A stretch of 20,383 bases of DNA from [Scytonema hofmanni] UTEX 2349 (GCF_000582685.1 NZ_KK073768.1:3905345-3925727); one strand, 5' to 3'. Shown: positions 1-20,383, counted from the stretch's first letter. Numbers and translations: made by a program. The notes: generated from the letters alone by a model not told the origin.

Positions 1-934
1 GGTAGCGATCGCTATAACCCATCGCTTTTAATGTGGCATATTCTGGTAAATGATTTGTCACGTCGGTGTAGAGTATTTGATAAACAATCACAATCCCGAC
101 GATAAAGCCCACTACTACACCAAGTCCAAAAATAAACCCAATTGTGCCTTGGCTTTCCCAGTAATATCTCTCAACTGCAATAAAGTCTTCGCGAGTCAAA
201 ACTTTGACATCGTTCGGCAGGGCGGCGGTAAGCTCCGCTTTAACTATGATAGAATTTATACCTGATTTTAATTGAATTAAACCTACGTCTATTTGATGCG
301 GTTGACGTTCGGGAAACAACTTCAAAAATGTGGAATCGCTGGTGATGACGTTGCCATCAGCACCAAAGGATGCACCAAGAGTAAACAGTCCTGTTACTTG
401 AATATTTTGGTTATTCAATTCTGTTTCCATTGTCTGATGCTTTTGGACGAGGTTGGCGATCGCCCCATATTCGGGACGAGAAGCGCGATCGAATAATACG
501 TTATTCAGAAGTTTTAACTCTGTCGCATTTTGTTTAACTTCTGGTAGCTTAAAGCTAGGGGCTTCAGGTTCTATTCCCCAGATTAAAATGGCGCGGTTTA
601 TCCGAGTTTCGGCATTTTTCCACTGTCCCATACCAATATAAATTGAACTGACTGCTTCAACATTTTCCGAAACCAATGTTTGATACAATCGTTCTCTAGG
701 AAAGCTTTTTGGTGAAGCTAAAGTTTGAAATTGGGGATTAATAACTACCAAATCTGCTTGTAGTAAACTATGCGCCAGGGTAGCGCTGTCATAAAGCGAG
801 TCTTGTAAGCCCAATTGACTAAACATTAACATGTCTGCAAAGGCAATTCCAGCCGCTGCAACCATCAAACGAGTTTTTTCTTTCATTAACTGCCGCCACG
901 CTAGCGGAGTTTTCCGAAATAATTTGCCCACCAT
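1..934 (-). CDS. devC: DevC-family ABC exporter permease (FtsX-like), N-terminal 311 codons; C-terminus runs off the left edge
   Basis: Hand translation of the minus strand from ATG 934-932 is open to base 1: MVGKLFRKTPLAWRQLMKEKTRLMVAAAGIAFADMLMFSQLGLQDSLYDSATLAHSLLQADLVVINPQF...YYWESQGTIGFIFGLGVVVGFIVGIVIVYQILYTDVTNHLPEYATLKAMGYSDRY. The N-terminal and EYATLKAMGY motifs are typical of cyanobacterial DevC. It is absent from the ORF track only because there is no stop in the window. Plus-strand ORFs 50-641 are antisense shadows. Confidence 0.85.
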   Translation of the reverse strand, partial: MVGKLFRKTPLAWRQLMKEKTRLMVAAAGIAFADMLMFSQLGLQDSLYDSATLAHSLLQADLVVINPQFQTLASPKSFPRERLYQTLVSENVEAVSSIYIGMGQWKNAETRINRAILIWGIEPEAPSFKLPEVKQNATELKLLNNVLFDRASRPEYGAIANLVQKHQTMETELNNQNIQVTGLFTLGASFGADGNVITSDSTFLKLFPERQPHQIDVGLIQLKSGINSIIVKAELTAALPNDVKVLTREDFIAVERYYWESQGTIGFIFGLGVVVGFIVGIVIVYQILYTDVTNHLPEYATLKAMGYSDRY

Positions 935-997
935 ATTATAATCCTAAGTATTGATAACTTCTTAGTCGGCGCTTTAGCGCTGAAATACTAATTACAA

Positions 998-1324
998 TTA
1001 GTCAGTTTGCTGTTCAACTTGGCGCTGCCGAATTAATAGAAATAATGGCAAACCAAACGAAACGCCAACCAAAAGATTGCAGATAACGTAAACCCAGAGA
1101 TATCGCATTTTCAAACGTGTTCCTTCCCAAAATACAAATGTCCAGAAGACTAGGGATGACACCGCAACATCCATGCCAAAAAATCCCGAAATTCGGTTAG
1201 CAAAAAGCTGTTCAAAAAACAGCTTTATATCAAGTCCATGTTCCAAAAGAAACGGAACGAACTGAGAATACGGCAAAATTAAACCGAGGATGCAAAGTAG
1301 AATATAGATAACTTGAAGCATCAT
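998..1324 (-). CDS. small integral membrane protein, DUF2834-like (108 aa, about 3 TM segments)
   Basis: ORF track. Hydrophobic segments ILLCILGLILPY, VAVSSLVFWTFVFW and VYVICNLLVGVSFGLPLFLLI. Same strand as devB and devC and lies between them. Confidence 0.55.
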   Translation of the reverse strand: MMLQVIYILLCILGLILPYSQFVPFLLEHGLDIKLFFEQLFANRISGFFGMDVAVSSLVFWTFVFWEGTRLKMRYLWVYVICNLLVGVSFGLPLFLLIRQRQVEQQTD

Positions 1325-1349
1325 TTAATCTCCAAAAATGTATCACTAT

Positions 1350-1547
1350 TTACCACAGCAATTCATTGACAAATGATAGAAAGTCTGCAAAGTTAATTTT
1401 TGCAAAAGTCATCAAAAAGCGAACTTTTTCTTTACTTTTTTTGCGCTCGCTTGAAAAAATTACTCTCCAAGCTGTAATTAATAAAATTGTCCAAGGATAA
1501 GTTCTTCTCAGAAGTTGAAACCAAATTAGAGAGTTTTTACCTACCAT
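1350..1547 (-). CDS. hypothetical 65-aa protein; may not be a real gene
   Basis: ORF only, AT-rich, no recognised domain. N-terminus MVGK-NSLIWFQLL weakly echoes the devC N-terminus MVGKLFRKTPLAWRQLM. Confidence 0.2.
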   Translation of the reverse strand: MVGKNSLIWFQLLRRTYPWTILLITAWRVIFSSERKKSKEKVRFLMTFAKINFADFLSFVNELLW

Positions 1548-1705
1548 GATTGCATGATGAGTTTAATTAATGTTTTTGTGCTGCATAACCGTGGTGTGAA
1601 TCGTAATATTCAATTTCTCGACGTATATTGCAAAATCATCCTCTAAATATGCAACGCCAATATATTTAATACCGAACATCCGTTATACTATAAAACAAAC
1701 AAACT

Positions 1706-2998
1706 TTACAATTCAATTGCTGTCTGCACCTGTAAGTTAGTAAAACCCGCAACTCGTTGACTATCTTCGGGGTTAAGGCGAATTTTTACTTCAATTACTC
1801 GGCGATCTAAATTTTCTCCTGGCTGATTGCTGAAAACGTTTTGCCGATTTACCTGCAAGCCAATTTGAGAAACGGTGCCGCGCAGTTTACCAGAAAACGC
1901 TTGACTGGTAATTACAGCTTGCTGTCCGAGTTTCACTTTACTAATATCGGTTTGATAAACTTCTGTAACTGCAACCATCTTGTCAGTTTGTGCTAAGTCT
2001 GCAATGCCAGCGTCATCAATTTTTTCGCCTATTCGCGTGTGAATTTTCAGAATTTTTCCTGTTATTGGTGCTTTGATATAAGCTGCTTCTAAGTCGGTTT
2101 TGGCGTGTTTGACTGAAGCGATCGCATTATCAACTTCTGTCTGCGCTGCTTGCACATCTACCGAACGAACTTCGGAAATACTATTAAATGTGGCTTTGGC
2201 TTCGCTGATTTGTTTGTTACCAGTGGCATTAATTCGGTTGAGTGTGGCTTTGGCTTCGCTGATTTGCTTGTTACCTGTGGCGTTAATTCGGTTGAAAACG
2301 GCTTTCGCTTCACTTAATTGCTGTTTGCTAGTTTCTACAGTTAACCGCTTACTATCAAACAAAGAACTAGAAATTGCACCTTCTTTATATAATTGTTGAT
2401 AACGCTGATATTCAGCTTGCGCGTTGTTAAGTTCGGCTTCAAGTTTTCTAATTGTTGCTTGTTGGGCAATCTTGTCTCCTTGTAATTGCGCTTTTAATCG
2501 GGCTATAGTTTCAGCTTGAGCGATTTTATCACCTTGCAATTGCGCCTGCAAACGTTCAACACTAGCTTGTTGTGCTTGAATTTCTCCGGTTTTTGCCCCA
2601 GCTTTTACTTGTGCGAGTTTCGATGAAGCGACATTTATCTGTTGTTGAGTTTGTTGGAAAGCGTCTTGCAAGCGATCGCGAGAATCGAGAATTGCCACAA
2701 CTTGTCCAACTTGGACTGTATCACCTTCAGATACCAATATTTTCGCAATGCGATCGCCATCCAAAGCTAAAGGTGCAGACAACTTAATTACTTCTGCTTC
2801 TGGCTCAAGTCGTGCTAGCGCTGTTACTTTTTGAGGAATGCGAGGTGTAGTTTCTACTTGATTGGATGCAGAATTGTCAGCAACCCCAAACTGAGAAACA
2901 CCATAAAGAGCGATCGCACCTGTAATTCCAGTTGCAGCAACTATTAACCCAATCAACCAGTAACGATTTCCAACTTTAAATAAAAGATTTGTACTCAT
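1706..2998 (-). CDS. devB: DevB-family membrane fusion protein (HlyD-like periplasmic adaptor) of an ABC exporter
   Basis: ORF 1706-3067 trimmed to ATG 2998-2996 (MSTNLLFKVGNRYWLIGLIVAATGITGAIALYG). It has an N-terminal TM anchor, long coiled-coil repeats (AQLQGDKIAQ x2, NRINATGNKQISEAKAT x2) and a C-terminal beta-barrel region (VTEVYQTDISKVKLGQQAVITS). The longer ORF start would overlap the TetR gene by 70 nt. Confidence 0.85.
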   Translation of the reverse strand: MSTNLLFKVGNRYWLIGLIVAATGITGAIALYGVSQFGVADNSASNQVETTPRIPQKVTALARLEPEAEVIKLSAPLALDGDRIAKILVSEGDTVQVGQVVAILDSRDRLQDAFQQTQQQINVASSKLAQVKAGAKTGEIQAQQASVERLQAQLQGDKIAQAETIARLKAQLQGDKIAQQATIRKLEAELNNAQAEYQRYQQLYKEGAISSSLFDSKRLTVETSKQQLSEAKAVFNRINATGNKQISEAKATLNRINATGNKQISEAKATFNSISEVRSVDVQAAQTEVDNAIASVKHAKTDLEAAYIKAPITGKILKIHTRIGEKIDDAGIADLAQTDKMVAVTEVYQTDISKVKLGQQAVITSQAFSGKLRGTVSQIGLQVNRQNVFSNQPGENLDRRVIEVKIRLNPEDSQRVAGFTNLQVQTAIEL

Positions 2999-3588
2999 AA
3001 TTTTCCTGTATTTAACATATTTTCTTTCTCTAAATATGCCATTAGCATTTTGCCCAATAAAGTACATTGTTCGGGAATCGAAACCATTTTATTCTTGAAT
3101 AATCGCTCGACTATTAGCCCATCAATAAACGAGTATATAAATGCTGCTATTACTGGATCTTGAATACCTGAAATTTCATATATGGCTTGTTTATATCTCT
3201 CATTTATTCTATTAAATGCGTCAATATTTTGCATTCCTTGAGCGTTTTGATGCTGACAAAAGTCAACTAATAAATAAGTCCATTTAATCAAGTAATCCTC
3301 TTCTTTTATTAGGAATTTGCCAATAATTTCTAGCTGTTCTGGCAGTGTTTGCGTTCCTGACAACTCAGTTGTTGCCTTCAACAAATCTTGTTGACATATT
3401 TCCTCCATCAATTGCTCAAATAAAGCTTGCTTGCTGGGAAAATAATGATACAGCGTCCCAGTAGAAACTCTTAATCCGTCAGCAATTTGGCGCATGGTAA
3501 TCGAGCCATAGCCTTTCTCGGCAAATAAATCAAAGCATTTGCTAAGTAATTCTTTGCGATATTGGTTATGGTCAACAATTTTCGGCAT
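2995..3588 (-). CDS. TetR/AcrR family transcriptional regulator
   Basis: N-terminal HTH FAEKGYGSITMRQIADGLRVSTGTLYHYFPSKQALF. Its TGA stop overlaps the devB ATG (ATGA at 2998-2995), suggesting one operon and translational coupling. Confidence 0.9.
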   Translation of the reverse strand: MPKIVDHNQYRKELLSKCFDLFAEKGYGSITMRQIADGLRVSTGTLYHYFPSKQALFEQLMEEICQQDLLKATTELSGTQTLPEQLEIIGKFLIKEEDYLIKWTYLLVDFCQHQNAQGMQNIDAFNRINERYKQAIYEISGIQDPVIAAFIYSFIDGLIVERLFKNKMVSIPEQCTLLGKMLMAYLEKENMLNTGKL

Positions 3589-3607
3589 TAGTCTTAACTT
3601 TATTTAT

Positions 3608-3624
3608 ATCGAACGGTCGTTATC
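3608..3624. promoter_or_regulatory. candidate TetR operator (ATCGAACGGTCGTTATC) just upstream of the TetR start; related motif at 1671-1687
   Basis: Contains the near-palindrome AACG-NN-CGTT. A similar 17-mer, ACCGAACATCCGTTATA, lies downstream of devB and upstream of the small ORFs and devC. Confidence 0.25.
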
Positions 3625-3833
3625 CATAAGGGTAATATGCTTTTTACACTGTTGTCAAGGAAACGGGGAATGAGGAAGTGGGATGATCACTTGGGGATAA
3701 TTCTTTCTTCCGCATTACTGATTATAAATATTTTCCCGCACAATCTCAAGCCTTATCTTCGGCTCTTCATCATTTCCTCATTTTTATCGTCTAGCTTTCG
3801 GGAGATGACAACTAACTAAAGTAAGAGGTTTTC

Positions 3834-3853
3834 TATGAATTTGTTATGAATTT
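3834..3853 (+). promoter_or_regulatory. 11-bp-phased direct repeat TATGAATTT-GT-TATGAATTT containing TTGTTA; possible OmpR-class binding site
   Basis: Direct repeats with 11-bp spacing, ~125 bp upstream of the RcaC-like gene. Confidence 0.25.
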
Positions 3854-3974
3854 CAGGCTTTTACTGGGATGATGTGCGATCGCATTGCTGCGCTTGGCGA
3901 TCGCGCATCTTCAATTCTCAATTCAAAGTGCTTTATCAGAATTAACACTCCAGCAAATGAGTTAATACTCGGCA

Positions 3975-5816
3975 ATGACGGATTATGACATGAAAATTCT
4001 AGTAGTGGAGGACGATCAGCGTACTGCTTCGATGGTGTCAGAAGTGCTCAGATCCCATAATTACATAGTTGATACGATCGCAGAGAGTCAAACAGCTTTG
4101 CAACTAGTGCGAGGTTTTGCATATGACCTGATCATCCTCGATATAGTTTTACCTGGGTTGGATGGCATTAGTCTTTGTCGTCAATTGCGATTTAACGGCT
4201 ATCAAATGCCGATTTTGCTATTAACTGTCAAAGATAGCAGCACCGATAAGGTGATGGGATTAGATGCAGGTGCAGATGATTACATGGTCAAACCCTTTGA
4301 CGTATCAGAACTAGTTGCCCGCGTTCGCGCTTTATTGCGACGAGGAAGTTATATTTTGGCATCGGTACTGACTTGGGGAAAGCTACAACTTGACAGCAGT
4401 AGCAGTAAAGTTGTTTATGAAGGGAGGCTTTTACGACTGACAGCAACAGAATATCGTTTATTACAGCTTTTTTTGCGAAATCCGCAACGTATATTTAGCC
4501 GGAGTATGATTTTAGACCGTCTTTGGTCGATTGCCGAGTATCCGGGTGAAGATGCGGTGACAACTCACATCAAAAAACTTCGCCAGAAATTAAAAGCAGC
4601 AGGAATGACTGCTGATTTAATTGAAACCATCTACGGCTTAGGATATCGTCTTTTACCTCCACCAGAACAGACACCTGGTAAATCGTCATTGTTTTCTACT
4701 GATGCTGACAGGCAACAGGCTGAAAATATGGTGATAGAGTCTGTTAACAATATTTGGCAGCGCAGCAAGGAGAGCTTTACTAGTCAATTAGTATTATTTG
4801 AGCAGGTGGTTGCTGCTTTGATGACAGACACCCTTTCTCGGCAAATCCAAGACACAGCAAAGCTAGAAGCTCATAAAATGGCTGGTTCACTGGGTTCTTT
4901 CGGCTTTAATGAAGGTTCGAGATTAGCACACCAGATTGAAGAGTTGCTTGAAAGTGAAGCAATTGGACAACAAGCAACGCAACTACAGCAACTAGTTAGT
5001 TTGTTACAACAAGAACTAGAAAAGCCACCAGTTTTAAGTGCTGTTGCGCCTGTTGTGGAACAATCTGCTTTAATACTGATAATTGATGACGATCGCTTAT
5101 TAATTGAACAAATCATGCAATCGGCATTCGCTTTAAATTTGCGAGTAGAAGTAGCGAATTCTTTAGCTGCTGGTAGAGAAGCGATCGCTCAAAATCCCCC
5201 AGACGTGATTTTGCTCAATCTGATTTTTGCTGACACCAATGAGAATGGACTGACACTACTCGCTGAATTAGCACAAAGTAAATCTTTAATCCCGGTGTTA
5301 GTATTGACCATAAGGGGTAGCTTGGTTGACCGAGTAGAAGTAGCTCGTTTGGGCGCTCGTGCCTTTTTACACAAGCCCATAGCTCCAGAGCAAATCCTCA
5401 AAGCTGTTACGCAGATACTGAATCAAGCTACCACAACTGAAGCCAGAGTTCTAATTGTGGATAATGATCCCCAAGTACTGACAACCTTGACCGATTTACT
5501 ACAACCTTGGGGACTTGATGTCACAACTTTAGAAGATCCGCAAAATTTCTGGGAAGTGCTAACTACTACAGTTCCTGACCTACTAATTTTAGACGCTTCT
5601 ATGCCTACCTTCAGCGGTATACTTCTTTGTCAAGTGGTACGTCAAGATCCTCATTGGGGAGATTTACCCATCGTCGTACTGACATCTGACACTAATGCTG
5701 ATACCATACGTCAAGTATTTGCCGCAGGTGCAGATGATTATGTAGGTAAACCAATTGTAGAACCAGAACTTATTACCCGGATTATCAGCCGTTTAAAACG
5801 GGTACAACTGTGGTAA
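3975..5816 (+). CDS. RcaC-like multidomain response regulator: REC (D56) - OmpR winged helix - HPt (H300) - degenerate REC (N415 at the phospho-site) - REC (D540)
   Basis: KILVVEDD...DLIILDIVLPGLDG...KP. Trans_reg_C region LTATEYRLLQLFLRNPQRIFSR...YGLGYRL. HPt motif AHKMAGSLGSFGF. Third domain LILIIDDD...DVILLNLIF (Asn replaces the acceptor Asp). Fourth domain VLIVDND...DLLILDASMP...GADDYVGKP. Confidence 0.85.
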   Translation: MTDYDMKILVVEDDQRTASMVSEVLRSHNYIVDTIAESQTALQLVRGFAYDLIILDIVLPGLDGISLCRQLRFNGYQMPILLLTVKDSSTDKVMGLDAGADDYMVKPFDVSELVARVRALLRRGSYILASVLTWGKLQLDSSSSKVVYEGRLLRLTATEYRLLQLFLRNPQRIFSRSMILDRLWSIAEYPGEDAVTTHIKKLRQKLKAAGMTADLIETIYGLGYRLLPPPEQTPGKSSLFSTDADRQQAENMVIESVNNIWQRSKESFTSQLVLFEQVVAALMTDTLSRQIQDTAKLEAHKMAGSLGSFGFNEGSRLAHQIEELLESEAIGQQATQLQQLVSLLQQELEKPPVLSAVAPVVEQSALILIIDDDRLLIEQIMQSAFALNLRVEVANSLAAGREAIAQNPPDVILLNLIFADTNENGLTLLAELAQSKSLIPVLVLTIRGSLVDRVEVARLGARAFLHKPIAPEQILKAVTQILNQATTTEARVLIVDNDPQVLTTLTDLLQPWGLDVTTLEDPQNFWEVLTTTVPDLLILDASMPTFSGILLCQVVRQDPHWGDLPIVVLTSDTNADTIRQVFAAGADDYVGKPIVEPELITRIISRLKRVQLW

Positions 5817-5895
5817 GAGAAACTTTTGAGTCCTGAGTTCCAAGTCAGAGAAAGTTTATAAATCTTGAGTTATGAGTCCTGAGTTTTAAATTTTG

Positions 5896-5930
5896 ACTCA
5901 ATACTCAACACTCAACACTTAACACTCTTA
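5896..5930. repeat. STRR-like heptamer tract (ACTCAAY x5), with complementary GAGT-rich heptamers at ~5825-5890
   Basis: actcaat actcaac actcaac acttaac actctta, read directly. The upstream gagtcctgagtt motif occurs twice. Confidence 0.7.
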
Positions 5931-6057
5931 CTTTGCTCTCAGCACTCCTAGTGATATTATTAATTGTTAATTTAAAATTAATCTTGCTTTAAGTAGCGAT
6001 GGGGAAAAGTATTTTTCTAAGAACTAATATCATGTCCGGTAGATTATATATGATGTA

Positions 6058-6080
6058 GAGACGTAGCAATGCTACGTCTC
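6058..6080. repeat. small dispersed palindromic hairpin element GAGACGTAGCA-A-TGCTACGTCTC
   Basis: Perfect 11+1+11 palindrome, nested in a looser inverted repeat (aatatcatgtccg at ~6024 and cggacataatatc at ~6110). Related copies at 14613-14633 and 15709-15729. Confidence 0.8.
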
Positions 6081-6140
6081 GAAAGAATTTTTTATTAATG
6101 TCAATTAAACGGACATAATATCATAGCTATAACATTTTTA

Positions 6141-6175
6141 CCCAGTCCCTAGTCCCCAGTGCCTAATCCCTCATT
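6141..6175. repeat. STRR1-type heptamer tract (CCCCAGT-like x5)
   Basis: cccagtc cctagtc cccagtg cctaatc cctcatt, immediately upstream of the phytochrome gene. Confidence 0.7.
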
Positions 6176-6198
6176 TAATAGTTAACAGTGTAATTCCT

Positions 6199-8445
6199 AT
6201 GCAAATAAATGTAGATTTAACTAACTGCGATCGCGAACCAATTCATATTCCGGGTTTAATTCAACCATACGGTATTCTGTTTGTTTTACAACAACCAGAA
6301 TTGACGATTTTACAAGTTAGCAAAAACACTTTTGATTTGATTGGTATCCATCCGGAAGAATTGCTAGGCAAACAACTTCAATACTTACTGGATATCCAGC
6401 AAGTTTCTACTCTTCAACAATGTTTGTCTACTGATTTTGAAAGCGTCAATGCTATAAAAATATCTTTGGAAACTCCCCAAAATACTTTCTTATTTGACGG
6501 AGTTATACATCATTCTCAAGAAGTTTTAATTCTGGAATTATTGCCTACTATCTCACAAACTAATCAAGACTTTTTAAGTTTTTATCAATTAGTCAAAGCT
6601 CCTCTTAACCAAATACAAAATACACTTAATTTACAAGAATTATGTCAAGTTTTAGCCAAACAAGTGCGAAAAATTACAGAATTTGACCGAGTTATGATCT
6701 ATCGATTTGATGAGGAAGGCGCTGGTAAGGTCATAGCTGAAGATAAATTAGAAGAAATAACTCCTTATTTGAGTTTACACTATCCCGCATCAGATATTCC
6801 CAAACAAGCAAAGCAACTATATACTCTTAATTGGTTACGGTTAATTCCTGACGCTAATTATCAACCGGTAGAACTGATTCCTACTCATAATCCAGTTACT
6901 AATGAACCAGTAGATTTAAGTTATTCCGTCTTGAGGAGCGTTTCTCCCATACATATTGAATATTTGCATAATATGGGGGTTAGCGCTTCTATGTCAATTT
7001 CTTTAATCAAAAATAAAAAATTATGGGGATTAATTGCTTGTCATCATAATACACCTAAGTATATACCATATTATATACGCACTGCCTGCGAATTTTTGGG
7101 AAATGTAATGTCTTTAGAGATTGGGACTAAAGAAGAAAATGAAGATTTAGATTACAAACTCAAACTCAAGACAATTCAATCAAAGTTTGTTGAGGCTATT
7201 TCCGAAACCACAAATTTGAAAGATGCTTTAACTGAACACGAAAATGAACTATTAGAATTAGTTAGCGCTGGAGGTGTTGCTGTCTGCTTGAATCAAGAAA
7301 TACTATTATTTGGAAAAACACCATTAGAAGCGGAGATTCGTAACTTAATAGACTGGTTAGCCGCGAGAATTAATAACGATAACGTTTTTTATACAGATTC
7401 ACTCTTGAAGGTTTATCCCCCATCAGAAAAATTTCCAGATATTGCGAGTGGAATGTTAGCGCTTGCCATTGCTAAAAGTCAAAAACATTGGATTTTGTGG
7501 TTTCGTCCAGAAGTGATTCAAACAGTAAAATGGGGTGGTAATCCCAACAAACCAGTGGAAGTTGATGGAAATGGGAGTTTGCATCTATCACCGCGTAAAT
7601 CCTTTGAAATGTGGCAAGAAACAGTACGATTTCAGTCTTTACCTTGGAGAAAATGTGAAATTGATGGTGCTTTAGAACTCAAAAGTGCTATCGTAGCAAT
7701 AATCCTCCAAAAAGCGGATGAATTAGCAAAAATTAATGTCGAATTAGAACGTAGTAACAGTGAATTAGATGCATTTGCTTACATTGCTTCTCATGATTTA
7801 AAAGAACCGTTACGAGGGATTTACAACTACTCAACATTTCTGATTGAAGATTACGCCCAATTGCTGAATGAAGATGGAGTTTCCAAACTGCAAACTCTGG
7901 TGCGTCTGACTCAGCGAATGGAAGATTTGATTAATTCTCTGCTACATTTTTCTCGCTTAGGACGAGTTGAACTTGTAATGCGACGAACTAATTTGCAAAA
8001 ATTAGTAGAAAGTGTCATAGAAGTATTAAAAATTAGCTTAATAAAAGAGACGGATAATCTAGATATTCGCATTTGCCGACAATTACCGGAAGTGAAATGC
8101 GATCGCATTCAGATGAGTGAAGTATTTAGTAATTTAATCAGCAATGCCATTAAATACAACGATAAACCAAGTAAATTAGTAGAAATTGGCTTTTTAGACC
8201 AAGAAATAACAAATCAAACCACAATCACTTTCTATGTGCGAGACAATGGTATAGGAATCAGGGAAAAACATCTAGAGAATGTTTTTCGCATTTTCAAGCG
8301 TCTGCACACAGCAAGTCAATATGGTGGGGGTACAGGTGCCGGCTTAACTATCGCCAAAAAAATTGTCGAGCGTCACGGTGGCAAAATTTGGATAGAATCT
8401 ACTTATGGGGAAGGTAGCACTTTCTTTTTCACATTACCAAGTTGA
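6199..8445 (+). CDS. cphB: bacteriophytochrome-type (CphB/BphP-like) sensor histidine kinase, PAS-GAF-PHY-HisKA-HATPase
   Basis: N-terminal NCDREPIHIPGLIQPYG. GAF motifs DRVMIYRFDEEGAGKVIAEDK, LHYPASDIP, SVSPIHIEYLHNMGV and LWGLIACHH. PHY tongue motifs WGGNPNK and PRKSFEMW. H-box FAYIASHDLKEPLR, and N/G1/F/G2 boxes all present. Confidence 0.92.
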   Translation: MQINVDLTNCDREPIHIPGLIQPYGILFVLQQPELTILQVSKNTFDLIGIHPEELLGKQLQYLLDIQQVSTLQQCLSTDFESVNAIKISLETPQNTFLFDGVIHHSQEVLILELLPTISQTNQDFLSFYQLVKAPLNQIQNTLNLQELCQVLAKQVRKITEFDRVMIYRFDEEGAGKVIAEDKLEEITPYLSLHYPASDIPKQAKQLYTLNWLRLIPDANYQPVELIPTHNPVTNEPVDLSYSVLRSVSPIHIEYLHNMGVSASMSISLIKNKKLWGLIACHHNTPKYIPYYIRTACEFLGNVMSLEIGTKEENEDLDYKLKLKTIQSKFVEAISETTNLKDALTEHENELLELVSAGGVAVCLNQEILLFGKTPLEAEIRNLIDWLAARINNDNVFYTDSLLKVYPPSEKFPDIASGMLALAIAKSQKHWILWFRPEVIQTVKWGGNPNKPVEVDGNGSLHLSPRKSFEMWQETVRFQSLPWRKCEIDGALELKSAIVAIILQKADELAKINVELERSNSELDAFAYIASHDLKEPLRGIYNYSTFLIEDYAQLLNEDGVSKLQTLVRLTQRMEDLINSLLHFSRLGRVELVMRRTNLQKLVESVIEVLKISLIKETDNLDIRICRQLPEVKCDRIQMSEVFSNLISNAIKYNDKPSKLVEIGFLDQEITNQTTITFYVRDNGIGIREKHLENVFRIFKRLHTASQYGGGTGAGLTIAKKIVERHGGKIWIESTYGEGSTFFFTLPS

Positions 8446-8458
8446 GGTAAATAAGTAA

Positions 8459-8902
8459 ATGTTTGGGCACCAAACTCCAACATTATTGGTTATTGAAGAT
8501 AGCGATGAAGATTTTTTTGCTTTACAACGCATGATGAAAGGTGCATCTGTTTGTCACCGAGTTGAACGTTGTACTGATGGTGATGATGCATTAGACTTTC
8601 TCTATCATACGGGTAAATACATAGACAATCAAACAGCCCGTCCATCCTTAATTTTACTCGACCTCAATTTGCCCGGTACAGATGGGCGAGAAATTCTACA
8701 TCAACTCAAGACCGATGATAGTATGAAAATTATTCCAGTAGTGGTATTTTCTACATCATCAAATCCTAAAGATATTGAAGCTTGTTATGAATATGGTGTA
8801 AATAGTTATATTCTCAAACCAATCGATGTCCATCAATTAAAAACGACAATCGAAATTTTTAGTAAATACTGGTTTCAAGTCATCTCTCTACCTGATACTT
8901 AA
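8459..8902 (+). CDS. rcpB: single-domain phytochrome-associated response regulator (Rcp1/RcpB-like)
   Basis: LLVIEDSDEDFF...SLILLDLNLPGTDG...VVVFSTSSNPKD...SYILKP. Lies 13 nt downstream of the phytochrome stop. Confidence 0.85.
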   Translation: MFGHQTPTLLVIEDSDEDFFALQRMMKGASVCHRVERCTDGDDALDFLYHTGKYIDNQTARPSLILLDLNLPGTDGREILHQLKTDDSMKIIPVVVFSTSSNPKDIEACYEYGVNSYILKPIDVHQLKTTIEIFSKYWFQVISLPDT

Positions 8903-9024
8903 AAAGGATAAAACATTAAAAATTAAATTATTATTAAATATAATAAAAAGCAAGATCCCCGACTTATTTAAAAAGTTGGTAATTTGAAATGGAGAAATAA
9001 AATTGCTATTTACATGTAAAAGAA

Positions 9025-10671
9025 ATGCATAGTAGAGAAGCAGAAGAAGCATTAAGAGAAAGTGAAAGACAATTTCGTGCCATATTTGACCAAACATTTC
9101 AATTTATGTGGCTTTTAAATCTGGATGGTACACTTTTAAAGGCGAATCAAACAGCACTGAAATTTGGCGGATTGCAAGCAACAGATGTAGTTGAATATCC
9201 ATTTTGGCAAGCGCAGTGGTGGATGATTTCTCAAGAAATACAAACCCAATTAAAAAGTGCGATCGCTCAAGCTGCGGCAGGTGAATTTGTTCGCTACGAA
9301 GTAGATATACTTGGTGTAGGAGAAATAGTGCAAACAATTGACTTTTCCCTCAAACCAGTTTTAGATGAAACCGGCAAAATAGTATTACTAATTTCTGAAG
9401 GACGGGACATCAGCGAGCGAAAAGCCGCACGACACGAACGCAAACTTGGATTATCAGCCTTATGCTGGTGTGAAGACGAATTTCGCGCTTTAAGCGAAGC
9501 TTCCCCAGTCGGTATCTTTCGAGTAAATCCCCAAGGTGGATGTATCTACACCAATCCTCGCGCTCAAGCTATTTGCGGTTACACCTTTGAAGAAGCTTTA
9601 GGACATGGCTGGATCAAGTTCGTTCATCCAGAAGATCGTCAGCTTTATTTTTCTCGTTGGTTACAAGCAGTAACAGCAAATCAAGAATTTATTGGTGAAG
9701 TACGTTCTGTTCATCGAGACGGAACTATACGTTTTTGTCGGCTTAAAACAGCTCCGATTTTTTCTGACGAAAAAGAATTAATCGGTCATGTCGGAACGGT
9801 TGAAGACATTACCGAAATGCGAGCTATAGAAAAGATGAAAAACGAGTTTCTTTCTGTTGTCAGCCACGAGTTGCGAACACCATTAGCTTCGATTCGCGGT
9901 TCTTTAGGATTGCTAGCTTCCGGACGACTCAACAACCAACCAGAAAAAGCGCGACGCATGTTAGAAATTGCCGCGCTTGATACTGAACGCTTAGTACGTT
10001 TAGTCAATCAAGTTCTTGATTTAGAGCGACTAGAATCAAGCAAAATTGTCCTGGCAAAACATCCATGTAATGTTGCTATTTTAATGCAGCAAGCAATAGA
10101 GGGTGTGCGAAGTTTTGCCGAAGAAGCTAACATCACCCTCAGATTTTTTTCCCTATCTATTGAGATATGTGCCGATGGCGATCGCATCATTCAAACTCTT
10201 GTCAACCTGCTAGCAAACGCCGTTAAATTTTCGCCCTCAGGGAGTACTGTTATTCTGAGTGCAGAAGTTCAAAAGGACAAGGAGGATAAGGGGACAAGGG
10301 GACAAGGGGACAAGGAGGACAAGGAGGACAAGGAGGACAAGGAGGAAATTTCTATATTTTCCTTATCTTCCTCCTGCCCCTTGTCTCCCCCCTCTCCCAT
10401 TTCCCCATCCCCCACATCACGCTTCCCCCCTTCCCACATTCCCTATCTTTTATTCAAAGTCAAAGACCAAGGACGGGGTATTCCTGCTGATAAACTAGAA
10501 AGTATTTTTGGCAGGTTTGAGCAAGTTGATGCTTCAGACTCCCGCAATTCTTACGGTACAGGACTTGGACTAGCGATATGTCGCACTATTGTGCAGCAGC
10601 ATAACGGGAAAATTTGGGTTGAAAGCGTTTTCGGTGAAGGCAGTATTTTCTACTTCACCCTACCACTGTGA
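9025..10671 (+). CDS. PAS-PAS sensor histidine kinase with a low-complexity insertion in the ATPase domain
   Basis: Two PAS modules (FRAIFDQTFQFMWLL..., SEASPVGIFRVNPQGGCIYTNPRAQAICGY). H-box FLSVVSHELRTPL, N-box LVNLLANAVKFS, G1 KDQGRGIP, G2 GTGLGLAICRTIVQQHNG. Confidence 0.88.
   Translation: MHSREAEEALRESERQFRAIFDQTFQFMWLLNLDGTLLKANQTALKFGGLQATDVVEYPFWQAQWWMISQEIQTQLKSAIAQAAAGEFVRYEVDILGVGEIVQTIDFSLKPVLDETGKIVLLISEGRDISERKAARHERKLGLSALCWCEDEFRALSEASPVGIFRVNPQGGCIYTNPRAQAICGYTFEEALGHGWIKFVHPEDRQLYFSRWLQAVTANQEFIGEVRSVHRDGTIRFCRLKTAPIFSDEKELIGHVGTVEDITEMRAIEKMKNEFLSVVSHELRTPLASIRGSLGLLASGRLNNQPEKARRMLEIAALDTERLVRLVNQVLDLERLESSKIVLAKHPCNVAILMQQAIEGVRSFAEEANITLRFFSLSIEICADGDRIIQTLVNLLANAVKFSPSGSTVILSAEVQKDKEDKGTRGQGDKEDKEDKEDKEEISIFSLSSSCPLSPPSPISPSPTSRFPPSHIPYLLFKVKDQGRGIPADKLESIFGRFEQVDASDSRNSYGTGLGLAICRTIVQQHNGKIWVESVFGEGSIFYFTLPL
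10273..10443 (+). repeat. 171-nt in-frame quasi-palindromic repeat block: purine-rich GGACAAGGA/GGGGACAA tandem units followed by a pyrimidine-rich partially complementary arm
   Basis: Encodes KDKEDKGTRGQGDKEDKEDKEDKEEISIFSLSSSCPLSPPSPISPSPTSRFPPSHIP between the N-box and G1-box. For example, GGGGACAAGGGG in the left arm against CCCCTTGTCTCCCC in the right arm. Confidence 0.65.
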
Positions 10672-10766
10672 TAAAATCTGCCTTTAGATTACCACCAACG
10701 CTAGAAGAGGAGTACAGTCTTTCAAAGTAGGCTACCTTTACCGCCTAAAAAAATACTCCTTTGGTG

Positions 10767-11135
10767 ATGCGACGAATTCTGCTGATTGATGACGAAGAAC
10801 GTTTGAGCGAAGTAGTTCAGGCTTGCTTGGAAATCTTAGGAGGTTGGGAAGTACTGATCGCTACCACAGCTAGTAAAGGGTTGCTCATAGCGGAAACTGA
10901 ACAGCCAAATGCCATTTTGCTAGATGTGATGTTACCAGAAATGGATGGTATCACTTTATTTCATCATCTACAACAAAAACCTGATACCCAATCGATTCCA
11001 GTGATTTTGCTGAGTGCTAAAATACAGTTTCCCTCGAATCAGTTTGCTCATTTAGGTGTAGCAGGAGTCATTGCCAAGCCATTTGACCCTTTGAAGCTGG
11101 CAGATCAAGTGGCAAAAATCCTCCGTTGGAGTTAG
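10767..11135 (+). CDS. CheY-like single-domain response regulator
   Basis: MRRILLIDDEE...AILLDVMLPEMDG...VILLSAK...IAKPF. The ORF track starts at TTG 10761; ATG 10767 is preferred. Confidence 0.85.
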   Translation: MRRILLIDDEERLSEVVQACLEILGGWEVLIATTASKGLLIAETEQPNAILLDVMLPEMDGITLFHHLQQKPDTQSIPVILLSAKIQFPSNQFAHLGVAGVIAKPFDPLKLADQVAKILRWS

Positions 11136-11142
11136 GGGTAGA

Positions 11143-11161
11143 GACGTTCCATCGGAACGTC
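11143..11161. repeat. small hairpin element GACGTTCC-ATC-GGAACGTC, directly after the response-regulator stop
   Basis: 8-bp stem and 3-nt loop, preceded by GGTAGA as in the 6058 element. No T-run follows. Confidence 0.6.
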
Positions 11162-11250
11162 CAAATCGGTAATGGGTAATTTGGAGCGATCTATCTATCT
11201 TTAGAAGTAACTTATAATAAGTTCAGAATTTGCTCATTTTTGAGAGATAG

Positions 11251-11272
11251 ACTTTCCTTTGCAAAGGAAAGT
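11251..11272. promoter_or_regulatory. perfect 22-bp palindrome ACTTTCCTTTG/CAAAGGAAAGT
   Basis: Read directly. Intergenic, ~140 bp upstream of the hybrid kinase start. Confidence 0.35.
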
Positions 11273-11413
11273 TAAGAATATTTGCTGTCAAGTAAGTAAA
11301 AGCTTAATACGGTGATGCGATCGCCGAAGCCTGGGATTAAAAAAAATTATATGCAAATCAGTAAACCAATTAAGGAAGCAAGCACAAATGAATTGCCGCT
11401 AAGGGTGGAAAAA

Positions 11414-13087
11414 ATGGCACAAAAGCAACGGAGCATTCTCATACTTGATGATTGTCACGAAGACAGGAAAACTTTCTGCCGTTATTTACACCAAGCCCCC
11501 AACTACATATATAGTGTAGTTGAGTCAGAATTTGGCGAAGAAGCGCTAAAATTGTGCAATATTTTGCAGCCAGATTGTGTTTTAGTGGATTACTCTCTAC
11601 CTGATATGGATGGTATTGAGTTTCTCGAAAAATTGAGAAATACAACCAATAAGGTAGATATTGCCGTGGTGATGGTGACAGCTTGCGGTAATGAAGCGAT
11701 CGCTGTCGAAGCAATGAAAAAAGGAGCTACAGACTATCTCAGCAAAGAAAAGCTGACAGCAGAAAATTTGCTTTCAACCGTGACTCACGCTCTCGAAAAA
11801 GTAGAACTGCTGTGGAAACTCAATGCCACTCAAGAGCAATTAAAATTTCAGGCTTATATTTTATCTCAAGTAACCGACGCAGTTATGGTTACTGAAGGCA
11901 AGTTGATTGATCAGATGAAAGCGCGGATTGTCTATGTGAATGCAGCATTTACCTACATGACTGGTTACACTGCTGAGGAAGTTTTAGGCAAAACACCGAG
12001 TATCCTAAACAAACTAACAACCGATCCAAAAGTTATAGAGCAAATTAATCAAGCGATCGCTAATTCTCAGCCAGTAAAGGTAGAACTAATTAACTACCGC
12101 AAAGATGGTTCAGAATTTTGGTCAGAAATAAATATTACCCCGATGCTTGACGAAGTTGGGGAATGCACTAATTTGATTTTTGTGCAACGCGACATTAGCG
12201 AGCAGCAAGCTGCGCTTCGCGAACGCAAACTTGCTGAGGTAGAACGTCAACAAATGTTAACCCAAGAAAAAGCTTACCGCGCTGAAGCAGAAGCAAGCAA
12301 CCGCACAAAGGATCAGTTTTTGGCAATTATATCTCATGAATTGCGATCGCCTCTGAATGCCATACTCGGTTGGACAAAGCTAATTCAAGGTGGCAAATTA
12401 GACGACTTAGCTACGGTACGCGCATTAAAAACAATTGAGCGTAACGCTAAGTTACAAAACGAGTTAATTCAAGACCTCTTAGACTTTTCGCGCATCACAG
12501 AAGGTAAACTTCGTCTTGAACTGTGTCCAGTTGATTTGACACAAATAATTAATGCTGCCATTGATGTAGTGCGTCCATCAGCCGATTCTAAAAGCATTGT
12601 CATTGAGTCAAGACTTGAATTTACAGTTGGTGAAGTTTTGGGTGATTCCAGTAGATTGCAACAAGTTATGTGGAATCTATTGACTAATGCAGTTAAATTT
12701 ACACCAGACGGCGGACAGATTGCAATTTGGCTAAAGCGAGTTGAATACTACGCTCAAATCATTGTCAGCGATACAGGTGTTGGTATTAGTCCTGACTTTT
12801 TGCCAAACGTATTCGAGCAATTTTGTCAAGCTGATAGCCAATATACCGCAAGGCATAAGGGATTGGGACTCGGACTTGCGATCGTCCGTAGTTTGGTGGA
12901 AATGCACAATGGTACTGTTACCGCAGCAAGTGACGGTGAAGGACAGGGTGCAACTTTTACAGTTAGGTTGCCACTGAATATAAACACTACCAATTCGGCT
13001 AACACAACCGCAATATTGGGTGAGGAAAATCCACACCCCAATAAGCTGTACTCTAAGTGTATTTCACGCAATCAATATGATTCCTAA
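11414..13087 (+). CDS. hybrid sensor kinase: N-terminal REC - PAS - HisKA - HATPase
   Basis: The ORF is open from GTG 11312. ATG 11414 is preferred (MAQKQRSILILDDCHED, preceded by GGTGGA); ATG 11351 is also possible. REC motifs CVLVDYSLPDMDG and YLSKE. PAS region VMVTEGKLID...YVNAAFTYMTGY. H-box LAIISHELRSPL. N/G boxes LLTNAVKFTP, SDTGVGI and GLGLGLAIVRSLVEMHNG. Confidence 0.82.
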   Translation: MAQKQRSILILDDCHEDRKTFCRYLHQAPNYIYSVVESEFGEEALKLCNILQPDCVLVDYSLPDMDGIEFLEKLRNTTNKVDIAVVMVTACGNEAIAVEAMKKGATDYLSKEKLTAENLLSTVTHALEKVELLWKLNATQEQLKFQAYILSQVTDAVMVTEGKLIDQMKARIVYVNAAFTYMTGYTAEEVLGKTPSILNKLTTDPKVIEQINQAIANSQPVKVELINYRKDGSEFWSEINITPMLDEVGECTNLIFVQRDISEQQAALRERKLAEVERQQMLTQEKAYRAEAEASNRTKDQFLAIISHELRSPLNAILGWTKLIQGGKLDDLATVRALKTIERNAKLQNELIQDLLDFSRITEGKLRLELCPVDLTQIINAAIDVVRPSADSKSIVIESRLEFTVGEVLGDSSRLQQVMWNLLTNAVKFTPDGGQIAIWLKRVEYYAQIIVSDTGVGISPDFLPNVFEQFCQADSQYTARHKGLGLGLAIVRSLVEMHNGTVTAASDGEGQGATFTVRLPLNINTTNSANTTAILGEENPHPNKLYSKCISRNQYDS

Positions 13088-13374
13088 TATGCAATCTCAA
13101 CGCTGTAGAGAGCAGGATTCGCTTCAATGGGTAAGTGTTTCTCTCCGGGTTCATATTGAGCAAGTGCTGCATGATAGGCTTCTGCACTTTCCCAATGCGC
13201 GATGTTGATAAACTGAAACTTCGCATTGGGGTCAAGGCTACGATGCAGGGTTGTATCAATAAATCCAGATGCCTGACGCATGTATTCGCATGTCTGATTC
13301 CAGGTTTTGAGGAACTGCTCTTCCATTTCACTAGATACGGCAAATACATTAATTAAAACAACAGAGGTTGTCAT
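13084..13374 (-). CDS. antibiotic-biosynthesis-monooxygenase (ABM) family small protein (96 aa)
   Basis: ORF 13084-13488 trimmed to ATG 13374-13372 (MTTSVVLINVFAVSSEMEEQFLKTWNQ...FINIAHWESAEAYHAA). The longer start would overlap the SDR gene. It converges on the hybrid kinase and overlaps it by 4 nt. Confidence 0.7.
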   Translation of the reverse strand: MTTSVVLINVFAVSSEMEEQFLKTWNQTCEYMRQASGFIDTTLHRSLDPNAKFQFINIAHWESAEAYHAALAQYEPGEKHLPIEANPALYSVEIAY

Positions 13375-13402
13375 TTTTGTGTTTCCTTGGGTTGAACTTG
13401 AA

Positions 13403-14134
13403 TTACACAATGCCGCCATTTGCTCGAATGCTTTGACCGGTAATCCAATGGGCATCGTCTGAAACCAACAAAGCAACTGCATCTGCAAGATCCTCAGGCT
13501 GTCCTAAACGTCCAAGGGAAGTTTGGGCAATCATTTCGTTAACTTGCTCTTGAGCTAGCACTAATCCATCTGTTTCGGTAACACCAGGAGAAATTGTGTT
13601 GACAGTAATGCCGCGATCGCCTAATTCTTTTGCCAATGCAGCACTGAAATGCTCGATCGCCGCTTTGCAACCTGCATACGCTCCTCCTGCTGGAATTGCC
13701 ATTGCAGTACCGCTAGTAGAAATGCTTATAATTCGACCTTTATCAGCTAAATGATGTGCTGCTTGCCCAAGAGCAAAGTAAACGCCCCGTGTGATGTCGA
13801 ACATGCTATTGTATTCATCTTCAGTCATCTGTGCTGTAGGTTTGAAAATATTTTTTCCTGCTGCATTGTTGACCAAAATATCCACCTTGCCAAAATGCTC
13901 AATGGTTTTCTCAAATAAAGCGCGAACCTCCTCTAATTTACGTATGTCTACCTGAAGAGCGATCGCTTTAGATCCCGTTGCTTTGATTGTCTGGACAACT
14001 TCCTCTGCCTTATCTCGATTTCCGGCAAAGGTGACAACGACATCTGCCCCATCTCGTCCTAACCGTTCAGCGATTGCCCTTCCTATACCACGAGATGAGC
14101 CAGTAACGATCGCAACTTTTCCTCGCAATGACAT
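13403..14134 (-). CDS. SDR-family NAD(P)-dependent oxidoreductase (FabG-like)
   Basis: ORF trimmed to ATG 14134-14132. KVAIVTGSSRGIGRAIA (TGxxxGxG), NNAAG, catalytic S...YAGCKAA (YxxxK) and ISPGVTETD. The 72-codon upstream extension has no SDR similarity and crosses the divergent promoter. Confidence 0.9.
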   Translation of the reverse strand: MSLRGKVAIVTGSSRGIGRAIAERLGRDGADVVVTFAGNRDKAEEVVQTIKATGSKAIALQVDIRKLEEVRALFEKTIEHFGKVDILVNNAAGKNIFKPTAQMTEDEYNSMFDITRGVYFALGQAAHHLADKGRIISISTSGTAMAIPAGGAYAGCKAAIEHFSAALAKELGDRGITVNTISPGVTETDGLVLAQEQVNEMIAQTSLGRLGQPEDLADAVALLVSDDAHWITGQSIRANGGIV

Positions 14135-14247
14135 GGTGTTAGTTCCTAACCCTAGAGAATTATTCAGCAATTTCCAGAGTATACTTATGCTTACTTTTTT
14201 GGAAGTACTTACTTTATTGTCAGTGTCTATAGATATATAAGGTAGAT

Positions 14248-14571
14248 ATGCAAGAACAGACAAAAGGCACTGTATTTGTGCAGACGACACTAAAAGTTTT
14301 AGGCGGAAAGTGGAAGATTTTGATATTGTGGCACTTAAAAGACCAAACAAGACGATTCAGCGAATTAAAGCGTTTGATGCCTGAAATTACCGAAAAAATG
14401 TTAATTCAACAACTTCGAGAATTAGAAAAAGACGGAATTGTAAATCGTAATGTTTATTCTGATGTACCTCCCAAAGTTGAGTATTCCTTCACCGATTATG
14501 GTAGAAGTCTTGAGCCTGTTTTGCAAGTTCTTTGTAATTGGGGAGAAGAACACTTAAGATACATTCAATGA
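14248..14571 (+). CDS. HxlR-family winged-helix transcriptional regulator
   Basis: TLKVLGGKWKILILWHL...RRFSELKRLMPEITEKMLIQQLRELEKDGIVNR...PPKVEYSFTDYGRSL. Divergent from the SDR-ABM operon. Confidence 0.9.
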   Translation: MQEQTKGTVFVQTTLKVLGGKWKILILWHLKDQTRRFSELKRLMPEITEKMLIQQLRELEKDGIVNRNVYSDVPPKVEYSFTDYGRSLEPVLQVLCNWGEEHLRYIQ

Positions 14572-14755
14572 ACATTTAAATATGCGATCGCTTGCTGAAA
14601 TTAACGATAAAAAGACGTAGCAGTGCTACGTCTAATCAAGGGTTTCGGGCAACGCATAATTAGTTTCTACTAAAGAGTGTCTACTGGGAACAAGCGCTCT
14701 TAGTGTTAAATATGTAATCTTTTTATAGTTGCAATCTTTAATAATGTTAATATCT
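14498..14755 (+). repeat. left copy of a ~260-bp direct repeat (hxlR 3' end plus downstream intergenic region)
   Basis: Aligns by eye with 15583-15851. There are a few substitutions, a 3-nt indel (aattgggga vs aatgga) and a 14-nt tandem duplication (aacgataaaaagac) found only in the right copy. Confidence 0.92.
14613..14633. repeat. palindromic hairpin element AGACGTAGCA-G-TGCTACGTCT
   Basis: Perfect 10+1+10 palindrome inside the left direct repeat, 40 nt after the hxlR stop. Confidence 0.8.
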
Positions 14756-14824
14756 ATAGATGTACGACAAGTCCCCATCCCCTAAACCTAAATAACTAAT
14801 ATATTGCACTTAAGGAGAATTACA

Positions 14825-15064
14825 ATGTCTACTGAATATCACGTTAAACTCATTCAAGAAGGTAATATTCAAACCTTACCCATTCCCAAAGAATTAACTT
14901 TATCAACTTCAGAAGTTATCATCCGACAAGAAGAAGGAAAACTTATTATAGAACCCTACAGGAAAAAATCTCTCCTGGAAGTCTTCGCCAACCTTGATGA
15001 TATTGACGAAGAATTTTCCGATGTTGACGAAGGACTATTACCGTTAGATGACATTGAAATTTAA
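14825..15064 (+). CDS. vapB: VapB-type antitoxin (AbrB/SpoVT-like fold)
   Basis: ATG 14825 is preceded by AAGGAG. VKLIQEGNIQTLPIPKELTLSTSEVIIRQEEGKLIIEP, plus an acidic C-terminal tail DDIDEEFSDVDEGLLPLDDIEI. Its stop lies 1 nt before the PIN gene ATG. Confidence 0.7.
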   Translation: MSTEYHVKLIQEGNIQTLPIPKELTLSTSEVIIRQEEGKLIIEPYRKKSLLEVFANLDDIDEEFSDVDEGLLPLDDIEI

Positions 15065-15065
15065 A

Positions 15066-15476
15066 ATGTATTACTGTTACTTACTCGATACCAATACACT
15101 ATCGGACTTTATTAGACATCCAACAGGTAAAATTTTTTCTAAAATTAGAGAAGTTGGATAAGAAAAAATTTGCACCAGTATCATTGTTGCTTGTGAACTC
15201 CAATTTGGCGCAGAAAAAAAGAACTCACTTAGATTGAAAGAGCGTATTTCCTTGGCTTTAGACATGATTCCTATATTATCATTAACGAGCAATGTAGAGT
15301 ATCATTACGCTAAAATTCGGACTTATTTAGAAAGTCAAGGAACGCCCATAAGTAGTAATGATTTATTAATTGCTGCTCATGCACTCAATCTAAATCTAAC
15401 CGTAGTTACAAACAATGTTCGTGAATTTTCCCGTATACCCAATTTAAAAGTAGAAAACTGGCTGAACCCAAATTAA
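15066..15476 (+). pseudogene. vapC: VapC (PIN-domain) toxin gene interrupted by an in-frame TAA at 15159-15161 (codon 32)
   Basis: Hand translation gives MYYCYLLDTNTLSDFIRHPTGKIFSKIREVG*EKICTSIIVACELQFGAEKKNSLRLKERISLALDM..., continuing in the same frame into track ORF 15234-15476 (...SNDLLIAAHALNLNLTVVTNNVREF). The LLDTN, ACE, NDLLIAAHA and TNN PIN motifs are split across the stop. Confidence 0.75.
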
Positions 15477-15485
15477 ACTAACTCT

Positions 15486-15653
15486 TACTACAATCGAGGG
15501 CTTGCTTACAAAAATAAAGGCAGTCTAGACTTGGCTTTAAAAGACTTCAAGAAAGTCCTGGAATTAAATGATAATGTTGAACATGGTAGAAGTCTTGAAC
15601 CTGTTTTGCAAGTTCTTTGTAATGGAGAAGAACACTTAAGATACATTCAATGA
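15486..15653 (+). pseudogene. startless chimera: TPR-repeat fragment (YNRGLAYKNKGSLDLALKDFKKVLELNDN) fused in frame to a duplicated hxlR 3' end (GRSLEPVLQVLCNGEEHLRYIQ*)
   Basis: Hand translation. No start codon follows the vapC stop. The junction at ~15582/15583 coincides with the start of the right direct repeat. Confidence 0.55.
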
Positions 15654-15851
15654 ACATTTAAATATGCGATCGCTTGCTGAAATTAACGATAAAAAGACAA
15701 CGATAAAAAGACGTAGCACTGCTACGTCTAATCAAGGGTTTCGGGCAACGCATAATTAGTTTCTACTAAAGAGTGTCTACTGGGAACAAGCGCTCTTACT
15801 CTTAAATATGTAATATTTTTATAGTTGCAATCTTTAATAATGTTAATATCT
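15583..15851 (+). repeat. right copy of the ~260-bp direct repeat, ending 1 nt before the sdhA ATG
   Basis: See 14498-14755. Contains the hairpin AGACGTAGCA-C-TGCTACGTCT at 15709-15729. Confidence 0.92.
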
Positions 15852-15852
15852 T

Positions 15853-17580
15853 ATGCTTGAACATGATGTGATTATTATCGGTGGGGGATTGGCTGGATGT
15901 CGGGCAGCAGTGGAAATTGCCAGAACCGATCCTAGCTTGAATGTGGCTGTGGTGGCGAAAACTCACCCGATTCGTTCCCACTCGGTAGCTGCCCAAGGTG
16001 GGATGGCAGCGTCGCTGAGAAACGTGGATACAGAAGATAGCTGGGAAGCACACGCTTTTGATACAGTCAAGGGTTCCGATTATTTAGCAGACCAAGACGC
16101 GGTAGAAATTCTTACCCGTGAAGCACCAGATGTAGTAATCGACTTGGAACACATGGGTGTTTTATTCTCCCGCTTAAATGATGGTCGCATTGCCCAACGC
16201 GCTTTTGGCGGACATTCTCACAATCGTACTTGCTACGCTGCCGATAAAACCGGTCACGCAATTTTACACGAATTGGTGAACAACTTGCGGCGTTACGGTG
16301 TGCAAATTTATCAAGAATGGTACGTAATGCGCCTGATATTAGAAGAAGGTCAGGCGAAAGGTGTAGTCATGTACCACCTTTTGGATGGGGAAATAGTCGT
16401 AGTCCGGGCTAAGGCGGTGATGTTTGCTACAGGTGGCTATGGTCGCGTTTATAACACCACTTCTAATGATTACGCTTCTACGGGTGATGGTTTGGCAATG
16501 ACTGCGATCGCTGGTTTGCCACTGCAAGATATGGAATTTGTCCAATTCCACCCCACTGGATTATATCCCGTTGGGGTGCTAATTTCGGAAGCAGTGCGGG
16601 GGGAAGGAGCTTATTTGATTAATAGCGAAGGCGATCGCTTTATGGCGAATTACGCACCTAGCCGCATGGAACTTGCTCCTCGTGATATTACCTCACGAGC
16701 GATCGCTTATGAAATTCGCGCCGGTCGTGGTGTTCATCTAGATGGTAGTGCAGGGGGTCCATTTGTCTATCTTGACTTGCGTCACATGGGCAAAGAAAAA
16801 ATTATGAGCCGCGTTCCCTTTTGTTGGGAAGAAGCACATCGCTTAGTTGGTGTTGATGCGGTAACGCAACCGATGCCAGTACGTCCGACAATTCATTATT
16901 GTATGGGTGGTATCCCAGTTAACACCGATGGTCAAGTCCGCAGTAGTGATAAAGGACTTGTTGAGGGCTTCTTTGCCGCTGGTGAGACATCTTGTGTATC
17001 CGTACATGGGGCAAATAGACTTGGTAGTAATTCTTTGTTGGAATGCGTGGTTTACGGAAAGAGAACCGGAAGTGCGATCGCTCGATTTGTCCAAAACCGC
17101 AAGTTACCCACAATAGACGAGCAAAGTTACATCAAAGAGGCAAAGCAACAAATTCAAGCTTTGCTAGATCAACCTGGGCAGTATCGCATTAACCAAGTGC
17201 GTCAAGCCTTCCAAGATTGTATGACAGAATATTGCGGCGTTTTCCGCACCCAAGAATTAATGCGTCAAGGTTTAGAACAAATACAAGAATTACAACAAAA
17301 AGCTTCGCAAATATATTTAGATGACAAAGGCAATTCTTGGAATACAGAAATTGTTGAAGCGTTGGAAACGCGAAGTTTAATGGTGGTAGGGCAAACGATT
17401 CTTTCCTCAGCTTTGAATCGTCAAGAAAGTCGGGGCGCCCACTTCCGTGAAGATTATCCCCAGCGAGATGATGAAAACTTCCTCAGACACACACTAGCTT
17501 ATTATTCTCCGGCAGGAATTGATATTCAATATCGTCCAGTGACGATTACGATGTTTGAGCCAAAAGAGCGGAAATATTAA
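15853..17580 (+). CDS. sdhA: succinate dehydrogenase/fumarate reductase flavoprotein subunit
   Basis: FAD fold [15 protein letters not shown], covalent-FAD histidine context [11 protein letters not shown], then [31 protein letters not shown] and [12 protein letters not shown]. Confidence 0.95.
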
Positions 17581-17596
17581 CATTAGTTTGCATGTT

Positions 17597-17659
17597 GTCA
17601 AGAGTCAAGGGTCAAAAGTTAAGAGTCAAGAGTCAAGAGTCAAGAGTCAAGAGTCAATT
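17597..17659. repeat. STRR-like heptamer tract (GTCAAGA x9, slightly degenerate)
   Basis: gtcaaga gtcaagg gtcaaaa gttaaga gtcaaga x4 gtcaatt, directly after sdhA. Confidence 0.85.
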
Positions 17660-17666
17660 GAAAGAT

Positions 17667-17696
17667 AAAGTATGTTTGCGAACATACTTTTTTTTA
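17667..17696 (+). terminator. rho-independent terminator of sdhA
   Basis: Stem AAAGTATGTT, loop TGCG, stem AACATACTTT, running into a T-run. Confidence 0.75.
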
Positions 17697-17708
17697 TACT
17701 TCATACAT

Positions 17709-17963
17709 TCATCTTTGTTGCAAGAAGTCAAGTTCTAACTCCTCTAGCAAGATTTTTACTAAGTCACCAATGATGACTTTAGCTACCTCATGCTTGGGTA
17801 ATGGCATTCTTATCTCCAAAGTTCCCTGGCTGTAAGCCAACCGAGCGGCTCGATGGTCGCCAAATTCTTCTATAATTGCTTCAAATTCCTGCCAGTTGAC
17901 ATTGTGGAACATGACTCTATGTCCCGGCGGAACACTTAATTGTCGCAATTGAAGTGTTACCAT
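17709..17963 (-). pseudogene. Uma2-family (DUF820) endonuclease, N-terminal ~84-aa fragment
   Basis: MVTLQLRQLSVPPGHRVMFHNVNWQEFEAIIEEFGDHRAARLAYSQGTLEIRMPLPKHEVAKVIIGDLV matches the usual Uma2 N-terminus. Family members are about 190 aa, and the catalytic C-terminal half is missing here. Confidence 0.55.
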
Positions 17964-18034
17964 TATAAACCAATGAAATTTGCGGTTGAGCTTCCAAAAG
18001 CCAGTATGAAATTATCTTAGTATAGTTTTGCATA

Positions 18035-18133
18035 AGAACGAGCGCGTTTTTTAACGCAAAGGAACGCGGAGGGAAGCGCAGAGTGACGCAGAGTTTTTTT
18101 AAGAGGATTCGCTACAAAAAAAGCGCTCGTTCT
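18035..18133. mobile_element. MITE-like element: ~18-bp terminal inverted repeats (AGAACGAGCGCGTTTTTT ... AAAAAAAGCGCTCGTTCT) around a CGCAGAG-rich core
   Basis: The inverted repeats were read directly. The core aacgcaaaggaacgcggagggaagcgcagagtgacgcagag resembles dispersed Nostocales intergenic repeats. Confidence 0.35.
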
Positions 18134-18201
18134 GTACTTAGCTGTATCACTGAAAGGGAGTCTAGAGTAAGCGATCGCACTATTACTAAAATAATGTATA
18201 A

Positions 18202-18300
18202 AATAAGCTTTTCATCTTTATTGAAATTTTTTCCAACTCTGCGATCGCTGGAAATCAACAATATACACTATGTAGCGATGATTGCACTCACCGACAAACT
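18202..18300 (+). repeat. conserved leader, copy 1, preceding the 21-nt array
   Basis: ~90% identical by eye to 19962-20060: aataagcttttcatYtttattgaaattttt...ctgcgatcgctgKaaatcaacaatatacaMtatgtagcgatgattgcactcaccRacaaactt. Contains a HIP1 site. Confidence 0.85.
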
Positions 18301-18301
18301 T

Positions 18302-18490
18302 TAAGCCTTAAGGTTAGAGCATTAAGCCTTAAGGTTAGAGCATTAAGCCTTAAGGTTACAACATTAAGCCTTAAGGTTAGAGCATTAAGCCTTAAGGTTA
18401 GAGCATTAAGCCTTAAGGTTACAACATTAAGCCTTAAGATTAGAACATTAAGCCTTAAGGTTAGAGCATTAAGCCTTAAGGTTAAAGCGA
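18302..18490 (+). repeat. spacerless tandem array 1: nine 21-nt units TAAGCCTTAAGGTTA-NAN-CAT
   Basis: Units start at 18302, 18323, 18344, 18365, 18386, 18407, 18428, 18449 and 18470. The variable triplets in order are GAG, GAG, CAA, GAG, GAG, CAA, GAA (this unit also has a G>A change), GAG, AAG. The last unit merges into HIP1 GCGATCGC (18487-18494). Confidence 0.95.
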
Positions 18491-18496
18491 TCGCTG

Positions 18497-18529
18497 TTGA
18501 CAAGAAGTAAAAGTGCGATCGGTTATAAT
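18497..18529 (+). promoter_or_regulatory. possible promoter of the RHH gene (TTGACA ... TATAAT)
   Basis: Consensus hexamers at 18497-18502 and 18524-18529, but the 21-nt spacer is non-optimal. Confidence 0.3.
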
Positions 18530-18588
18530 AGTGAAGCTCCTATACTTAATAATGTACAATGTGATGTATACATTATTGAACGCAAATT

Positions 18589-18846
18589 GTGTCGAGCAAA
18601 ATTCGCAAGCAGATTTATATAGAACCGCGTCAGGAACATCTGCTAAAAGCGATCGCCCAACAAGCTGGTGTAAGTGAAGCAGAAGTTATTCGCTCGTGTA
18701 TTGACCTTCATCTAAGTGGAATCACTGCACCCCAGATTGATATCGCAGCGTGGGAAGCGGAAAAAGAATTTATAGAACAAATCAAAACTCGACCTGTTAA
18801 ACTTGGAAGTCGAGATTGGCAGCGCCAAGACCTCTATGAACGGTAG
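18589..18846 (+). CDS. ribbon-helix-helix (CopG/VapB-type) antitoxin
   Basis: GTG start. KQIYIEPRQEHLLKAIAQQAGVSEAEVIRSCIDLHL is the typical RHH antitoxin N-terminus. The C-terminal WQRQDLYER tail is typical of partners of PIN toxins. Confidence 0.7.
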   Translation: MSSKIRKQIYIEPRQEHLLKAIAQQAGVSEAEVIRSCIDLHLSGITAPQIDIAAWEAEKEFIEQIKTRPVKLGSRDWQRQDLYER

Positions 18847-18874
18847 GGTTTTAATTGATACGAAGTTGCGCTAA
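18836..18874 (+). pseudogene. stub of a PIN (vapC) toxin gene: MNGRVLIDTKLR*
   Basis: Its ATG overlaps the RHH gene end by 11 nt, as in vapBC operons. The VLIDT signature is present. The frame breaks at ~18862/18863, exactly where homology to the copy-2 hicB upstream region begins. Confidence 0.35.
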
Positions 18875-18906
18875 AATGTACACTATAACAGTGCGATCGA
18901 TTTATC

Positions 18907-19107
18907 ATGAAAATTAAGGCGGTTATCTGGCAAGAAGACGGTGTATGGTGTGCTTCTGTACCTGCCTTACCAGGATGTCACACATGGGGAGAAAGCTACG
19001 AACACTTGTTAGAGATGCTTAAAGAAGCGATCCAGGGTTGGCTTGAAGTTGGTAGCCAGAATGAAGAACTTGAAGCAGATAAACAGTTAATTGAATTATC
19101 TCTATGA
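18907..19107 (+). CDS. hicB: HicB-family (UPF0150) antitoxin-like protein, 66 aa, no DNA-binding extension
   Basis: MKIKAVIWQEDGVWCASVPALPGCHTWGESYEHLLEMLKEAIQGWLE is the characteristic HicB N-domain pattern. A near-identical second copy starts at 20299. Confidence 0.8.
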   Translation: MKIKAVIWQEDGVWCASVPALPGCHTWGESYEHLLEMLKEAIQGWLEVGSQNEELEADKQLIELSL

Positions 19108-19133
19108 AATCCCTTTCCAGCAAAGCTTTATAG
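19104..19133 (+). pseudogene. stub of a hicA toxin gene: MKSLSSKAL*
   Basis: ATGA overlap with the hicB stop. MKS-S-K resembles cyanobacterial HicA N-termini (MKS.SGKE...). It terminates after 9 codons. Confidence 0.3.
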
Positions 19134-19249
19134 CCTTTCCTAGTCTGCTGAGGTACAAATTTATCTGCGTCCATCAGCGTTTATCTATCTTCATCTGCGG
19201 TTAATTCTTTACATCAAGAAAAAGCAAATTGTGTCGAGCAAAAATTGTG

Positions 19250-19594
19250 CTAAATATACAATAATTGATTAGCAATTTCGTCTGCCGTCAAAGTATCAAG
19301 AAGGATGGCAATTCTTTCGACAATTTCATAGGAACTTCTACGTTTAGCAATCAAAATCCCTGCATGATGTTGACTATTAATTAGATAGTTTGTGTGTAAT
19401 TCCTCAAAATCAAGTCGATTATGAGTTAAAATACAATGCCCAATAGATACAGCAAAAGCTAGTTGTGTTTGATCTGGTTCTCCCAACATTTGTTGTTCTC
19501 GTGCTGTCGTTGCATCAAAACCTCTTGCTAAAAGTAAAGTAGCTACGAGAACATCTACATCTTCATCAATATAAACTTGAGCAAAAATCGTCAT
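19250..19594 (-). CDS. DUF5615-family PIN-like protein (putative toxin partner of DUF433)
   Basis: VYIDEDVDVLVATLLLARGFDATTAREQQMLGEPDQTQLAFAVSIGHCILTHNRLDFEELH...HAGILIA. ATGA overlap with the upstream DUF433 gene. Confidence 0.75.
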   Translation of the reverse strand: MTIFAQVYIDEDVDVLVATLLLARGFDATTAREQQMLGEPDQTQLAFAVSIGHCILTHNRLDFEELHTNYLINSQHHAGILIAKRRSSYEIVERIAILLDTLTADEIANQLLYI

Positions 19595-19884
19595 TTTTGA
19601 TTTAATCTAGCTTTAATAGCTGGATGGACTAATTCATCAGGGACATGATTACGCTCGATATATTCATTAATTTCTACTTGATGATCTAAGTAAAAACTCA
19701 AAGCATCAAAGACTTGCGCTAAAGTTAAATGAGGTAAGTGTAGCGGGATTTCTTCTGGTCTAATACCTAAACGCCAATTTTCAACAATTGCTCTCACAGG
19801 GGTTCTAGTTCCCTTAATAATCGGTTCACCTGATAAAATATCAGGCTGTCGGGTAACATAGCGAGAGTTTGTAGTAGTTGTCAT
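19591..19884 (-). CDS. DUF433-domain protein (putative antitoxin/HTH partner)
   Basis: ITRQPDILSGEPIIKGTRTPVRAIVENWRLGIRPEEIPLHLPHLTLAQVFDALSFYLDH is the canonical DUF433 pattern. Confidence 0.82.
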   Translation of the reverse strand: MTTTTNSRYVTRQPDILSGEPIIKGTRTPVRAIVENWRLGIRPEEIPLHLPHLTLAQVFDALSFYLDHQVEINEYIERNHVPDELVHPAIKARLNQK

Positions 19885-19961
19885 ACTAATGAGATTTTTG
19901 GCAGTATCTCTGTTAATCTATCACAGACTAGTACGGCTATGCGAAACTCAAAAGCTTGTAG

Positions 19962-20060
19962 AATAAGCTTTTCATTTTTATTGAAATTTTTCAACTTCTG
20001 CGATCGCTGTAAATCAACAATATACAATATGTAGCGATGATTGCACTCACCAACAAACTT
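19962..20060 (+). repeat. conserved leader, copy 2
   Basis: See 18202-18300. Confidence 0.85.
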
Positions 20061-20249
20061 TAGTCATTAAGGTTAGAACATTAAGCCTTAAGGTTAGAGC
20101 ATTAAGCCTTAAGGTTACAACATTAAGCCTTAAGGTTACAACATTAAGCCTTAAGGTTACAACATTAAGCCTTAAGGTTAGAGCATTAAGCCTTAAGGTT
20201 AGAGCATTAAGCCTTAAGGTTAAAGCATTAAGCCTTAAGGTTAAAGCGA
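20061..20249 (+). repeat. spacerless tandem array 2: nine 21-nt units
   Basis: Units start at 20061 (degenerate: tagtcattaaggttagaacat), 20082, 20103, 20124, 20145, 20166, 20187, 20208 and 20229. The variable triplets in order are GAA, GAG, CAA, CAA, CAA, GAG, GAG, AAG, AAG. The array ends in HIP1 GCGATCGC. Confidence 0.95.
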
Positions 20250-20298
20250 TCGCGTAGTTGCGCTAAAATGTACACCATAACAGTGCGATCAATTTATC

Positions 20299-20383
20299 AT
20301 GAAAATTAAGGCAGTTATCTGGCAAGAAGACGGTGTATGGTGTGCTTCTGTACCTGCCTTACCAGGATGTCACACATGGGGAG
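20299..20383 (+). CDS. hicB: HicB-family protein, second copy (5' part; runs off the right edge)
   Basis: One mismatch in 85 nt compared with 18907-18991. The upstream 45 nt (agttgcgctaaaatgtacacYataacagtgcgatcRatttatc) is also shared. Confidence 0.8.
   Translation, partial: MKIKAVIWQEDGVWCASVPALPGCHTWG

Follow-up and report, generated by a model that had tools for sequence, protein, structure and literature searches.

The stretch of DNA analysed here (the window; 20,383 nucleotides from [Scytonema hofmanni] UTEX 2349) carries a spacerless array of nine tandem 21-nucleotide units that is preceded by a leader and followed, on the same strand, by a gene for a small HicB-like protein. This arrangement raises the question of whether the array works in partnership with its neighbors, has a function of its own, or is simply a repeat that is found near them. 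From the comparisons presented below, the array belongs to a low-copy modular repeat element of Nostocaceae for which we found no earlier description.

The initial annotation had reported nine head-to-tail units ending in a HIP1 site, and these are confirmed at positions 18302-18490. TRF assigns to 18301-18488 a period of 21, a copy number of 9.0 and 93% matches. A search of the window for TAAGCCTTAAGGTTANNNCAT with up to three mismatches yields 18 matches, compared with 0.03 expected from shuffles, and nine of the 18 lie head-to-tail at 18302-18490. The last unit of this array runs into HIP1 at 18487-18494. The parts of this first copy, or module 1, are as follows.

18168-18187, no strand assigned: left arm of an inverted repeat (20 nucleotides, 90% complementary) that brackets module 1
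18204-18269, plus strand: distal leader, a relic of the start of a deleted divergent Gp49/HigB-type toxin gene, with its CAT at 18212-18214
18270-18301, plus strand: leader core, ATGTAGCGATGATTGCACTCACCGACAAACTT, whose 3′ ~20 nucleotides are the sole 5′ flank found with most arrays
18302-18490, plus strand: array 1, nine 21-bp units with the consensus TAAGCCTTAAGGTTA-GAG-CAT
18487-18501, plus strand: HIP1 (GCGATCGC) and then TGTTGAC, a motif conserved at the 3′ end of the element

The right arm of the inverted repeat is located at 18506-18525, and HIP1-like cores are present in both arms. At the equivalent locus of a close relative (L037; loci in other genomes are identified by such numbers where needed), the 17-mer AAGCGATCGCACTATTA of those arms flanks the module as a direct repeat instead.

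Variability within the unit is very uneven, as evident by the fact that positions 16 and 18 are free to change while T7, T8, A17, A20 and T21 are invariant, and the CTTAA core is the best-conserved block. Some of the finer features originally attributed to the units hold only in part. The 3-nucleotide variable window described as NAN contains just two varying positions on either side of an invariant middle A. The palindrome said to be carried by every unit is found in eight of the nine, with unit 7 reading CCTTAAGA, and the minus-strand string ATG-NTN-TAA is likewise present in eight of nine because unit 9 ends in CGA rather than CAT. The array was correctly set apart from CRISPR, since its units are contiguous with 21-nucleotide spacing throughout and no spacers, and from ToxI and NsiR1, and it matches no Rfam family. 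We found the unit sequence in no relevant paper.

Most of the ~99-bp leader is what remains of the promoter and start codon of a neighboring toxin gene, in that its distal two-thirds align with the start region of Gp49-family genes in L049, L053 and their relatives, and minus-strand promoter-like sites fall in this region in window copy 2 (20013-19986) and in L049. Even the leader core has diverged in L010 and in one array of another locus (L029b).

A second leader and nine-unit array, missed by the initial annotation, is present at 19964-20253 and is 93% identical to the first. This second copy (module 2) and the neighboring features of the window are as follows.

17597-17657, plus strand: STRR-type heptamer array, GTCAAGA repeated 8.7 times, ~550 bp upstream of module 1
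18589-18846, plus strand: ORF of 85 amino acids, possibly an RHH-type antitoxin, found after copy 1 only
18907-19107, plus strand: hicB-like antitoxin gene, 66 amino acids (PF15919, E = 1.2e-8)
19104-19133, plus strand: hicA remnant encoding MKSLSSKAL and a stop, with an intact HicA of 67-69 amino acids at the equivalent position in L037, L041 and L042
19250-19594 and 19591-19884, minus strand: DUF5615 and DUF433 genes, a toxin-antitoxin-like pair that is divergent from module 2
19885-20060, plus strand: long form of the leader of copy 2, with its core at 20029-20060
20061-20253, plus strand: array 2, nine units of which the first is degenerate, with its HIP1 end at 20246-20253
20300-20383, plus strand: second hicB-like gene, directly after array 2 and cut by the window end

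The gene order begins with an sdhA-like flavoprotein gene, the GTCAAGA STRR, an 84-amino-acid ORF (minus strand), module 1 and the 85-amino-acid ORF. It continues with hicB and the 9-codon hicA remnant, DUF5615 and DUF433 (minus strand), module 2, and the second hicB and hicA remnant, and it ends with a RelB-like ORF, a 144-amino-acid ORF, an NB-ARC/TPR protein gene, XisH/XisI and an EF-G-like gene (minus strand). The order beyond the window was read on contig JACJTA010000013.1 of GCA_014698435.1. The 66-amino-acid HicB has 290 homologues, mostly cyanobacterial, several of which are labeled at their source as HicB family antitoxin. The second hicB-like gene is 97% identical to positions 18861-18991, and locus L036 shows the full second hicB together with a second hicA remnant, such that hicA is reduced to nine codons in both copies of the window genome and is intact in relatives. 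For the 85-amino-acid ORF, Pfam gives only a weak HTH_6 match, the best PDB match is also weak (VapB26, E = 0.065) and NCBIfam gives none. In the sdhA-to-EF-G interval of the close relative L037 there is one leader, an array of three units rather than nine, and an intact hicBA pair. Therefore, the window interval is an expanded, duplicated and partly decayed version of this arrangement.

To follow the distribution of the repeat, a single genome from each GTDB species was scanned for three CCTTAAGG palindromes at 21-bp spacing, and 35 loci were returned. The 21-bp unit of the window is carried by 11 of these, in Nostoc, Tolypothrix and cyanobacterial MAGs. Because three perfect palindromes were required and only species representatives were scanned, the one to three arrays found per genome are lower bounds. 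Most of the 11 loci share both the leader core (ending in TGCACTCACCAACAAACTT) and the 3′ end (TTAAAGCGATCGCTGTTGAC), and the same HIP1/TGTTGAC motif follows the arrays of L010, L014, L029 (two arrays), L031, L049 and L053. The anatomy of the element thus consists of a ~30-nucleotide leader core, a series of 21-bp quasi-palindromic units, and HIP1/TGTTGAC, with a fixed polarity in which the core is always 5′ and HIP1/TGTTGAC always 3′. Members of the family are intergenic throughout, and their hosts are almost all Nostoc, Tolypothrix or Hassallia, the two MAGs labeled otherwise being an uncultured cyanobacterium and a Chroococcales cyanobacterium.

A recurrent genomic site emerges from these loci. 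Genes for DUF3326 and 2Fe-2S ferredoxin are close to the array in L010, L014, L015 and L031, and in L014, L015, L021 and L031 the array is upstream of a 133-amino-acid ORF (F29). F29 belongs to the core genes of Nostoc, Tolypothrix and Hassallia, and its best 120 homologues are 87-100% identical; NCBIfam and PDB searches with F29 and the small ORFs gave nothing beyond weak matches. Seven more genomes were obtained by way of F29, and in all seven the array is located between the ferredoxin gene and F29, upstream of acnB and in the same orientation. Every one of the ten ferredoxin-F29 loci sampled, which include those of Nostoc C052, N. edaphicum, N. punctiforme NIES-2108, N. commune NIES-4072, UHCC 0702, Tolypothrix NIES-4075 and Hassallia, carries the element. 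By sequence comparison, the ancestral site is shown to be the intergenic region that extends from a petF-like ferredoxin gene to F29, next to acnB. F29 keeps its own conserved upstream block of ~150 nucleotides, separate from the array. By comparison, the genes between the ferredoxin gene and the leader vary by genome and include DUF433/DUF5615, Gp49 with an HTH gene, Uma2, TIR-GUN4 or a HigBA-like pair. In several genomes a divergent HigB/Gp49-type toxin-antitoxin operon adjoins the element at this site, with its promoter and the element back-to-back.

The copies in the window can be related to this site. The leader of copy 2 is homologous over ~170 nucleotides to the ferredoxin-locus leaders of L031, L047, L048 and L051, and the DUF433/DUF5615 pair also lies in the interval that separates the ferredoxin gene from the leader and array in N. 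edaphicum (L049), with NIES-2108 (L051) retaining a remnant of it. Module 2 with its DUF433/DUF5615 pair therefore resembles the N. edaphicum ferredoxin locus, which has one extra small ORF, and the NIES-2108 remnant, and for this reason the window copies are considered secondary.

The initial annotation had linked the array with a protein encoded next to it (HicB or RHH), either as the partner of a processed repeat RNA or as the protein that binds the array, and neither proposal finds support in the comparative loci. Homologues of HicB, the 85-amino-acid ORF, DUF433 and DUF5615 were not found by blastp among the ORFs of 11 other Nostocales array loci. The array and hicB are also separable: L041 encodes an 89%-identical HicB and a HicA beside the same EF-G gene without an array, whereas L046 has a window-type leader and nine units, followed by a remnant of the 85-amino-acid ORF, with hicBA deleted. 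No array is present in the contexts of the two close HicB homologues (89% and 80% identical). Moreover, hicB has its own conserved upstream block and promoter-like site, and these observations together are the reason that we consider the adjacent-protein proposals unsupported. The genes found 3′ of arrays are an RHH-like ORF, hicB, F29 or a convergent Uma2 gene, and HicB is not a conserved neighbor of the array.

Unit numbers were counted from the core to HIP1 in 20 arrays. Nine units are present in 12 arrays and eight in two, while 3, 4-5, 5, 7, 10 and 14 units occur once each, giving a mode of 9 and a range of 3-14. A ceiling of nine units was considered and is refuted by L056 (10 units) and L057 (14 units). 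Unit number can differ even between near-identical genomes, as with L047 and L048, which have five and nine units, respectively, despite F29 genes that are 99.5% identical.

The recurrence of nine units is puzzling, in that unit number should drift more than this in a strictly neutral minisatellite. The number of independent nine-unit cases is smaller than the count suggests because several of the arrays are orthologues or recent duplicates.

Arrays of equal length differ in the order and variants of their units, which indicates in-register replacement of units. Arrays of different species share an identity of 0.83-0.93 (with the near-identical L047/L048 pair excluded), and identity at third codon positions is 0.83-0.92 for F29 and 0.69-0.94 for the ferredoxin gene. 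Excess conservation of the array is thereby ruled out, since its identity is no higher than that of third codon positions, and conservation alone is therefore no proof of selection.

The composition of the unit offers a clue to its origin. When the unit is compared with itself at a lag of 7, 12 of 21 positions match for the window consensus (permutation p = 0.002) and 10 of 21 for the family consensus (p about 0.02-0.03). Two of the three heptamers that make up the unit, CATTAAG and CCTTAAG, are nearly identical, and the third, GTTACAA, is not. In Tolypothrix brevis (L005), the 21-mers are situated between inverted heptamer arrays and have no leader. The degenerate first unit starts with TTGGTCA, which we take to be the published STRR2 unit, and TGTTGAC is the reverse complement of GTCAACA, presumably a circular permutation of the STRR3 heptamer. 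Thus, the 21-bp unit probably descended from STRR-type heptamers.

We give about an even chance to the explanation that the array is one of two window copies of a minisatellite-type repeat element that has no dedicated partner. Tandem STRR-type heptamers would have given rise to the three-heptamer unit, and copies of the element may then have been carried, along with toxin-antitoxin cassettes, into the variable sdhA-to-EF-G islet, after which the segment containing an array and hicB appears to have been duplicated. The array would change by in-register unit replacement and by gain or loss of whole units. Such an element would have no dedicated protein partner and probably no specific function, and its sole likely effect would be generic to STRR-like repeats. 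Specifically, either strand is predicted to form long hairpins from 12-bp AGCCUUAAGGUU unit-to-unit duplexes, and such hairpins could alter the stability or termination of transcripts that cross the array. Among the original proposals, a minisatellite carried with mobile cassettes comes closest to this explanation, but the element is not free-running, as evident by its syntenic ferredoxin-F29 site and its modal unit number. The marked difference in variability among positions of the unit also speaks against the repeat-element explanation.

Several observations would instead suit a gene for a stand-alone structured noncoding RNA, transcribed from the plus strand between a -10 box 5′ of the core and a hairpin that follows the array, although we regard this as unlikely. 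Such an RNA would start near GCACTCACC, 5-10 nucleotides past the TATAAT or GATGAT box, and would have its 3′ end at the GGGGCACAGCAATGCTGTGCCC hairpin. Its approximately nine near-identical 21-nucleotide modules might together form a multivalent scaffold or a sponge that engages a nuclease or RNA-binding protein whose gene lies elsewhere, which is similarly doubtful. In its full form, this proposal is equally tentative and calls for a Nostocaceae-specific noncoding RNA gene of ~250-300 nucleotides that is conserved at the ferredoxin-F29 locus, runs from the leader core and carries about nine modules as a decoy or scaffold, with selection holding the number near nine. The fixed polarity of the element, the -10-like boxes (in L015, L043, L021 and L056 a perfect TATAAT or TGCTATAAT adjoins the core, immediately 5′ of GCACTCAC), a plus-strand terminator-like hairpin ~45 nucleotides past the array in L049 and L053 and also present in L057, and the nine-unit mode together would fit a discrete transcript. 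Also consistent with this proposal is that the called upstream genes in L049 and L053 are all on the opposite strand, that plus-strand AGCCUUAAGGUU is by inspection fully self-complementary when G-U pairs are counted, and that the predicted fold is strong (-73 kcal/mol, z = -6.8).

However, the two strands fold equally well (about -73 kcal/mol, z about -6.7) because the units are palindromic, and therefore folding provides no strand discrimination. RNAalifold predicts 12-bp unit-to-unit helices with a compensatory change in one of 61 predicted pairs and a covariation term of +0.08. No family of Rfam 15, including NsiR1, Yfr and the Cyano motifs, corresponds to the element, and a search of positions 17000-20383 at E values up to 1 gave three chance-level miRNA matches (E = 0.37-0.89) that are far under gathering scores. 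The window copies carry GATGAT rather than TATAAT, no plus-strand promoter-like site is flagged in their leaders, and they have no terminator. The hairpin in other genomes resembles a dispersed palindromic repeat and is split or lost in L048, L047, L051, L031 and L056, and arrays of close relatives are as short as three to five units. Antisense pairing with neighboring genes is not significant, as the core, units and tail give duplex energies with the 5′ regions of F29 and the ferredoxin gene that are no better than those of shuffles. The supplement of Brenes-Alvarez 2016 contains no entry under the PCC 7120 locus tags that we guessed.

The period of 21 bp and the 8-bp palindrome also invite the view that the array is a phased platform on which a dimeric protein occupies each CCTTAAGG palindrome every two helical turns. 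We find this quite improbable, and the same holds for its possible roles as an operator, an insulator, or a centromere-like or iteron-like platform bound by an adjacent antitoxin or a nucleoid protein. The strong conservation of the CTTAA core, the toxin-antitoxin operons that adjoin the leader in most loci and the modal number of nine units would agree with such binding. However, no neighboring protein is conserved, Pfam detects no DNA-binding domain in the 66-amino-acid HicB, and the array persists where adjacent toxin-antitoxin genes have been deleted (L015, L031, L047, L048 and L046). Furthermore, A17, A20 and T21 are outside the palindrome and yet are as invariant as positions inside it, and a period of 21 is already accounted for as 3 x 7 by heptamer ancestry. 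There is no rep or par gene nearby, and plasmid matches are also lacking: blastn searches of PLSDB (72,556 plasmid records) and INPHARED left the array and leader unmatched, with hicB alone matching a plasmid. Exact scans of IMG/VR with two units and with the leader core gave no match to a viral contig.

It is very unlikely that the array marks or promotes a recombination hot spot, in which the repeats, or the HIP1 sites that bound them, would make it easier for toxin-antitoxin and defense cassettes on the leader side to be captured, duplicated and lost. The content of the ferredoxin-to-leader interval does differ in nearly every genome, the two window arrays bracket cassettes, and in Nostoc sp. 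LPT repeated TIR-GUN4/Uma2 cassettes separate three arrays of like orientation. HIP1 sites also delimit the segments that differ between genomes after the array, and a link between HIP1 and site-specific recombination has been discussed (PMC4390886). Against this, no recombinase is consistently nearby, and variable islets rich in toxin-antitoxin genes are common in Nostoc with or without the array, such that co-occurrence does not amount to causation.

Protein coding, whether by a minus-strand ORF at 18288-18503 (a heptad peptide of ALTLRLN repeated nine times) or by nine Met-Leu/Phe-stop mini-ORFs, is extremely improbable despite one stop-free frame per strand across the array and an AAGG that can be read 4 nucleotides ahead of each minus-strand ATG, given that the ORF starts with TTG, that its Pfam match is a sub-threshold coiled coil only, that unit number ranges from 3 to 14, that C19 changes abolish the ATG in several units of L010 and L029, and that minus-strand transcription appears to be without support. 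We can equally well set aside a type-III-like toxin-antitoxin system in which a processed repeat RNA acts with the downstream HicB-like protein: hicB follows the array in like orientation both in the window and in L037, but this association is limited to one lineage and already contradicted by L041 and L046, HicB is the antitoxin of an ordinary hicBA pair that is intact in relatives, the toxin gene hicA is itself truncated in the window, and no ToxN/AbiQ-like gene is present (no ToxN-like Pfam match).

Recognition of the array as a repeat element has several consequences. It defines a repeat family of the Nostoc group that has a clear anatomy, a syntenic site identified as ancestral and, puzzlingly, nine units more often than any other number, and it presents a concrete case of how STRR-type heptamers may evolve into higher-order repeats. 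It also removes a tempting but unsupported story based on HicB and a type-III-like system. For annotation, gene callers place spurious ORFs over the element, including one of 73 amino acids at 18083-18304 and several of 71 amino acids in relatives. Because unit number differs between near-identical genomes, the array is a possible marker for strain typing. If the element were to yield a discrete RNA after all, it would represent a new modular class of sRNAs.

Several known systems share features with this element. Plasmid iterons and centromere repeats, such as the seven 22-bp iterons of the R6K gamma origin and the centromere repeats of parC, are likewise contiguous direct repeats of about two helical turns, but the element described here is chromosomal and is distinguished from them by its neighboring genes and by the plasmid searches noted above. 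ToxI repeats, with units of ~34-46 nucleotides, resemble it in having no spacers between tandem units and in preceding a small gene of the same orientation. However, ToxI always precedes a gene for a ToxN/AbiQ-family endoribonuclease, whereas the element is followed by various genes, none of them ToxN-like. Each NsiR1 repeat is a complete sRNA gene of ~60 nucleotides with its own promoter and terminator; these repeats share the tandem arrangement in Nostocales intergenic DNA and differ in that the element has no Rfam match. SDR5, which is described as inserting inside HIP1, is different from the 21-bp element.

BOX elements of Streptococcus pneumoniae are organized as boxA-(boxB)n-boxC, with internal units of ~45 nucleotides and more than 100 copies per genome. 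The likeness to BOX is architectural, in that both elements place a variable number of tandem units between conserved 5′ and 3′ modules, and both are intergenic with strong predicted secondary structure, although their sequences are unrelated and they occur in different phyla.

STRR heptamers are a feature of heterocyst-forming cyanobacteria that form hairpins and have no known function (PMC2670836). Like these repeats, the element is tandem, intergenic, hairpin-capable and restricted to Nostocales, and it shows a 7-nucleotide sub-period; its 21-mers sit inside heptamer arrays in L005, and the window itself has the GTCAAGA STRR upstream of module 1. Unlike STRRs, the element has a period of 21 rather than 7, an 8-bp palindrome in its unit, conserved flanks in the form of the leader core and HIP1/TGTTGAC, few arrays in each genome (one to three found), synteny across genera and a modal number of nine units.

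In the window and in L036, a wider view of the same locus, each hicB gene is followed by only a short remnant of hicA, and the window also carries a direct repeat associated with an 85-aa RHH-like ORF:

Window 19104-19133: hicA remnant of nine codons (MKSLSSKAL*), after the first hicB
L036 11590-11619: hicA remnant of nine codons (MKSLSSKAL*), after the second hicB
Window 18579-18601 and 19221-19243: 23-nt direct repeat, AA[C/A]GCAAATTGTGTCGAGCAAAA

Since both hicA genes are cut to this nine-codon remnant, whereas HicA is intact (67-69 aa) in three relatives (L037, L041 and L042), both hicB genes of the locus are predicted from sequence to be orphan antitoxins. The first copy of the 23-nt repeat covers the start of the RHH-like ORF; the other resembles a shortened duplication of this ORF's 5′ end. 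A motif similar to the repeat is found upstream of hicB in L041.

Several ORFs enter or cross the 21-mer arrays, and two other tandem repeats lie within the spans of longer ORFs:

Window 18083-18304 and 18288-18503: ORFs entering or crossing the arrays
L049 (N. edaphicum) 5586-5780 and 5599-5838: ORFs entering or crossing the array
Window 2189-2322: tandem repeat, 54 bp x 2.4, inside the span of a 453-aa ORF (1706-3067, minus strand)
Window 10274-10346: tandem repeat, 9 bp x 8.4, inside the span of a 548-aa ORF (9025-10671)

The array-overlapping ORFs, drawn from gene callers and ORF lists, encode 64-79 aa (e.g. a called 73-aa gene at L036 9177-9398), and are probably annotation artefacts caused by the repeat.

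Two further elements occur at array loci of relatives:

L049 5800-5822, L053 5802-5820 and L057 3′ of the array: palindrome GGGGCACAGCAATGCTGTGCCC with a U-rich tail after it, flagged as a predicted plus-strand terminator
L015 3416-3817 and L049 6001-6396: F29, the conserved gene at the ancestral array site

Because fragments of the GGGGCACAGCAATGCTGTGCCC palindrome recur at L021, L031, L048 and L051, its distribution suggests a small, dispersed palindromic repeat. F29 (131-133 aa, with basic termini) is 87-100% conserved over Nostoc, Tolypothrix and Hassallia, and is preceded by a conserved block of ~150 nt. Searches of F29 against Pfam, NCBIfam and PDB gave no match reaching any family's cut-off, and its annotation differs between sources (‘ATPase involved in DNA repair’ versus ‘folylpolyglutamate synthase’).

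Tolypothrix brevis has an array without the usual leader core:

L005 3859-4005: seven-unit array of the family 21-mer

Here the 21-mers are flanked exactly by heptamer arrays in inverted orientation, one of (AGTCAAG)n and the opposite one of (TTGACCC)n, and together they form a single long palindrome. L005 shares one contig with L045. In a second sub-family (L001, L003, L017 and L024), TAAGCCTTAAGGTTATAGCGT alternates with ...TAAGGT units and HIP1 stands at both ends. The L003 and L017 arrays match the family profile (A2) about equally on either strand. A PIN-domain gene adjoins the array in L001, L003 and L017, accompanied in the latter two by a CHAT/NB-ARC/TPR gene.

The 35-locus scan also returned CCTTAAGG-core arrays of 21-bp period, unrelated to the Nostoc element, in Bacteroidota, Ignavibacteria and other MAGs (including L012, L016, L018, L019, L022 and L034). 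Long open frames contain some non-cyanobacterial arrays (L028, 645 aa; L023; L009) and not others. Four CCTTAAGG-core arrays reside in a single Bacteroidetes MAG, MFD04780.bin.1.106.
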